NCBI GenBank assembly: GCA_963675755.2
Contig: CAXXMD010000002.1
Coordinates: 2,272,001 to 2,336,000, forward strand
DNA: 64,000 bases
Origin: a bacterium
GTDB lineage: Bacteria; Zhuqueibacterota; Zhuqueibacteria; Residuimicrobiales; Krinioviventaceae
Reading direction: 5' to 3'
In this document: one piece after another, positions 1 through 64,000 of the stretch
How the letters are laid out: each line of letters opens with the position of its first letter
How positions within the stretch are numbered: position 1 is the stretch's first letter
Translations under genes and position numbers: made by a program
Notes under the pieces: model-generated
The model's database searches: none
What the model saw: only the letters and a program-made list of their open reading frames with translations
Told to the model about the DNA's origin: nothing

Positions 1-1
1 T

Positions 2-544
2 TTCTCCAGCAAAAACCTAAGCACACTACAAAGCGGCTTACAATCCCTGATAAAGATTGATTTGGAATTATTAGAACATGGCGGCAACGAAAATCTCATA
101 TCCGGAACATCTACGCTTGCGGAAATAGAAGTGGGCATGAGCCTGATGTATAATATTTGGGACGAGGTGTATTACATTACCGATCAAAACAACAGGCGTT
201 CCTTTTCAACTTTGGATGATTTTATTAAAAATGCGTCTACAATCCAAAATCTGCCGCTATTAAATCAAGCTTTACTAAAATCTAATGCACGCTATTCAGT
301 CAGAATAATGGTACAATTCTTTCCCATTTCTGAACAACAAAAAGACAAAGTTGAAGCCTGGTTAAGAAATCCCAATAAAACCAAATATACGCTGGCTTCC
401 GATGAAAGAGCAAACCGTTTTCAACTCACATCAGGAAAAATGGTTTCACTTTTCCTGGGAGGCAAAAGCAGACCCAAAAACAGTTCAAAATGGTTTTCAT
501 CCGATGTTTTTAATATCACTCAATTAACAGGGCAAAATCAATGA
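2..544 (+). CDS. DUF4390-like periplasmic protein, 5'-truncated by window edge
   Basis: Frame is open from base 2 (FSSKNLSTLQSGLQSLIKIDLELLE...), so the TTG at 62 is probably not the true start. YNIWDEVY motif and 4-bp overlap with a HAMP kinase fit the DUF4390-ntrY arrangement. Confidence 0.6.
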   Translation, partial: FSSKNLSTLQSGLQSLIKIDLELLEHGGNENLISGTSTLAEIEVGMSLMYNIWDEVYYITDQNNRRSFSTLDDFIKNASTIQNLPLLNQALLKSNARYSVRIMVQFFPISEQQKDKVEAWLRNPNKTKYTLASDERANRFQLTSGKMVSLFLGGKSRPKNSSKWFSSDVFNITQLTGQNQ

Positions 545-2361
545 TTCATATCCGTGTAAAATTTATACTGATCCTTCTGTTTTCCATACTGTTACCAATA
601 GCACCATCCTATTTCCTGGTAAATGGATTGATAAAACAAGGACTGGAAATCGGATTAAACAAAAACGTTGAAACCGCGCTCGAAAACGCCTCTGATTTTT
701 CAAAACAATTATATGCAAAGCACAAACAGGAAACAGGCAATTTACTTGAAGAATTAAAATCGGTTCATGTCATCACTCAACTCACACAAAACAGACTGAA
801 CGACCAACAAATCGAAAAATTAAAATTATTTGACATTTATCAGTTAAACCTGTACAACCGTAAATCTGAAATCATTACAGAATATACCATATCCAAGACC
901 GATTCTCTTCCACTTCCCAAACCCTCACCATTGGATATTGACAATTTCATCAAAGAAAACAAAAATGGTTTTTACAATGTGAGTGATCCCCGATTTATCA
1001 TAGCCTACGCACCTGTAAAATTGAATAACGGGGCCGGTCTTTTGGTAGCAACACGAGTAATGCCGCAAAGTTTTGCCCAATCGGCAAGACATATTGTTGA
1101 AGTAAATCAAATGTTTAAACGACTCGATTTTATCAGCAACGATATCAAACGCGGACTTTTGTTGACATACCTGACCGTATATTTACCAATCACCATTCTT
1201 TCTTTGATTGTGGGTTACAACTTTACCCGCCGCATTACGTCTCCACTGCTCGAGCTTGTTAAAGGTACACAAATTGTTGCAGCAGGTAATTGGGATTACC
1301 GTGTAAAGGTTACTTCAAGAGATGAAGTGGGGCAGCTTGAAGAAGCGTTCAACTCTATGATACAGACCATCAAAGAAAAGCAGAGACAGGCCAAAGAGCA
1401 GGAAGAACAGCGGTTAAAGATTGAAGAAGAAAACCTGCGCAAAACCCGTATTCTTGAACTTTCCCGATTAAAGTCCAAAGCCTTGGTTGAAGAGAACAAA
1501 CGCAAAACCCTTGAACTGGAAAAAGCTCAGGAACTGGAAAAAGCATACAAAGCCCTTGAAGATTCGCACCGTGAACTTCGGGAGACTCAGGCACAACTCA
1601 TCCAATCCGGCAAAATGGCATCTTTGGGTAATCTTGCAGCCGGAGTTGCTCATGAAATCAATAATCCCCTGGGTGCAATTCATAGTGCCGCAGATGTTTC
1701 ACAGCGTGCAATTCATCGAATACTCCCCATGCTTGAATCTGGTGAATCCCTTGCCGAAATTATGGCAAGCAAATCCTTTAATCAATCAGTAGATATTCTC
1801 AAAGGCAATACCCAACTCATTCTCGAAGCCAGCAACCGGGTTGTTACAATTATTAAAAGTCTGAAAACATTTGCCCGCCTTGACGAAGCGGATTTTAAAA
1901 ATGCAGATATCCATGAAGGGCTTGATAGTACATTAATGCTGCTGCATCATGAAATGAAGAACCATATAACCGTTGAAAAAGACTATGGCGACCTTCCCCT
2001 TGTTCCCTGCTACCCCAATGAGCTGAACCAGGTTTTCATGAATATACTTGCAAATGCTACACATGCCATCAAAGAGAATGGTACCATACAAATACAAACG
2101 CAAAAAGACGATTTTTGGGTACATATTAAAATCAAAGATAACGGTGTAGGTATTCCGCATGAAAACCTTGCTAAAATTTTTGATCCCGGTTTTACCACCA
2201 AAGGTGTAGGCGTTGGCACCGGATTAGGGCTGTCCATAAGCTACAATATAATAGAAAAACACCATGGTAGAATACGGGTTGAAAGCGAACCCAATAAAGG
2301 CACAGAATTCATGATCGATCTTCCACTGGACAACTCTAAACAGCAAAAGAAAACGAACTAA
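541..2361 (+). CDS. Membrane sensor histidine kinase (2 TM, HAMP, coiled coil, HisKA, HATPase_c)
   Basis: HAMP (PLLELVKGT...DEVGQLEEAFNSM), H-box GVAHEINNPL, N-box NILANATHA, G1 DNGVGI, F box IFDPGFTTK, G2 GTGLGLS. Confidence 0.95.
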   Translation: MIHIRVKFILILLFSILLPIAPSYFLVNGLIKQGLEIGLNKNVETALENASDFSKQLYAKHKQETGNLLEELKSVHVITQLTQNRLNDQQIEKLKLFDIYQLNLYNRKSEIITEYTISKTDSLPLPKPSPLDIDNFIKENKNGFYNVSDPRFIIAYAPVKLNNGAGLLVATRVMPQSFAQSARHIVEVNQMFKRLDFISNDIKRGLLLTYLTVYLPITILSLIVGYNFTRRITSPLLELVKGTQIVAAGNWDYRVKVTSRDEVGQLEEAFNSMIQTIKEKQRQAKEQEEQRLKIEEENLRKTRILELSRLKSKALVEENKRKTLELEKAQELEKAYKALEDSHRELRETQAQLIQSGKMASLGNLAAGVAHEINNPLGAIHSAADVSQRAIHRILPMLESGESLAEIMASKSFNQSVDILKGNTQLILEASNRVVTIIKSLKTFARLDEADFKNADIHEGLDSTLMLLHHEMKNHITVEKDYGDLPLVPCYPNELNQVFMNILANATHAIKENGTIQIQTQKDDFWVHIKIKDNGVGIPHENLAKIFDPGFTTKGVGVGTGLGLSISYNIIEKHHGRIRVESEPNKGTEFMIDLPLDNSKQQKKTN

Positions 2362-2425
2362 TGTTTAATTGATTTCTGCCGATACTTATTAAAGTGAAAA
2401 AGGGTAACAAATGGGAGTGAAAACA

Positions 2426-2809
2426 ATGAACAAAATCTTGATAGTAGATGACCAGGAAGAAATTCAGCAATTGCTTTCTGATGCACTGTCTGATCAGGGT
2501 TACAGTGTAACATGCGAGTCTGATGGCGAAGCTGCTCTGGCAAGACTCCAAAAAGATGACTTTCATGTCTTTTTTCTTGATCTTCAGCTGCCGGGTATAA
2601 ATGGTCTTGATTTGTGCCGCCAAATCCGTAAAGACAAAATTGCAGAATGCATTTATGCCATGACCGGCTTTACTTCGGTTTATGACTTTTTGGAATGCCG
2701 AAAAGCGGGGTTCGATGACTATTTTGTTAAACCCCTGGATATAAGATTGATCCTGAAAGCTGCTGATGAAGGATTTGAGAAATTATTACGCTGGACGAAA
2801 AACATGTAA
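2426..2809 (+). CDS. Single-domain response regulator (receiver)
   Basis: ILIVDD, phospho-Asp in FLDLQLPGING, MTG, FVKP. Start could be 2411 or 2426. Confidence 0.93.
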   Translation: MNKILIVDDQEEIQQLLSDALSDQGYSVTCESDGEAALARLQKDDFHVFFLDLQLPGINGLDLCRQIRKDKIAECIYAMTGFTSVYDFLECRKAGFDDYFVKPLDIRLILKAADEGFEKLLRWTKNM

Positions 2810-3449
2810 GCCTGTAATTCCCATTGTAATTACATGGTTACTGGTTCTTTTCTCCAGTTGTACAAAAACAGAAAAAAATATTCAACCACAATTTAATATA
2901 TCTATGCAATCACCTGATCAAATTAAATTGTGGAAACCTGCATATTTCAATACCGGAGACATATCTGTATCAGACAGTTTGATAATGCTGAAATCATCAA
3001 ACAGCTTGACCGGTATTGTATGGCAGGGTGAAATACCAAAAGTCAATTACGAATTCACCTGCCAGGCAATGCGTAAAAAAGGAAATGACTTTTTTGCCGG
3101 AATCTCTTTTCCGGTAAAAGGCAATTTCTGCACATGGATTAATGGTGGATGGGCTGGTTCGATTGTAGGACTGAGTAATGTTGACTGGTCCCCCGCGTCT
3201 GAAAATTTAACAACAACACACTTTGAATTTCAAAATAATAAATGGTATGCATTAAAACTGCGAGTGACTGCAACCCGTGTTACCGCGTGGATTGATAAGG
3301 AGCAGGTTATAGATCTAAATTATACCAATCACTCACTATCTCTGCATTCCTATATGGAAAATTTAAACACGCTGTCGCTGGCAAGCTGGCAGACAACAGC
3401 GTGTTTCAAAGATATAAAACTGATTTCAATACCTACTGACTCTTTATGA
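2766..3449 (+). CDS. DUF1080 / 3-keto-disaccharide hydrolase-like lipoprotein
   Basis: Lipobox-like LFSSC; NYEF..QAMR..GNDFF, GGWAG.IVGLSNVD, WY.LKLRVT...I.AWID pattern. Start uncertain. Confidence 0.65.
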   Translation: MKDLRNYYAGRKTCKPVIPIVITWLLVLFSSCTKTEKNIQPQFNISMQSPDQIKLWKPAYFNTGDISVSDSLIMLKSSNSLTGIVWQGEIPKVNYEFTCQAMRKKGNDFFAGISFPVKGNFCTWINGGWAGSIVGLSNVDWSPASENLTTTHFEFQNNKWYALKLRVTATRVTAWIDKEQVIDLNYTNHSLSLHSYMENLNTLSLASWQTTACFKDIKLISIPTDSL

Positions 3450-4868
3450 CCGTTCAAGCAGTTTTGCCAGCATCTTGTTTGCAACCTTGGGATTGCTCAA
3501 AACATCCGGTCCGGAAATACAGCCACCTTCACAAGCCATCACTTCTACAAAGTTGCAATCGCAGCCAGACTTGGCCATTTTCTTCAACTCGCGCAGGCTC
3601 TTTTTAGTCAAACCATCTACAAGATAATCATGAATTTCCACCTTACCATCAACACCATGCTTGAGAGCATTGGTAACACCACCGCTGGCGGGAAACCCTC
3701 GGCCCTCTCTTGATGGAACGTGTTCAATCTCAGCATCCTCACATTTCTGTACATCAATATCTGCGGCAACAAATAAAGATCCCAGTTCTTCTATGGTTAA
3801 TACGTAATCTACAAAATCATCTTCTATTGCTTCATTACGTTTTGCAACACAGGGTCCAATAAACACGCGTTTTGCATCAGGATATTTCTCTTTTGCGACT
3901 TGACCGGTATAATGCATAGGTGTAGGCGTATCAGAAACATATTTAGCCAACTCGGGAAAATGCTTTTTAACGGATTCTGTATATGCCGGGCAGCAGGAGG
4001 TTGTCATAAATTTTTCGTTATTCTCCATCCGCTCAATAAATTCGGCTGCCTCATGTTCAGCGGTCATATCTGCACCCAGGGCAACTTCTATCACATGATC
4101 AAAGCCCAGTGTTTTTAAGGCACTGACTATTTTTTCCAGTTCTGCGGAAAACTGTCCAACTATGGCAGGCGCTATCATGGCGATCATTTTTTGTTCAGAT
4201 AACAAAAGTTTTAATACATCAACCAACTGAGAACGCTCCATAATGGCACCAAACGGGCATTCACGCATACATTTCCCACAAAATGTACATTTATCATAAT
4301 CAATCTGCTCTTTACCATCTTCATCTTTGGTAATAGCATCAACCGGGCAGGCTTCCTCACAAGGAACCGGCATATAAATAATAGCATGATATGGACATTC
4401 CTTTAAACATAATCCACAGTTCACACAAAGCTCGGGATCAATTCTGGCCTGTCCATTCACCATTTTAATTGCATTTTTCTTACAATTCATCATACAGGGA
4501 CGCGCCATACATCCCTGGCATGCATTGGTAACAAAATAACTGGTTTGAACACAGGCACTACAAGCCTCGTCAATTACCGTCAAAATAGGATTTTCAATTT
4601 CATCCCGGTTCATGGCGTCATTCGCATAAGCAGACAAAGTCTTTAACTCGTCTGTTTCTTCTTCCACCCGATGCCCCATAAGTGCCATCAGGCGGTATTT
4701 TATTACAGCCCTGTCTTTATGAATACAACAACGCACAGATTTACTGCGTTTGGGAAACATTTCAAGAGGTATTCTGTTTATATTTTCAATATTGCCTGCC
4801 ATAATTAATTTGGCAAGCTTTATCATCAGGTCGCGCCTTATAAGCGTAGCATTGTTCACATAATTCAT
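3444..4868 (-). CDS. Monomeric [FeFe]-hydrogenase with 4Fe-4S domains (HfsD-like, group B type)
   Basis: H-cluster motifs TTSCCPAY, GPCVAKRNE, EVMACEGGCISG plus several CxxCxxCxxxCP ferredoxin motifs. Start taken at MNYVNN (4868) to avoid overlap with upstream gene. Confidence 0.92.
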   Translation of the reverse strand: MNYVNNATLIRRDLMIKLAKLIMAGNIENINRIPLEMFPKRSKSVRCCIHKDRAVIKYRLMALMGHRVEEETDELKTLSAYANDAMNRDEIENPILTVIDEACSACVQTSYFVTNACQGCMARPCMMNCKKNAIKMVNGQARIDPELCVNCGLCLKECPYHAIIYMPVPCEEACPVDAITKDEDGKEQIDYDKCTFCGKCMRECPFGAIMERSQLVDVLKLLLSEQKMIAMIAPAIVGQFSAELEKIVSALKTLGFDHVIEVALGADMTAEHEAAEFIERMENNEKFMTTSCCPAYTESVKKHFPELAKYVSDTPTPMHYTGQVAKEKYPDAKRVFIGPCVAKRNEAIEDDFVDYVLTIEELGSLFVAADIDVQKCEDAEIEHVPSREGRGFPASGGVTNALKHGVDGKVEIHDYLVDGLTKKSLRELKKMAKSGCDCNFVEVMACEGGCISGPDVLSNPKVANKMLAKLLERS

Positions 4869-4878
4869 AATTATATCC

Positions 4879-5136
4879 TTATTCCTTTTCAAAAAGCCGG
4901 GTAATATAATCAATCACTTTGGGAATATTGGCCTCACTGATCACATGCCCATTTACCACGACAAAAGGTGATTTTCCTTTTTCAAGGTCTTTACAATAAT
5001 CTAAACAACCGGCACCTTCAATTTCAACACGGTCCGCATACATTTCCGGCAAATGATCATCCAGAGTCAGCAATTCCGAACCTCCCATCACAAAACAGGC
5101 TGTTCCCGTACAAATTACAACTTTGATCTTTTCCAT
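4879..5136 (-). CDS. Thioredoxin-like [2Fe-2S] ferredoxin (NuoE/HfsA-like)
   Basis: CTGTAC...GCLDYC cysteine pattern; inside hydrogenase operon. Confidence 0.85.
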   Translation of the reverse strand: MEKIKVVICTGTACFVMGGSELLTLDDHLPEMYADRVEIEGAGCLDYCKDLEKGKSPFVVVNGHVISEANIPKVIDYITRLFEKE

Positions 5137-5149
5137 AGTTCCTCTTCTC

Positions 5150-6334
5150 TTAGATAAATTGCAGCCGGGTTTCTTTTAAATGCTTTTCTTCCAGCAGCTT
5201 GCGTATTTGTTTAATAATATTACGGCGGATCTCAAGTTCAACCGGCACATTAGGGTCTTGATGCGCATCGTTTATCTTGGTTCCCACTACAAAATGAATA
5301 ATGTCACTATTTAAAAACAGGTCAACCAAACGTGTGGCGCCATTGGGTTGAACCGGGTTCGGATGCAGGTCTTTTTCCAGCAATTCAGTCACTTTTGCCA
5401 TAGTAATAGTACCCTCTGTTACAAGATCCACTCCCTCCATCTCTGACGTGGGAGGCACATCCGGGGAAATATCTTTCAAGTTCACCTTGACATTTCTGTC
5501 CAGCTCGCGTGAAAGAATTTTGGTTGTAGTACCGCCACAAATCACTTTTTTACCGCTAAACGAATTCATAATTTCTGCAAGCTCTTTATCCTTTTTCGGA
5601 TCAATGGGCGGTCCGGTCATAACCAACAACTCGCGTGGCTCACGTACATGGATTACACCACAGGTAATATCATCCGATGCCTTGTATTGGTCATTAGCAT
5701 ATGCTTTTTGAACGATACGATTCGCCAGATCCCTTGCAGAAATCTCTATATCCTTTTCAAACAATCCGCCAATAAATTCCTGTACTGCTTTTTCGCCCCA
5801 TCCCAATGGATACGGTCGCGTTCCCATTCCAGACTGGGTTACACCATCTGAGAACAGGATAATACAGTCACCCATCTCTGCCTGAAAATTGGAAAAATGC
5901 AAGAAATCCTTTTTATGTTCACGTTCTCCCAACTCGATGGTTGATTTGCCTACCGGCATTATTTTATTGTCACGCACAAGGATAAAAGACGGATTATCAT
6001 ACTCTACAATTCGCGTCTGCATGCTTTCATCAATATCCACAATAGAAAATGTGGAATAACTGATCTTGCGTGTTTTACAGACAGGCAGGGTTTTCATAAT
6101 AACCTGTGCGGTCTTTTCAATATCAAATCGATTTGAAATATAATTCAACGCCATTGTGGTTGTCAAAGTAGATAATACATTGGCCTTGATTCCGCTGCCT
6201 AGCCCGTCAGACAAAACAGAAATAGTTCTCCGCTCTTCTTTGTACTTGCGGGACATGAACGTATCGCCGCCAACAAGCTGGTTTTCTTTGAACTTTTGAT
6301 AATAGTCCACTTCTATAAAAGGTCTTTTAGCCAT
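5150..6334 (-). CDS. SpoIIE/PP2C-family Ser/Thr phosphatase (HfsC-like)
   Basis: GGDTF, LSDGLGSGIKA, FSDGVTQSG, DDITC motifs and C-terminal CGGTT domain typical of hydrogenase-linked phosphatases. Start at MAKRPF. Confidence 0.9.
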   Translation of the reverse strand: MAKRPFIEVDYYQKFKENQLVGGDTFMSRKYKEERRTISVLSDGLGSGIKANVLSTLTTTMALNYISNRFDIEKTAQVIMKTLPVCKTRKISYSTFSIVDIDESMQTRIVEYDNPSFILVRDNKIMPVGKSTIELGEREHKKDFLHFSNFQAEMGDCIILFSDGVTQSGMGTRPYPLGWGEKAVQEFIGGLFEKDIEISARDLANRIVQKAYANDQYKASDDITCGVIHVREPRELLVMTGPPIDPKKDKELAEIMNSFSGKKVICGGTTTKILSRELDRNVKVNLKDISPDVPPTSEMEGVDLVTEGTITMAKVTELLEKDLHPNPVQPNGATRLVDLFLNSDIIHFVVGTKINDAHQDPNVPVELEIRRNIIKQIRKLLEEKHLKETRLQFI

Positions 6335-8057
6335 TTTCATCTCTTCTAATCGTTGTGTTAGAATAAGAACCAATTATAGAATCTAGAATAACTTCGGTTT
6401 CTGACGCGTTTTCGCCCAGCAGATAGGCTATCTTTTGCACCGTAGAGAGATTGTTTTCAATGACCTGACGGGCACGGTTTATGATCTGTTCTTTTTGTAT
6501 AGCCGGTTCTGTTACATCCTGAAAAATACCGCCAATAATACGATTGGGTTCTATACTGAACAGGGTCAAATTGAATATTGAATTCTCGTGCTTAATATCC
6601 AGATTTAGTTTTTCAATGCCATCATCTAAAACATTTTTAAAGTAATGGGTAAAAGGGATTATTTTTTCAAGACTTGCACCTTCAAGACCGGGTTTGGCAT
6701 CATAAATATCTTCAACATCTTTGCCCAATAATCGCGCAAAATTCTGATTACATTCTACAATTCTCAAATCTTTATCTACAATAACAACACCTGATGGCAT
6801 AGAACTCAACAATGCGTTTGCCTTTTTATGTGCCAGTTTACGCATATAAGAAACACACATGCCTTGTTCGGCTTTACCATCCAGCATGGCAATTGCAAAA
6901 TCCCGGCAGGTATCGTATCCGCAACCACCACAATTCAACTCGTCTTTTTCTTTTACTTTACCCACAGTCAGCAATGCGTCACGAATCAAAAACTCGTCAT
7001 ACTTTTCCTGTGCCTTGCCGCTTATGTTTTGTGGATTATAAATATTCAACTGCGGGCGTTTCGGGATATCTGAAACAGAATACTCTGCATTTTGTAAAAC
7101 GTTATATCGCTTGGTGATAATAGATTTATTGTCAGTAATTTGCGGGCCGTTAACACATCCGCCTTCACAAGCCAGCATTTCAACAAATACACTCTTTTCC
7201 AGTTTCATGGATTTCAAGTCGGTCAAGGCATCTCTTAGATTATCCAGTCCGGAAAATGCCATAAAACAGGCGTCGGCTTGCGCACAGTTTGCCTTGATCC
7301 CTGCCAGCATTCCACCATCAACAGGATACAGGCTGCCCTCTTTGGCATCATTTGGGATAAAATGATCTTCAGGGGTGGGTTCTAGATCAGCTAAAATAAT
7401 TTCTTCTTTCTCAAACCAGGTTTTCAAATTTTCAAAACTGATGGCAACATCCAACAGCTCATTGAATGTATCGGATTCGAATTTTTTAGAAATACAAGGC
7501 CCGGCAAATACAACCGCAATATCATTTCCATAATTTTCTTTTAACAATGTAGCATGGGCCAGCAATGGAGAATGTAATTCTGTTACATTATCAGCAAATT
7601 CAGGATAATATTTTTTAACAAGCTGAACAACCGTAGGGCATGCGGAAGAAAACATTAAACGCGGTTCACTGTTTTCAATTATATCTGCCACATGCGCGGA
7701 TACTTCCTGGGCACCCAATGCCGTTTCAGACACGCCATAAAAGCCCAGTTTCTTGAGACCATGAATCAATTTATCCTTACTTACATCGCTAAACTCGTTA
7801 ATAAAAGATGGAGCAAGAGACAGAATAACTTTATCTTTCATGCTTATCAATCGTTTTACCCGGCCAACATCATCTCTAACCCGTTTTGCGCCAACAGGGC
7901 ACACTTGCACACATTTACCGCACAAAACACACAGCTCTTGAATAACAGAAGCGCTGCCGTTTTCTACCTGAATCGCTTTATTAGAGCAGGCGCGCACACA
8001 TTTATAGCAATCCTGACACTCGGCCTGTTCTGTATATATAGGGAAATAAGGATTCAT
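6327..8057 (-). CDS. hydS: Sensory [FeFe]-hydrogenase with FeS and PAS domains (HydS/HfsB type)
   Basis: 2x4Fe-4S N-terminus; variant H-cluster motifs FSSACP, AGPCISKKFE, EMLACEGGCVNG; LNCGGCGYDTC FeS domain; PAS (MPSGVVIVD...CNQNF). Confidence 0.9.
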   Translation of the reverse strand: MNPYFPIYTEQAECQDCYKCVRACSNKAIQVENGSASVIQELCVLCGKCVQVCPVGAKRVRDDVGRVKRLISMKDKVILSLAPSFINEFSDVSKDKLIHGLKKLGFYGVSETALGAQEVSAHVADIIENSEPRLMFSSACPTVVQLVKKYYPEFADNVTELHSPLLAHATLLKENYGNDIAVVFAGPCISKKFESDTFNELLDVAISFENLKTWFEKEEIILADLEPTPEDHFIPNDAKEGSLYPVDGGMLAGIKANCAQADACFMAFSGLDNLRDALTDLKSMKLEKSVFVEMLACEGGCVNGPQITDNKSIITKRYNVLQNAEYSVSDIPKRPQLNIYNPQNISGKAQEKYDEFLIRDALLTVGKVKEKDELNCGGCGYDTCRDFAIAMLDGKAEQGMCVSYMRKLAHKKANALLSSMPSGVVIVDKDLRIVECNQNFARLLGKDVEDIYDAKPGLEGASLEKIIPFTHYFKNVLDDGIEKLNLDIKHENSIFNLTLFSIEPNRIIGGIFQDVTEPAIQKEQIINRARQVIENNLSTVQKIAYLLGENASETEVILDSIIGSYSNTTIRRDENG

Positions 8058-8061
8058 ATTG

Positions 8062-8316
8062 TCAATCTCTAAAATAATAATTCAAAATATCAATGACAGA
8101 ATTGGGATCCACCTGGGTATATTGATCTTTGTTAATGGTAATATTGGGTCCCGATGTGCACTGTCCTTCACATAAACAACCGCACAATTCTACATTGGCC
8201 TCTATCTGATTTTCCTGCATATAATGTTGTATAATTTCCAGGCTGCGTTTATTTCCTCTGGAATAGCAAGAGCTTCCCATACAGATTCGAATTTCAGTAA
8301 TATTGTCTCTACTCAT
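8062..8316 (-). CDS. Thioredoxin-like [2Fe-2S] ferredoxin (HfsA-like)
   Basis: CMGSSCYSRGN...GCLCEGQC..GP motif; start at MSRDN directly after rex stop. Confidence 0.88.
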   Translation of the reverse strand: MSRDNITEIRICMGSSCYSRGNKRSLEIIQHYMQENQIEANVELCGCLCEGQCTSGPNITINKDQYTQVDPNSVIDILNYYFRD

Positions 8317-8317
8317 T

Positions 8318-8959
8318 TTATCCTCTTTGCGGTCCTTCCGCATTGGCGTTAGAAAAAACGTAAAAGATTACGGTTTCCAACTCCATTTCCAAATCCACGT
8401 GATTTATATAAATATCATCCGGCGCTCGTAATGAGATGGGAGAAAAGTTCATAACACCTTTTATACCCGCGCTTACCAGCAGGTCCAGTGTTTCCTGTGC
8501 TGCCAGAGCAGGCACAGCCAGAATTGCAAGCTTGATCTGGTTTTCACGGATAAATGACTCCATTTCGTCTACTGAATATATCGGCACAGTTGCCTCAGAA
8601 TTCAGTTTATTGTCATCTGCATCAAAAGCAGCAACGATTTTGATATTTTCTTTTTCAAAACCGGTATAGTTTAACAAAGCATTGCCAATATTGCCATTCC
8701 CTACCAAAATTACCGGTTGCACTTTGTCTTTGCACAGCAATGTTTCAATTTCTGCCAAAAGCTCATCTATCTGGTATCCTCCTTTTTTATTGCCGGATAT
8801 ACCAAAAACCGAAAAGTCTTTGCGTACCTGCGCAGGATTCACACCCGCCGCATCGGCAAGATTATCAGAGAACACCTTGACTACCCCTACGGACTTTAGT
8901 CTTTTCAGGGCACTTTTGTAACGTGACAACCGGGTCACACTGTTCTTAAATGCATACAT
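8318..8959 (-). CDS. rex: Redox-sensing transcriptional repressor Rex
   Basis: RLSRY, QVRKDFS.FG..G..K.GY wHTH; GNGNIG Rossmann fold; G..NFSP. Confidence 0.95.
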   Translation of the reverse strand: MYAFKNSVTRLSRYKSALKRLKSVGVVKVFSDNLADAAGVNPAQVRKDFSVFGISGNKKGGYQIDELLAEIETLLCKDKVQPVILVGNGNIGNALLNYTGFEKENIKIVAAFDADDNKLNSEATVPIYSVDEMESFIRENQIKLAILAVPALAAQETLDLLVSAGIKGVMNFSPISLRAPDDIYINHVDLEMELETVIFYVFSNANAEGPQRG

Positions 8960-9013
8960 TTTCCGCCTCCAACAATTAACGGAATAAATTACACAATAAA
9001 TTTTTTATTGTCA

Positions 9014-9043
9014 AGTTTTATGTGAAAAAAATCACATAAAACT
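9014..9043. promoter_or_regulatory. Rex operator abutting the -35 of the rex-hydrogenase promoter
   Basis: Palindrome AGTTTTATGTGA-AAAAAA-TCACATAAAACT; core matches TGTGA-N6-TCACA. Minus-strand TTGACA at 9014-9009 with TAATTT 17 nt downstream (8991-8986). Confidence 0.8.
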
Positions 9044-9191
9044 GCAAAATAATCTTCCCCCCCGAATGGCACCATAGCTCCTTAGATTCGGCTGGATTCT
9101 AATACGAAAATTTTAATTCTTGATATCTATTTCAGGAGAGTAAAACTGTTATTCCCAAAAGGAATAATAGCAGTTTAGTACAATCAAATCA

Positions 9192-9479
9192 TTATTCATT
9201 CAAATCATTAATTCCTTTAGCCAGCTCCATGTCCTTCTCTGTTACTCCCCCCTCGCTGTGTGTGCTCAGTGTAATGGTAACCTGGTTCCAGCTATGCAGC
9301 AAAATATCGGGATGATGATCTTTTTCCTCCGCCAACTCTCCAATCTGGTTAACAAAGGCTAATGCTGTTTTAAAATTCTCGAGTTTGAATGCTTTGGTGA
9401 TAAAAGAATCATGGAATTCCCAGCCGGGCATTTCTTGTATGGCTTTTAATATATGTTTATCTGATAATAACATCTTCAT
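9192..9479 (-). CDS. phhB: Pterin-4-alpha-carbinolamine dehydratase
   Basis: AEEKDHHPDI, LSTHSEGGVTEKD motifs. Confidence 0.92.
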   Translation of the reverse strand: MKMLLSDKHILKAIQEMPGWEFHDSFITKAFKLENFKTALAFVNQIGELAEEKDHHPDILLHSWNQVTITLSTHSEGGVTEKDMELAKGINDLNE

Positions 9480-9630
9480 TTACCTCCTTTATTAAAAATA
9501 ACACAATTCATCTTTTGTCCATTCCGGCTGTCAGAAACAATTCCGTATCCACAGATCAAAGGATAAAAGTGTAAATCCGATTTTTCTTGATTTTCAGTTC
9601 GTGTATCCGTATTATTAACATTGGACACAC

Positions 9631-10218
9631 TTGCAGGAAATCGTGAATTCGCAAAAGACTAAACACATTCAGGGCATTGGCCCCATTCAATTTGTACGCA
9701 GTTCAAAGGCCAAACGGGTCAACATCTCTATACGTCCCGATCGGGGTATACGTGTAGCGGTACCTCGCGGTATCTCATTCCAGCGCGCCGAGCAATTGAT
9801 AGAATCCAAACACGATTGGATAAAAAGTCACCAGGAAAAACTCAAAGCGGCAGAGAAATTTCATAATACTTTACAGCAGCAAGCCCCCACCAGCACCATG
9901 AATGTGAGAGAAGCAAAACTGTTAATCTCAAACCGGTTGAACCTGTTGTCAGAAAGATATGGTTTTTCTTATAATCGCTTGTTTATCAGGAACCAGAAAA
10001 CACGTTGGGGCAGTTGTTCATCGGTTAACAATATTAACCTGAACATCAAGATTGCCAAACTGCCGCCAGAACTCATGGATTATGTTATACTGCACGAATT
10101 GGTCCATACGCGCATCAAAAACCATAGTAAAAGTTTTTGGAACGAGCTCGATTATTACGTAGGAAATGCCAAAGCTGTTGACAAGGAACTAAAGAAATTC
10201 AAACTAGAATATTTATGA
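9631..10218 (+). CDS. YgjP/DUF45 (SprT-like) zinc-dependent hydrolase
   Basis: QKTRWGSCS, YVILHELVH, NHSKSFW motifs. Confidence 0.9.
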   Translation: MQEIVNSQKTKHIQGIGPIQFVRSSKAKRVNISIRPDRGIRVAVPRGISFQRAEQLIESKHDWIKSHQEKLKAAEKFHNTLQQQAPTSTMNVREAKLLISNRLNLLSERYGFSYNRLFIRNQKTRWGSCSSVNNINLNIKIAKLPPELMDYVILHELVHTRIKNHSKSFWNELDYYVGNAKAVDKELKKFKLEYL

Positions 10219-10225
10219 GCTAAAA

Positions 10226-11476
10226 ATGAATGAAAAGAAAACAATAAACTCGGATCTGATTCCGGACAGACAAAAACTTGAAGATGCTTACAATGAAAAT
10301 CTATCTCTGTTTGAGATTGAACTGCGCAGGCTAACCCGAAAACTAAAAAAAACCCTTTCTGAAAACCAGACCAACGCAACAATCAAATCTCGCGTCAAAT
10401 CCTTTGACAGCTTTTTTGATAAATTGTTGAATACTATACAAAATACCGGAACAAACGATATAGTTCTTACAGATATCATCGGAATTCGCATCATTACGCC
10501 TTTTCTTGAAGATCGTGATGGCGTTATTAAACTCTTGACCAATGAATTCAATGTTACAGAAATAGAATCCAAAGGAGAAAAACACTCTTTTAACGAGTTT
10601 GGCTACGATTCCACCCACCTCCTGGCGGATTTACCCGAGGGTTACCCCGCCATCAAAATGCCATATACCAAACCGGTATTTGAAATCCAGTTACGTACCA
10701 TCCTGCAGGAAGCCTGGGCTGAAGTTGAGCACGAATTGATCTATAAAGCCAATTTCTCTCTATTAAACACCTCCATCCGTCGCAAACTGGCATCACTTAA
10801 TGCAAGCCTTGCGCTTTCGGATGTTATCTTTCAGGAAATCCGCGACTATCAAAAAGAGATCCAAAATCTTGATGATAAACGTCGAGAAATGCTTTTAAAC
10901 AAGGTCAAAGAGATCGATAAAATGCCGCTGATTGACAAAATTGCTCCCAAACAGGACCTTGAAGCGAATATAAAAAGAGATATCAATTCGATTCAACCAC
11001 AACGAGAGCTGGACAAGCTGATTTTTGAAGCGCTGGATGCTCACAGCAATCAGCATTATACCCAGGCAATTCAAATATATACAGAAATTTTGAACCGGGA
11101 ACTGGAACCCAAAATATCATCCATCATTTACAATCATCGGGGTATGGCCTATTTTGTGCAATCTGAATATGAAAAATCTATTGACGACTTTACCAATGCA
11201 CTCCACTTTAACCCTAAAAACTTTAGAGCCCTGAACAACAGGGGTCTGGTTTATAAAATGGAGTCATTGCACGACAAGGCTCTGGCAGACTTTGAAGCAT
11301 CTATAGAAATTTTTCAAAACCAGGTAGACGGTTACTATGGCTGTGCCTTGATTCATTATGATCTCGAAAACTATTCCAGTGCCATCACCTATTGCAACAA
11401 GGCACTGAATATAAAACCGGACTTTTCGCCTGCAAAACAACTAAAAAGCATTATTGCATCAAAGCTATTTAGATAA
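10226..11476 (+). CDS. RelA/SpoT-type (p)ppGpp synthetase domain fused to C-terminal TPRs
   Basis: RVKS..S..DK, DIIGIRI, GYDSTH, EIQLRT, WAEVEHELIYK; TPRs (YNHRGMAYF, LNNRGLVY). No hydrolase/TGS/ACT domains. Confidence 0.88.
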   Translation: MNEKKTINSDLIPDRQKLEDAYNENLSLFEIELRRLTRKLKKTLSENQTNATIKSRVKSFDSFFDKLLNTIQNTGTNDIVLTDIIGIRIITPFLEDRDGVIKLLTNEFNVTEIESKGEKHSFNEFGYDSTHLLADLPEGYPAIKMPYTKPVFEIQLRTILQEAWAEVEHELIYKANFSLLNTSIRRKLASLNASLALSDVIFQEIRDYQKEIQNLDDKRREMLLNKVKEIDKMPLIDKIAPKQDLEANIKRDINSIQPQRELDKLIFEALDAHSNQHYTQAIQIYTEILNRELEPKISSIIYNHRGMAYFVQSEYEKSIDDFTNALHFNPKNFRALNNRGLVYKMESLHDKALADFEASIEIFQNQVDGYYGCALIHYDLENYSSAITYCNKALNIKPDFSPAKQLKSIIASKLFR

Positions 11477-11557
11477 TAAAAACAATTTGAAACTTTTTGC
11501 ACGTTTCTCCGTATTTTATTTGTTGGAAAAATTAATCATTTAAAAATGGAGTGAAAC

Positions 11558-13591
11558 GTGAAAAAAGTCTTTATGCTTCTTACACTTTTCAGCTTTATCC
11601 TGGTAGCAGGATGCACGCAATCCCCTCAAACCACTAAAGCAATCGATCCCCAAAACATGGATCTAACCGTAAAACCGGGCGATGATTTTTATCAATACGC
11701 CAATGGAAACTGGATCAAAAGCCATCCCATTCCGGATGAATACAGCCGCTATGGCGCTTTTGAGTACCTGATTGAAGAAAATTACATCAAAGTAAAGGAC
11801 GTTCTTACCAGTGCTGCAGCAAACAAAGATGCGGCAGAGGGCAGCCTTGAACAAAAGATAGGTGATTTTTACAGTACGGCAATGGATACGGTTGCCATTG
11901 AAAAAGCAGGTATTTCGCCTCTAAAAAAAGATCTTGAGCGCATTCAGGCAATCAAATCCCCGCAGGATATTATCAAACAAATAGCCTATATGCAATCACA
12001 CCAAATGTATGCACCCTTTGTTACCGCAGCCTTTCAGGATGCAAAAAACACCGAAATGGTCATCATTCAAATCTTGCAGGGTGGACTGGGATTACCAGAC
12101 CGTGATTATTATACAGAAAAAGACGGACGCTCTCAGGAGATCCGTAAAGAATACCTCGTACATCTTAAAAAAATGTTCATACTTGCCGGTGATGATGAAG
12201 CAGCAGCGCAAAAAGCCGCGGACGATGTTATGGCATTTGAAACACGCCTGGCAAAAGCATCCATGAAGCTCATCGATCGTCGTGATCCTAACAAAACGTA
12301 TAACAAAATGGATCTTGCCCAACTCAAAAAATATACCGGCAAATTTGACTGGGACCTCTATTTTGATTCAATCGACATGAAAAATCCGGGTGACATGAAC
12401 ATTCGCCAGACCGGTTTTATCAAAGAGATGGCAAAAATGGTTTACGATACCCCGGTAGACAACTGGAAAACCTATTTCCGTTGGCACCTGCTTGATCAAA
12501 ATGCAGGCTATCTGAGTGATGACTTTGTAAACCAGAATTTTGATTTCTTTGGCCGCGTGCTTTCAGGCACAAAAGCCCTGCAGCCCCGCTGGAAACGCAT
12601 GCTGCAAACCACAAGCGGAGAAATGGGCGAAGCGGTAGGACAATTGTATGTTCAAAAATACTTTCCACCCGAAGCCAAAGCTCGTATGGTTGAACTGGTG
12701 GAAAATTTAAAATACGCTCTGGGTGAACGCATCAAAGCGCTGGACTGGATGAGCGATGAGACCAAAGTTAAAGCGCTGGCCAAGCTGGACAAAATGGGTT
12801 ACAAAATCGGATATCCTGATAAATGGACTGATTACAGTTCGATGGAAATCAAAGATGATTCTTTCTTTGCAAACACCATGCGTACCCGTCACTTTAATTT
12901 TAAAGACGAAATGGACAAGGCAGGTAAACCGGTTGATCGTACAGAATGGCACATGTCTCCTCAAACGGTAAATGCCTACTATTCTCCTACCATGAACGAA
13001 GTGGTTTTCCCTGCGGCAATCTTGCAGCCGCCATTCTTTGACATGGCAGCAGACGATGCGGTTAACTATGGCGCAATTGGTCTGGTTATTGGTCACGAAA
13101 TGACACATGGATTTGATGACCAGGGCCGCCAATATGATCTGAACGGTAACATCAATGACTGGTGGACTGAAGAAGATGGTGAACGCTTTAAAGAACGCTC
13201 ACAGATCCTTGTTGATCAGTTCAACAACATGACCGTGTTTGATTCTTTGCATGTAGATGGCAAACTCACCCTGGGTGAAAACATTGCTGATCTGGGTGGA
13301 TTAAATGTATCTTATACTGCCTATCTCAAATCCCTTGAAGGCAAAGAAACGCCGGCTCCCATTGACGAATTAACAGACAAGCAACGCTTCTTTATTGGTT
13401 ACGCGCAGCTCTGGCGCCAAACCATTCGCGATAAAGAACTGATGCGCCGATTAAAAGAAGATGTGCACTCTCCCGGCAACTTTAGAGTAAATGGTCCCTT
13501 GACCAATATGCCCGAATTTTATGCCGCCTTTGATGTACAACCCGGCAACCCCATGTACCGTAAAGCAGAAGATCGAGCCAAAATCTGGTAA
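11558..13591 (+). CDS. pepO: M13 family metalloendopeptidase, lipoprotein
   Basis: DDFYQYANG.W, VNAYY, GHEMTHGFDDQG, GENIADLGG, HSPG.FRV; lipobox VAGC. Confidence 0.96.
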   Translation: MKKVFMLLTLFSFILVAGCTQSPQTTKAIDPQNMDLTVKPGDDFYQYANGNWIKSHPIPDEYSRYGAFEYLIEENYIKVKDVLTSAAANKDAAEGSLEQKIGDFYSTAMDTVAIEKAGISPLKKDLERIQAIKSPQDIIKQIAYMQSHQMYAPFVTAAFQDAKNTEMVIIQILQGGLGLPDRDYYTEKDGRSQEIRKEYLVHLKKMFILAGDDEAAAQKAADDVMAFETRLAKASMKLIDRRDPNKTYNKMDLAQLKKYTGKFDWDLYFDSIDMKNPGDMNIRQTGFIKEMAKMVYDTPVDNWKTYFRWHLLDQNAGYLSDDFVNQNFDFFGRVLSGTKALQPRWKRMLQTTSGEMGEAVGQLYVQKYFPPEAKARMVELVENLKYALGERIKALDWMSDETKVKALAKLDKMGYKIGYPDKWTDYSSMEIKDDSFFANTMRTRHFNFKDEMDKAGKPVDRTEWHMSPQTVNAYYSPTMNEVVFPAAILQPPFFDMAADDAVNYGAIGLVIGHEMTHGFDDQGRQYDLNGNINDWWTEEDGERFKERSQILVDQFNNMTVFDSLHVDGKLTLGENIADLGGLNVSYTAYLKSLEGKETPAPIDELTDKQRFFIGYAQLWRQTIRDKELMRRLKEDVHSPGNFRVNGPLTNMPEFYAAFDVQPGNPMYRKAEDRAKIW

Positions 13592-13608
13592 GATCTTTTA
13601 ATTAATTA

Positions 13609-13659
13609 TAAATAAAAACCCCGGTTCCTGATAATATCAAGAATCGGGGTTTTTATTTA
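13609..13659 (+). terminator. Intrinsic (bidirectional) terminator after pepO
   Basis: TAAATAAAAACCCCG...CGGGGTTTTTATTTA inverted repeat. Confidence 0.85.
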
Positions 13660-13697
13660 CAGAAGACAAATTCACACGGAAAGATAAAAATACCAGA

Positions 13698-13746
13698 CCA
13701 GTCCCTGAGTGTCCCGAACTTGCTTCGGGACGTATCGAAGGGCCGG
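13698..13746. repeat. Structured repeat family A, copy 1 (TGAGT-hairpin-GTATCGAA)
   Basis: CCAGTCCC-TGAGT-GTCCCGAA cttgc TTCGGGAC-GTATCGAA-GGGCCGG; related copies at 35878 and 57121. Confidence 0.75.
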
Positions 13747-13777
13747 CATTCTAAATTTATCCTGGTTCCAAGACTCT

Positions 13778-15390
13778 CAGACTGTGTGAAAACGGCCTTG
13801 AAAAAGTGATATATTTATCAGATATTGTTTCTTGAATGGAGGATGAAATATGCGCTATGTTCAGGGCCATACTCGAAACCAGGAAACGCTGTTTCCGTCA
13901 GTACTGGATGATTATGTTACAGAAGATAATCCCGTAAGGTTTTTGGACGCTTATGTTGATATGCTGGATTTGAATCAATTAGGATTTACCCATGCCGATC
14001 CCAAAGCAACAGGAAGAAAACCTTATAATCCAGCAGATATTTTAAAATTATATATTTATGGCTATTTGAACAAAGTTCGCTCCAGTCGCTTGCTTGAAAA
14101 AGAAACAAACAAAAACTTGGAAGTGATGTGGTTATTAAGAGGTTTACGACCGGATTTCAAAACAATTGCTGATTTTAGAAAAAACAATAAAGAAGCCTTA
14201 AAAAAAGTACACCGTGAATTTGTTTTTTATTGCCGGGAGCTCAATTTATTTGAGTTGGAATTAATTGCGATAGACGGTAGTAAATTCGCAGCGGTCAATC
14301 ATACCCGAAAGGCATATAGTAAAAATAAGATCACAAAACTTATCAAAGAAATTGATCAAAGTATTAATGAGTATCTTGATAATATTGAACAAAATGATTG
14401 CAATGAAAATGAAATATCAAGATCAACTAGGAAAGAAGTAAAAAAAAAGATTGAACAGCTAAAGGCACAAAAAAACATTCTACAAGAATATGAAGCCAAA
14501 TTAAAGGAATCAGGTGAAACTCAGCTTGCCCTGACTGATCCTGACTGTCGTGTTATGCGAACGGGACATAATGGGCAAGATGCGTGTTACAATGTTCAAA
14601 GTGCCGTTGACAGGAAATACAAACTGATTGTTGATTTTGATATTACAAACGAAGGGGATGACCTTCATCAACTAGATAATATGACAAACAGGGTGAAAGA
14701 GTTATTTAAAATTGGAGGGTTCAAAGCTGTCGCGGATTTAGGATATCAAGAGAGGGGTGAAATTAAAAAATGCTATGATAATAACATCAAATGTTTTCTA
14801 CCGGAAAGTAATAGATCGCATAACAGTGAAAAAGGGCTTTATTCCAATAAAGATTTTAAATATGATGCAAAAAATGATTGCTATATTTGTCCCGCAAAAC
14901 AATACTTGAAATGGTCATGGGCCAGGAATCATGGAGGTAAAATAGAAAAGGTATATTGGACTGCCGCTTGTCGGCAATGTAAGCAAAAATCAAAATGTAC
15001 AAAATCTAAAGATGTTCGACGTATTTATCGTTGGGAACATGAAGAAATATTAGAAGAAATGCGTCAACGGGTCAAAGAAAATCCGGAAATCATTGCTGCC
15101 AGACGAAATTTGGTAGAACACCCATTCGGAACCATAAAGCATGCGATGGGGCATTATTATTTCCTCTGTAAAGGGCTCGAAATGGTTAAAACCGAGATGA
15201 GTTTATCCGTATTGGCTTATAATATGAAAAGAGTAATGAATATAGTTGGTGTAAAGAAGCTTGTAAATATTATTAAAATGCGTAAAAGTATTGAAAAGAA
15301 AACAAAAAATTACTTTTATTCTCTTTTCAACTTATTGTTTCCCCAAAATATCAATCTTGCTGTTCAATTGTGATATTTTCACACAGTCTG
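13778..15390 (+). mobile_element. IS1182-family insertion sequence (1613 bp)
   Basis: Perfect 15-bp terminal IRs CAGACTGTGTGAAAA (13778-13792) / TTTTCACACAGTCTG (15376-15390); TCT duplicated at 13775-13777 and 15391-15393. Confidence 0.92.
13850..15373 (+). CDS. IS1182-family DDE transposase
   Basis: DUF772 N-terminus (GRKPYNP..ILKLYIYGY, SSR.LE, PDFKTIADFR); AIDGSK, TDPD, ADLGY, VEHPFGTIK; CPA...C..C...KC zinc motif. Confidence 0.95.
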   Translation: MRYVQGHTRNQETLFPSVLDDYVTEDNPVRFLDAYVDMLDLNQLGFTHADPKATGRKPYNPADILKLYIYGYLNKVRSSRLLEKETNKNLEVMWLLRGLRPDFKTIADFRKNNKEALKKVHREFVFYCRELNLFELELIAIDGSKFAAVNHTRKAYSKNKITKLIKEIDQSINEYLDNIEQNDCNENEISRSTRKEVKKKIEQLKAQKNILQEYEAKLKESGETQLALTDPDCRVMRTGHNGQDACYNVQSAVDRKYKLIVDFDITNEGDDLHQLDNMTNRVKELFKIGGFKAVADLGYQERGEIKKCYDNNIKCFLPESNRSHNSEKGLYSNKDFKYDAKNDCYICPAKQYLKWSWARNHGGKIEKVYWTAACRQCKQKSKCTKSKDVRRIYRWEHEEILEEMRQRVKENPEIIAARRNLVEHPFGTIKHAMGHYYFLCKGLEMVKTEMSLSVLAYNMKRVMNIVGVKKLVNIIKMRKSIEKKTKNYFYSLFNLLFPQNINLAVQL

Positions 15391-15450
15391 TCTGCTTTGG
15401 AACCAGAAATTTAACACTTGTAAACCTGCTTTATCCGTATTCTATTAATC

Positions 15451-16866
15451 CTACCCTTCCCAATCGGTGTGGAACGTACCCTCTTTATCGGTACGTTTAT
15501 AAGTATGCGCGCCGAAAAAATCCCGCTGCGCCTGGATCAGGTTCGCGGGCAAACGATCGCGACGCAAAGCCTCAAAATACGCCAGCGACGCCGAGATTGC
15601 CGGCAAAGGTACACCCATTATCGCACCCTCGGCAACCACCTCACGCCATCCTGAAACACAAGGTTGAATTTCTTTAATAAAACCATCATCCACCAACAGA
15701 TTGGGTAAATCGGGATTCCGGTCAAAAGCTTCATAAATCTTGTCTAAAAAATCCGCACGGATAATACAGCCGCCCCGCCAGATCTTGGCAATCTCGCTCA
15801 TTTTCAGGCAATACCTGTATTCCTGCGAAGCCCGTCGCAGCAGTACAAATCCCTGCGCGTACGAACAGATTTTGGAGGCATATACCGCGTCACGGATCTT
15901 GGGTATCCATGTTTCAGCGTCGCCCTGAAACGTCTCTACACTGGAGCCATACGCCTTTTGCGCAAGAGGGCGCTCCTCGTCCAGTCCTGAAAGCGCGCGA
16001 GCGTGCAATGCAGAAATTATTGTTGGTATGGGTTCACCCAAATCCAATGCAGCTTGTCCGGTCCATGTACCGGTACCCTTCATGCCGGCTCTATCAAGAA
16101 TATTATCCAGCAAAATACCTTTTTTATTCTGGTCGTCCGGAAAATTTACAATTTTCGATGTAATTTCAATAAGATAAGAAGAGAGTTCCTGTTTGTTCCA
16201 ATCGGCAAAGGTTTTTGAAACTTGGTCCGGGGTCAAACCCAAACCATATCGCAGCAAGTCATAAGCTTCGGCAATGAGCTGCATATCCCCATACTCGATG
16301 CCGTTATGCACCATTTTCACAAAATGCCCCGCGCTTCGTTGACCAATATAACTCACACAAGGCTCAGCTTTTTCACCGACTTTGGCGGCAATCCGGTTTA
16401 AATAAGGTTCAAGGTACTGGTACACACCCTGGTCACCGCCCGGCATCATACTGGGGCCCCATAAAGCTCCCTGCTCGCCACCGCTAATGCCCATACCAAT
16501 GTATTGAATACCGGTTCCTTCCAGGTTATCAATACGCCTGTCAGTATCAGAAAAATGAGAGTTTCCACCGTCAATCAAAATATCGCCCGGCTCCAGATGC
16601 GGCACCAGTTTCTGGATCACCGCGTCTACCGCTGTACCGGCAGTCACCATAATTAAAATCCTACGGGGACGTTCAAGTGCCTGAACAAATTCAAAAACGG
16701 TTCTGGCGGCAACAATATTTTTATCCATCCCTGCCCGTTGTAAAAAATTTTCAGTCAGGTCATAGGTATAATTATATACGGCAACCGGGATCCGGTTGCG
16801 CTCCATATTCAAAGCTACGCTGGCACCCATTACCCCAAGACCAAAAACTCCAAACTGACATTGCAT
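15451..16866 (-). CDS. gnd: 6-phosphogluconate dehydrogenase (decarboxylating), paralogue 1
   Basis: [50 protein letters not shown]. Confidence 0.95.
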   Translation of the reverse strand: MQCQFGVFGLGVMGASVALNMERNRIPVAVYNYTYDLTENFLQRAGMDKNIVAARTVFEFVQALERPRRILIMVTAGTAVDAVIQKLVPHLEPGDILIDGGNSHFSDTDRRIDNLEGTGIQYIGMGISGGEQGALWGPSMMPGGDQGVYQYLEPYLNRIAAKVGEKAEPCVSYIGQRSAGHFVKMVHNGIEYGDMQLIAEAYDLLRYGLGLTPDQVSKTFADWNKQELSSYLIEITSKIVNFPDDQNKKGILLDNILDRAGMKGTGTWTGQAALDLGEPIPTIISALHARALSGLDEERPLAQKAYGSSVETFQGDAETWIPKIRDAVYASKICSYAQGFVLLRRASQEYRYCLKMSEIAKIWRGGCIIRADFLDKIYEAFDRNPDLPNLLVDDGFIKEIQPCVSGWREVVAEGAIMGVPLPAISASLAYFEALRRDRLPANLIQAQRDFFGAHTYKRTDKEGTFHTDWEG

Positions 16867-17000
16867 ATATAAACTCCTTTTTTATACAGACACCTTCTTT
16901 TTAAAAATAAACATAAATCCAAAAAAAGCAATACAATAAAACAAAAAAATCAAGGTAATAAAATATCTGCCTTATTGTCACTTTCAATATCATCATCTTA

Positions 17001-18233
17001 CTATAGAAACAAAATCCTGCAAATATAAAGTGCAGCCAAAACACCCACCACATCCGCAATTAAACCGGCAGCAACCGCAAATCGGGTATTTTTTATATTC
17101 ACCGCACCAAAATAGACCGCAATAACATAAAATGTGGTTTCCGTGCAGCCGTACAGGGTTGATCCCAAATTTCCGATAAACGAATCCGGCCCATGGGTTT
17201 GCATCAACTCGGTAACCAGTCCCAATGTTCCGCTGCCGGACAAGGGCCGCATCAGCGCCGCGGGAAGTATTTCCGCAGGCATTCCAATCAAATCCGTTAA
17301 CGGAGCGAGAATTTTTACCAGTACACCCATAGCACCCGATGCTCTAAACATCCCCACAGCCACAAGGATCGCTACCAGATACGGAATGATGCGCACCGCT
17401 ACCTGAAATCCCTCTTTGGCACCTTCAATAAACAATTCATAAATGGGAAGCTTTTTTAATATTGCAACAAAGGGGATCAGTAACAATAACGTTGGTATCA
17501 CCCAATATGAAAAGGATGTAATGCTATGCTTAAAGGCCTCAGAGTTCATGATGAACAAAAGCGCCCTGCCAATACCGGTAAAATAAATGAATGCACCCAA
17601 ACCGGCAATACCCGCAACAGCAATGGTATAATTCTTTAAAGCGCCAATCCCCTTGCCGCTTCCCAGGTGAATGAACAGCTTTACAACAAAAATCACTGCA
17701 AGCGTAGCCATTAACGATGAAAATATAATCGTAAATATGATATCAACAGGATTAACAGAATTCAGGCCAACACGTACACCAATCATGGTCATGGGTATCA
17801 ATGTAATACTGGCAGTATTTAGCCCCAGCAGCATGATCTGCGCGTTGGTAGCAGTGTCCTTGTCAGGATTCAAGGTCTGTAGTTCTTCCATTGCCTTTAT
17901 GCCGAATGGCGTGGCCGCGTTTCCGAGCCCCAGCCAGTTTGCGGAAAGATTTAGCGTAACTGCACCTATTGCGGGGTGGTCCTGCGGAACATCCGGAAAC
18001 AGGAATTTTGCAATTGGCCGAACAAGACGCGCCAAAAAGCGAATGAATCCCGCTTCTTCAGCAATCTTCATCATCCCTAACCACAGGGTCATAATACCAA
18101 TCAAATCAAAAGCAATCCCCACCGAACTTTTGGCACTGCTAAGCACTGTGTCTGTCAAGAGTTCCATATTGTGGGTAAAACCCGCAACAATCACCGCAAC
18201 CGCTATCAGTAAAAGCCAGATATAATTGAGCAA
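17001..18233 (-). CDS. SpmA/SpmB fusion, nucleoside-recognition (Gate) membrane protein
   Basis: LGLGNAATPFGIKAM, EGAKEGF, RPLSGSG, ETTFYVIAVYFG motifs. Confidence 0.9.
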   Translation of the reverse strand: MLNYIWLLLIAVAVIVAGFTHNMELLTDTVLSSAKSSVGIAFDLIGIMTLWLGMMKIAEEAGFIRFLARLVRPIAKFLFPDVPQDHPAIGAVTLNLSANWLGLGNAATPFGIKAMEELQTLNPDKDTATNAQIMLLGLNTASITLIPMTMIGVRVGLNSVNPVDIIFTIIFSSLMATLAVIFVVKLFIHLGSGKGIGALKNYTIAVAGIAGLGAFIYFTGIGRALLFIMNSEAFKHSITSFSYWVIPTLLLLIPFVAILKKLPIYELFIEGAKEGFQVAVRIIPYLVAILVAVGMFRASGAMGVLVKILAPLTDLIGMPAEILPAALMRPLSGSGTLGLVTELMQTHGPDSFIGNLGSTLYGCTETTFYVIAVYFGAVNIKNTRFAVAAGLIADVVGVLAALYICRILFL

Positions 18234-18369
18234 AGTATTCTCCGTAATTTTTATTTATCCCTATTATAAAAATTTTTCACAACAAATAAAAATACTTGTT
18301 TCCTAATCGTATAGTTTGTAAATTTATTTGATAATTTTACAAAGGCCAATTTAATATGGAGGAAGAAAC

Positions 18370-18558
18370 ATGAAGGCTGTAGTTGATCCGGATCTCTGCA
18401 CAGGTTGCGAATTGTGTGTAGATACATGTCCAGAGGTTTTCGAAATGGATGACGATGTAGCAAAAGTTATTGTTGATCAGGTTCCTGCTGATTCAGAAGA
18501 TGGTGCACAAGAAGCTGCTGAATCTTGTCCTGCAGAAGCTATTGCTATTGAAGATTAA
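18370..18558 (+). CDS. Single-cluster [4Fe-4S]/[3Fe-4S] ferredoxin
   Basis: CTGCELC..CPEVF...CPAEAI; acidic 62 aa; strong RBS GGAGG. Confidence 0.92.
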   Translation: MKAVVDPDLCTGCELCVDTCPEVFEMDDDVAKVIVDQVPADSEDGAQEAAESCPAEAIAIED

Positions 18559-18587
18559 TAGCTCTTTTATCTGAATACAAATGTTAT

Positions 18588-18616
18588 GGCTGGCGCTTTT
18601 GCCGGCCTTTTTTTTT
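18588..18616 (+). terminator. Intrinsic terminator after ferredoxin
   Basis: GGCTGGC-loop-GCCGGCC followed by a T-run. Confidence 0.8.
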
Positions 18617-18665
18617 ATAGGTATGCCGATAAACTAAACTAAAAGCAATCGGATTCCTAAAATCA

Positions 18666-18722
18666 TTGACAATTAATCCAGTTATTATTATATTCGTGAA
18701 TAAATTTGAACCGGTTTAAATT
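18666..18722 (+). promoter_or_regulatory. sigma70 promoter and LacI-type operator upstream of dctP
   Basis: TTGACA (18666-18671), 17-nt spacer, TATATT (18689-18694); near-perfect palindrome AATTTGAACC|GGTTTAAATT (18703-18722). Confidence 0.7.
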
Positions 18723-18741
18723 CAATATATTGGAGGTTAAT

Positions 18742-19731
18742 ATGCATTTCAAGTCTGTCAAGTGGCTTGTAGTATTTACAATTTTTGTATCTTTACTTTT
18801 TACCGGTTGTGGCGGCGGCGGTAAAAAAGTGGTTACTTTGAAAATCGCGCATGGTCTGAATGAACAGCACCCTGTACACAAAGGTATGGCGTTTATGGCC
18901 CAAAAAATCTTTGAACTTTCAGACTCTACCATGGTTATGAAAATTTTCCCTAACGAACAATTGGGTAATGAAAAAGAATGTATTGAGCAGCTCCAAATCG
19001 GTAGTCTGGATATGACCAAAGTATCAAGCAGCGCGCTTGAAAGTTTTGTTCCTGAAATGGGTGTATACGCAATGCCGTTTCTGTTCCGCGATGAAGCCCA
19101 CAAATGGGCAGTATTTAACGGCCCAATCGGACGCGAACTGTTAGACTCTGGCGAAAGCTCTGGCCTTAAAGGTCTCGTTTATTACGATGCCGGCGCTCGT
19201 AGTTTTTACACCACAAAAACTCCTATCCTCAAACCCGAAGACCTCCAGGGTCTCAAGATCCGTACCCAACAGAGTCCTATGGCTATTAAAATGATCCAGG
19301 CTCTGGGTGGTTCAGCTACCCCCATCTCCTGGGGCGAACTCTATACCTCATTGCAGCAAGGTGTAGTAGACGGTGCCGAAAACAATGCACCCAGCTTGTA
19401 TACCGCAAACCATTACGAAATTGCTAAACATTATAGTCTGGACGAACATACTGCCGTTCCCGATGTTGTTCTGATCAGCACCATCACCTGGAACAAACTC
19501 ACTCCCGAACAACAACAGATTGTACAAAAAGCAGCCGAACTTTCTGTTGATTACCAACGTAAAGTATGGAAAGAATTTGTTGATTCATGTCTGAAAGAGA
19601 TGGAAGAAAAAGGCCTCAAAGTTTACCATCCTGAAAAAGGCCCCTTTATTGAAAAAGGCAAAGAACTCTGGAAAGAGTTTGACGGCACCAAAATTGGTGA
19701 TTTAACCAGCAGAATTCTTGAGGTACAATAA
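18742..19731 (+). CDS. dctP: TRAP transporter substrate-binding lipoprotein
   Basis: Lipobox FTGC; HPVH, QLG.EKE, GARSFY, GLKIR, ELYTSLQQGVVDGAENN. ATG at 18742 follows GGAGG. Confidence 0.95.
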   Translation: MHFKSVKWLVVFTIFVSLLFTGCGGGGKKVVTLKIAHGLNEQHPVHKGMAFMAQKIFELSDSTMVMKIFPNEQLGNEKECIEQLQIGSLDMTKVSSSALESFVPEMGVYAMPFLFRDEAHKWAVFNGPIGRELLDSGESSGLKGLVYYDAGARSFYTTKTPILKPEDLQGLKIRTQQSPMAIKMIQALGGSATPISWGELYTSLQQGVVDGAENNAPSLYTANHYEIAKHYSLDEHTAVPDVVLISTITWNKLTPEQQQIVQKAAELSVDYQRKVWKEFVDSCLKEMEEKGLKVYHPEKGPFIEKGKELWKEFDGTKIGDLTSRILEVQ

Positions 19732-20219
19732 TGCTCTTAAAATTGAAATTAGGTCTTGATAAATTTTTAGAATATTTAACAGCAGCATCGATGGCCATTC
19801 TGGTCATCGATGTTACCTGGCAGGTTATTACCCGTTTTATCATGAAAGATCCCAGTTCATGGACTGAAGAACTGGCAATTTATCTGATGATCTGGGTAGG
19901 GCTTTTGGGCTCTGCTGTAGCGCTGCATCGCCATGCGCACCTGGGTATTGATTACTTTGTTGGCAAACTTGAGCCAAAGAAAAGACTTTATACAGAAATT
20001 TTTGTATATGCGTTTGTTACTTTCTTTGCAGTATCCGTTCTTTTTATTGGTGGCATCCAATTGGTATCGCTTACGCTGCTACAAAAACAGATTTCACCCG
20101 CTCTGGGAATACATGTAGGTTATGTATACCTGGCAGTTCCTATTGCCGGTTTTTTCATTACCATATATTGCATTGAATTTTTAATCAATACTTTTAAAAC
20201 GATAAAAAGCATTATTTGA
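19731..20219 (+). CDS. dctQ: TRAP transporter small permease
   Basis: QVITRF, WTEELA, HLGID; four TM; between dctP and dctM. Confidence 0.93.
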   Translation: MLLKLKLGLDKFLEYLTAASMAILVIDVTWQVITRFIMKDPSSWTEELAIYLMIWVGLLGSAVALHRHAHLGIDYFVGKLEPKKRLYTEIFVYAFVTFFAVSVLFIGGIQLVSLTLLQKQISPALGIHVGYVYLAVPIAGFFITIYCIEFLINTFKTIKSII

Positions 20220-20247
20220 ACGAATTTATAAATAAACAGGAATATTT

Positions 20248-21546
20248 ATGGACTGGCCCCTAATTACTTTATTATCAACATTTTTGATATTACTGGTTTT
20301 AAATGTACCTATTGCGTTTTCAATCGGATTGTCCACATTATTCACCATTTTTGCGATCGGCGGACTGCCTGGGTTTAAGCTTGTAGCGCTTACCATTACA
20401 ACGGGTATTGACAGCTTTGCTCTGCTGGCTATTCCCTTTTTCATTCTTGCCGGACAGCTCATGGGACGTGGTGGTATTGCTCGCCGTTTAATCGACTTTG
20501 CGAATGTGCTGGTTGGTCGGTTTCCGGGTGGACTCTCTTATGTAAATATCATGACATGTATGTTCTTTGGTGCAATTTCCGGTTCCGCGGTTGCCGCTGT
20601 TTCCAGTGTGGGTGGTTTCATGATCCCGCTGATGAACAAAGAAGGCTATCACCGTGATTTCAACGCATCAGTTACCATTACTGCTGCAACAACCGGGCTG
20701 TTGATTCCACCAAGCAACGTTATGATTGTTTACTCTTTGGCAACCGGTGGTGCTGTTTCTATTGCCGCTATCTTTTTAGCGGGTTTTCTGCCCGGTATCT
20801 TGATGGGTCTTGGCCTTATGGTTGTTAGCGGTTTTATTTCAATCAAAAAAGGTTACGGAAAAGGCGTTACCTTTGGTTTCAAAGAAAGTATTGTAAAATT
20901 CTTAATTGCAATACCAGCACTTTTTCTAATTGTATTGGTTATGGGTGGTATTCTTGCAGGTATTTTTACAGCTACTGAAGCTTCAGCCATCGCAGTAGTT
21001 TACGCGTTTTTCCTCTCGGTATTTGTTTATCGTGAAGTTAAACTCAAAGATTTGCCAGACATCTTTTTGCAGTCAGGTATTACCACAGCTGTTGTTATGC
21101 TGCTCATTGGAACCTCTATGGCAATGTCATGGGTACTCGCTTACCAGAGCATCCCGCAAGACATTAGTGCAGGTCTCTTGAGTATTAGCAACAATCCTAT
21201 CATTATTCTGTTGATCATCAACTTGTTGTTGTTGTTCGTTGGAACATTTATGGACATGACCCCGGCGGTACTGATCTTTACTCCCATCTTTTTGCCTATC
21301 GTTATGAATCTGGGTGTACACCCCATTCATTTCGGTATTGTTATGATCATGAACCTTTGTATCGGTATTTGTACCCCACCGGTTGGATCATGTTTGTTTG
21401 TAGGATGTGGTATTGCTGAAACCACAATTACCAAAGTAATTCGCCATATATTACCATTCTTTATGGCAATGATTGTTGTATTGTTCATTGTTACCTATAT
21501 ACCCAAGATATCATTGCTGGTACCGAGCTGGTTCGGATTTAAATAA
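20248..21546 (+). CDS. dctM: TRAP transporter large permease
   Basis: LAIPFFILAG, GAISGSAVA, LIPPS, FTATEA, TPPVG motifs. Confidence 0.95.
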   Translation: MDWPLITLLSTFLILLVLNVPIAFSIGLSTLFTIFAIGGLPGFKLVALTITTGIDSFALLAIPFFILAGQLMGRGGIARRLIDFANVLVGRFPGGLSYVNIMTCMFFGAISGSAVAAVSSVGGFMIPLMNKEGYHRDFNASVTITAATTGLLIPPSNVMIVYSLATGGAVSIAAIFLAGFLPGILMGLGLMVVSGFISIKKGYGKGVTFGFKESIVKFLIAIPALFLIVLVMGGILAGIFTATEASAIAVVYAFFLSVFVYREVKLKDLPDIFLQSGITTAVVMLLIGTSMAMSWVLAYQSIPQDISAGLLSISNNPIIILLIINLLLLFVGTFMDMTPAVLIFTPIFLPIVMNLGVHPIHFGIVMIMNLCIGICTPPVGSCLFVGCGIAETTITKVIRHILPFFMAMIVVLFIVTYIPKISLLVPSWFGFK

Positions 21547-21566
21547 AAATTGACTGGTCCCTCAAA

Positions 21567-22616
21567 ATGCCAATGACTATAGGTGATATTGCAAAATTAG
21601 CAGGAGTGTCGCGGGCTACCGTTTCAGGTGTTTTAAATAATAGCCCAACGGTTAGCAAAAAAACACATGAACGGGTTATGGCGATAATTAAAGAACATAA
21701 TTATCGTCCAAACGAAGTTGCCCGCGCTCTGGCTCTCAACAAAACAGGCATTCTTGGACTCTTGGTCAAAGATGTATCCAACCCGCTTTACAGCAAACTT
21801 GCCCTGGGTGTTGAAGAGATTTGCGATGAAAATGAATACAATCTGATCATCAGCAACTCTCATGTAGACTGGGAACGACAGGTAAAAACTATCAACCTGT
21901 TAAAACGCAGACGTGTAGACGGATTGATCATTTTCCCACTGCAAAAAGGTCACGACCCTGTACAGATCAAAGACCTGCAAAAAGACAAGTTTCCATTCGT
22001 ACTGCTGGCTGAATTGCCGGGTATTGAAGCGGATCTTGTAAGGGTTGATGATGAAAGTGGTTCGTACCAGGCTACATCGCACCTGTTAAAGCTCGGGCGT
22101 AAACACATAGCCTATATCAGCGGTCCCGATCTTGCCCTTGCCAGTGAACGTCGTTTAAAGGGATACAAAAAAGCATTAGCACATTATGATGTACCCTTTG
22201 ATGAAAAAATGATACGTAAAGGCGGATGGCGTCTTGATGATGGCTACAACGCAGGGCTGGAACTATTGGGCTGTGACTTTCAATGTCCCGATGCTGTATT
22301 TTGTTACAATGATTCGGTGGCTATAGGATTAATAAGGGCATTTATGGAACGCGGTAAACGTGTTCCCGAAGATGTTTCAGTAATCGGTTTTGACGACACG
22401 GGAGTAGCATCATATTTAGAAACATCTTTGACAACTGTGGCTCAGCCCGCAAAGGAAATAGGCCGCAAAGCAACAGAATTGCTTTTAAAACGTATCAAAA
22501 ACCGGAACAAAACAGTTAAACCGCATAAAATTCTGATCAATACACATTTGATGGTACGTGAAACATGCGGCGCAAATTTAAAAGGCAGCGTTAAAGCCCA
22601 GGTTCCAGTGGATTAA
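21567..22616 (+). CDS. LacI-family transcriptional regulator
   Basis: TIGDIAKLAGVSRATVS.VLN HTH, Y.PN..AR.L hinge, VPEDVSVIGFDD. Confidence 0.95.
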   Translation: MPMTIGDIAKLAGVSRATVSGVLNNSPTVSKKTHERVMAIIKEHNYRPNEVARALALNKTGILGLLVKDVSNPLYSKLALGVEEICDENEYNLIISNSHVDWERQVKTINLLKRRRVDGLIIFPLQKGHDPVQIKDLQKDKFPFVLLAELPGIEADLVRVDDESGSYQATSHLLKLGRKHIAYISGPDLALASERRLKGYKKALAHYDVPFDEKMIRKGGWRLDDGYNAGLELLGCDFQCPDAVFCYNDSVAIGLIRAFMERGKRVPEDVSVIGFDDTGVASYLETSLTTVAQPAKEIGRKATELLLKRIKNRNKTVKPHKILINTHLMVRETCGANLKGSVKAQVPVD

Positions 22617-22780
22617 TGTTGTTTGGCCTGTTTGACGTTTAATTTTTATTCAGTTTTTAATTTTCCGGAAAATACCGGAATTTTAAAAAGTGATTTGTTT
22701 TACAATATGTTATATAAATTAATAAATGCAGCAGATCAATCCAAAATTTGTTGCATTCCCGTTTAGACTGGAGGTATTTA

Positions 22781-23560
22781 TTGAGTTACGTAGAAAACAT
22801 GTTTAGTTTAAAAGGACAGGTTGCTGCCGTTATTGGTGGTGCCGGTGTTCTTGCCGGTGAAATGGCCCATGGACTGGCAAAAGCCGGTGCAGATATTGCC
22901 ATTCTCGACCTGAATCTTGAAAATGCAGAAAAGATGGCTGCTTCTATTCGCGAGCAGGGTGTTAAATCTATAGCAATCAAGGTAGATGCTACATCTAAAT
23001 CTGATCTTGAAAATGCAGAAGCACAAATTCGCAAAGAACTGGGAACCACAAGTATTTTAATCAATGCACCTGGTATCAATTCCAGCACCCCATTTTTTGA
23101 AATCACAGAAAACGAATGGGACAAAATCATCCAGGTTAACTTGAAAAGTATTTTCATGGCTTGCCAGATTTTTGCAAAACAAATGATTGACGACAAGGTC
23201 AAAGGCAGCATTATCAATATTTCTTCTGCTTCTTCAGGCCCACCACTCTCCAAAGTATTCACTTATGGTGTAAGCAAGGCAGGAATAAATAATATGACAC
23301 AATACCTGGCACGTGAATGGGCAACACAGGGTGTACGTGTAAATGCAATTGCCCCCGGATTCTTTCCGGCAGAACAAAACCGCAAAATCCTGACCCCGGA
23401 ACGTACAGAATCCATTATGCGTCATACTCCCATGGATCGTTTTGGTGACGCTGAAGAATTGGTTGGTGCTACAATCTGGTTATCGTCAGAAAAAGCTGCT
23501 TCCTTTGTTACCGGCGCGCTGATCCGCGTTGATGGTGGCTATACAGCAATGACAATATAA
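22781..23560 (+). CDS. SDR oxidoreductase, fructuronate reductase/gluconate 5-dehydrogenase-like
   Basis: GGAGVLA, YGVSKAG (YxxxK), [20 protein letters not shown]; TTG start after GGAGG. Confidence 0.85.
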
Positions 23561-23603
23561 TATAAAAATTAATATAAAAGCGATAGAGAAGGAGATTTAC
23601 AAT

Positions 23604-25055
23604 ATGAGCAAATGTGATATCGGCCTGATTGGTTTGGCCGTTATGGGCGAAAACCTGATTTTAAATATGGAAAGTCATGGTTATACTGTTGCAGCTTTTA
23701 ATCGTACAACTGCCAAAGTTGACAATTTCATGAATGGTCGCGCCAAAGGTAAAAATATTGTTGGATGTTACAGCATTGAAGAACTGGTTTCTAATCTTAA
23801 AACCCCTCGCCGTGTTATGTTAATGGTTAAGGCAGGTAAACCGGTTGATGATTTTATTGAAATGATCATCCCCCATTTAGACAAAGGTGATATCATCATC
23901 GATGGTGGTAACAGTCATTTTCCGGACACAATTCGTCGTACCCAGTACCTTGAAGAAAAAGGTTTGCAATATATCGGTACCGGTGTTTCCGGTGGCGAAG
24001 AAGGCGCTCTCAAAGGTCCTTCAATCATGCCCGGTGGTTCACCAGACGCATGGCCGCACGTTAAAGACATTTTCCAGGACATTTCTGCCAAAGCTATGGG
24101 CGAACCCTGTTGTCAATGGGTTGGCAGCGATGGTGCAGGTCACTTTGTAAAAATGGTACACAATGGTATCGAATATGGTGACATGCAGATGATCTGTGAA
24201 GCCTACTCTTTAATGGAAAATGTTCTTGGTTTATCTTATGATGAAATGCACAAAATCTTTGATGAATGGAACAAAGGCGAACTGGACAGTTATCTCATCG
24301 AAATTACCCGTGATATTATGGCTAAAAAAGATGAAGAAACCGGCAAAGCCATGCCAGAAGTTATTCTTGACACTGCTGGCCAAAAAGGTACCGGAAAATG
24401 GACCAGTGTTGCAGCACTGGATATAGGTATTCCCGCGCAGACGGTAGCCGAAGCTGTATTCGCACGTACCATGAGCGCAATCAAAGAAGAACGCGTTGCC
24501 GCATCCAAAGAACTCAAAGGCCCGGATGTAAAATTTGACGGCAACAAGGAAGAATTCATTGAAATGATTCGTAAAGCATTGTACGCTTCCAAGATTTGTT
24601 CTTACGCTCAGGGGTATCAATTGATTAGAGCTGCAGCGGCTGAATACAACTGGGACCTGAAATATGGTGAAATCGCTCTTATGTGGCGTGAAGGTTGTAT
24701 CATCCGTGCGCAATTCCTCGGAAAAATCAAAGAAGCTTTTGACAATAATCCTGAATTAGCAAACTTGCTGCTTGATCCGTATTTCAAAGGTATCATTGAA
24801 AACAATCAGCAAGCATGGAGAGCCGTTATTTCCAAAGCTGTTGAAATGGGTATTCCTGTACCAGCTTTCAGTAGCGCATTATCTTATTTTGACGGTTACC
24901 GCAGTGAAAGATTACCCGCTAATTTACTTCAGGCACAACGTGATTATTTTGGCGCTCACACCTACGAACGTGTTGACAAACCTCGCGGCGAATATTTCCA
25001 CACAAACTGGACTGGTCGTGGCGGCAGCACATCAGCTTCTACTTATGTAGCTTAA
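23604..25055 (+). CDS. gndA: NADP-dependent 6-phosphogluconate dehydrogenase, paralogue 2
   Basis: [48 protein letters not shown]. Confidence 0.97.
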
Positions 25056-25062
25056 TTTTTAC

Positions 25063-25094
25063 AGACCTTTGGGTTTATGACCCAAAGGTCTTTT
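25063..25094 (+). terminator. Hairpin/terminator after gndA
   Basis: AGACCTTTGGGT-ttatg-ACCCAAAGGTCT-TTT. Confidence 0.75.
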
Positions 25095-25139
25095 ATTACA
25101 AAAGAATGATAATATCAATATTATAATTACAGGTATAAA

Positions 25140-26399
25140 ATGGTAACAGGATTCGGTTCTACAGAAAAAAAGCTCGACGAAAAACAGATATTAGACATCT
25201 GTACCGAGGGCTTGAAAAATTATGATTTAGACAATAAAAAAATTCTTGCGGTAATACCAGACCATTCTCGCACGGCTCCCATCGATGTTATGTTTCGTAC
25301 GGTATATGGGTTGCTTGCAGACAAGGTAGAATTACTTGACTTTATTGTAGCATTGGGTACACACCCCCCAATGTCGGATGAAGCAATCAACCATCGTGTT
25401 GGCATTACCCAGGAAGAAAGAACCACAACCTATCCCAAAGCTCGCTTTTTTAATCATCACTGGAAAGATCCCAACCAGCTTGCAGTCATTGGAACGCTTT
25501 CTGAAGATAAAGTTGCAGAAATTTCAAATGGTCTGTTAAAGCAAAAAGTGGATATAACCATCAACAAGATGGTACTGAATTACGATTATATACTCATCAT
25601 TGGTCCCACATTTCCGCACGAAGTTGTTGGATTCTCGGGTGGTACCAAGTACCTGTTCCCCGGAATTGCGGGACAGGAAATCATCGACATGTTCCACTGG
25701 CTGGGTGCGCTCATTACGAATCCCAAAATTATCGGTACAAAATATACCCCGGTCCGCAAGGTAGTTGATGAAGCGGCAAAAATGCTCCCCGTCAAACAGA
25801 TTTGCGCAAGCCTGGTTGTTAAGGGATATGATCTGGCAGGATTGTATATTGGTGATCCCAAAGAAGCATGGGAAAGTGCTTCAGACTTGTCAGACAAGCT
25901 CCACATTGTATATAAAGACAAACCTTTTCACACGGTTCTCTCTTGTGCGCCTGAAATGTATGATGACTTGTGGACAGGCGGTAAGTGTATGTATAAACTC
26001 GAACCTGTGGTTGCTGACGGTGGCGAACTGATTATCTATGCACCCCATATCAAAGAAGTCTCTATTACCCATGGTGAGCACATTGAAAAAATTGGTTATC
26101 ACGTTAGAGATTATTTTGTAAAACAGATGGATAAATTTACAGATGTTCCGGGTGGTGTAATGGCACATTCCACACATGTACGCGGTATTGGAACATTTGA
26201 AGACGGTGTGGAAAAGCCCAGAATTAAAGTTACTCTGGCAACTCAAATTCCACCAGAGGTCTGCGAAAAAATCAACATGGGATATCGTGATCCCAATACA
26301 ATAAATAAAAATGATTTCATGGATCGTGAAGATGAAGGCATTTTATATGTTGCCAAAGCTGGTGAAATGCTTTACAGACTCAAAGATGATCCATTTTAA
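25140..26399 (+). CDS. LarA-family (nickel-pincer) racemase/epimerase, probable sugar-acid 2-epimerase
   Basis: IPDHSRT, ALGTHPPM, PHEVVGFSGGTKYLFPG (Lys for NPN attachment), downstream His (FHWLG). Confidence 0.85.
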   Translation: MVTGFGSTEKKLDEKQILDICTEGLKNYDLDNKKILAVIPDHSRTAPIDVMFRTVYGLLADKVELLDFIVALGTHPPMSDEAINHRVGITQEERTTTYPKARFFNHHWKDPNQLAVIGTLSEDKVAEISNGLLKQKVDITINKMVLNYDYILIIGPTFPHEVVGFSGGTKYLFPGIAGQEIIDMFHWLGALITNPKIIGTKYTPVRKVVDEAAKMLPVKQICASLVVKGYDLAGLYIGDPKEAWESASDLSDKLHIVYKDKPFHTVLSCAPEMYDDLWTGGKCMYKLEPVVADGGELIIYAPHIKEVSITHGEHIEKIGYHVRDYFVKQMDKFTDVPGGVMAHSTHVRGIGTFEDGVEKPRIKVTLATQIPPEVCEKINMGYRDPNTINKNDFMDREDEGILYVAKAGEMLYRLKDDPF

Positions 26400-26439
26400 T
26401 TAAGATAAAAAATAAATAGAAATATGTGGAGGATTTGCA

Positions 26440-27729
26440 ATGCCGGCAAATAAAAATGTGGTTGTTGCTCAATCCGGTGGTCCGTCTCCGGTTATCAATA
26501 ATACCCTGCGCGGTATTATTGAAACATGTAAAATGTTTCCGGATAAATTTGAGAAAATTTACGGCGGATGGCATGGTATTGAAGGTGTGTTAAAAGAAGA
26601 ACTGTTAGATATCTCTGCCCAAAAAGAAGAAGAAATCAGCTTACTTCGCAATACTCCCGCAGCAGGTTCTATCGGTTCCTGCCGCTATAAACTCAAAGCC
26701 CACCAGGAAGAAGATTTTGAAAGGGTTGTAGAGGTTTTAAAAGCTCACAATGTAGGCTATTTTTTCTATATCGGTGGAAATGATTCCATGGATACCGCAA
26801 ACAAGATCGCCAAACTGGCCCATGAACGGGGTCTGGATTTGATCGCAGTGGGTGGTTCCAAAACAATTGATAACGATGTAGGTGACTCTGAATTTAAACT
26901 GATTGACCATACACCCGGTTACGGTAGTGTTGCCAGATACTGGGCTTTGAATGTTCAAAACGCAAACGAAGAAAACCTGGGTTCTAGCCCGGCTGATCCT
27001 GTTCTCGTTTTACAGGCAATGGGTCGCAAAATCGGTTTTATCCCTGCTGCAGCTCGTCTTGCTGATCCCAAACGCGAAATGCCATTACAGATTTATATGC
27101 CTGAATCAGAATTGACACTTGATGAATTGACCGACAATGTAAACGATGAATTGAATAAAAGTGGTCGCTGTGTTGTCGTTGTAAGTGAAGGCCTGAATGT
27201 GGGTGATATTGGCGAAGTTAAAGACTCTTTTGGTCATACCGAATTCAGTTCCAGTATGTTTACGGCTCAACAGGTTGTTGTAAACCATCTGAACAAAGTA
27301 GGTATCAAAGCCAAAGGTGCTGCACGCGGACAGGTTTCAGGTACCGATCAAAGAGATACAATTATCTATGCTTCAACCGTAGATTTGGATGAATCATACA
27401 AAGTTGGACAAAATTGTGTTGTAATCGCTTTGGAACATGGCTCAGGTTACATGTCTACAATCTTACGTAAACCCGGCCTTATTTATAACGTTGATTTTGA
27501 TAAAGTTCCTCTTGATCTTGTTGCTAATTCAGAACGCGAATTCCCCAAAGAATGGATTTCAGCAAATAAATATGATGTAACTGATGAATTTGTTAAATAC
27601 GCGCGCCCATTAATTGGTGAAGATTGGGTAAGTGTTCCCAAAATTAACGGATTACAACGTTTTGCACGTTTTGAAAAAATATTTGCCGGACAAAAATTAC
27701 CCAAATATGTTCCGGAAGGTGAACGTTAA
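26440..27729 (+). CDS. PPi-dependent PfkA-family phosphotransferase
   Basis: QSGGPSPVIN, GGNDSMDT (Asp), KTIDND (Lys), MGR, VSEG: PPi-type signature. Confidence 0.88.
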   Translation: MPANKNVVVAQSGGPSPVINNTLRGIIETCKMFPDKFEKIYGGWHGIEGVLKEELLDISAQKEEEISLLRNTPAAGSIGSCRYKLKAHQEEDFERVVEVLKAHNVGYFFYIGGNDSMDTANKIAKLAHERGLDLIAVGGSKTIDNDVGDSEFKLIDHTPGYGSVARYWALNVQNANEENLGSSPADPVLVLQAMGRKIGFIPAAARLADPKREMPLQIYMPESELTLDELTDNVNDELNKSGRCVVVVSEGLNVGDIGEVKDSFGHTEFSSSMFTAQQVVVNHLNKVGIKAKGAARGQVSGTDQRDTIIYASTVDLDESYKVGQNCVVIALEHGSGYMSTILRKPGLIYNVDFDKVPLDLVANSEREFPKEWISANKYDVTDEFVKYARPLIGEDWVSVPKINGLQRFARFEKIFAGQKLPKYVPEGER

Positions 27730-27767
27730 GCAGTAATTTTAAATGATAAACAAAAGGAAAAAACCAT

Positions 27768-28652
27768 ATGTCTGATCCACAATCGGTTCTGAAATCCATG
27801 GACCCTAAACATAAATTTCTTATTGCCATTGACTCTGATGGATGTGCTTTTGATTCAATGGAAATTAAACACAAAGAATGTTTTATTCCCAATATCATCA
27901 AATACTGGGACTTGCAGCCAGTCTCCAAATATGCACGTGCAGCTGCTGAATTTGTAAATCTCTATTCCAAATGGAGAGGAATTAACCGTTTCCCGGCATT
28001 GACCATGACTCTCGATCTTTTGAAAGATTGGCCGGATGTTCAGAAACGTAATGCAAAAATCCCTGAAGCTCAGGCTGTACGTGACTGGATTGAACGTGAA
28101 ACCAAACTTGGAAATCCTGCATTGATCGCTGAAGTAGAAAAAACTCAGGATCCCGGTTTGAAACAGGCGTTGGAATGGAGTGAAGCTGTTAATAATACGG
28201 TTACTGATATTGTGTACAATGTACCACCATTCCCCTTTGTACGCGAAAGTCTGCAAAAAGTAGCTGAATGGGCAGACATTATTGTTTGTTCTGCAACACC
28301 TTATGAAGCTCTTGAACGTGAATGGAAAGAGCATGATATTGCACAATATACACGCGTAATTGCGGGTCAGGAAATGGGCAATAAAAAAGAGATCATCCAT
28401 ATGGCTGCCGATGGAAAATATGATATGGATAAAGTCATAATGATTGGTGATGCTCCTGGTGATATGAAAGCGGCAAAAGCAAATGAAGCATTATTCTTTC
28501 CCATTAAACCGGGACATGAAGATGAATCATGGGAGTTCTTTTTGAACGAAGCTGCTGATGTATTTAAAAATGGTAATTACAATTCAGATTATGAAGCAAA
28601 ACTTATTGCTGAATTTGAAAAATTACTGCCTGATACTCCCCCATGGAAATAA
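27768..28652 (+). CDS. HAD-superfamily hydrolase
   Basis: Motif I DSDGC, motif II SAT, motif IV MIGDAPGD. Confidence 0.88.
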   Translation: MSDPQSVLKSMDPKHKFLIAIDSDGCAFDSMEIKHKECFIPNIIKYWDLQPVSKYARAAAEFVNLYSKWRGINRFPALTMTLDLLKDWPDVQKRNAKIPEAQAVRDWIERETKLGNPALIAEVEKTQDPGLKQALEWSEAVNNTVTDIVYNVPPFPFVRESLQKVAEWADIIVCSATPYEALEREWKEHDIAQYTRVIAGQEMGNKKEIIHMAADGKYDMDKVIMIGDAPGDMKAAKANEALFFPIKPGHEDESWEFFLNEAADVFKNGNYNSDYEAKLIAEFEKLLPDTPPWK

Positions 28653-28668
28653 TTACATAGATATAAAA

Positions 28669-28705
28669 AAAAAAGGGCATCCTGTTTAACAGGTTGCCCT
28701 TTTTT
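28669..28705. terminator. Bidirectional terminator
   Basis: A-run-GGGCA.CCTGT/ACAGG.TGCCC-T-run between convergent genes. Confidence 0.85.
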
Positions 28706-28724
28706 AATATAATATACAACTTGT

Positions 28725-29279
28725 TTAATTTGCAGAGGTTAAGAAATCCTTAGGTATAACCTCTTTAACACCTAATTTCTGAATGGTTTCTGAAGTAAAT
28801 TTATCTTTCAGGTAATCATAATGGGTCAGATTCAAAATAATGGTTTTTTGATCTGCTTCTTCAATATAACCCAAAAGCGCTCCGGATTGAATATAATCCA
28901 TAGATGAAGTTACTAATGCGATTTGTTTTTCTTTACATTTTGATAAAATGTACAATTTGTTTTTACTGTTTTCAAAAATGTAATCATCGTAAACTACCAA
29001 CACACTGTTATTGCCGATTTTTTTGGTACCATTACCAATGTCTGAAGCATCATTAATGTCATAGATAATAGCCTTGACACCAAATTGCACAGTTGCACGT
29101 GAAATTTTGTCTTTTTCTTCAGCAAGGTTATCTCTTGAAATAAAAATGTTTAATTCCTGTGCTTCAGGAAACGCTTGCTTTACTAAATAAAACAACTGCA
29201 TACTGGAAACTTTGGCAAATGAAGGCATAGCAAACACAAGAATCCCTGCAACTACTCCAATCATCTTGGCAATTTTCAT
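28725..29279 (-). CDS. Secreted protein, weak YfiR/ABC substrate-binding-like fold
   Basis: Signal peptide; C-terminal SGALLG....K.IILNL pattern. Confidence 0.5.
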   Translation of the reverse strand: MKIAKMIGVVAGILVFAMPSFAKVSSMQLFYLVKQAFPEAQELNIFISRDNLAEEKDKISRATVQFGVKAIIYDINDASDIGNGTKKIGNNSVLVVYDDYIFENSKNKLYILSKCKEKQIALVTSSMDYIQSGALLGYIEEADQKTIILNLTHYDYLKDKFTSETIQKLGVKEVIPKDFLTSAN

Positions 29280-29339
29280 AGTCTCTCCTTTTTATGGATT
29301 TGAATAGTGATTATATTTATTATCTTTTGAACTGTTTTA

Positions 29340-29355
29340 AGCAACTAGTATGCCA
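29340..29355 (-). promoter_or_regulatory. sigma54 (-24/-12) promoter
   Basis: Minus strand TGGCAT-ACTAG-TTGCT, correct spacing, about 60 nt upstream of the 29279 start; AT-rich tract upstream. Confidence 0.7.
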
Positions 29356-29605
29356 CATGAATTACAAAAATGTTATTAATTTGTAAAATATTGTCGAAAA
29401 ATAACTAATTTACGTACAATCCAGATTAACGCAAATCATTTAAAAACAATAAATTAAACAAACTCACAACTTGAACATTTAAGAATAGTTTATTTTTAGT
29501 ATATATTACGTAAATTTTTAATTATTTTATTATTAAAGTGTGACATGATATGGTCAAGTGTGATATAAAAGCAACAAGTTTTATAATTATTTTGGTTTCA
29601 TGGAT

Positions 29606-29977
29606 TTTAAAAATTGTATCCCTAATATTAACAGTTTCCATTTGAGTCATGACAAAAGCGAAATGACCCGAATGCTTCTGACTGTTTTTCCCAGGCATGG
29701 TCCCTATATTTTGATATAGCCAAACACTCTCTGTTCCTTTGAAAAGATTCTGGTTGAATTAACTTTTCAAAGAGTGGACAAAGCAGTTAAATATTCTATG
29801 GGAAAAAGTGGCATCATTTACATGAACAATTTCACACCGGTGTTTATTAGTTTTGTACAAGCTGTAATTATGGCATTGGGCATTGATCATACTGGTTTTG
29901 ATATTGCAATAATTGATAATCATTTATATATTCTTGAGTTCAACATAAGATTTGGAATCCGGTGTTTTGTAAAATAA
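29606..29977 (+). pseudogene. Degraded RimK-like ATP-grasp gene
   Basis: Fragment IPNINSFHLSHDKSEMTR...P.HGPY then a stop; second fragment KYSMGKSG...LGIDHTGFDIAIIDNHLYILEFN. The middle appears deleted. Confidence 0.6.
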
Positions 29978-30105
29978 GGTGTTCCATTGCATCAACACAT
30001 TTATGACTATCTTCTTGAACAGACATACCAATTGGATTGCTATCAACAATAACCGCAGTTCTTTATATTTATCTCCTGTTTCCCATTTGAATTGAAAGGA
30101 AAAAA

Positions 30106-30786
30106 ATGAAAAAATATATAATCTGGCTAATAATATGTTTTGCTGGCAGCCTGGCTGCGCAAAATCTCCAAGTCCATTACGATTTTGGCAAAGATCGTGA
30201 ATATGTGACAACCACGCTGGAAATGTTCAAACCCGATGAATATGGCGCTACATTTTTCTTTGTTGATATGGATTATGATTACCCCGGTAACCAAAGCATG
30301 TCTATGGGATATTGGGAATTTGCCCGATATATCAACCTGCCATTTGTACCAGGACTTTCAGCTACTGTTCAATATAATGATGGAGTTATGGCAATACCGG
30401 ACGATGAAGGCTCAACATTCGCAATTCCATTGGGGCATGCGTGGCTTGCCGGCCTCACGTATCCTATTGACCTGAAATTCATCACCCTCAATACAGAACT
30501 GCTTTACCGGTATCAATGGGGATCTGACAATCCGGATATGCAGATCACATTTGTCTGGTTTAAATCTTTATTTAATGATAAAATTCATTTCACCGGTTAT
30601 TGGGATATCTGGACTCAGGACGACTTTTCAGGAGAAAAACAAACCATCATACAAACCGAACCCCAACTCTGGTATATTCTGGGTAAACATCTGGCAATTG
30701 GCAGCGAGGTTGAAATCAGTAAAAACTTTTTGCCATATGAAGGATGGCAGTTTATGCCGACTTGCGGACTGAAATGGGAATTTTAA
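30106..30786 (+). CDS. DUF5020 / Tsx-like outer-membrane nucleoside channel
   Basis: Signal peptide, QNLQVHYDFG, TTTLEMFKPD.YG.TFFFVD, EPQLWY, terminal Phe; adjacent to NCS2 permease. Confidence 0.8.
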   Translation: MKKYIIWLIICFAGSLAAQNLQVHYDFGKDREYVTTTLEMFKPDEYGATFFFVDMDYDYPGNQSMSMGYWEFARYINLPFVPGLSATVQYNDGVMAIPDDEGSTFAIPLGHAWLAGLTYPIDLKFITLNTELLYRYQWGSDNPDMQITFVWFKSLFNDKIHFTGYWDIWTQDDFSGEKQTIIQTEPQLWYILGKHLAIGSEVEISKNFLPYEGWQFMPTCGLKWEF

Positions 30787-30801
30787 AAAGAGGGAAATGA
30801 C

Positions 30802-32119
30802 ATGCTGAGTATTTTCGATCTTGAAAAGAACGGCACCACAATTAAAACTGAAATCATTGCCGGTATAACTTCTTTTCTGGCAACTATGTACATAATCGTT
30901 GTTAATCCCGCAATGATAAGCGAAACAGGGATGCCCTTTAGTGCGGTATTGACAGCAACCGTGCTGGTTAGCGCATTCAGTAGTATAATGATGGGTATTT
31001 ATGCCAATAACCCGATAGTATTGGCACCAGGCATGGGTATTAATGCATTTTTCACATTTTCAGTTGTGCTGGGCATGGGTATTCCTTGGGAAACTGCATT
31101 GGGTGCTACCTTTTGGTCTGGTATTATTTTTCTATTGTTGTCCATATTCAATATTCGCACAATGATTGTAAAGGCAATCCCCAAACAGATACGATATGCC
31201 GTTGCGGCAGGTATTGGTCTATTTATAACAATCATTGGATTTTTCAATGCAAAATTTATCATCGCAAATCCCGCTACCGTTATTGGAATGAACAGCATGA
31301 ATGCAATTACCTGGACCTTTATTGCAGGTCTGTTTATTACTTCCTTGCTCATAGCCAAAAGAGTACATGGTGCGTTAATTTTTGGAATAGCCGCAACAAC
31401 CCTGCTCGCCTGGCCCATTGGCAGATTCTGGGGAGACGCAACTGAATTATTTGGTTCCAGAACACTGGTAGCCTGGCAGGGAATTTGGGCCGCACCGGAT
31501 TTCAGCCTGCTGTTGAAAATGGATCTTTTACATTCCTTACAATTGGCCATGTTTCCTGTAATATTTGCCTTTTTGTTTACAGACATGTTTGACAGTCTTT
31601 CAACTTTTATTGGAGTGGCCGAGGCCGCGGATATTACGGATGAAAATGGCGAACCGCGCAATATCAAGCAATCCCTCATTGTGGATGCATTGTCAACAAC
31701 CGTTTCAGGTATAACAGGCACCAGTGCCGGCACAAGCTATATTGAATCTGCAGCAGGTATTGAAGAAGGCGGACGTACAGGCCTCACTGCAATTGTTGCA
31801 GGCCTGCTTTTCATTCCGTTCATGTTTTTCTCACCATTACTCTCTGTTGTACCTTCAATTGCAACTGCACCTGCATTGGTTCTGGTTGGGGTTTTTATGA
31901 TGAATCCGGTTTAAACGGATCAACTGGTCAAAATTCGACGACGCCATCCCCGCGTTTCTGGCTATGATATTAATTCCCCTTACTTATTCGATCTCGCAGG
32001 GAATTATATGGGGATTTCTGAGCTGGACCGTTCTAAAAATGGTAACAGGTAAAGTCAAACAGATCCCTCCCATGCTGTATGTAATCGACCTGTTTTCTAT
32101 TGCCGCACTTTTGGTATAA
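30802..32119 (+). pseudogene. NCS2/AzgA purine permease split by a +1 frameshift near 31912
   Basis: AzgA motifs (TMYIIVVNP, APGMGINAFF, YIESAAG..EGGRTGL) end at GTT-TAA; the next frame continues KRINWSKFDDAIPAFLAMILIPLTYSISQG...LLV to TAA at 32117-32119. Confidence 0.85.
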
Positions 32120-32220
32120 TTCTATTCTGTTTATTAACGCTTCAATTTTATTGGAAAGATTTTTCAATATAATTTGTTGCAATACAAAACAGTTAACCAG
32201 AAAATTGAAAAGGATCTAAA

Positions 32221-32649
32221 ATGTCAGAACAGTATCTGGAAGTGACGCAGGAAGCAGGAGCAGCTTTATTCAAAAGAAATATAACAGGAAAAATCGTTAT
32301 GCTCAATCTGCTGCGATTTAGAAATGTAGCAGATTATTCAGCAAATCCCGAGCTTGAACCGGAAGCGCCAATAACCGGCGCAGAAGCATTTCAAAAATAT
32401 ATTGATCATACTACACCTTATCTGCAAGAAACCGATGGAGAGTTGATTTTTCTGGGTAAAGGCGGTAGCTTTTTAATTGGCCCGCAGGATGAAACATGGG
32501 ACCTGGTTATGCTGGTCCGTCAGAACTCACTTGCTGATTTTATGGCTTTCTCATCTCACAAGGAATATCTGGCAGGACTGGGACACCGTACTGCTGCAAT
32601 TATAGACTCCAGATTGTTGCCCATTGTAGAGTCAGACTCGGCAATATAA
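32221..32649 (+). CDS. DUF1330-like dimeric alpha/beta barrel protein
   Basis: MLNLLRFR..ADY, GAEAFQKY, WDLVMLV, HRTAA..DSRL motifs. Confidence 0.8.
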   Translation: MSEQYLEVTQEAGAALFKRNITGKIVMLNLLRFRNVADYSANPELEPEAPITGAEAFQKYIDHTTPYLQETDGELIFLGKGGSFLIGPQDETWDLVMLVRQNSLADFMAFSSHKEYLAGLGHRTAAIIDSRLLPIVESDSAI

Positions 32650-32677
32650 AATGTGTACTTAATTCAGGACATTTGTT

Positions 32678-33493
32678 ATGGATAACAAAACACAATCATC
32701 TTTACATAAAGGAACAGTAATCTATTTTTCTCATGGCGGCGGTCCCCTCCCTATTCTGGGTGACAAAAGCCACCAGGCCATGAACACATTCATGGAACAG
32801 TTACCAGCTACTTTTCCCGAACCGGAGGCAGTTATCGTTATCAGTGCCCACTGGGAAGAAAAGGTACCCACCCTGTTAGGGCACCCCTCTCCTGAAATGT
32901 TTTATGATTATTATGGCTTTCCACCGGAAGCGTATAAAATCCAATATCCAGCACCGGGCAATCGTGAACTGGCAGCAAAGATCCGTAATCTTTTATCGGA
33001 TGCTGATATTGAAAGCCAAATCGATCCTAAACGGGGTTTTGACCATGGATTGTTCATTCCCATGAAAATGATGTACCCCAAAGCAGATATTTCCATGCTG
33101 CAGCTTTCACTCATCAGGGGCCTTGATCCGGTCGCACATATTGAGTTGGGTAAAGCACTTAGACCGCTCTTGGATGAAAACATTCTGATTATTGGCTCTG
33201 GTTTTTCCTTCCACAATATGCAGGCATTTGATTGGAGTGGTTCCAACACCGGAGATCCTCAAAATGATGCTTTTCAAAACTGGCTCATAGAGGTATGCTC
33301 AACCCAATATGATTCTCAAACTTCTGTGTCAAAGATGCAGCAATGGGCAATGGCACCCTCTGCAAGATATTGCCATCCCCGTGAAGAGCATTTATTGCCG
33401 TTACATGTCTGTTTTGGTTTAACTGAACATGCTGCATCGGTAGTCTTTGATGATTATATTCTCGGGAAACGCGCTGTCGCATTCAATTGGTAA
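32678..33493 (+). CDS. LigB-type (DODA/YgiD) extradiol dioxygenase
   Basis: SHGGGP, ISAHWE, YDYYGFP, RGFDHG, GSGFSFHN, HPREEHLLPL. Confidence 0.92.
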   Translation: MDNKTQSSLHKGTVIYFSHGGGPLPILGDKSHQAMNTFMEQLPATFPEPEAVIVISAHWEEKVPTLLGHPSPEMFYDYYGFPPEAYKIQYPAPGNRELAAKIRNLLSDADIESQIDPKRGFDHGLFIPMKMMYPKADISMLQLSLIRGLDPVAHIELGKALRPLLDENILIIGSGFSFHNMQAFDWSGSNTGDPQNDAFQNWLIEVCSTQYDSQTSVSKMQQWAMAPSARYCHPREEHLLPLHVCFGLTEHAASVVFDDYILGKRAVAFNW

Positions 33494-33688
33494 ATTCAGT
33501 AGTAAAGGAATTTATTAAATAAATCCCAATTATTCGTACAGAATTTCAAAATTTATTTTTCAAATTAATATTTGAATCCTACCATATTTTACAATATATT
33601 ACATTTCATCAACTCGTAGATATCTTGGCAATTTATTCCACATACTAGTGAATTGCCAAGCGCATCGTTCCCTTCGAAGGAGTGTTAT

Positions 33689-35614
33689 ATGAAAAAAATT
33701 TCTATTTTTATCATCACTTTGGTTATGGTTTCCAATCTTTTTTCGGGCACCATAAAAATCGATATGGTTCAAAAAGCTGAGCCCATATCTCCATATATTT
33801 ATGGTCAGTTTATTGAACACCTGGGTAAATGTATCTATGGCGGCATTTGGGCAGAAATGTTGCTTGACCGCAAGTTTTATTATCCTGTAACAGACGACTT
33901 TAATCCCTGGGGCACAGCGGATGATCCCTTTTGGCGTGCTGGAGATTTTAAACATTTAGCGGGATCTCCCTGGCAGGTTATTGGCCCCAAAGGTTCGGTT
34001 ACTATGGATACCCAAAATCCCTACACGGGTGAACACACACCGATCATCAAACTAGCGGACAATGGCACGTTTACCGGTATACGACAGGGTGGATTGGAAC
34101 TCGTCAGAGACAAACACTATACCGGCCGCATTGTTCTTTCAGGTGATGCCTCTGCCGCACCTGTTATTGTGCGTTTGACCTCTAAACAGAATACAATGGT
34201 TATTGCAGAGATTACCACACTCTCGGCTGATTATCAAACCTATCCTGTCGAGTTTACTTCCGGCATCAGATCCAATGATATCAGCATTGAAATTGTTAGT
34301 AAAGGTAAAGGTGAATTTCGTATAGGAACGCTCTCACTCATGCCGGCAGACAATATCAAAGGATGGCGCAAAGACGTAGTTGCACTGTTAAAAGAACTGG
34401 ATTCACCGGTTTATCGCTGGCCCGGTGGTAACTTTGTAAGTGGTTACAACTGGCGTGACGGTATTGGAGAGCGAGATAAACGTCCCCCACGGAAAAATCC
34501 TGCATGGAAAGGTGTAGAACATAACGATGTTGGCATTCATGAATATATGGAATTGATGCAGATCATTGATTCTGAACCTTTTGTTGCAGTTAATACCGGA
34601 TTAGGCACAGTTGAAGAAGTCGCGGAAGAAGTGGAATACTTTTTGGGTTCTGTAGATACTCCCATGGGAAAACTGCGTGCGGCAAACGGACACACCGAAC
34701 CCTGGCATGTTGATTTCTGGGCCGTAGGAAATGAGATGTTTGGCAGCTGGCAGCTGGGGCATATGCCGCTATCCGAGTATGTAAAAAAACACAATGAAAT
34801 GGCCAAAGCCATGTGGGCGGTAAATCCGGATATTCAGCTCATTGGTGTGGGCGAAGTTGGTGAATGGAGCGAAATGATGCTCAAAGAATGTGCCGACTAT
34901 ATGAACCTCATCAGCGAGCACATCTATTGCAAAGAGATTGATGATGTTCCTGAACACGTGGCACAGCTCAAGAACGACATCCTGAAAAGGGCCAACGCCC
35001 ATCGTAAATACCGCAAGGAAATCAATGGCCTGGCCGAAAAAGACATCCGTATTGCTATGGATGAGTGGAATTTCTGGTATGGCGATTATATTTATGGCGA
35101 ACTTGGTGTGCGCTATCATTTAAAAGACGCGCTTGGTGTAGCAATGGGACTGCACGAGTATTTCCGTAACAGCGATCTCTATTTTATGGCCAACTATGCC
35201 CAGACCGTGAATGTGATTGGCTGTATCAAAACCACGCCTACCACATCCGGATTTGCAACCACAGGTTTGCCATTAAAACTGTATCGTAAACAGTTTGGCA
35301 CCCTGCCGCTAACCATTTCCGGTGATACCGGAGCGATGGATATTTCCGCGGCTCTGACAGAAGATTCAAGTGCTTTAACCGTTGCGGTAGTGAATCCCAC
35401 TGACAATGCTGAAAAAGTAACGTTGGATCTGGGTGGAACAAAACTTACATCTGCATGTAAATCATGGACAATTCGCCATGATGATCCCAATGCTTACAAC
35501 GTACCGGGATTCTCCCCCGCCGTTTCTATTCAGGAAAGCGATCAGACCCTCAAGAACAACACCCTGATTGTTCCCGGATATGCAATTGTGTTATATCGGT
35601 TCGAATTAAAATAG
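33689..35614 (+). CDS. GH51 alpha-L-arabinofuranosidase, secreted
   Basis: YGQFIEHLG..IYGG, RWPGGNF, VGNEMFG, MDEWN, MANYAQTVNV; signal peptide from MKKIS. Confidence 0.92.
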   Translation: MKKISIFIITLVMVSNLFSGTIKIDMVQKAEPISPYIYGQFIEHLGKCIYGGIWAEMLLDRKFYYPVTDDFNPWGTADDPFWRAGDFKHLAGSPWQVIGPKGSVTMDTQNPYTGEHTPIIKLADNGTFTGIRQGGLELVRDKHYTGRIVLSGDASAAPVIVRLTSKQNTMVIAEITTLSADYQTYPVEFTSGIRSNDISIEIVSKGKGEFRIGTLSLMPADNIKGWRKDVVALLKELDSPVYRWPGGNFVSGYNWRDGIGERDKRPPRKNPAWKGVEHNDVGIHEYMELMQIIDSEPFVAVNTGLGTVEEVAEEVEYFLGSVDTPMGKLRAANGHTEPWHVDFWAVGNEMFGSWQLGHMPLSEYVKKHNEMAKAMWAVNPDIQLIGVGEVGEWSEMMLKECADYMNLISEHIYCKEIDDVPEHVAQLKNDILKRANAHRKYRKEINGLAEKDIRIAMDEWNFWYGDYIYGELGVRYHLKDALGVAMGLHEYFRNSDLYFMANYAQTVNVIGCIKTTPTTSGFATTGLPLKLYRKQFGTLPLTISGDTGAMDISAALTEDSSALTVAVVNPTDNAEKVTLDLGGTKLTSACKSWTIRHDDPNAYNVPGFSPAVSIQESDQTLKNNTLIVPGYAIVLYRFELK

Positions 35615-35620
35615 ATTTAT

Positions 35621-35654
35621 TAGCTGACAGCTATTCGCTTCCAGCTGTCAGCTA
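35621..35654. terminator. Hairpin after GH51 gene
   Basis: TAGCTGACAGCT ... AGCTGTCAGCTA 12-bp perfect stem. Confidence 0.65.
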
Positions 35655-35732
35655 TAAAACTGTTTGCAATGCAGATCCCTATACCGGGGGATATTTAAAT
35701 TAAATGATTAAAGCAAGTTAATCACTTGTAAT

Positions 35733-35797
35733 CCCGATCGCGATGCAGATCCCTGCATCGCGGAATATTATAATGGGACATTTGTCCCGTTTTTCAT
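35733..35797. repeat. Repeat family B, copy 1 (CGCGATGCAG-N4-CTGCATCGCG plus GGGACA-TT-TGTCCC)
   Basis: About 65-bp unit nearly identical to 35958-36022. Confidence 0.85.
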
Positions 35798-35877
35798 TTA
35801 TACAACATTATAAATTAACCAAGGGGCAACACTGATCTTAACGGATTCCCCTTACAAGCCCCTCATTATACGTCGTT

Positions 35878-35947
35878 AAAACCGGTTCCTGAGTTCGAGT
35901 ACGTCCATCACTGGATGGACGTACGAGAGTATCGAAGGACCGGTTTT
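35878..35947. repeat. Structured repeat family A, copy 2
   Basis: AAAACCGGTTCC-TGAGT-TCGA-GTACGTCCATC actg GATGGACGTAC-GAGA-GTATCGAA-GGACCGGTTTT. Confidence 0.8.
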
Positions 35948-35957
35948 GATCTAAAAC

Positions 35958-36022
35958 CCCGATCGCGATGCAGATACCTGCATCGCGGAATATTATTAAG
36001 GGACATTTGTCCCGTTATTCAT
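35958..36022. repeat. Repeat family B, copy 2
   Basis: CCCGATCGCGATGCAG-ATAC-CTGCATCGCGGAATATTA...GGGACATTTGTCCCGTT.TTCAT. Confidence 0.85.
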
Positions 36023-36064
36023 GTTTTGATTTTCCCCCTGATTCTTTCAGCGCTGCTCTATAAT

Positions 36065-36457
36065 TTAATTAAAATCACCCAACTTGCGAACAATCCATCC
36101 CGCTACAAACACCTCAAGCAGGCTCAAAGGAATTGCAAATACCAAAAGCCCATAGGGCAAAACATTCAGATTGCCAATGACAACCCACATGAGCACAAAT
36201 CCCGCAAACCACACAAGCAGACAGGATTGCACATAACTGAACTTCTTTGCAAGGATAAATATCAATACTGCCAGCAGCAACGACCATAATCCCCAAACCG
36301 CACCATTAACCGGAGCAGACGGAAAAACAATCCCCAATTTTTCATAATGCTCAATCCAATAGGATTTAAACAGCAGTTCATTACGAACAAATTCGGATAC
36401 TGTGATCCAGAGAAATGCCAGAAACACCGGAAGTATTGTCAATTTTAATATTTTCAT
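36065..36457 (-). CDS. Four-TM hypothetical membrane protein
   Basis: Hydrophobic ORF with RBS GGAGA; SEFVRNE..K.YW, FPS.P.NG.VWG pattern. Confidence 0.75.
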   Translation of the reverse strand: MKILKLTILPVFLAFLWITVSEFVRNELLFKSYWIEHYEKLGIVFPSAPVNGAVWGLWSLLLAVLIFILAKKFSYVQSCLLVWFAGFVLMWVVIGNLNVLPYGLLVFAIPLSLLEVFVAGWIVRKLGDFN

Positions 36458-36516
36458 TTCATCTCCTACTCATTATAGATCATAAGAAATTAAAACCCAA
36501 GGTCGTATCTGTAAAA

Positions 36517-36545
36517 TTGACCGGCACTTGATAAGTGCCGGTCAA
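36517..36545. repeat. REP-like palindrome
   Basis: TTGACCGGCACTT-gat-AAGTGCCGGTCAA, 13-bp perfect stem with no T-tract. Confidence 0.65.
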
Positions 36546-36567
36546 CTGAAAATAAACGTATATTAAT

Positions 36568-38304
36568 TCAGCTTGTCATCAACTTTAACTGATAAGCCAC
36601 CATCTCTTGTCCATTACGTACCAGCAGTTTGTCTTTAACCACAACCGGATGGTTCCAGGTTTTGCCCTCAATAGCAGGGAATTTGACCAGTTCATGAAAT
36701 CCTTCCGGTACTGCTCGTACCAGCGCAAGCTCGCCTTTTTCTGACAACACAATCATTAAATCCTGCTCGTCCAAAAGGATAAACTGTCCCCGGCCATAAC
36801 GGCCGCCCTTCCACAGGCGCTCACCGGACTTCAAATCCACACAGGTAAGCCCATTTCCATGAAAACCATAGGCATAATCCTGATGAATAACAGAATCATT
36901 AAAATAGGGATTAATCCGCTTCGAGCTCCATTTTTCATTAACGGTCCACTTTCCATTCTCCTGCGCAACGGTTATACATTGAACCCCATTCCGATCATCC
37001 ACACTAATGAGCATTTCACCATCATCTATCAGTGTAGGCTGCACTATGGGATGTCCCTCCCAGGCATGCTGCCAAAGGATATTGCCTTGATCAGGAGTCA
37101 CACTCCTGATCCCTGCTTCATTTAAAAACAGGATCTGTTCAACACCATCAATCTTTGTATAATGCGGAGAGCTGTAACAATCTCCACCGGCATTCAAATT
37201 CCAAATCAGGTCCCCGGTTTCCAGCGTGTAGGCAACAAGAGAACCTGCCGCCGCAACTATAACCTTATCATCAAGCACAAGCGGAGAGGCAGAAAAACCC
37301 CACATGGGAACCTTTGTTTCCGTATCTTTTCCAATATCTCGTGACCATATCACGGATCCGTCCCGCTCATCCAAAACATTCAAAATCCCGGTTGCGCCCA
37401 AAGCATAAACGCGTCCGTTCTCAAGGGTGGGCGTCCCACGTGGACCCGCACCACCATTTGACTCCCAGAAACGGGTTTCATCACTGTGCATCCATAAAGG
37501 TTCACCGGTTTTCAAATCATAACACGCAACGATTTCATCATCGCCACGCTGTTCCTGTGTAAAGAAAAGATTGCCGTGGACTGAAAAAGAAGACCAACCC
37601 GGACCAACAGCTCGTCGCCAGATCTCCTGCGGTGGTGTAACTGACCAACTCGAATCGATAACAACATCGTGCACAATGCCGTTACGTGCTGATCCTCTAA
37701 AGCCTGGCCATTCGGGTTGTAATGTCGAATCAACATCTACAATTTGATGCGGCAACTCTGTTTGGGGATCTACTTTCGCAACCAGTTGTTCTTCAGGACT
37801 TGAAATCCATCGCCAGCTAAAATCAATATGCAAATCGGCAGTTATGCCACCGGTACGCAAAAGCGCCCAGTATCCACAAGCCAGCAAAACCGCAACAACC
37901 ATAGTGATCCGTTTAACAGGTACAGGAAATCGCTGAGAAATTACAGCCCAGATGACAAACAATAAACTTACAAGAGGCGTTGCGTAAACAACAAACATCA
38001 AACCCATCATGCCGTTTGCAATGGATTCATGTAAGACAAGAGGCGTTGCCGCCATGGCCGCAATAATTAACAAAACGCCCAACCAGCGATCTGTTCTAGG
38101 TGCCCGGCTGAAAAACGCCCACCAGAGCACAACAACCAATCCCAAAATCAATCCACCAAATACGGCAACTGCCAGTGCGGCAGGCACAATAATGGGTAAA
38201 GCATATCGGATAAACCATTGTAAAATCACAATCACAATACCGGGCCATAAACGCAAAGATTTTTGATCGGAATTACTAACTTTACTTTTCCTTTGCTTAA
38301 ACAT
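36568..38304 (-). CDS. PQQ-like (BamB-type) beta-propeller protein with N-terminal TM domain
   Basis: About 5 TM helices, then WPGFRG, repeated D.KTGE..W blades, TWNHPV. Confidence 0.85.
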   Translation of the reverse strand: MFKQRKSKVSNSDQKSLRLWPGIVIVILQWFIRYALPIIVPAALAVAVFGGLILGLVVVLWWAFFSRAPRTDRWLGVLLIIAAMAATPLVLHESIANGMMGLMFVVYATPLVSLLFVIWAVISQRFPVPVKRITMVVAVLLACGYWALLRTGGITADLHIDFSWRWISSPEEQLVAKVDPQTELPHQIVDVDSTLQPEWPGFRGSARNGIVHDVVIDSSWSVTPPQEIWRRAVGPGWSSFSVHGNLFFTQEQRGDDEIVACYDLKTGEPLWMHSDETRFWESNGGAGPRGTPTLENGRVYALGATGILNVLDERDGSVIWSRDIGKDTETKVPMWGFSASPLVLDDKVIVAAAGSLVAYTLETGDLIWNLNAGGDCYSSPHYTKIDGVEQILFLNEAGIRSVTPDQGNILWQHAWEGHPIVQPTLIDDGEMLISVDDRNGVQCITVAQENGKWTVNEKWSSKRINPYFNDSVIHQDYAYGFHGNGLTCVDLKSGERLWKGGRYGRGQFILLDEQDLMIVLSEKGELALVRAVPEGFHELVKFPAIEGKTWNHPVVVKDKLLVRNGQEMVAYQLKLMTS

Positions 38305-38357
38305 CTACTACTCCTGTATAATGTAGAAACACAAAAATTTTGAACCGGAACAAGAGA

Positions 38358-39041
38358 TCAATTGCTCGCAGGTTCTTTAACACCTTTAATTAATAACCAT
38401 AAAGTTAATGAAAACTCGGCAATGACTGCAGGAACAGCCACAAACCAGGCAAACAGCGTTTCATTACCCGGCAAAAGAAAATCACCAAAACTTTCAGTCA
38501 AATATCCAAATGCGGCTATAATCATAAATACACCAAATATTGACGGAAACAAATTCGATTTGTACAATAAATATCCCAGTAAAAACAAATGAACACCAAA
38601 AAACGCCCCGCCCAATAAATAACCATATCCGTGTAAATCCAGAAACAGCATTGCAAGCCCATTCAACTGTTCCTGTCCAAAACCGGACAAATACGCGGAA
38701 CCACTCAACAAAGGCAGTACAACAAAATGATTTAGCAGGTTCACCGCGGCAATTGCAGGATGCGCCAGCAATCTGAATGCAGCAGCAACCAAAGCGATGG
38801 TTTTACCTGCGGGTTTCAACAGTACATAAAACAACATGGCAATTGCAGCATCACACATGAATGCAATTAAATCTGTGGCAAATCCAAGGCGAAACAATCC
38901 CTCAGAAGCCATTATATTATTAGCTGTAGCAGCAGCATCGCCCGACACTATCAAATTTGAACGGACAAATCCCTCACTGAATCCAGCCAGAATAATAACC
39001 ATCAAATATAAAACACCCGTAACTCTTGCTGTCTTTTTCAT
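38358..39041 (-). CDS. DUF4386 membrane protein
   Basis: AR.TG.LYL, GDAAATA.NI, FFG.H..LLGYL..KS..FP, EF...LWLLIKG. Confidence 0.85.
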   Translation of the reverse strand: MKKTARVTGVLYLMVIILAGFSEGFVRSNLIVSGDAAATANNIMASEGLFRLGFATDLIAFMCDAAIAMLFYVLLKPAGKTIALVAAAFRLLAHPAIAAVNLLNHFVVLPLLSGSAYLSGFGQEQLNGLAMLFLDLHGYGYLLGGAFFGVHLFLLGYLLYKSNLFPSIFGVFMIIAAFGYLTESFGDFLLPGNETLFAWFVAVPAVIAEFSLTLWLLIKGVKEPASN

Positions 39042-39062
39042 ATAAATATATCCTTAATTTTA

Positions 39063-40049
39063 TCACTTTTGCAAATGGTCAAGGTTAATCAATACACTTC
39101 CCTTTTTATGACCCGCTTCAACATAACGATGTGCTTCTACAATTTCTTCTATGGGATACAACTTGTCGATAACCGACCGGACCTTTTCCTCTTCTATTAA
39201 TTCTTTTAACAATTCAAGGTCTCTTGCTTTATCCCGGGCTTGTCGCATTCCGGTAAAAGCAATTTCGGCTCTTTTACCTTTGCTATTGGAAGTAAAAAGC
39301 ATCTGCATCATGATTGAAAAATTCAATACTGTTGTTAAATAGATCCCCTTATCTGTCAATATTTTTTTGCACTTGAAAAAGGAGCTTTTGCCTACAGTAT
39401 CAAAAACTACATCATAGGTTTTTCCGGCTTTGGTAAAATCTGTTTGGGTATAATCAATCACAGAATCAGCACCAAGCGATTTTACCAGATCAACATTATC
39501 TGTGCTGCAAACACCGGTCACCTCGGCATCATAATAACGTGCAAGCTGAACCGCAAAAGTACCAATAGCTCCGGATGCTCCAATGATTAATATTTTTTGT
39601 CCATGCTGTAATTTTGCATTGTCCCTTAAAAACGGCAAGGCAACCAGGGCTCCGTCACATACAGCCGCAGCCTGGTTAAAATTCATATTTACCGGTTTTT
39701 TCGCAATGGCATCGTTTTCTGCCAGGGATTGAAACTCTACATAAGCACCCATTGTATCGCCGGATGCGCCATAAACCGTATCACCCGGTTTGAATTTTTT
39801 AACATTTTTACCTACTTTGATAACCGTTCCGGCCAATGCATCGCCTAAAATTTGATTTTTGGGTTTGGTCATCCCCAAAATCATTCTTGTATATCTGGGT
39901 ACTCCCTTTCTAAAAATCACATCCGTCGCACTGATTACTACAGAGTGATTACGAATCAAAACCTGACTTTCCCCCGGTATTGGTGTAACAATATCATGCA
40001 ACTCTAATATCTCGGGAGGGCCATATTTTTTATACAATACAGCTTTCAT
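39063..40049 (-). CDS. MDR-family NAD(P)-dependent quinone oxidoreductase/alcohol dehydrogenase
   Basis: MKAVLY..YGPPE, GASGAIG.FAVQLA, SLGAD.VIDY, EAHRYVE.GHKKG. Confidence 0.9.
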   Translation of the reverse strand: MKAVLYKKYGPPEILELHDIVTPIPGESQVLIRNHSVVISATDVIFRKGVPRYTRMILGMTKPKNQILGDALAGTVIKVGKNVKKFKPGDTVYGASGDTMGAYVEFQSLAENDAIAKKPVNMNFNQAAAVCDGALVALPFLRDNAKLQHGQKILIIGASGAIGTFAVQLARYYDAEVTGVCSTDNVDLVKSLGADSVIDYTQTDFTKAGKTYDVVFDTVGKSSFFKCKKILTDKGIYLTTVLNFSIMMQMLFTSNSKGKRAEIAFTGMRQARDKARDLELLKELIEEEKVRSVIDKLYPIEEIVEAHRYVEAGHKKGSVLINLDHLQK

Positions 40050-40266
40050 ATATATCATACCTCCGGTATAGTCATTATACATTCATTATTTGTAGATTTG
40101 TACGGGAACTTTAGTACAAGGTTACATTTATAACAAACAAATGCGGTGTATATTTCTGTAAAATGAATCTAAAAGTGAAATGACAAAAAATACATGTGGA
40201 ATTCATTAATGAAGAGAAAATCCCCCGTAAAATCTGGCAGGAACACCCCCGTGTTCTAGCAATATA

Positions 40267-42210
40267 TTATTTTTCTTTAAAAGAGACAGCTCCACAATCC
40301 GGAATACCGGCAACACTGTACCAGGATTCAAAAAAGTCTTTCAAGCTTCCGGGGTACCATGCGCGTTTAACATTCATCCAGGTGCGTTGATCTCCAACCG
40401 CATAATAGATACAGGTCTTTCCATCAACTTCTATAATATCCGGATCCGAGGCGTTAATTCCTTCATCCAGGCCATCTGTTCTCAACACAGGATTCGCTGC
40501 GCTCAGTTCCCAATGTTTTAAATCTTTTGAACGGGTTACCCAGGTTTCAAACTCCCAGCGAGGGGAACGACTTTCCAGGTACATTACATAATACCAGCCA
40601 TCAACATATCGTATACAGGGACATGCAGTATACCGATTTGTACCAAAAGTTGCATTAGGCAGTTTGGTCCACTGTTTCAAGTCAGAGGATTGTGCAAATT
40701 TCGTTGTAAAAGCAGGATACGCCTTGGTATTGGATTCATATGCCATAACAAATCCATCAGCAGATTTACAAACCGAAGAGTTGAAAAGCCCTTCATTTTC
40801 GCCTTTAACCACAATCCGGGAGTCCCAATGCTTTAGATCTTTTGACTCAATACAGGTAACATCATTCCAGGTACCATTCTCCCAACGGGATGCAAAAAGA
40901 TAAACCGTCTCATCTTCAACCAATATAGAGGCAAGGCCATAACCATACGCACAACGTGCCAGCTCTTCGCCTGTTTCTGCATCCTTTAGTAAAAGATAAT
41001 AATCACTTTTCACACCACCACTGCCAGGGCGAATACTTTCCATATGGCACAACCGCCCTTTCCACATAAAAGGCGAGATTTCGCAAAGGTCCTTTTTCAG
41101 CAGCTGCTCATTCTCAAAAACGGAGGGTTTGCGTGGATCAGGAGGTAAAAGATGATTAAAAACATCCACCGGCCAGTCAGGCAAGCGTAAAAAGCCTTTG
41201 GGCAGCTCCTGTTGAAACTGAACGTATGCTTTTACATCACCATGAGTAGTATAATCAATACTGTCAGCCGATGCCTTGTCTACAATTACACCAAACAGCT
41301 TGTAACCCATCAGGGTACAATCAGTAATATCTACATGCAAAAGATTACCATTCTGAACGCTCTGAATAATCCCGTTTGAAGGCGTTCCATGGGGCTGAGA
41401 AAAATTCAGCACAATCAATCGGCATCTTTCAATTGCCGCATGGGTATAGGTGTGAAATCCGAAATTGCTGGCCTTTAATGCACATTGCGGACTGACCATT
41501 GTACAATCCTCAAATCGCACATCAGGCAACTCAGGCATGGACTCGTTTTCAACACGCACGTACGCGGCTGAAGTATCTCCCCATTCATCCAACGCCCACA
41601 GCCAGCAGTTTTTAAACAAAATGGGTTCATCATGACGGGACAAACAACTTGCAACACCGCCACCAAATGCGCGGCCAATACTGACACAATTTTCTACAAA
41701 TACCGAAAAAGGTTTAACCTGGTCTGTCAAATCAAAAAAGATTCCGCCATCTCCACCAGTGACATATAGATTTTTCAAATGCCAGCGGTCCCAACCTATT
41801 GCTGAGAATGTTGGGTCTGTATGTTCTTTTGACCATCCCTGTGAATTGGATCGTATGGGCCCCCACCAGTCATAACTTTTAAAGCCTTGAAGTTCGGGAT
41901 CACCGGAATCGATTACTACCCAACCACTGGTTCCAGATCCATACTCACCATGAATATCACCAATTAATTGATTATAGCTTCCCTTGGCTCCTTTTTCAGC
42001 GGGATACAGCATGCCTTCAAAATAGGTGTCCGGCCGGATGATAATCTGGTGTCCGCCACTGGAATTGGGGATAGAGTCCAGAGCCTTTTGTACGGATGTA
42101 AATGCTTTCTCCCAGGATGATCCATCTGAATTGCTGCCCAGTTTAGACACATAAATTGTACTAGCCTGAACATTGAACGCAAACAATAAAATTATAGTCC
42201 ATATGCGCAT
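40267..42210 (-). CDS. Secreted protein: beta-helix-like N-domain plus five-bladed beta-propeller glycosidase-like C-domain
   Basis: Signal peptide; IYVSKLG...DGSSWEKAF.SVQ.A; repeated S.DLK.W; ACP, NASDPD. Confidence 0.65.
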   Translation of the reverse strand: MRIWTIILLFAFNVQASTIYVSKLGSNSDGSSWEKAFTSVQKALDSIPNSSGGHQIIIRPDTYFEGMLYPAEKGAKGSYNQLIGDIHGEYGSGTSGWVVIDSGDPELQGFKSYDWWGPIRSNSQGWSKEHTDPTFSAIGWDRWHLKNLYVTGGDGGIFFDLTDQVKPFSVFVENCVSIGRAFGGGVASCLSRHDEPILFKNCWLWALDEWGDTSAAYVRVENESMPELPDVRFEDCTMVSPQCALKASNFGFHTYTHAAIERCRLIVLNFSQPHGTPSNGIIQSVQNGNLLHVDITDCTLMGYKLFGVIVDKASADSIDYTTHGDVKAYVQFQQELPKGFLRLPDWPVDVFNHLLPPDPRKPSVFENEQLLKKDLCEISPFMWKGRLCHMESIRPGSGGVKSDYYLLLKDAETGEELARCAYGYGLASILVEDETVYLFASRWENGTWNDVTCIESKDLKHWDSRIVVKGENEGLFNSSVCKSADGFVMAYESNTKAYPAFTTKFAQSSDLKQWTKLPNATFGTNRYTACPCIRYVDGWYYVMYLESRSPRWEFETWVTRSKDLKHWELSAANPVLRTDGLDEGINASDPDIIEVDGKTCIYYAVGDQRTWMNVKRAWYPGSLKDFFESWYSVAGIPDCGAVSFKEK

Positions 42211-42228
42211 AATTAATCCCTTATCGTT

Positions 42229-44358
42229 CTAATTATTGACTATACGGTTATACAAAGTTTCATACTCTGTTACCATTTTATTAATAGAGAATTCTTTTAA
42301 TACTTTATTTCTTGCATTTTCAGTTAAATATTGAACAAAACGGTTGTCCTCAATAACTCTTTTAATCAACTCGTACAGTTTTTCAGGATCACCGGGAGGC
42401 ATCAACAGCCCCGAATGTTCATGTTCAATCAATTCAGGAATACCCCCAACCTGGGTGGCAATCACAACCAATCCGGCGGACATGGCCTCCAATATGGAAA
42501 CCGGCATTCCTTCAGACCAGGAAGGCAGACAAAAAATGTCTGCATTTTGATACCAGGGTTTTACGTCTGTATGAAAACCGGCAAACTCGATCATATCCGA
42601 GACGCCCAAAATTTCTACCTGAGACTCTAATTTTCCATTCATATCATCACGACCTAAAAAAACAAATTGAATTGAGGTATTACCTCTGTCTTTGAACAAT
42701 TTGGCCGTTTGCAACAAAGTAATATGACCTTTTATTTTCTTTAAATTGGCAACCGTCAGAACTTTTATCTTACCATCTTTTTTCACTTTAGTAACATCGA
42801 TGGGTTGAATGCCATTATATATTACAGCAACTTTATCAACAGGTAAATTGTATTTTTCTAAAATCTGGTCAGCACCTGTCTTTGTCACGGAAATCCATTG
42901 ACATATATCTTTTTGTGTCACTTTGAACAACCAGGATTTTATCGGATTTTCAAAATCATGAATCCCATGCAGCGTTGAAATTACAGGAACGGATCGCCTG
43001 CGCTTAAAAAAAAGCGTAATAACCTGTGCCGTAATTCCATGGGTTTGTACAAGACCAATCTTATGTTTCTTGATAATCCGGCCAAGTTTGTACAATGAAA
43101 ATGGATTATATAAATTCAGCAAATAACCCGGTACATTATACTTTGCCGCTTCCTGAATTAAAATACCTTCACCCTTTAAACAAACCAGGGTATAATTCAC
43201 TCTATCACTTTTGTGGGCCATCATTTTGAGAACCAGATTTTCAGCACCGCCAATATCACTGGAGGTAGTAACTTGCATTACGTTTACCGGCTTTACTTCC
43301 TTTTGCCCTTTCAAGGCATTTAGCCATTTCACAGCATTTACATCAAAAGAGAATCTATTGCGAACTGTTTCAAGACCGTTTTTGCTGAATCCCTCATAGA
43401 TCTCAGCATCCTGAATCAAGGATATTAAACATATCTCCCATTCATCCAAACTGGTAGCAAGGTACCCATTCTCTCCATGCTGAATTATCTCTTTATTGAA
43501 TCCCACTGCCGATGCGACAACAGGAACGCCTGCGGTCATGTACTGCAATAGCTTGTAGCCCGCTTTTCCCCGCGTCCAAGGATTATCTGGCAGGGGCATA
43601 ACGCCAATATCAAAGGATTGAAGGTATTGCCACTCATCTTTTTTGTTCCACGGCAGACATTCAACATTCAAACCGGGCACATAAAAGCCCTCAACGCCTA
43701 CCAAACGAAAAACAATTTCAAAAGATTCGCTCAAACGCTTCAATACAGGAATAATTTCATTCAAATATTCCCGGGTTGAATTACTGCCAATCCAACCGAT
43801 TACTATTGGGCCATCCTTGAACCTTTTGGGCCTTGTACTAACTAGCGGATCAATACAGGTTGGAACAACCGTAACATTGGAATTATATTTTTTTGCAAAT
43901 GCTTCAAGATAAGGTGTGCTGGTTATAACTGCATCACAATTGCTGATAATTTTTTCTACAGATTTAAAATAGAGAATCAGTCGTTTGAACAGGGTTTTCT
44001 TTTTATAATATTCAAAAATAGCATCATCAAAATCAAAAACGCTATAACGTGCCAGACGTACAATCAATTTATCCAACAATGGATAAAAATAAGGCAAGGT
44101 CTCTCTTTGCAGTACAACAATATCATATTTTTTCAATTGTGGCAAAACTACAATACGGTCAAGTACCTTGAGTAGAAACCATAAAATCTTGTTAAAATAA
44201 GTTGGATGTGAATGATAGACACGATCCAGTTTTTCCGGTACGCCCGGACGTACAGTATATTTTATATTCTCTTTATCGAGATAGCCTAGCCATTCGTAAA
44301 CTCTGGCCCGACTTGATGCCCCCTGGACAGTTGTCTGGGTGAGAAAGAGAATATGCAT
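42229..44358 (-). CDS. Double GT4 glycosyltransferase fusion
   Basis: Domain 1 DIGVMPL...GKAGYKLLQYM..GVPVVAS; domain 2 GGAE, KGH, LPSWSEGMPVSILEAM. Confidence 0.9.
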   Translation of the reverse strand: MHILFLTQTTVQGASSRARVYEWLGYLDKENIKYTVRPGVPEKLDRVYHSHPTYFNKILWFLLKVLDRIVVLPQLKKYDIVVLQRETLPYFYPLLDKLIVRLARYSVFDFDDAIFEYYKKKTLFKRLILYFKSVEKIISNCDAVITSTPYLEAFAKKYNSNVTVVPTCIDPLVSTRPKRFKDGPIVIGWIGSNSTREYLNEIIPVLKRLSESFEIVFRLVGVEGFYVPGLNVECLPWNKKDEWQYLQSFDIGVMPLPDNPWTRGKAGYKLLQYMTAGVPVVASAVGFNKEIIQHGENGYLATSLDEWEICLISLIQDAEIYEGFSKNGLETVRNRFSFDVNAVKWLNALKGQKEVKPVNVMQVTTSSDIGGAENLVLKMMAHKSDRVNYTLVCLKGEGILIQEAAKYNVPGYLLNLYNPFSLYKLGRIIKKHKIGLVQTHGITAQVITLFFKRRRSVPVISTLHGIHDFENPIKSWLFKVTQKDICQWISVTKTGADQILEKYNLPVDKVAVIYNGIQPIDVTKVKKDGKIKVLTVANLKKIKGHITLLQTAKLFKDRGNTSIQFVFLGRDDMNGKLESQVEILGVSDMIEFAGFHTDVKPWYQNADIFCLPSWSEGMPVSILEAMSAGLVVIATQVGGIPELIEHEHSGLLMPPGDPEKLYELIKRVIEDNRFVQYLTENARNKVLKEFSINKMVTEYETLYNRIVNN

Positions 44359-44445
44359 ATTTTACTCCAAACTGAAAGCTAATATACTTAAAATTTGTAT
44401 TTATGCAAAACAATCTTTCACAATGAATTTATTTACGATGAAAAT

Positions 44446-44937
44446 TTAATCCGATATCCCCATTTCACTCAATATTTTCTCTGCAGTTAAAACTTGCTGG
44501 CAGGGCACCATAACTTTGTATTCATTGACATTAACACGATTGGTATCTCCGGCGATACGATATAATGTATAGTCAGAGCTGCCTAAATGCAATGGGTTGG
44601 ACTTTCGCGAGTATAAAAACGGATGCAGTCCTGATGATTCCAGGTTCTCTTTAACATATTCTGCCTGAGCAAGATCAGAAACGCCATACACTTTGGCCAT
44701 GCCTTCAACAATCTCATAATGACTATGCTGGTTGCACAAGAATTTTCCATTTACCCGGCTGGCACAGCGTTTACAGAATGCTTTACAACAGATAATACAC
44801 ACCCCTTCTGCCGGTTCAGAATAATGGGTATCACACAATACTCCATCAACAAACAAAGCCCCACAATCGGGACAAAATTCATCATCAACATTTCCCTCAT
44901 TCTCACAAATCGGGCAATACAAAGCTTCTTTACTCAT
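44446..44937 (-). CDS. Zn-ribbon/B-box plus DUF2007-like protein
   Basis: CPIC..CPDC, C.TH...C.IC....C..C....C..H, then A..VK..LE..GL and C-terminal KVMVP. Confidence 0.65.
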   Translation of the reverse strand: MSKEALYCPICENEGNVDDEFCPDCGALFVDGVLCDTHYSEPAEGVCIICCKAFCKRCASRVNGKFLCNQHSHYEIVEGMAKVYGVSDLAQAEYVKENLESSGLHPFLYSRKSNPLHLGSSDYTLYRIAGDTNRVNVNEYKVMVPCQQVLTAEKILSEMGISD

Positions 44938-45039
44938 AATAATCCCTTTTATCAGAGAGACACCTTTACAATAAATTAATTCATCATGTATGAACAGGAT
45001 TGTTATGATAAAGATAAAATTTGCATTTTCAAAACAAAA

Positions 45040-47664
45040 TCAAGCAAGAATTTGGGGCTTTTCAATTACACCATTATTTTGTATTTGTTTTAAAAGGTAA
45101 TCCAGATTTAATACAATTAATATTTCAGAGGTATCAGAGCCTTTTGAAGGTTTTACAATACAATCAACAAGCTCGTTTTCATCCAACACAGATTGTTCTC
45201 TGTCTATATTCTCATTATTTACCCTGGGGATTTGCCCAAGTGCATCTACAACAAGCCCAACCTTAACTTTCTGCTTGTTCTCCAAAGTTAATTCCACAAC
45301 AACTATTGATGCCCTGGCAGGATCAACAGCATTTGTTGCATTCAGCAATTGATGTAACGAAATCACAAAAATCACCTGATCGTCAAATAAAGTTTTTCCA
45401 CTGATCAGGGAGTGCATCCCCGGCATACCTGTAACATTCTTGTATTCGATAGCTTTACATACATCAGAAGCGTTTATTCCGAACCAATTTCCTCCAATAT
45501 AAAATGTTGCCAGATCCGTAGTATCTTTAGTATTAACAGTAGATGCCTGATTATCAAAACTAACATGTTTATTTAATTGTTTGACCATCGAGTCTTTGAC
45601 CGGTGCAACAGGGTAAAATACGAGTCCAACTACATCATAAACATAACCGTCATTGACCTTGTATTCTCTGTATCCCGCACTTGTACACGCTCCAACTGCA
45701 TAATATTTATTGTTCAAAACAACAATCTTGGAGGTCTTTTCACCATTGTTCAAAGCAAGTAAGGTAGGATCAATTTCAATCTTGTCGCCGGGTTGATAAT
45801 CCAATGTGGTAGAGCTAATAACAGAACCATGGCGGTTGGTAAATAAACCGAAACTGCCTTCTCTGGCATTACCTTTATCATCTTTTGATAGTGAATCATT
45901 CAACATTGCAGAAAATTGAGGCGTACTGTCAAACACAATACCAATACCACCCAAAACAATTGACGAGTTTGTTAATTCTGTAATAGCTGCGCCATAAATA
46001 AATGTGTGTTCCTGATTATAAAGATCAGTTTTTTCAAAGTCAGACACAGCAAATTTTTGACTGTCCCTGATTGATAATGTTTCTTTGACCCAGGCATGAT
46101 CCAGATGCGTTCCCACCAACTGACTTTGTTCAGAATCAGAAACTGCCAGTATCTTTCCCTGCTTGTCAAAAACAAATAAATTCGTATAGACGGTATATAA
46201 ATTATTAATATATTTTAAAATATTCGTAATGGTTTCCAAGTTTTGGGAGTTTAGAGAATCAAGGGCTAATAGACGCTTGAACTCTGAAGTCAATGCCCAC
46301 CATCTGCAATCATTTGCACGTTCATACAAATTCCGGTCCATAATATCAACAGCTAAAGCAGCTTGAAATTCTACATCCTGTAAAATGGATGAAATAACGG
46401 TTTCATAAAGGTTATCAATAGAATCTTTAAATACGGACTTTGTACGTTCCCCGGCGTTTGAAATACTCCACAATAGTACTTTGGTAGAATCGTTTTTTTC
46501 ATCAACATTGCCATTCCATACAGTCCGCTCTAATTCAGATTGTATCAATTCCGCTTTTAAAGGTATATTTCTTAATTCGTTTGAAAACAATTGTGATGAA
46601 GACAAAACCTGTGACAAGGTTGTTTTGTCAATCCGTTTTTCAAGGTCCTTTGTATCTGCCTGCGCAAAAGCATGCTGCAGAGGAAGCATAACATGCCCAA
46701 ACCAGCCCAAGCCCATATACCCCTCATATCCCCCAGTCTCACATGTTTTAGCTAAATACTCACGACCGGCAAATCTGGCTATATTAAAATCACCATCCAG
46801 AGCCAACTCCATTTGGGCGCCAATTCTGATATGCTCTTCATCTGAACTTGCAATCACTTTTCCCGTTTTGTCTAAAAGTGTTAAAACGCCCCACTCTTTA
46901 GCATTGTGCAGCTTGGAAAAGATGCCTTTCATTTCATTCTGAAACCGGAAACACAGGGCCAAAACACCAATGGATTTTGCCTGACTGTTATTACTTTCCT
47001 GAATTCGATACGCATAGATTAATGAATCCCCTTCTCCCGGGAGTAAATCCGTTTCCCGATAAATCTCAACATATTCTTTGCTTGTTGAAAGCGCATCCTG
47101 AATGAATGAATCATTAGAGTGTTGTACATTATAATTCTGATCTAACCGGGCTTTGACATTCCCATGAGTATCAAGGAGTATGATATCAAAATAAACAGAA
47201 TATTTGGCCACATATTCTTTAAAACGTTGAATTATATGAGAGTGATTAAATTCAAGTGTAGAGTGGTTTTGATCATTCAGATCATTGTCAGTGTGAGATA
47301 AAAAAGCACGAATATCATCATCTGTGGAAAGGAACCCGATATCTGCAGTACGTTCAAACAGGTTTCGTATTACAATATCAACAACTACCTGGGCTTTGGC
47401 TTTAATATTTTGTACCGTCTTTCTTAATGTTTCTAAACCCAGTTGCCCCAACAATTGAAAAGTTAGTTCCTGAAAACTCTGTTGAGTACTGCTCATGTCA
47501 GTACCCATGTTATTCATTTTACCCAGAATCGTAAACAGGTCCCATTGCCCCCCAAGATTTGACAACTCTTCCCGGTATCGTTCCACGTCCGGCATATGAT
47601 TAACCAATCCTTCCAATTTTGCCGGTATTTTCACAGTTTTGTAAATAAACTCATGTTCCTGCAT
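45040..47664 (-). CDS. Large soluble protein with duplicated Cache-like modules and C-terminal CheW domain
   Basis: Repeated DI..RNL[FY]ER[TA][AN]D and Y.VY...FD..G motifs; CheW (ATFYIG..WFGI, GLVVDALG.IP). Confidence 0.75.
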   Translation of the reverse strand: MQEHEFIYKTVKIPAKLEGLVNHMPDVERYREELSNLGGQWDLFTILGKMNNMGTDMSSTQQSFQELTFQLLGQLGLETLRKTVQNIKAKAQVVVDIVIRNLFERTADIGFLSTDDDIRAFLSHTDNDLNDQNHSTLEFNHSHIIQRFKEYVAKYSVYFDIILLDTHGNVKARLDQNYNVQHSNDSFIQDALSTSKEYVEIYRETDLLPGEGDSLIYAYRIQESNNSQAKSIGVLALCFRFQNEMKGIFSKLHNAKEWGVLTLLDKTGKVIASSDEEHIRIGAQMELALDGDFNIARFAGREYLAKTCETGGYEGYMGLGWFGHVMLPLQHAFAQADTKDLEKRIDKTTLSQVLSSSQLFSNELRNIPLKAELIQSELERTVWNGNVDEKNDSTKVLLWSISNAGERTKSVFKDSIDNLYETVISSILQDVEFQAALAVDIMDRNLYERANDCRWWALTSEFKRLLALDSLNSQNLETITNILKYINNLYTVYTNLFVFDKQGKILAVSDSEQSQLVGTHLDHAWVKETLSIRDSQKFAVSDFEKTDLYNQEHTFIYGAAITELTNSSIVLGGIGIVFDSTPQFSAMLNDSLSKDDKGNAREGSFGLFTNRHGSVISSTTLDYQPGDKIEIDPTLLALNNGEKTSKIVVLNNKYYAVGACTSAGYREYKVNDGYVYDVVGLVFYPVAPVKDSMVKQLNKHVSFDNQASTVNTKDTTDLATFYIGGNWFGINASDVCKAIEYKNVTGMPGMHSLISGKTLFDDQVIFVISLHQLLNATNAVDPARASIVVVELTLENKQKVKVGLVVDALGQIPRVNNENIDREQSVLDENELVDCIVKPSKGSDTSEILIVLNLDYLLKQIQNNGVIEKPQILA

Positions 47665-48015
47665 ATCTCCTCCAAACTCGTACGGACATTTTTCAACAAC
47701 TAGAAAGATAGACTTTAGGAATAAGGCAAAAGACGGGGTAATTTTGCGTTAATACAAAAGGTCAAAATCATGTTATATAATTCTAACAGTGGTCGTGATG
47801 TATATGAATAGATAGCTTCAAAAGTCATTTAAAACAAACCTATACATAGCTATATTTTAAATAGCAATTTTAAAGCCAAAGAATTTAATCAAATAGCTTG
47901 AGGCAAAATAATACAATAAAACATTACTTTTATACAAAAACAAATCAGACGTATTATTAAAATCAAATAGTAAATGTATTTATTTGTTTAGGGATGGAGA
48001 TCAAACTAGTTCTGA

Positions 48016-48888
48016 CTAGTTTGTGTCGGTGGAAGTAAATGCCGGGTAATTTCTTAAAACATTTAAAATTTCTCTTTGAAGATTTTCGTCTTGTTTATCT
48101 CGTTCACGATATACCGACTGCTCAGCCTGATAGCGCCCCCCACGATAAAACCGGTCTGTTATAAACAAATAATACCAAACAGCACCACTAGTATCTCCTG
48201 TTGCTAATAATGAAATATTGGCAGTCAAATTTATACAATTCAGTATCAACGAATTTGCAAAATTTTTGTACTCTCCCGCATACAGCTGTCCACTTCCGGG
48301 AATAAATGTTGACAACCATTTGGCTATATTTGGATTTTTTGTTTTAATCGTCTCAGCTTTTTGTAAAATTCTATTCAATTCGGGTAAGCATTCTGTATCA
48401 TTTAAACGGTTATAATCACATAAAAACTCGTTTGCCTTTTGCCAGTTTTTAGCATAAACAGCAGAAATAAACAACAAAAAATAAATATTTTTTCTTTTCA
48501 CATCATTAAAAGGCTTTTGTAGTAAAGATAACAATTCCAATTGTGCAAGGCTGTAATTTTCCAAAACAATATAGCTAGAAGCTTTTGCTGTAATGATTTC
48601 AAATAACTGATCATCGCTTCTAATATAGTGCTGGGCTGTATTAAACATTTCAATAGATTTTGTATAGTCTCCCAATTCTCTATAACATAAACCCATTTTG
48701 TAGTAAACCTGTCCCAATAGATCTGGCTCCTTAGAAAAGCACAATACTCTATGCAATTCTTTTAAAGCATCATGATAATTGTTTTGATCTACCAAATAGT
48801 CACTAAAAACAATAACATCATTCAAACCGGATTGTGCAAAACACTGAACAGCTAAAAGAACAATACTATGGATTAAAAACTTTTTCAA
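48016..48888 (-). CDS. Secreted TPR protein with C-terminal TM2-like (KNP..A..LS..PG.GQ.Y.G) domain
   Basis: Likely TTG start at 48888 gives signal peptide MKKFLIHSIVLLAVQCFA; TPRs (YYKMGLCY); KNPNIAKWLSTFIPGSGQLYAG. Confidence 0.75.
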   Translation of the reverse strand: MKKFLIHSIVLLAVQCFAQSGLNDVIVFSDYLVDQNNYHDALKELHRVLCFSKEPDLLGQVYYKMGLCYRELGDYTKSIEMFNTAQHYIRSDDQLFEIITAKASSYIVLENYSLAQLELLSLLQKPFNDVKRKNIYFLLFISAVYAKNWQKANEFLCDYNRLNDTECLPELNRILQKAETIKTKNPNIAKWLSTFIPGSGQLYAGEYKNFANSLILNCINLTANISLLATGDTSGAVWYYLFITDRFYRGGRYQAEQSVYRERDKQDENLQREILNVLRNYPAFTSTDTN

Positions 48889-49735
48889 CAGAAACCCTAA
48901 TTCTATGATCAAACTGGTTATTAATTTCAATATTCTGGACTTTGACTGTAACAGCAGATCCATAAATATTACCCAGATAAAAAACAGTACCAAGACTACC
49001 AAACAACCATCCCTTAACTGAATGACTTCCATTGTCTGAGAATGAACTAAATGATTGCCATGACAATACTCCAACAAGTAAAAGTGTAGAAATGCCATCA
49101 ATGTTACGTCCGGCATAAACTTTACCCAAGCCTGGTAAAAATGCAGACAATATTCCCGCCTTAACCGGGCTTTTCATGGGTAAATTGGGTCCAATTTGTA
49201 GCAATTGTTTAAAATCATTAATAGAAAAATGTTGGATATCATCCAAACGATGCAAGTGCTTTTGTGCTTTTATCCATTTCTTTTCGGTCATATAATTTGC
49301 AGCTATCAATAATTCTTTTTCTATTTTCACATTATTATTATTAACCTGTTCCAAATACGTAATGGATTTTTCATTCTGATTCAAATGAAAATAAATATAT
49401 CCGGTCTGCAGTAAAGCATTATTATAAACCAGATTATTACTTTTATGAATAGCCCTAAATTTATTTAAAGCATTTTGATATTTTTGGGTATACTTGAAGC
49501 ACATTCCGATTTGGAACGTTATGCTGTCCACATCGCACTTTGATTCATTTTCACATAAATAAAGATAACGTTCATACTCAGAGATTGCAAATTGGTAATC
49601 CTGATTTTCATATAGATAATTTGCAAATTTCATTGTATTCGCTGGAGTATAGTAATCATAAAAATCCATATCTTGCGCGCAAACACGTATTACTGAAAAT
49701 ATTATTATTATACTAAAAAGATGCTTAATGCTCAT
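48866..49735 (-). CDS. Secreted TPR protein with C-terminal TM2-like domain (paralogue)
   Basis: Signal peptide; FANYLY...DY..AI.EYER; KSPVKAGILSAFLPGLGKVYAG; FYLGNIYGS. Confidence 0.8.
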   Translation of the reverse strand: MSIKHLFSIIIIFSVIRVCAQDMDFYDYYTPANTMKFANYLYENQDYQFAISEYERYLYLCENESKCDVDSITFQIGMCFKYTQKYQNALNKFRAIHKSNNLVYNNALLQTGYIYFHLNQNEKSITYLEQVNNNNVKIEKELLIAANYMTEKKWIKAQKHLHRLDDIQHFSINDFKQLLQIGPNLPMKSPVKAGILSAFLPGLGKVYAGRNIDGISTLLLVGVLSWQSFSSFSDNGSHSVKGWLFGSLGTVFYLGNIYGSAVTVKVQNIEINNQFDHRIRVSVEKVFNP

Positions 49736-50171
49736 GTAGCTTCCCCTTTAAAACTATTTGATAATATAAAATATCATCAATAGCTTTTCCGGTCACAGGA
49801 TCAATCTCATAATATTTCAAAGCAATATCATTACAACGAACCAACCGGTCTGCGGTTAATAGAATCCCCGTAAAAACCCCTCTTTGTTTAATAGCCATAT
49901 AACCAAAATTTGAACAACTGACATTAAAATTACATGTTGGCTTGTCCTGAGGAGAAATAAAATTTTGATACACTTTGATTGCTCCCTTTGGTAAAAGCTT
50001 TATCAGCGATAAATCTTCAATTGGGGATTCATTAGAAGCCTTGATATCTGAAGAAGGATGACTTTTAAGGATGAATTGTATATTATTATCATAGGGAAAA
50101 CAGATTGCCGTTGTAAATAATAAACTTGACAAACATATTGCCCATATAAATTTAAAGTTAACATTTACCAT
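49725..50171 (-). CDS. YidD-family (membrane protein insertion efficiency factor) paralogue with signal peptide
   Basis: IKVYQNFISPQD..TCNF..SCS.F...AI..RG...G....ADRL.RCN; hydrophobic N-terminal extension. Confidence 0.85.
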   Translation of the reverse strand: MVNVNFKFIWAICLSSLLFTTAICFPYDNNIQFILKSHPSSDIKASNESPIEDLSLIKLLPKGAIKVYQNFISPQDKPTCNFNVSCSNFGYMAIKQRGVFTGILLTADRLVRCNDIALKYYEIDPVTGKAIDDILYYQIVLKGKLHEH

Positions 50172-50896
50172 TCAAAATTTTCAATCGTTACATTTTCTGG
50201 AATATCTAAATTTAAACTATCGGGAATACTTTTATTTATTTCAAGGTTTGTCAAAGTCACATTCTTTTTTGTTATTTTCCCACTATTCTTATATAATATC
50301 TCAACAGTTCCAGGGAACCCTATAAAACCTAATTTTTGATAATCCTTGAATAATATCTTTTGAACGATATTATCTTTTTCATCATAAATTAAAACATTCA
50401 CCAATTTATCATTTAGCGTTTTTAGTACTGTTGCTCCCGCATTGCCCATCTCTTTTGGAGGTTGCCATATAGTTATCAGGGTATCATTCTCTACCTGATA
50501 ATCTGAAAGCGTATACGATAATGCAGATAAACCATAATCTTTGTACTGAGATGCAACAAATGGAGACAAGAATATCAACTTATCATGATAGGCTGCATTT
50601 ACATTATAAAGCAAATGCTTTTCAGGATAAAAAATTTGCATCAATGTATCATTAATTACAATATCCTGCATTATCGGATAATTAATTTTTAAATGCAATG
50701 TTTCAGGATAATTCAGGAACAAACTGCCTTTGGTTAAAGATTCTGTATCATTTTCAACTAAAATTTTTGTAAAATTAGCAGATAAGGAAATCAATTCAAC
50801 ACTTTGTAATGTAGCTGAAAAAGCTGTCATTCCCTGAAAGGCACAAAATAAAAGTACATATAAAAAGTAATCTTTGATAATTTTTGTACGAAACAT
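50165..50896 (-). CDS. LolA-like periplasmic carrier protein
   Basis: Signal peptide; SANFT, G.LFL..P..L...Y P..Q.IV.N......YP pattern; C-terminal LEINK.IPD. Confidence 0.6.
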   Translation of the reverse strand: MFRTKIIKDYFLYVLLFCAFQGMTAFSATLQSVELISLSANFTKILVENDTESLTKGSLFLNYPETLHLKINYPIMQDIVINDTLMQIFYPEKHLLYNVNAAYHDKLIFLSPFVASQYKDYGLSALSYTLSDYQVENDTLITIWQPPKEMGNAGATVLKTLNDKLVNVLIYDEKDNIVQKILFKDYQKLGFIGFPGTVEILYKNSGKITKKNVTLTNLEINKSIPDSLNLDIPENVTIENFEW

Positions 50897-50910
50897 CTTG
50901 ATCTCGAATA

Positions 50911-50944
50911 TTTTCCGGGTAAAGACACATCTTTACCCGGAAAA
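50911..50944. other. Perfect 15-bp intergenic stem-loop
   Basis: TTTTCCGGGTAAAGA-CACA-TCTTTACCCGGAAAA. Confidence 0.8.
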
Positions 50945-50956
50945 CCTTAAACGTTA

Positions 50957-51382
50957 TTAATTGGATTCAGATTCAGCCGTAGCCATAAAGTAAACCATAG
51001 ATACAGTTGAGCCTACTGCCCATCCTATACAAGCAGCTTTTGTCCGAAGACTTTTAGCTTTTTGACGATAACATGTCGCATATGCGTGAGCATAATCCTC
51101 ATCTTTACCAACAAGGCGTTCTACAGGAGGCTCGGGTTTGCTAGTGGCCGCAAAGATATAACCAAAAACACCACACATGAATCCGCCAAAAGCGAAACTG
51201 GCGCTATTATCTTCATCTTCAATTGCATCTTGTTCTGCTTTTTGACAGATGGATTCATAATTCTCAGTTTCTGCGTCCTGAGCAAATGAAAAATCCATAG
51301 TGATTGGCAGGATTACCAAATTTAACATCAATGCAACCATTAACAAATTCACAACAATAAACCGGTTTCGAATGAAATCCAT
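50957..51382 (-). CDS. Small secreted protein with two Gly-rich hydrophobic segments
   Basis: Strong RBS AAGGAGG; signal ending FSFA-Q; FAFGGFMCGVFGYIFA and AACIGWAVGSTVSMVYFMA. Confidence 0.8.
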   Translation of the reverse strand: MDFIRNRFIVVNLLMVALMLNLVILPITMDFSFAQDAETENYESICQKAEQDAIEDEDNSASFAFGGFMCGVFGYIFAATSKPEPPVERLVGKDEDYAHAYATCYRQKAKSLRTKAACIGWAVGSTVSMVYFMATAESESN

Positions 51383-51709
51383 ACTACCTCCTTTACTTGA
51401 TTATTGATTTATTTCATTCCTTTTAAATATTTCATGAATGAATCAAACAAGTTTTGCCCCCTCAATTCTATAAATAACTTTTTCAATCAATATTATTAAA
51501 TCAATTGATCAATTATAAAGAGGCATTCATTTACTACCATTGTCGAAATTACATTAAACAAAAAAAATACATTGAAAATTAAAACAATTGGTTGGGCTAA
51601 CTTCCCCACCCCGAATAAATTCAAAAACTCCCCATTTACAAGTCAAGTTTTTCGAAAAGAATGGTATAATTTAATAAAAAAATGTATGAAATCAAGTAAA
51701 ATAAATTCA

Positions 51710-53029
51710 TCAAATTTCATCATTCTTTTTCTCTAACCACATATCAGAAAAAATCCGATACCCTATCCCTTTATCACCATGCCCTCCCCGACTAAAAAAG
51801 GTAATCATATATTCATCAGCCAGCTTGCCAACGGTACTATACGAGAAAGGGCCCTCTTCAATCATCTTGTGCTGCCATGTTTTGCCATCATCATCACTGA
51901 AATATATGGTACCGTGCACCCGGTCATCATCCCAATTTACTTTGTTGTATTGCTCCCTGCCATTGGGGATTGAGAAATACATACGGTCCCCAACTCTTGC
52001 AAGCGTACCATGACATAAAACGCTACTCACACTGATTAGAAACGGATCTGACCAGCTTGCACCGCCATCCTCACTGGTGTGCGCTATTCGTTGGTCCAGT
52101 TGTGGAATTACCGTTGAATTTTGTGACAGCCTCGCCAGCCGTTCACTGGAATTCACCCGCCTGATCATAAACAACCGCTTTCCGTCATCAATGGATACCG
52201 CAGAAGCTTCGTTACCCAGATAATCTGTGATAAAGCCATCCATTTTCCAGCTCTCTCCCTGGTCATCACTATATAAAACACCCGAACCACTGCAAGGATG
52301 ATTACGGAAATTATCAGTCATGGCCTCCCCTTCCGGTACAGAGTAAACAGGTGCCGCTAGAATCAACCTGCCTTTATTGGGCCCCTGTTTAATTGCATGC
52401 ACCTGCCCAATGGTATTTAAAAATACGGGAATATGTCCATTATAATTTTGGTAAAGCGGAGTTTCTGTACCGGTCAATACCTTGTGGTGCCAGGTTACGC
52501 CATCATCATCCGACCAATATTGTAGTAAAACCGAGGCTTTATCCATGCCAATTGCATTTAAATCAATACCGGTTTTTTCCAAAACCAATTTTGGATCATT
52601 ATCATAATATGCTTTGGTGACTTTTAATCCTACACAAGTCAAAAACGAAATACGTTCTCCATTTTCGATTTCTGAAACCCAGGGTGAAATTGCAAAATGG
52701 TTCATGGGAGCAGATAAAACCGTCACTCCTTCCCAGGTATTGCCATAATCATAACTCTTGTTCATAAGTATGACTTTTGGCTCATTATCGTCGCCATGCA
52801 TCAGACGTCCCTGGCAGAAAACCAGCAAAGTTCCTTTCTGTGTAACAACATATGACGGCTGGAACGTTTTGGCGACCGTCTCATTCCCCACTCTGAGCCC
52901 CGGTTCGAATACAAATTTCAATTCACTAATTCCGGTTTCAGTGATTTGCTTTTGAATCGGATTAGGTTTATTTGTACAAAAACATACAAATGCTAAAATC
53001 ATAATCAGTATTACATAATGCCATCTCAT
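51710..53029 (-). CDS. Sialidase-family (GH33-like, BNR/Asp-box) lipoprotein
   Basis: Five Asp-boxes (SYDYGNTW, SDDDGVTW, SDDQGESW, SEDGGASW, SDDDGKTW), NEAS, SYST. Confidence 0.82.
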   Translation of the reverse strand: MRWHYVILIMILAFVCFCTNKPNPIQKQITETGISELKFVFEPGLRVGNETVAKTFQPSYVVTQKGTLLVFCQGRLMHGDDNEPKVILMNKSYDYGNTWEGVTVLSAPMNHFAISPWVSEIENGERISFLTCVGLKVTKAYYDNDPKLVLEKTGIDLNAIGMDKASVLLQYWSDDDGVTWHHKVLTGTETPLYQNYNGHIPVFLNTIGQVHAIKQGPNKGRLILAAPVYSVPEGEAMTDNFRNHPCSGSGVLYSDDQGESWKMDGFITDYLGNEASAVSIDDGKRLFMIRRVNSSERLARLSQNSTVIPQLDQRIAHTSEDGGASWSDPFLISVSSVLCHGTLARVGDRMYFSIPNGREQYNKVNWDDDRVHGTIYFSDDDGKTWQHKMIEEGPFSYSTVGKLADEYMITFFSRGGHGDKGIGYRIFSDMWLEKKNDEI

Positions 53030-53232
53030 AATCTACCCATTCATTTTTTTAAATACCAAAGAGTAAAAACTTGGAGTATCATTTCTTTAATTCTCAAAAA
53101 TATCAAAAACATCTTGACAACAAACCATTGTAATAGTACATTAAAACGCAAAATATTGGGGTACTAAAATCTTGCTCGAGAGTCATTGTGAATAATATAA
53201 ATAAAAAATAATAAAAGACAGTTATTAATTAT

Positions 53233-53637
53233 ATGAAAAACAATGAACAAATACTTGCTACACTTTTATCAAAACTAGAAAAATACCCACAATTAAATTA
53301 TCAAATTAATAACAATTGCATTACGATTGATGTACCAACAGTAAACGGATTTACTGTCTGGCTGTCTGTAAATAAATCAGACTATACCGTGGGATATGAT
53401 GGATGGCACGAAAAATTTGATAATGAGGAATCAGCCCTGAATGCTTTTGCATTTGGATTAAGCAATCAGTATCGGCTGGCAACAGAAAAAAGAGGCAAAA
53501 CCGCATGTAAATGGGTCCTCGAATTCAAAGATGGTGATGAATGGAAAACTGATAGCGAAACCGGATTAATATTTATCCCTTTTTGGCGGAAAAAATCAAT
53601 CGAGTATCGGCAAAATAATATCATCGATATTGAATAA
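53233..53637 (+). CDS. Hypothetical protein
   Basis: 134-aa AT-rich ORF; upstream TTGACA at 53113; no recognised family. Confidence 0.65.
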   Translation: MKNNEQILATLLSKLEKYPQLNYQINNNCITIDVPTVNGFTVWLSVNKSDYTVGYDGWHEKFDNEESALNAFAFGLSNQYRLATEKRGKTACKWVLEFKDGDEWKTDSETGLIFIPFWRKKSIEYRQNNIIDIE

Positions 53638-53686
53638 CTGAAAAAAAGGCTAAAGTTTATAATGCTATGCCAGGAAAGATCAAGCC

Positions 53687-54514
53687 ATGAATATCAATTA
53701 TACGCATCAAGAAGAAGTATTAAAAGACAAATTGATCAATAAAATATTGATCTTTTCTTCCACTATAATCAGTATAGCCTATATAGCCGCTCAAATACGC
53801 GCGTCTGAAATTGGCTGGACTTTACGAGATTTATTTCAAACTCTGGCTTGGCTCGCCATTTTAACTCCTACTGTTTTTCGAAAAAAATTGGGGGTGTATA
53901 CAAAAGCAATAATTGTTATCATTGCTTTTACTTTGGGAGCACTACCGGGAGTATATACATTGGGTATTCTTGGCGGGACTATTTTTCTTTTTCCAACTAC
54001 AGCAGTTCTGATTGCAATTTTTTACTCAACAAAAGCAAGCAGATCTTTTATATTGATATCTTTGGTATTTCTTACATGGATTGCTTATCGATTTATATCC
54101 GGCAGCGCAGTACTTTCTCACAGTGCGGATTTTTTTATTACAAACATCTTTCATTGGATAGTTTATCTTTTGTGCGTCACATTCTTTTTTGTAATATCCT
54201 GCCAAACCATACATAGTTTTCGAAAAACAATGGAATTACAGCTTGAGACAATAAAAAGCCAAAGGGATGAACTAACAAAAATCAATAAAGAATTGATTGA
54301 CGCTTCTCAAAATGTTAAAAAGCTGCAGGGCATGCTTCCCATCTGCTCATCCTGTAAAAAAATCAGGGATGACAAGGGATATTGGAACCAGATTGAATCC
54401 TATATCAAACAAAACTCTGAAGCGGAATTCAGCCATGGTATTTGTCCCGATTGTGCACAGAAATTATATGGTGAATTTTATGATAAAAACCGAAATGATG
54501 AAGGTACTAAATAA
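53687..54514 (+). CDS. Multi-TM sensor with C-terminal LPIC..CKKIR...SHGICP.C zinc-binding domain
   Basis: About 6 TM, coiled coil, LPICSSCKKIRDDKGYWNQIESYI...FSHGICPDC. Confidence 0.85.
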   Translation: MNINYTHQEEVLKDKLINKILIFSSTIISIAYIAAQIRASEIGWTLRDLFQTLAWLAILTPTVFRKKLGVYTKAIIVIIAFTLGALPGVYTLGILGGTIFLFPTTAVLIAIFYSTKASRSFILISLVFLTWIAYRFISGSAVLSHSADFFITNIFHWIVYLLCVTFFFVISCQTIHSFRKTMELQLETIKSQRDELTKINKELIDASQNVKKLQGMLPICSSCKKIRDDKGYWNQIESYIKQNSEAEFSHGICPDCAQKLYGEFYDKNRNDEGTK

Positions 54515-54515
54515 A

Positions 54516-54550
54516 AAAAGCCTCCGTAAATCACATTCACAGAGGCTTTT
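54516..54550. terminator. Bidirectional terminator
   Basis: AAAAGCCTC...GAGGCTTTT between convergent genes. Confidence 0.7.
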
Positions 54551-54567
54551 CCCTTTGAATCGTATTA

Positions 54568-55083
54568 TTAATGTGCTTTCAACTCTTTAACTTTTCCGGT
54601 AGCAGCTTTTATTACTTTATTAGCATTTTTGTCAAACATTTCAGCACAATGCTCACCACATAAATAATAGGTTTGCCCATCATACACACGGGAAATTGCC
54701 GTATCGCTGGCGGTTACATCCATTCCACAGGCACATTTGGCAACCATTTCACCCGAATCATTGACCTTGTAAACATTGCCCATCATTCCATTATCAATTC
54801 TGGCTTTTAATACTTTATTATCAAGAGCTGCTTTCATTGTAGAAATATTTTCGCTGAATTTTGTTTTACAGCCTTCACTGCAAACATAATAAGATTCCCC
54901 ATCTACTTCTACAGCAGGCGTTGCATCTGTAACTTTAACTTGCATACCACAAGCACATAAAGCCGTTTCCTGATCGTCTGACACTTTAATTATATTCGCT
55001 CCGTGTTTGTGCACGTCTCCTGCAAAAATCACTGAACTGCTCAACAATAACCCCATAACCATTAACATACTTTTATTTTTCAT
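54568..55083 (-). CDS. Secreted tandem YHS/TRASH-domain metal-binding protein
   Basis: Two repeats CACGM.V...DG..YY.C...C...F; signal peptide. Confidence 0.8.
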   Translation of the reverse strand: MKNKSMLMVMGLLLSSSVIFAGDVHKHGANIIKVSDDQETALCACGMQVKVTDATPAVEVDGESYYVCSEGCKTKFSENISTMKAALDNKVLKARIDNGMMGNVYKVNDSGEMVAKCACGMDVTASDTAISRVYDGQTYYLCGEHCAEMFDKNANKVIKAATGKVKELKAH

Positions 55084-55323
55084 AATACTTCTCCGAAAAA
55101 TTATATATTCAAACTTGAATGTTTAAACATCTGCAAAATATCAGTTATTCCTTGCCTGCTACCATGTAAACAGGCTTAAATTCAGGGTAACTTTAGTTTT
55201 TAAATATAATTCATAAACAAGATTATACTGTCAAAATATATTAACATCGCATTTTATGAAAATAATAGCATTCCCCCCATTTTCTTTGTATATTTATTCT
55301 GATAGTATTAACAAAAAAGCAGT

Positions 55324-55785
55324 ATGAGTCCCGATAAAGAAAAAAAACTGACCGTAAAAGCCATTTATCCGGTATCTACGGAAAAAGAAGTAGAGCTGCT
55401 GCTGTTCTCGCAGCGCATTCAGGCCGGGTTCCCGTCACCGGCGGATGATTATATTTCAGAAAAGCTGGATCTGAACAAATTCCTCATCAAGAACCAGGCG
55501 ACCACCTATTGCGTGCGCGTGGAAGGAGATTCCATGGTCGGCGCCGGCATCCAGTCCGGTGATATCCTGATTGTGGATCGCTCCATTCGGCCGCGTGAGA
55601 ACCTCATTGTTATAGCCATTCTGGATGGCGAACTGACGGTCAAGTGGCTGAAACGGCAAAAAGGCAAATTATTACTGTGCCCGGATAACAACGATTTCAC
55701 CCCTATCGAGATCCACGAAGAATCGGATTTCCAGATCTGGGGCGTTGTGGTGCACAGCATTCACACATTTTATCAACAGCGGTAA
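55324..55785 (+). CDS. umuD: DNA polymerase V accessory subunit UmuD
   Basis: AGFPSPA cleavage site, GDSM Ser, TVK Lys. Confidence 0.93.
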   Translation: MSPDKEKKLTVKAIYPVSTEKEVELLLFSQRIQAGFPSPADDYISEKLDLNKFLIKNQATTYCVRVEGDSMVGAGIQSGDILIVDRSIRPRENLIVIAILDGELTVKWLKRQKGKLLLCPDNNDFTPIEIHEESDFQIWGVVVHSIHTFYQQR

Positions 55786-55786
55786 C

Positions 55787-57061
55787 ATGAGTAAAATATT
55801 CGCATTGGTCGATTGCGACAATTTCTATGCCTCGTGCGAACGGGTATTCAACCCGGCGATGGCCAACCGCCCGGTTGTGGTGCTGTCTAACAATGACGGC
55901 TGCGTCATTGCGCGTTCAAACGAAGTCAAACAAATGGATATCCCCTTTGGCTCTCCCTATTTCAAGATAGAAAAACTGCTGAAACAGCACAATGTGGCCG
56001 TTTTCTCATCCAATTACGAGCTCTATGGTGACATGTCCGCGCGGGTGATGGAGATTCTGGCGCAATTCGCCCTTGATATTGAAGTCTATTCCATTGACGA
56101 AGCGTTTCTGGAACTGGACGGTTTTCGCAACCGCAATCTTGAAGAATATGCCCGCCACATCCGCGACTATGTGGTCCGTGGTACCGGAATTCCCGTTACC
56201 ATTGGTGTGGGCACCAGCAAAACACTGGCAAAAATTGCCAGCCGCCACGCAAAAAAGAACCGGGACACCTACAAAGGCGTCTTCTGCCTGGTTGACCATC
56301 CCAACATTGATCGCGTGCTTGAAAGCGTTCCGGTTGAGGATATTTGGGGAGTGGGTCGACAATATGACAAGTTTCTGCGCCGCTACCGTATTACTTCAGC
56401 CCGACAACTGAAATACGTCAGGGACAAATGGGTCAAAAAGCACATGACCGTGGTGGGACTACGGACCGTCTGGGAACTGCGCGGCACTTCGTGCCTGCCG
56501 TTGGAACTGGTTCCTCCTGCCAAAAAAGAGATCTGCAATTCACGCAGTTTTGGGCATGCGGTAACAACGCTGAAAGATATGCGCGAAGCGGTTGCCGAAT
56601 ACGCCTCGCGGGCCGCGGTAAAACTGCGGCGGCAAAACTCGGCCGCGCGAATTTTACAGGTATTTCTTACCACCAATCGCTTCAAGGATGAACCCCAGTA
56701 TTTCAACAGCACCCAGATTGTAATGCCGGCCCCCACTAACGATACGCTGGAAATTGTAAAATACGCCTGTTTTGCCATTGAGCGTATTTTTAAACCCAAT
56801 TACCGTTATAAAAAAGCCGGAGTGTTTTTGTGCGACATTGTACCGGATACCGACATACAGAACAGCCTGTTCGATCCGTATCCCCATCGTGAAAAATCCC
56901 AGCGCGTTATGAACGTTCTGGACCAGATCAATACCCGCTACGGCTCGGGCACGCTTCAAGTGGCTGCCGCCGGCACAAGAAAAGAATGGTCCATGCAGCG
57001 CAACCTCAAATCCAACAATTTTACAACCAACTGGAACGAAATCCCCGTGGTAAGAGCCTAA
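55787..57061 (+). CDS. umuC: Y-family DNA polymerase V UmuC
   Basis: DCDNFYASCE, VLSNNDGC, SSNYELYGDMS, YSIDEAF, SRSFG, W.M.R...S..FTT.W. Confidence 0.95.
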   Translation: MSKIFALVDCDNFYASCERVFNPAMANRPVVVLSNNDGCVIARSNEVKQMDIPFGSPYFKIEKLLKQHNVAVFSSNYELYGDMSARVMEILAQFALDIEVYSIDEAFLELDGFRNRNLEEYARHIRDYVVRGTGIPVTIGVGTSKTLAKIASRHAKKNRDTYKGVFCLVDHPNIDRVLESVPVEDIWGVGRQYDKFLRRYRITSARQLKYVRDKWVKKHMTVVGLRTVWELRGTSCLPLELVPPAKKEICNSRSFGHAVTTLKDMREAVAEYASRAAVKLRRQNSAARILQVFLTTNRFKDEPQYFNSTQIVMPAPTNDTLEIVKYACFAIERIFKPNYRYKKAGVFLCDIVPDTDIQNSLFDPYPHREKSQRVMNVLDQINTRYGSGTLQVAAAGTRKEWSMQRNLKSNNFTTNWNEIPVVRA

Positions 57062-57120
57062 TCCCTGGCTAAAATTTTACCGCCCGCTTTTCAACCAGCC
57101 TGATTTTCTCGTGACAGCAA

Positions 57121-57196
57121 CACCCGGTTGCTGAGTACGAGTCCGCCAAAGCGGACGAGTGTATCGAAGCACCGGTGATTTGATCGCGATACAGAT
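57121..57196. repeat. Structured repeat family A, copy 3, followed by a half copy of family B
   Basis: CACCCGGTTGC-TGAGT-ACGA-GTCCGC caaa GCGGAC-GAGT-GTATCGAA-GCACCGGTG, then GATCGCGATACAGAT. Confidence 0.75.
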
Positions 57197-58443
57197 TATA
57201 TAAACCTTACCAAATCCTGAATAAATCCCATCATCCCAACGCTTCCCATAAACAATGCAAACATAAGGACGAGTGACAAGATTACCGTATCAGTTTTTGA
57301 TGGTCGCCAGGCCGCATCTTTTGGTATTTTATGCGACAAATAAAAAATCAAAACCACAAGTGCCGGTAACAAGACTGCCAGCAATCCCTGTGAAAGCAGC
57401 ATGATGAAAACCGGTCTTGCCCCGAATATTGGAATTACCGTTCCCAATAACGTCAGAACTGTAATCAAAATCCGATTCGTTCGGTTGTTTAGCACCAGTG
57501 GTTTTTGTTCATAGTCGCAAAGCAGCCAGGGCACAACCAGAATGTTGGGAATATGTGATGAAAGACCGGCAGCAACAATTCCAAATGTCATAACCGTAAC
57601 ACTGTTCTTGCCAATCATCGGTTCCAAAAGCGGAATCATTTCAGCTGCATTATTTAAAACCAATCCCTGTTTGTACAAAGTACCGGCTGCGGCAAGCATA
57701 AGGGCGGCACTGACCAGAAACATGCCCAAAACACTCAGTGCGGCATCGCGCTGTTGAACACGAATATCCTTAATTGTCCATCCATGCTCCTGCACAAGGA
57801 TAGAACGAATCAAAAATACAATAGATGATACGGTTGTGCCTACCATGCTTGCGGTTATTAAAAGCGCACTGTTGTCACTGTTTGCAACATTTTGAGGCAA
57901 CCGCGGTACGAGTCCTGATGCAATATCTTTTAAACCCGGAAAAACAAAAAACAGATTTAACATAAATGCAAAAAACATTATAAGCACAAAAAAACTGAGG
58001 ACTTTTTTAACCACCTCTACTGTGCCGCTCCATAAAAATATGATAATCAATAAAGAAAGAACTATGGACCATATTACAGCAGGTATAGCATAATTCAATA
58101 TCTGAACTGACCATTCAGCAAGTACTTCAGATATGACACCCATGACTCCCATTACAGCTCCAATTATGATAACAGTAACCGCGGTTAGAAAAAACACAGG
58201 TACAGACGGATGACATTTTTCCCGTGCCGCCTGCAATATGGTTTCATTTGTAGCCATTGTATATTTGCTGAATAAAGTCATCAAGTACCAGGTAATCAGA
58301 CAGGAAATCACCAGCGTCCATAACATACAGGTGCCGTAATTCGCACCGGTTTTGGACATACTGGTAATACTTCCAGTGCCAATATTATAACCGATTAAAA
58401 AGATCCCGGGTAGAACGGATGCAACCATATTTTTAAATTTCAT
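57196..58443 (-). CDS. Nramp-like (APC superfamily) transporter
   Basis: PG.F..G.NIGTGS.T...K.GA.YG, about 11 TM, GTTVS; lacks the DPGN metal motif. Confidence 0.8.
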   Translation of the reverse strand: MKFKNMVASVLPGIFLIGYNIGTGSITSMSKTGANYGTCMLWTLVISCLITWYLMTLFSKYTMATNETILQAAREKCHPSVPVFFLTAVTVIIIGAVMGVMGVISEVLAEWSVQILNYAIPAVIWSIVLSLLIIIFLWSGTVEVVKKVLSFFVLIMFFAFMLNLFFVFPGLKDIASGLVPRLPQNVANSDNSALLITASMVGTTVSSIVFLIRSILVQEHGWTIKDIRVQQRDAALSVLGMFLVSAALMLAAAGTLYKQGLVLNNAAEMIPLLEPMIGKNSVTVMTFGIVAAGLSSHIPNILVVPWLLCDYEQKPLVLNNRTNRILITVLTLLGTVIPIFGARPVFIMLLSQGLLAVLLPALVVLIFYLSHKIPKDAAWRPSKTDTVILSLVLMFALFMGSVGMMGFIQDLVRFI

Positions 58444-58484
58444 AAAATCCCAGCCTGACTGATTCGAGTTTGATTATCAATAAA

Positions 58485-59609
58485 TTAAAAGGCCATACGT
58501 CCCCAGCCTTCAAGCCTGGCATTGAGAGGTGGCAGCCCTAAAAGCTTTCGGCCATATTCTACATAATACCGATAATTTTCAATTGATGTATTGCCAATAA
58601 TTCTGTGATCCAGCCCAAAAGCTATACCACCGCTGTTTATCATCTCGGGGCTCATTTTATATTCAAGCTCTCTGCGAATGGTCTCGTGGTCTTTTATTAA
58701 CGCAAACTTGTCAAGTCCACCGCGTATAGCAATTCGTTTTCCATACTTTTTTCGGATTTCTACAATATCCATTCCGGCTGCTGGCTCAAAAGGATGCAGT
58801 GAATTCACTCCGCAATTCAAAAGAGAATCCAGTATGGGCATAATATTTCCATCAGAATCTATATCAAACAATCGGGTTCCCTGTCCTGAAACAAATTTCC
58901 AAACCAAAGCATAATACGGATGTATAAACTCATCGATCAGAGCAGGACCAATAATAGGTCCGTTTTTACCCGCCATGTCTTCATGAGCAGAAAGCTGATC
59001 AATAACCAGATAACGATTTACAATCTCGAGACATTGAAGCACTGTGTCACGCAAGGTGTTCATAATATCAACAACCAGATCTGGCTGGACATAATATGCC
59101 ATGCAGGCCTCTTTTTCTCCCATCAATTCACGAAGTGTGTCAAAACCACCGGGTATGGAGGCAACCACCAATGCCCCGCTTTCCTGTTCTCGCTTTGCGG
59201 CTTTGACCGCATCCAAATCAACACGATCTGGATGAAAGGTAAAAAAAGGCTTTATCTTAATCCAGTCATCCATGCACTTTACCGGAAAATCCAAAGGCAA
59301 AGGAAGTGTTGAATAACCTTTGCATAATTTGATGGTGCGCCCCAACTCGTCCCGTTCTATACGGTATTCGTCAGTGTCTTCCAAAACCTCCACATGACTA
59401 TTACCAAAGAATCCCATATTTGCACCACACTGCACAACCGGCACATAATCCCAGTCAAAGGCAACCAGATCTACTTCTTTTTCGGTGGCTCCTTGCTTAC
59501 GCCACTCTGCTTCCAGGCCTACAATAGGACCAAAAAGTTCAACAAACATGGGGCGTTGCCAACGCTCAAATGTCATCAATTCAATATACTGTTCACGGGT
59601 AAATTTCAT
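58485..59609 (-). CDS. Uroporphyrinogen-decarboxylase/CIMS-fold family protein
   Basis: EDMAGKNGPIIGP, DSDGN, PFEPAAGMD, GGLDK, DHRI motifs. Confidence 0.85.
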   Translation of the reverse strand: MKFTREQYIELMTFERWQRPMFVELFGPIVGLEAEWRKQGATEKEVDLVAFDWDYVPVVQCGANMGFFGNSHVEVLEDTDEYRIERDELGRTIKLCKGYSTLPLPLDFPVKCMDDWIKIKPFFTFHPDRVDLDAVKAAKREQESGALVVASIPGGFDTLRELMGEKEACMAYYVQPDLVVDIMNTLRDTVLQCLEIVNRYLVIDQLSAHEDMAGKNGPIIGPALIDEFIHPYYALVWKFVSGQGTRLFDIDSDGNIMPILDSLLNCGVNSLHPFEPAAGMDIVEIRKKYGKRIAIRGGLDKFALIKDHETIRRELEYKMSPEMINSGGIAFGLDHRIIGNTSIENYRYYVEYGRKLLGLPPLNARLEGWGRMAF

Positions 59610-59725
59610 TTCAATTTCCAGGAATGTTCAATTTATTTAAATTTAATAAATTCCAACTCATAATCTACAAATCTGGCAACAATTATCAATAGTATTCAAA
59701 CATTTATATTGCCTTTTATCCTAAA

Positions 59726-60583
59726 ATGGTTAAATTCATATCAATGAAACCCAAACATATTGAATTAAAAAGTCCGGCTCAGGCCATTTCGGTTAATCAT
59801 TACAAACATGACTGTTTTCAACTGCCGCTGCATGTTCATTCCTGTTGTGAACTGACATGGATCATCAAAGGGCGAGGAACACGATTTGTGGGTGATGCGT
59901 TTGATCCCTTTGCTGAAAATGATCTTGTACTGCTGGGGCCGAAAACACCCCATGCCTGGAAATCCGATCATTCTATAATGAGTGTAGAATCCATATCCAT
60001 TCAATTCAAAATGGATTTTGCCGGTCAGGGTATTTGGGACCTGATCGAAATGCGCCCCATACAGCGTTTATTAAAAAATGCCCAACGGGGTGTGGAATTT
60101 ATGGGTATTAATAATCAGATACTCTTTCACAAAATTCAGAATATACAAAACAAATCGGGAGCAAAACAGATCATCTCACTGCTCTCAATGCTGGAAATAC
60201 TTGCAGACCTGCCCAACCAGCGGGTCCTCTCCCGGTCCGGGTATGGCTCAAACCTGCAAAGTGAACGGGCCCAGCTTATATTTCATTATATTTTGAACAA
60301 TCTTCACAACAATATTACTTTACCCCAATTGGCAAAAATTGCCAACATGCACCCGGTATCGGTAGGACGCTTTGTAAAAAAACACACCGGACGACCTGTT
60401 AATATTTATATTAATGAGCTGCGTATAAAGAATGCTTGTACTGAATTGATCATGAGCGACAAAACCATTGGTGAAATCTGTTATGAATCAGGATTTCAAA
60501 ACTTGTCAAATTTCAACCGGCAGTTTAAATTGATCAATCACATGACACCCCGAGAATACCGCACTAAATACAAATCATCTTGA
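59726..60583 (+). CDS. AraC-family regulator with cupin sensor
   Basis: H.H...EL..I..G.GTRFVGD, PH.W; ESGFQNLSNFNRQFK...TPREYR. Confidence 0.93.
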   Translation: MVKFISMKPKHIELKSPAQAISVNHYKHDCFQLPLHVHSCCELTWIIKGRGTRFVGDAFDPFAENDLVLLGPKTPHAWKSDHSIMSVESISIQFKMDFAGQGIWDLIEMRPIQRLLKNAQRGVEFMGINNQILFHKIQNIQNKSGAKQIISLLSMLEILADLPNQRVLSRSGYGSNLQSERAQLIFHYILNNLHNNITLPQLAKIANMHPVSVGRFVKKHTGRPVNIYINELRIKNACTELIMSDKTIGEICYESGFQNLSNFNRQFKLINHMTPREYRTKYKSS

Positions 60584-60616
60584 AATCAAACGGCGCACAG
60601 CAAAAAAAACAATGAT

Positions 60617-60648
60617 CGCGATGCAGATTCCTGCATCGCGTAATATTA
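60617..60648. repeat. Repeat family B, copy 3
   Basis: CGCGATGCAG-ATTC-CTGCATCGCG-TAATATTA between convergent araC and higA. Confidence 0.85.
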
Positions 60649-60954
60649 AACAGCTCTTTTATACACCCGTACATGGTCTTCTATCTCTTTTTCGGATTTA
60701 TCCCGGGCAACATCCAGATCATAATCCATTTGCAACCCCAACCAGAATTGTGGTGTCATGTTGAAATATTTTGCAAGCCTCAATGCCGTGTCAGGCGTAA
60801 TACTGCGTTTCCTCAATACAATTTCATTTATTCTTCGCGGCGGTACATGTATATCCAATGCAAGCCGATTCTGGCTTAATCCCATAGGCTTTAAAAATTC
60901 TTCCATCAATATTTCACCGGGGTGCACCGCCGGTATTTTATTCTGTTCCTTCAT
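60646..60954 (-). CDS. higA: HigA-family antitoxin
   Basis: HPGEIL.EEFL.PMGLSQ..LA, RINEI...KR.IT.DTALRL, FWLGLQ..YDL. Confidence 0.95.
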   Translation of the reverse strand: MKEQNKIPAVHPGEILMEEFLKPMGLSQNRLALDIHVPPRRINEIVLRKRSITPDTALRLAKYFNMTPQFWLGLQMDYDLDVARDKSEKEIEDHVRVYKRAV

Positions 60955-60991
60955 ACTAAACCTCAATGATAATCAACAAACATATCTTTGG

Positions 60992-62023
60992 TCAAAGTGA
61001 AATTTCATTTCTTTTTTTTATAATTGAATCAATCCATTTTGGAATATCTTTGATATCTGGATTAATATGGAAATGAATTTTATTAATTAATTTAATCAAA
61101 AGATCAACTGTCAAAAAAGCAGTATCAAAATCAATTTTATAGAAAAGAAGTAATTTATCATAACCGCCGAATTTTTCAGGTGCAGAAAAAGGAGAAGGGT
61201 GCACTAGAGAATCTCTATATGGTTTCACAATATCAATAAATCCAACAATTTCTCCATCATTTTCTTCCCAAAGAGTACGTTTACTTATTATCTCAGGATA
61301 TTTTTTCAATTTATCCCTGATTGATACAGATGTAGAATCAGTTAAACATTTATATTGCCGATTCGATAAATCTTCTTGACCGAATTTATAAATATAATCC
61401 CAAGCTAAACCGTTAAGATATGCTTCTAATAAATTAAAGCAAGATAAAATTAACATTCTAATAGTAAAAAATTTCATTCTTAAAAAAGAAGTTATTTCTT
61501 CTCTTTTTTGGAGCAACTCCTTATGTGATAATTTTTCATACTTTTTCAGTTCAATTTGTGAGTTTGTGGCTAATCCCATTGCTTCAATAATATCTTTTGA
61601 TAATTCATTTTCAGGGAATTTGAATTGAAGTCCCCAAAGTGAAATACTAACTGTTAAATGCAAGGGAAAACCAATAAGTATTTGGGGATGTATTGGTGCA
61701 TACTTTTTTTCAAAATCAGATAATGATATTTCAAGCCCCCTATACTTTTTAATCTCTTCATATAAATTTGAAAGAATATCTACATTCATATTTAAAAAAT
61801 TCTGTTTACAAAATCTATCAAGTTCGGTAGACAATCTTTTCTTTACATCATTATATGCAGATTTTAAAAATCGTCGAGGTAAATTTTCAAGATCATCTTG
61901 ATCCGCTTTTAAAAATTCGTTCCAATCATTAAGTTCCTTAAGCATGAGCTTTCCAACTGCAGCTGCACGATTATATTTACGAATTTTCTGAACTTCACGA
62001 TTACGTCCTTGTGCAATTTGCAT
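60992..62023 (-). CDS. AT-rich hypothetical protein, putative HEPN-domain RNase
   Basis: Helical; FNLLEAYLN (E helix) and RDSLVH (RxxxxH, 61199-61216). Confidence 0.55.
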   Translation of the reverse strand: MQIAQGRNREVQKIRKYNRAAAVGKLMLKELNDWNEFLKADQDDLENLPRRFLKSAYNDVKKRLSTELDRFCKQNFLNMNVDILSNLYEEIKKYRGLEISLSDFEKKYAPIHPQILIGFPLHLTVSISLWGLQFKFPENELSKDIIEAMGLATNSQIELKKYEKLSHKELLQKREEITSFLRMKFFTIRMLILSCFNLLEAYLNGLAWDYIYKFGQEDLSNRQYKCLTDSTSVSIRDKLKKYPEIISKRTLWEENDGEIVGFIDIVKPYRDSLVHPSPFSAPEKFGGYDKLLLFYKIDFDTAFLTVDLLIKLINKIHFHINPDIKDIPKWIDSIIKKRNEISL

Positions 62024-62086
62024 ATTTTACTCTTATTGATTATCTCCCTTCGATCCAAATAAAATTTGAGCCGGATTAAATAATTT

Positions 62087-62184
62087 AACCACCTGCTACG
62101 CCAGATGAACTCAGATAAAAACTGATATTAAAACATCGGTAACATCTTTTTTTCATCTGCGTTTATCCGCGTTTATCTGTGGTT
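62087..62184. repeat. Inverted pair of decamer tandem repeats (MITE-like)
   Basis: Left AACCAC..CAGATGAACTCAGATAAAAACTGAT; right reverse complement AACCACAGATAAACGCGGATAAACGCAGAT. Confidence 0.6.
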
Positions 62185-62188
62185 CATG

Positions 62189-63487
62189 TTACTGCAAATG
62201 CATCTTTATAAATTTAAACATCACATCCCAGTCACCGGGGCCGGGACCATGGCCGCCGTCGTGCATGTAATAGCCGATATCATGCAAAATCGGTTCACCT
62301 GCTGGCGGAAATGCGGTTGTGCCCAATCCCTTTTTCCCCAGCAGCTCATAAACCGGCTCTGCGGCAACCGCCGCCAGAAATTCGCCATAAGGATCAGACC
62401 ATTTATCCGTATTGCCCGTAATTAAAAGCACGGGACGCGGAGCGATCAACGCCACCAGCATGTGTGCATCCACCGGAGATTCATTCACGTTGTTTCCCCA
62501 TTTCTGATAATTCACAGCAAATTGATAGGGAAACCGGCTTGCTTCGGTCAGGTGTGCAACGGTTTCGCCAAAATCTCTACGACTCAAAGCAGCTCCGCCC
62601 TCACCCGAGCAGCTTGCAATAACCATAGCAACGCGGGGATCTCTGCCGCCTTCCCACATCACTGTTTTGCCCAGACGAGAGATACCGTAAATCGCGATTT
62701 TTTTCGCGTCAACTGCATCGTCTGTATCGAAATAATCTATGGCACGACTAATACCCCAGCCCCACGCCGAGATTGAACCCCACTCGTCCGCAGCACGTTC
62801 GGCTTGCCCAGGCTTTAGATACAGTTTGCGCACACCAAAATCAAATCCGCCATTAAAATCAGGGTCCACATCTCCGTAATAAAAAGTAGCAATACCGATA
62901 CCCTGCTCAACAACCCGCACCACATCCAGTTTTCCAAAGGGGCGTCCCTGACTGGCAGGGATCAGTTCATGCTCCCGGTTCCAGATCATTCCGGGTCTTA
63001 CCGCATCATCATCAATAAATAGTTCGTTGGCAGAAAAAGAGATATTTAACAGCAAAGGTACAGGACCTTTGGCATCCGGAGGTAAATAAATTACCAGGTC
63101 CATTTTGGGTCGGGATTTACCTTTTGTAAAATGTATGGTCACCTGGGTGCGCAATGCTTTGCCATCGAACGCGGACACACCTTTTTCATGAACTTCAAAA
63201 CTGATATCCCGGGGCTCGGGACAACGGCCAAACTGGTTTTCCTCAACCAGCTTTACAATCTCTGCACGTCTTTGATTCATCCAGACATCGGCGCTTTTAA
63301 CTGCTTTGCCGTTTTCGAGTTCCAACAACGCGGGTAACGTATATTCACCCACATTGGCTTCGGTATAATTCGCTGGAATGCCGGCAACCGTATCCGGAGG
63401 AAAATCTGCAATCTGAGCAACAAGCGGAGCAATCCATAACAATACTGCTGATAAAACAAAAATTTGAATCGCGTTTTTTACTGACAT
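62189..63487 (-). CDS. CE15 glucuronoyl esterase-like carbohydrate esterase
   Basis: Signal peptide; W..ISAWGWG.SRAIDY, GISRLGK nucleophile, SGEGGAALSRR, LIAPRP, GGH. Confidence 0.9.
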   Translation of the reverse strand: MSVKNAIQIFVLSAVLLWIAPLVAQIADFPPDTVAGIPANYTEANVGEYTLPALLELENGKAVKSADVWMNQRRAEIVKLVEENQFGRCPEPRDISFEVHEKGVSAFDGKALRTQVTIHFTKGKSRPKMDLVIYLPPDAKGPVPLLLNISFSANELFIDDDAVRPGMIWNREHELIPASQGRPFGKLDVVRVVEQGIGIATFYYGDVDPDFNGGFDFGVRKLYLKPGQAERAADEWGSISAWGWGISRAIDYFDTDDAVDAKKIAIYGISRLGKTVMWEGGRDPRVAMVIASCSGEGGAALSRRDFGETVAHLTEASRFPYQFAVNYQKWGNNVNESPVDAHMLVALIAPRPVLLITGNTDKWSDPYGEFLAAVAAEPVYELLGKKGLGTTAFPPAGEPILHDIGYYMHDGGHGPGPGDWDVMFKFIKMHLQ

Positions 63488-63496
63488 GATACACCT

Positions 63497-64000
63497 CTAA
63501 TTTTCAATACAATCTATAGTTACAGGTCCCAGTAATCCTGAAACCTCCAATGGCGGGGGTCTAAAGAAACGGATTTGATCACTGCCTGGCAATACATTGA
63601 CATCAACATCAGATTTGTGGTCACCCAGAATACGATTGGTCCACTCGTTGGTAACCTCGATAGTAATCTCATTTTCTCCGGATACAACAAAATCCGTTAT
63701 ATCTACACGGTAAGGGATTTTCCACAAAATATCGGTCTTTTTTTCATTAATCGTAACGCAGGCAACATCCCTCACCTCTCCCAAGTCCAGAAACAATCTG
63801 CCGGCTTTTATCATATCTTTTGAGAGTTGAAACGATTTATGATATACTGCCGTGCCGGAGAAATACCGGATGCCATCCACATTATTTTCAGTCCAGGATT
63901 TCAAGCTGTCAACTAGTATGGATTCAGGTGCACCCATTTTGGGTGGAAATGTAATTTTCCAGGGGCCCTGGAGGGCTAAATGTCTGGTAAACTTTTTCTC
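63497..64000 (-). CDS. C-terminal sugar-binding domain of a GH106/GH2-like glycoside hydrolase (5' part outside window)
   Basis: W.ITF, YFSGTA.Y, LDLG.V, GEN.I.IEVTN.W.NRI.GD, SGLLGPV. Confidence 0.8.
   Translation of the reverse strand, partial: EKKFTRHLALQGPWKITFPPKMGAPESILVDSLKSWTENNVDGIRYFSGTAVYHKSFQLSKDMIKAGRLFLDLGEVRDVACVTINEKKTDILWKIPYRVDITDFVVSGENEITIEVTNEWTNRILGDHKSDVDVNVLPGSDQIRFFRPPPLEVSGLLGPVTIDCIEN

Follow-up and report, generated by a model that had tools for sequence, protein, structure and literature searches.

What could a YidD paralogue with an export-type N-terminus do in an operon of exported proteins? YidD is nearly universal and its function is poorly understood; in E. 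coli it is found at the cytoplasmic face, where it contacts nascent membrane proteins. Here, we analyze five co-oriented genes taken from the ORF listing of a 64,000-nucleotide stretch of bacterial DNA (the window), in which they occupy positions 48016-51382 on the minus strand. Along the module the order is g1-g2-g3-g4-g5, i.e., a hydrophobic protein, a LolA-fold protein, the YidD paralogue and two TPR proteins, TPR1 and TPR2 (Table 1).

Table 1. Features of the five-gene module, in window coordinates.
Feature	Position	Strand	Basis
g1, 141-aa exported hydrophobic protein	50957..51382	-	ORF; AF2 pLDDT 81.2
g1 residues 82-107, Pro-rich loop and start of long helix, predicted LolA-fold contact	51062..51139	-	Conservation and model
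g2, 243-aa exported LolA/LolB-fold protein	50165..50896	-	AF2 pLDDT 87.5; Foldseek; DUF4292 borderline
g3, 148-aa YidD paralogue with an N-terminal extension of ~55 residues (hydrophobic export-type segment and linker)	49725..50171	-	PF01809, TIGR00278
g3 YidD domain, residues 63-118, cysteines C80, C86, C113	49818..49985	-	PF01809 match, conserved columns
g4 (TPR1), 289 aa: signal-like N-terminus, TPR array, conserved C-terminal membrane region	48866..49735	-	ORF, homologue alignment
g4 PG-G-Y membrane region, residues 188-265	48941..49174	-	Conserved columns
g5 (TPR2), g4 paralogue, 290 aa from TTG	48016..48888	-	ORF, g4 alignment
g5 C-terminal membrane region, residues 185-259	48112..48336	-	Aligned to g4 region

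Composition and conservation of the module

A gap of 60 nt separates g1 from g2, and the last four genes overlap one another, as the initial annotation had it, by 7 nt (g2/g3), 11 nt (g3/g4) and 23 nt (g4/g5, with a TTG start for g5). Upstream, the g5 reading frame stays open as far as 49116; translation probably begins with the TTG at 48888, giving MKKFLIHSIVLLAVQCFAQ..., or alternatively with the ATG at 48963. The module had been called AT-rich, and GC is indeed 0.30-0.33 over 48-51 kb versus 0.36-0.48 in most other 1-kb windows. Scans of promoter-like sites (29 versus 22.6 ± 4.8 in shuffles) and terminator-like sites (2 versus 2.3 in shuffles) were also performed. Every one of the five products starts with a hydrophobic segment, either a cleaved signal or a signal anchor, in agreement with the signal-like N-termini first read from the DNA, and this segment is kept in the homologues with A-x-A/Q-type sites. 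The five genes may belong to one envelope module that works at the outer face of the cytoplasmic membrane, a reading to which we give somewhat less than even confidence.

The assignment of g3 to YidD is clear, with 61.5 bits against PF01809 (cut-off 27) and 66.1 bits against TIGR00278 (cut-off 40). Its three cysteines follow the C..C...RC pattern of the family: across 42 long YidD paralogues, C86 and C113 never vary and C80 is kept in at least 90%. All three align with those of the housekeeping YidD, to which g3 is 38% identical over 50 aa. In contrast to usual YidD proteins (about 70-110 aa, no export signal), g3 has 148 aa, and the hydrophobic segment is an add-on placed before the YidD domain and kept across the 42 homologues, which favors the export-type N-terminus previously suggested. 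The housekeeping gene, whose existence had been left to be checked, was located on another contig (C3) within rpmH-rnpA-yidD-yidC and encodes 76 aa (102.7 bits), so g3 is not the sole yidD. As had been pointed out, g3 itself is away from that cluster and apart from yidC, between the LolA-like and TPR genes. A further difference from YidD is that g3-type homologues elsewhere are fused to TPR and membrane regions: fusions to TPR and/or the PG-G-Y region occur in six of the best 150 YidD matches. Longer-frame YidD matches at three loci of relatives (L020-L022) were considered as modules and rejected; a YidD domain is all that these loci offer, and neither a TPR nor a LolA-like gene lies nearby.

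The two TPR proteins are 23% identical over 241 aa (E 1e-11) and have in common, as originally noticed, the motif K.P..A..LS..PG.G..YAG. Invariant positions of the g4 PG-G-Y region are S197, P201, G202, G204, Y207, D213, F232, G242, G246 and I257-S260, and hydropathy predicts two or three membrane helices in the C-terminal regions of the TPR proteins. The label first given to these proteins, TPR-TM2, survives in its first half. The window proteins score just below single-repeat cut-offs (e.g., TPR_2, 23.9 versus 27), and a TPR_16 match at E <= 0.01 was obtained for 11 of 16 TPR1 homologues (5.6e-09 at best), placing them among TPR proteins. The second half does not survive, g4 reaching 14.6 bits against TM2 (PF05154; cut-off 27.9), which is matched at E <= 0.01 by one of the 16 TPR1 homologues. 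DUF5683 (PF18935; cut-off 26.7) is reached by one fusion protein alone (P0144, 31.4 bits), g5 scoring 17.6 bits. Both TM2 and DUF5683 are like g4 and g5 in a PG-G-(Q/K)-Y motif that opens a hydrophobic helical region, but g4 and g5 are below both cut-offs. We know of no function of TM2 or DUF5683 in bacteria, and the DUF5683 literature gave incidental mentions only.

The five-gene operon is conserved across several bacterial phyla. A YidD-centred set of 24 loci was assembled from the window, three loci of relatives and 20 public-genome loci; YidD is found in 22 of these, TPR in 22 (42 ORFs), LolA-like in 20 and g1 in 17 (23 ORFs), and the complete order g1-LolA-YidD-TPR-TPR in 13. The next commonest gene cluster reaches six loci only, so the co-conservation on which the initial annotation depended was found. 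The three loci without a LolA-like gene (L023, L026, L040) have no g1 either, i.e., g1 is always accompanied by a LolA-like gene in this set. In a g1-centred metagenome set, LolA-like is directly downstream of g1 in 20 of 28 assessable loci, and LolA, YidD and TPR are all present in 13 of the 18 loci where 2 kb or more of downstream sequence is available; eight of the 28 show no LolA-like, YidD or TPR gene within the available DNA. Outside the module, g1 homologues (L072, L076, L080) have NUDIX, periplasmic binding, lectin-like and unknown-family proteins as neighbors, and no partner shared by the three emerged. Among 41 genomes of relatives, long YidD is present in six and g1 in four, all four within the six; g1 was not found in one genome that is 94% complete (G006). 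Among the papers listed in searches of the literature on YidD, PF01809, DUF5683 and LolA3, none described this module.

The LolA-fold protein and the small hydrophobic protein

The LolA-like assignment of g2 holds at the level of fold, while its sequence match is borderline: 23.1 bits against DUF4292 (PF14125; cut-off 23), covering residues 154-236 only, 20.9 bits against the LolA equivalog TIGR00547 (far below its cut-off of 112) and 15.8 bits against LolB1_Flavo (below its cut-off of 50). With the AF2 model of g2, Foldseek gave 105 PDB matches at E <= 0.001, the top ranks being LolA, LolB and further chains of the LolA superfamily; 2w7q was matched with E 1e-11, and P. gingivalis LolB (9tpm) with TMq 0.59. 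The model displays the unclosed beta-barrel and hydrophobic cavity of the LolA/LolB fold. An extra LolA-fold paralogue, LolA3 of Bacteroidota (Fjoh_0605; PGN0947, PDB 9tp6), resembles g2 (TMq 0.55). According to two papers (PMC11885536, PMC13103446), LolA3 gives no gliding or T9SS phenotype and binds only weakly to LolB; YidD is mentioned in neither main text, nor is TPR (PMC13103446) or "tetratricopeptide" (PMC11885536). Orthology of g2 with P. gingivalis LolA3 is not supported at the sequence level, since a 13-sequence g2 profile missed 9tp6 at E <= 1.

Much less can be recognized in g1. No Pfam or NCBIfam family matched it, its AF2 model gave nothing at E <= 0.001 in a fold search of the PDB, and a single-sequence word search found the same-genus copy as its only match. 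Relatives surfaced by alignment search, in a family of 182 clusters that are annotated "hypothetical" without exception; the ESM Atlas likewise returned "hypothetical protein" clusters only. From the N terminus, g1 consists of a signal-like segment, an acidic helix, a Gly-rich hydrophobic segment, a PxPP-L[VI]GK-Y..Y..Y loop/helix and a C-terminal part made of a hydrophobic helix and a short acidic tail. P83, P86, L90, G92, K93, Y97, Y101 and Y105 of the loop are invariant or nearly so.

The name "small hairpin protein" initially given to g1 has to be revised. Family comparison indicates that the conserved Pro-rich loop is periplasmic and not cytoplasmic, a point new in the present analysis, and because the loop between the segments is predicted to be periplasmic, g1 would not be a plain two-pass hairpin. 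Lipoprotein-type paralogues (L035:545-1459, L036:1965-2870) have no hydrophobic segment ahead of the loop, and three variants (L072, L077, L081) have two hydrophobic helices of ~20 aa there. The pre-loop segment is 34-51 aa long in 45 of 81 family members and carries at least one internal Pro in 51 of the 81. Cysteines of the N-terminal region and of the loop come and go together, with both present in 9, neither in 6 and no discordant case among 15 sequences, and 3, 78 and 0, respectively, among 81. The counter-evidence is the charge pattern, which suits a classical two-pass topology in which the loop is cytoplasmic: on average the loop has 5.3 K/R versus 2.5 D/E and the N-terminal region 2.4 K/R versus 4.7 D/E, and just 13 of 80 acidic tails contain any K/R.

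A complex of g1 and g2 was predicted with a median score of 0.84, and the best of three replaced-partner controls gave 0.04. The mark applied to this score is one that 58 of 80 solved complexes attain, against 2 of 110 mismatched pairs; since we used our own alignments, these counts apply here only approximately. Partner pLDDT is at least 55 and at least 57% of the contacts agree between runs. In the model, the second new result of this analysis, the conserved g1 loop sits inside the LolA-fold cavity (g1 interface residues 73-107), and the interface is conserved above the rest of each protein, random subsets being as low 40 times in 10000 for g2 and 779 times in 10000 for g1. Please note that the replaced partners were natural proteins, unrelated and of a kind that is not specified, so the LolA cavity might draw in any hydrophobic segment; and because solved LolA complexes exist, resemblance to them may account for some of the high score. 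Together with the constant presence of a LolA-like gene beside g1 in the YidD-centred set, the model adds support to the proposed link between a carrier and the first gene.

Possible roles of the module

Our leading proposal, which we hold tentatively and at a little below an even chance, is that an inner-membrane platform (exported YidD plus TPR) and a dedicated LolA-fold chaperone would handle helix-anchored exported proteins of the g1 type. First, the export-type N-termini of all five products are expected to place most of g1 in the periplasm, along with the LolA fold, the YidD fold and both TPR arrays. Second, the natural fusions suggest that the YidD paralogue and the two TPR proteins act as a single unit, which the PG-G-Y helical regions of the TPR proteins would anchor in the inner membrane. 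Third, the controlled complex model, conservation and gene co-occurrence point to a LolA-fold cavity that holds the Pro-rich loop of g1 and the adjoining half of its Gly-rich hydrophobic segment. Finally, g1-type proteins would be the clients. A locus with g1 has one, two or three copies of it, and two g1 proteins are fused to a CsgG/LpoB/TolB_N-like periplasmic domain (L029, 57.6 bits; L039, 35.4 bits), both client-like traits. As these proteins emerge from Sec with their hydrophobic helices exposed, the platform would take them up, the exported YidD contacting helices on the trans side much as housekeeping YidD probably does in cis. They would then be handed to the LolA-fold chaperone, which would deliver or insert them, most probably in the outer membrane. 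Counting against the proposal are the modules with a LolA-like gene but no g1 (L017, L027), the failure to find g1 in G006, the eight g1-centred loci lacking LolA-like, YidD and TPR genes, and the charge pattern of g1.

The comparison with the Lol pathway (LolCDE-LolA-LolB; complexes 6f3z, 7z6w, 8orn) is instructive here. g2 has the LolA/LolB fold and is modelled with a partner segment in its cavity, but its modelled ligand is a protein loop plus half a hydrophobic helix rather than acyl chains, and the module has neither an ABC extractor nor a LolB-type lipoprotein. It encodes no ATPase, energy source or outer-membrane acceptor, and lolCDE-type genes are not co-conserved in the 24 YidD-centred loci. 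A more specific version of our proposal is an ATP-independent Lol-like route for proteins whose anchors are hydrophobic helices rather than lipid. Exported YidD and TPR would free these anchors on the periplasmic side of the Sec exit, and the LolA-fold carrier would bring them to the outer membrane and insert them tail-first, so that the acidic tail of g1 points outwards while its positive loop remains on the periplasmic side. We regard this version as speculative and improbable as it stands.

The strongest competitor, doubtful in our view though a serious one, is a static inner-membrane complex with g1 as a resident subunit, whose periplasmic loop would recruit the LolA-fold protein; the true cargo would come from outside the operon and be some hydrophobic molecule such as a lipid or a lipoprotein. 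Such recruitment would parallel that of LolA by a periplasmic loop of LolC, and the g2 fold matches include the solved complex of LolA with the LolC periplasmic domain (6f3z). It is also the loop, rather than a whole helix, that enters the cavity in the model; the C-terminal helix of g1 is of transmembrane grade (mean hydropathy 2.0 over 19 residues), and two modules (L017, L027) have a LolA-like gene without g1. However, the copy number of g1 and its fusion to unrelated periplasmic domains are more typical of a client, no ATPase or extractor is available to load a cargo, and no cargo gene is co-conserved, other clusters being present in at most 6 of the 24 loci.

It is very unlikely that g1 is an exported membrane-active peptide (bacteriocin-like or pore-forming), with the other four genes providing export help or self-protection. 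The small size, Gly-rich hydrophobic composition, occasional paired cysteine and tandem copies of g1 would suit this role, as would the patchy presence of the module (6 of 41 relatives' genomes) and its GC under that of the flanking DNA; but the loop keeps invariant residues across phyla, unlike fast-evolving bacteriocins, none of the five proteins matches a PADLOC family, the module has no dedicated exporter or peptidase, and some g1 forms are lipoproteins while others carry large periplasmic domains. Hardly credible is an envelope-stress sensor of the RseA/RseB type, in which the LolA-fold protein would cap a small membrane protein on its periplasmic segment until lipids or misassembled envelope material bind and release it: RseB (2p4b) is among the g2 fold matches (E 4.4e-06), and g2 is modelled on just such a segment of membrane-anchored g1, but, unlike RseA, g1 has no cytoplasmic output domain, as its tail beyond the last helix averages 8 residues, and the 24 YidD-centred loci show no conserved association with a sigma factor, protease or regulator.

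Implications for YidD and outer-membrane proteins

If the LolA-fold protein carries g1-type anchors, periplasmic carriers of hydrophobic cargo would widen from lipoproteins to helix-anchored proteins, which would bear on the route that alpha-helical proteins take to the outer membrane. If the ATP-independent route were true, it would give an exported YidD its first assigned role, and FCB-group, PVC-group and spirochaete lineages would have a pathway devoted to alpha-helical anchors of the outer membrane. The module is compact, with five small genes, and is present in several phyla; therefore, genetics and biochemistry would be feasible in any culturable carrier. A widespread YidD paralogue that is probably on the other side of the membrane, and is genetically tied to TPR, LolA-fold and g1 proteins, may offer a new handle on the YidD fold.

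Gene layout and surroundings of the module

The module consists of five head-to-tail ORFs on the minus strand (48016-51382; ORF reading of the window), g1 to g5, i.e., a small hydrophobic protein, a LolA-fold protein, a long YidD paralogue and two TPR proteins (TPR1, TPR2). The g5 ORF is open from 49116, and the TTG at 48888 was taken as its start because it gives a normal export signal (MKKFLIHSIVLLAVQCFAQ). The overlap of the last four genes and the AT-richness, both pointed out in the initial annotation, are borne out: the overlaps are 7 nt (g2/g3), 11 nt (g3/g4) and 23 nt (g4/g5), with 60 nt between g1 and g2, and the module GC is 0.30-0.33 compared with 0.36-0.48 in most other 1-kb windows. 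Other low-GC kilobases are found beyond the module at 29001-30000 (0.304) and 61001-62000 (0.280).

Upstream the module borders on a gene for a BNR-repeat protein and downstream on one for a Cache-CheW protein, and these flanking genes are common only to the same-genus genome in the ORF clustering of 24 loci. In the 874-aa Cache/CheW protein the dCache_1 match (30.4 bits) is under the cut-off of 45, and no methyl-accepting or kinase domain is present among its domain matches.

Features of the module and of its surroundings in the window
Feature	Position	Strand	Product	Remark
g1	50957-51382	minus	141 aa	small hydrophobic protein
g2	50165-50896	minus	243 aa	LolA-fold protein
g3	49725-50171	minus	148 aa	long YidD paralogue
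g4	48866-49735	minus	289 aa	TPR1
g5	48016-48888	minus	290 aa	TPR2
Cache/CheW protein	45040-47664	minus	874 aa	C-terminal CheW domain (57.7 bits), Cache-like regions
Exported protein	54568-55083	minus	171 aa	two YHS/TRASH-type metal-binding repeats (YHS 51.3 bits)
Putative glycosyltransferase	42229-44358	minus	709 aa	apparently two tandem GT4-type units

The YidD/TPR proteins and co-conservation of the set

g3 is a YidD-domain protein (PF01809, 61.5 bits, cut-off 27; TIGR00278, 66.1 bits, cut-off 40). The housekeeping yidD that the initial annotation suggested looking for elsewhere is present: it encodes 76 aa (102.7 bits) within rpmH-rnpA-yidD-yidC on contig C3, g3 is therefore an extra paralogue, and its reading as a misplaced or mis-started housekeeping yidD is ruled out. 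The signal-like N-terminus claimed for g3 also holds, i.e., the first ~55 residues are an addition ahead of the part aligning with housekeeping YidD, and across 42 homologues this addition has a hydrophobic segment with A-x-A/Q-type sites after it. An exhaustive HMMER search gave 2490 YidD matches at E <= 0.001, of which 284 reach E <= 1e-10; among the best 150, lengths of 130-165 aa predominate. g4 and g5 are TPR paralogues (23% identity over 241 aa, E 1e-11), and their C-terminal membrane region (PG-G-Y) is faintly TM2-/DUF5683-like, under both cut-offs; in TPR1 this region is invariant in 16 sequences at S197, P201, G202, G204, Y207, D213, F232, G242, G246 and I257-S260.

The long YidD paralogue occurs in six of 41 related genomes (G000, G001, G006, G011, G012 and G034), and the g1 profile matches four of the 41, all within these six. 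The YidD-centred clustering comprised 24 loci, i.e., the window, three from relatives and 20 public ones labelled Poribacteria, Latescibacterota, KSB1, Cloacimonetes, Ignavibacteria/Kapaibacterium/Melioribacter, Bacteroidota and Spirochaetota, with L018 and L019 omitted as duplicates of L028 and L024. As had been proposed, the genes are co-conserved: YidD is present in 22 loci, TPR in 22 (42 ORFs), LolA-like in 20 and g1 in 17 (23 ORFs), the next most frequent cluster reaches only 6 of 24, and the complete order g1-LolA-YidD-TPR-TPR is found in 13. In a g1-centred survey of 40 metagenome loci, 28 of them assessable, a LolA-like gene lies immediately downstream of g1 in 20 of the 28 (all but eight), and LolA, YidD and TPR are all near g1 in 13 of the 18 that extend 2 kb or more downstream. 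In the remaining eight loci, where the module is absent, the g1 homologues are more distant, and some of these eight are near-identical to each other. Distant homologues at L072, L073/L076, L078, L079/L080 and L081/L074 share the loop motif (ERLIGKSPEY), with no LolA-like, YidD or TPR gene in their sequenced flanks and no shared neighbours.

Natural fusions join YidD, TPR and PG-G-Y in one protein (P0046, P0064, P0067, P0122); P0144 is YidD, hairpin, TPR and a second hairpin, and P0124 is YidD and a hairpin. The three loci of the 24 without a LolA-like gene (L023, L026, L040) are also without g1, and L017 and L027 have LolA-like and no g1. Given these fusions and the co-travel of g1 with LolA-like, the module appears to be built of a YidD/TPR core to which a LolA-like/g1 pair is added. 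The public locus L023 has two long-YidD genes, the first with a single TPR membrane gene behind it (3538-4853) and the second with two (5950-8099), and neither LolA-like nor g1 within 12 kb; here the core seems to have been duplicated and the accessory pair to be absent.

Placement of g1 and its modeled association with g2

g1 matches no Pfam or NCBIfam family, and its profile search gave 182 clusters, every one unnamed. It had been read as a hairpin; four observations instead point to a periplasmic position of the loop that joins its hydrophobic segments. First, the g1 paralogues at L035:545-1459 and L036:1965-2870 (~300 aa) have a lipoprotein-type signal (VTGC lipobox) and a ~200-aa domain, with no Pfam match, running straight into the conserved loop without the Gly-rich hydrophobic segment. 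(Each of the two is flanked by two ordinary g1 copies.) Second, in other relatives the loop is preceded by two complete hydrophobic helices, the pre-loop segment is 34-51 aa in 45 of 81 sequences and has at least one internal proline in 51, and the AF2 model of the window g1 shows it as two short helices, at 59-68 and 71-80. Third, the exported N-terminal helix and the loop (TDCY) either both carry a cysteine or both lack one (both in 9, neither in 6, none discordant, n=15; both in 3, neither in 78, none discordant, n=81); please note that related sequences are not independent, but that the window genus and its same-family relative differ in state. Fourth, L029:4282-5199 (57.6 bits) and L039:4128-4949 (35.4 bits), from records with different phylum labels, carry a CsgG/LpoB/TolB_N-like periplasmic domain ahead of the g1 core.

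However, the mean loop charge (5.3 K/R against 2.5 D/E) counts against this placement; the N-terminal region and tail are acidic, with K/R in only 13 of 80 tails, and judged from sequence this is the pattern of a cytoplasmic loop. If the loop is nevertheless periplasmic, the C-terminal helix would violate the positive-inside rule for an inner-membrane anchor, which is one reason why we suspect that g1 does not remain in the inner membrane.

g2 is weak by sequence (DUF4292, 23.1 bits, cut-off 23; LolA equivalog, 20.9, cut-off 112). The structure matches of its AF2 model (pLDDT 87.5) are LolA and LolB: E 1e-11 to 2w7q, TMq 0.59 to P. gingivalis LolB (9tpm) and 0.55 to LolA3 (9tp6), an extra LolA-fold paralogue of Bacteroidota. 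Mature g2 (residues 29-243) and mature g1 (35-141) were modeled as a complex, which scored 0.84 (runs 0.84, 0.82, 0.85). The highest of three controls, with unrelated natural proteins rather than a generic hydrophobic peptide as replacement partners, scored 0.04, and likeness to solved LolA complexes may raise the g1-g2 score. Of 80 solved complexes 58 attain the score mark, as do 2 of 110 mismatched pairs, counts that hold only roughly for g1-g2 because own alignments were used. Partner pLDDT does not fall below 55, and 57% or more of the contacts are common to the runs. Through residues 73-107, g1 brings the last part of its Gly-rich segment, the PEPP-LVGK loop and the first part of the long helix into contact with strands lining the concave face of g2. 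In both proteins the interface columns are more conserved than the remainder (g2, mean entropy 1.64 vs 2.00, 40 of 10000 random subsets as low; g1, 1.50 vs 1.80, 779 of 10000). The model supports a predicted binding of g1 to g2.

Possible roles of the module

Our tentative reading is that the exported YidD and the two TPR membrane proteins would form a platform facing the periplasm, joined by a dedicated LolA-fold chaperone in handling g1-type exported hydrophobic-helix proteins, with the outer membrane as a destination that we only infer. The main rival, which we find rather doubtful, has g1 as part of a static inner-membrane complex, with its loop, a part of the modeled interface, as the docking site of the LolA-fold protein and with a different cargo. 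A bacteriocin is quite improbable, and an envelope-stress sensor slightly more so.

Among the article texts searched, none describes an exported YidD or the five-gene set, and YidD is not mentioned in the main text of the LolA3 papers (PMC11885536, PMC13103446). This analysis contributes a putatively periplasmic loop in g1, an apparent dependence of that gene on its LolA-like neighbour and a controlled g1-g2 model.
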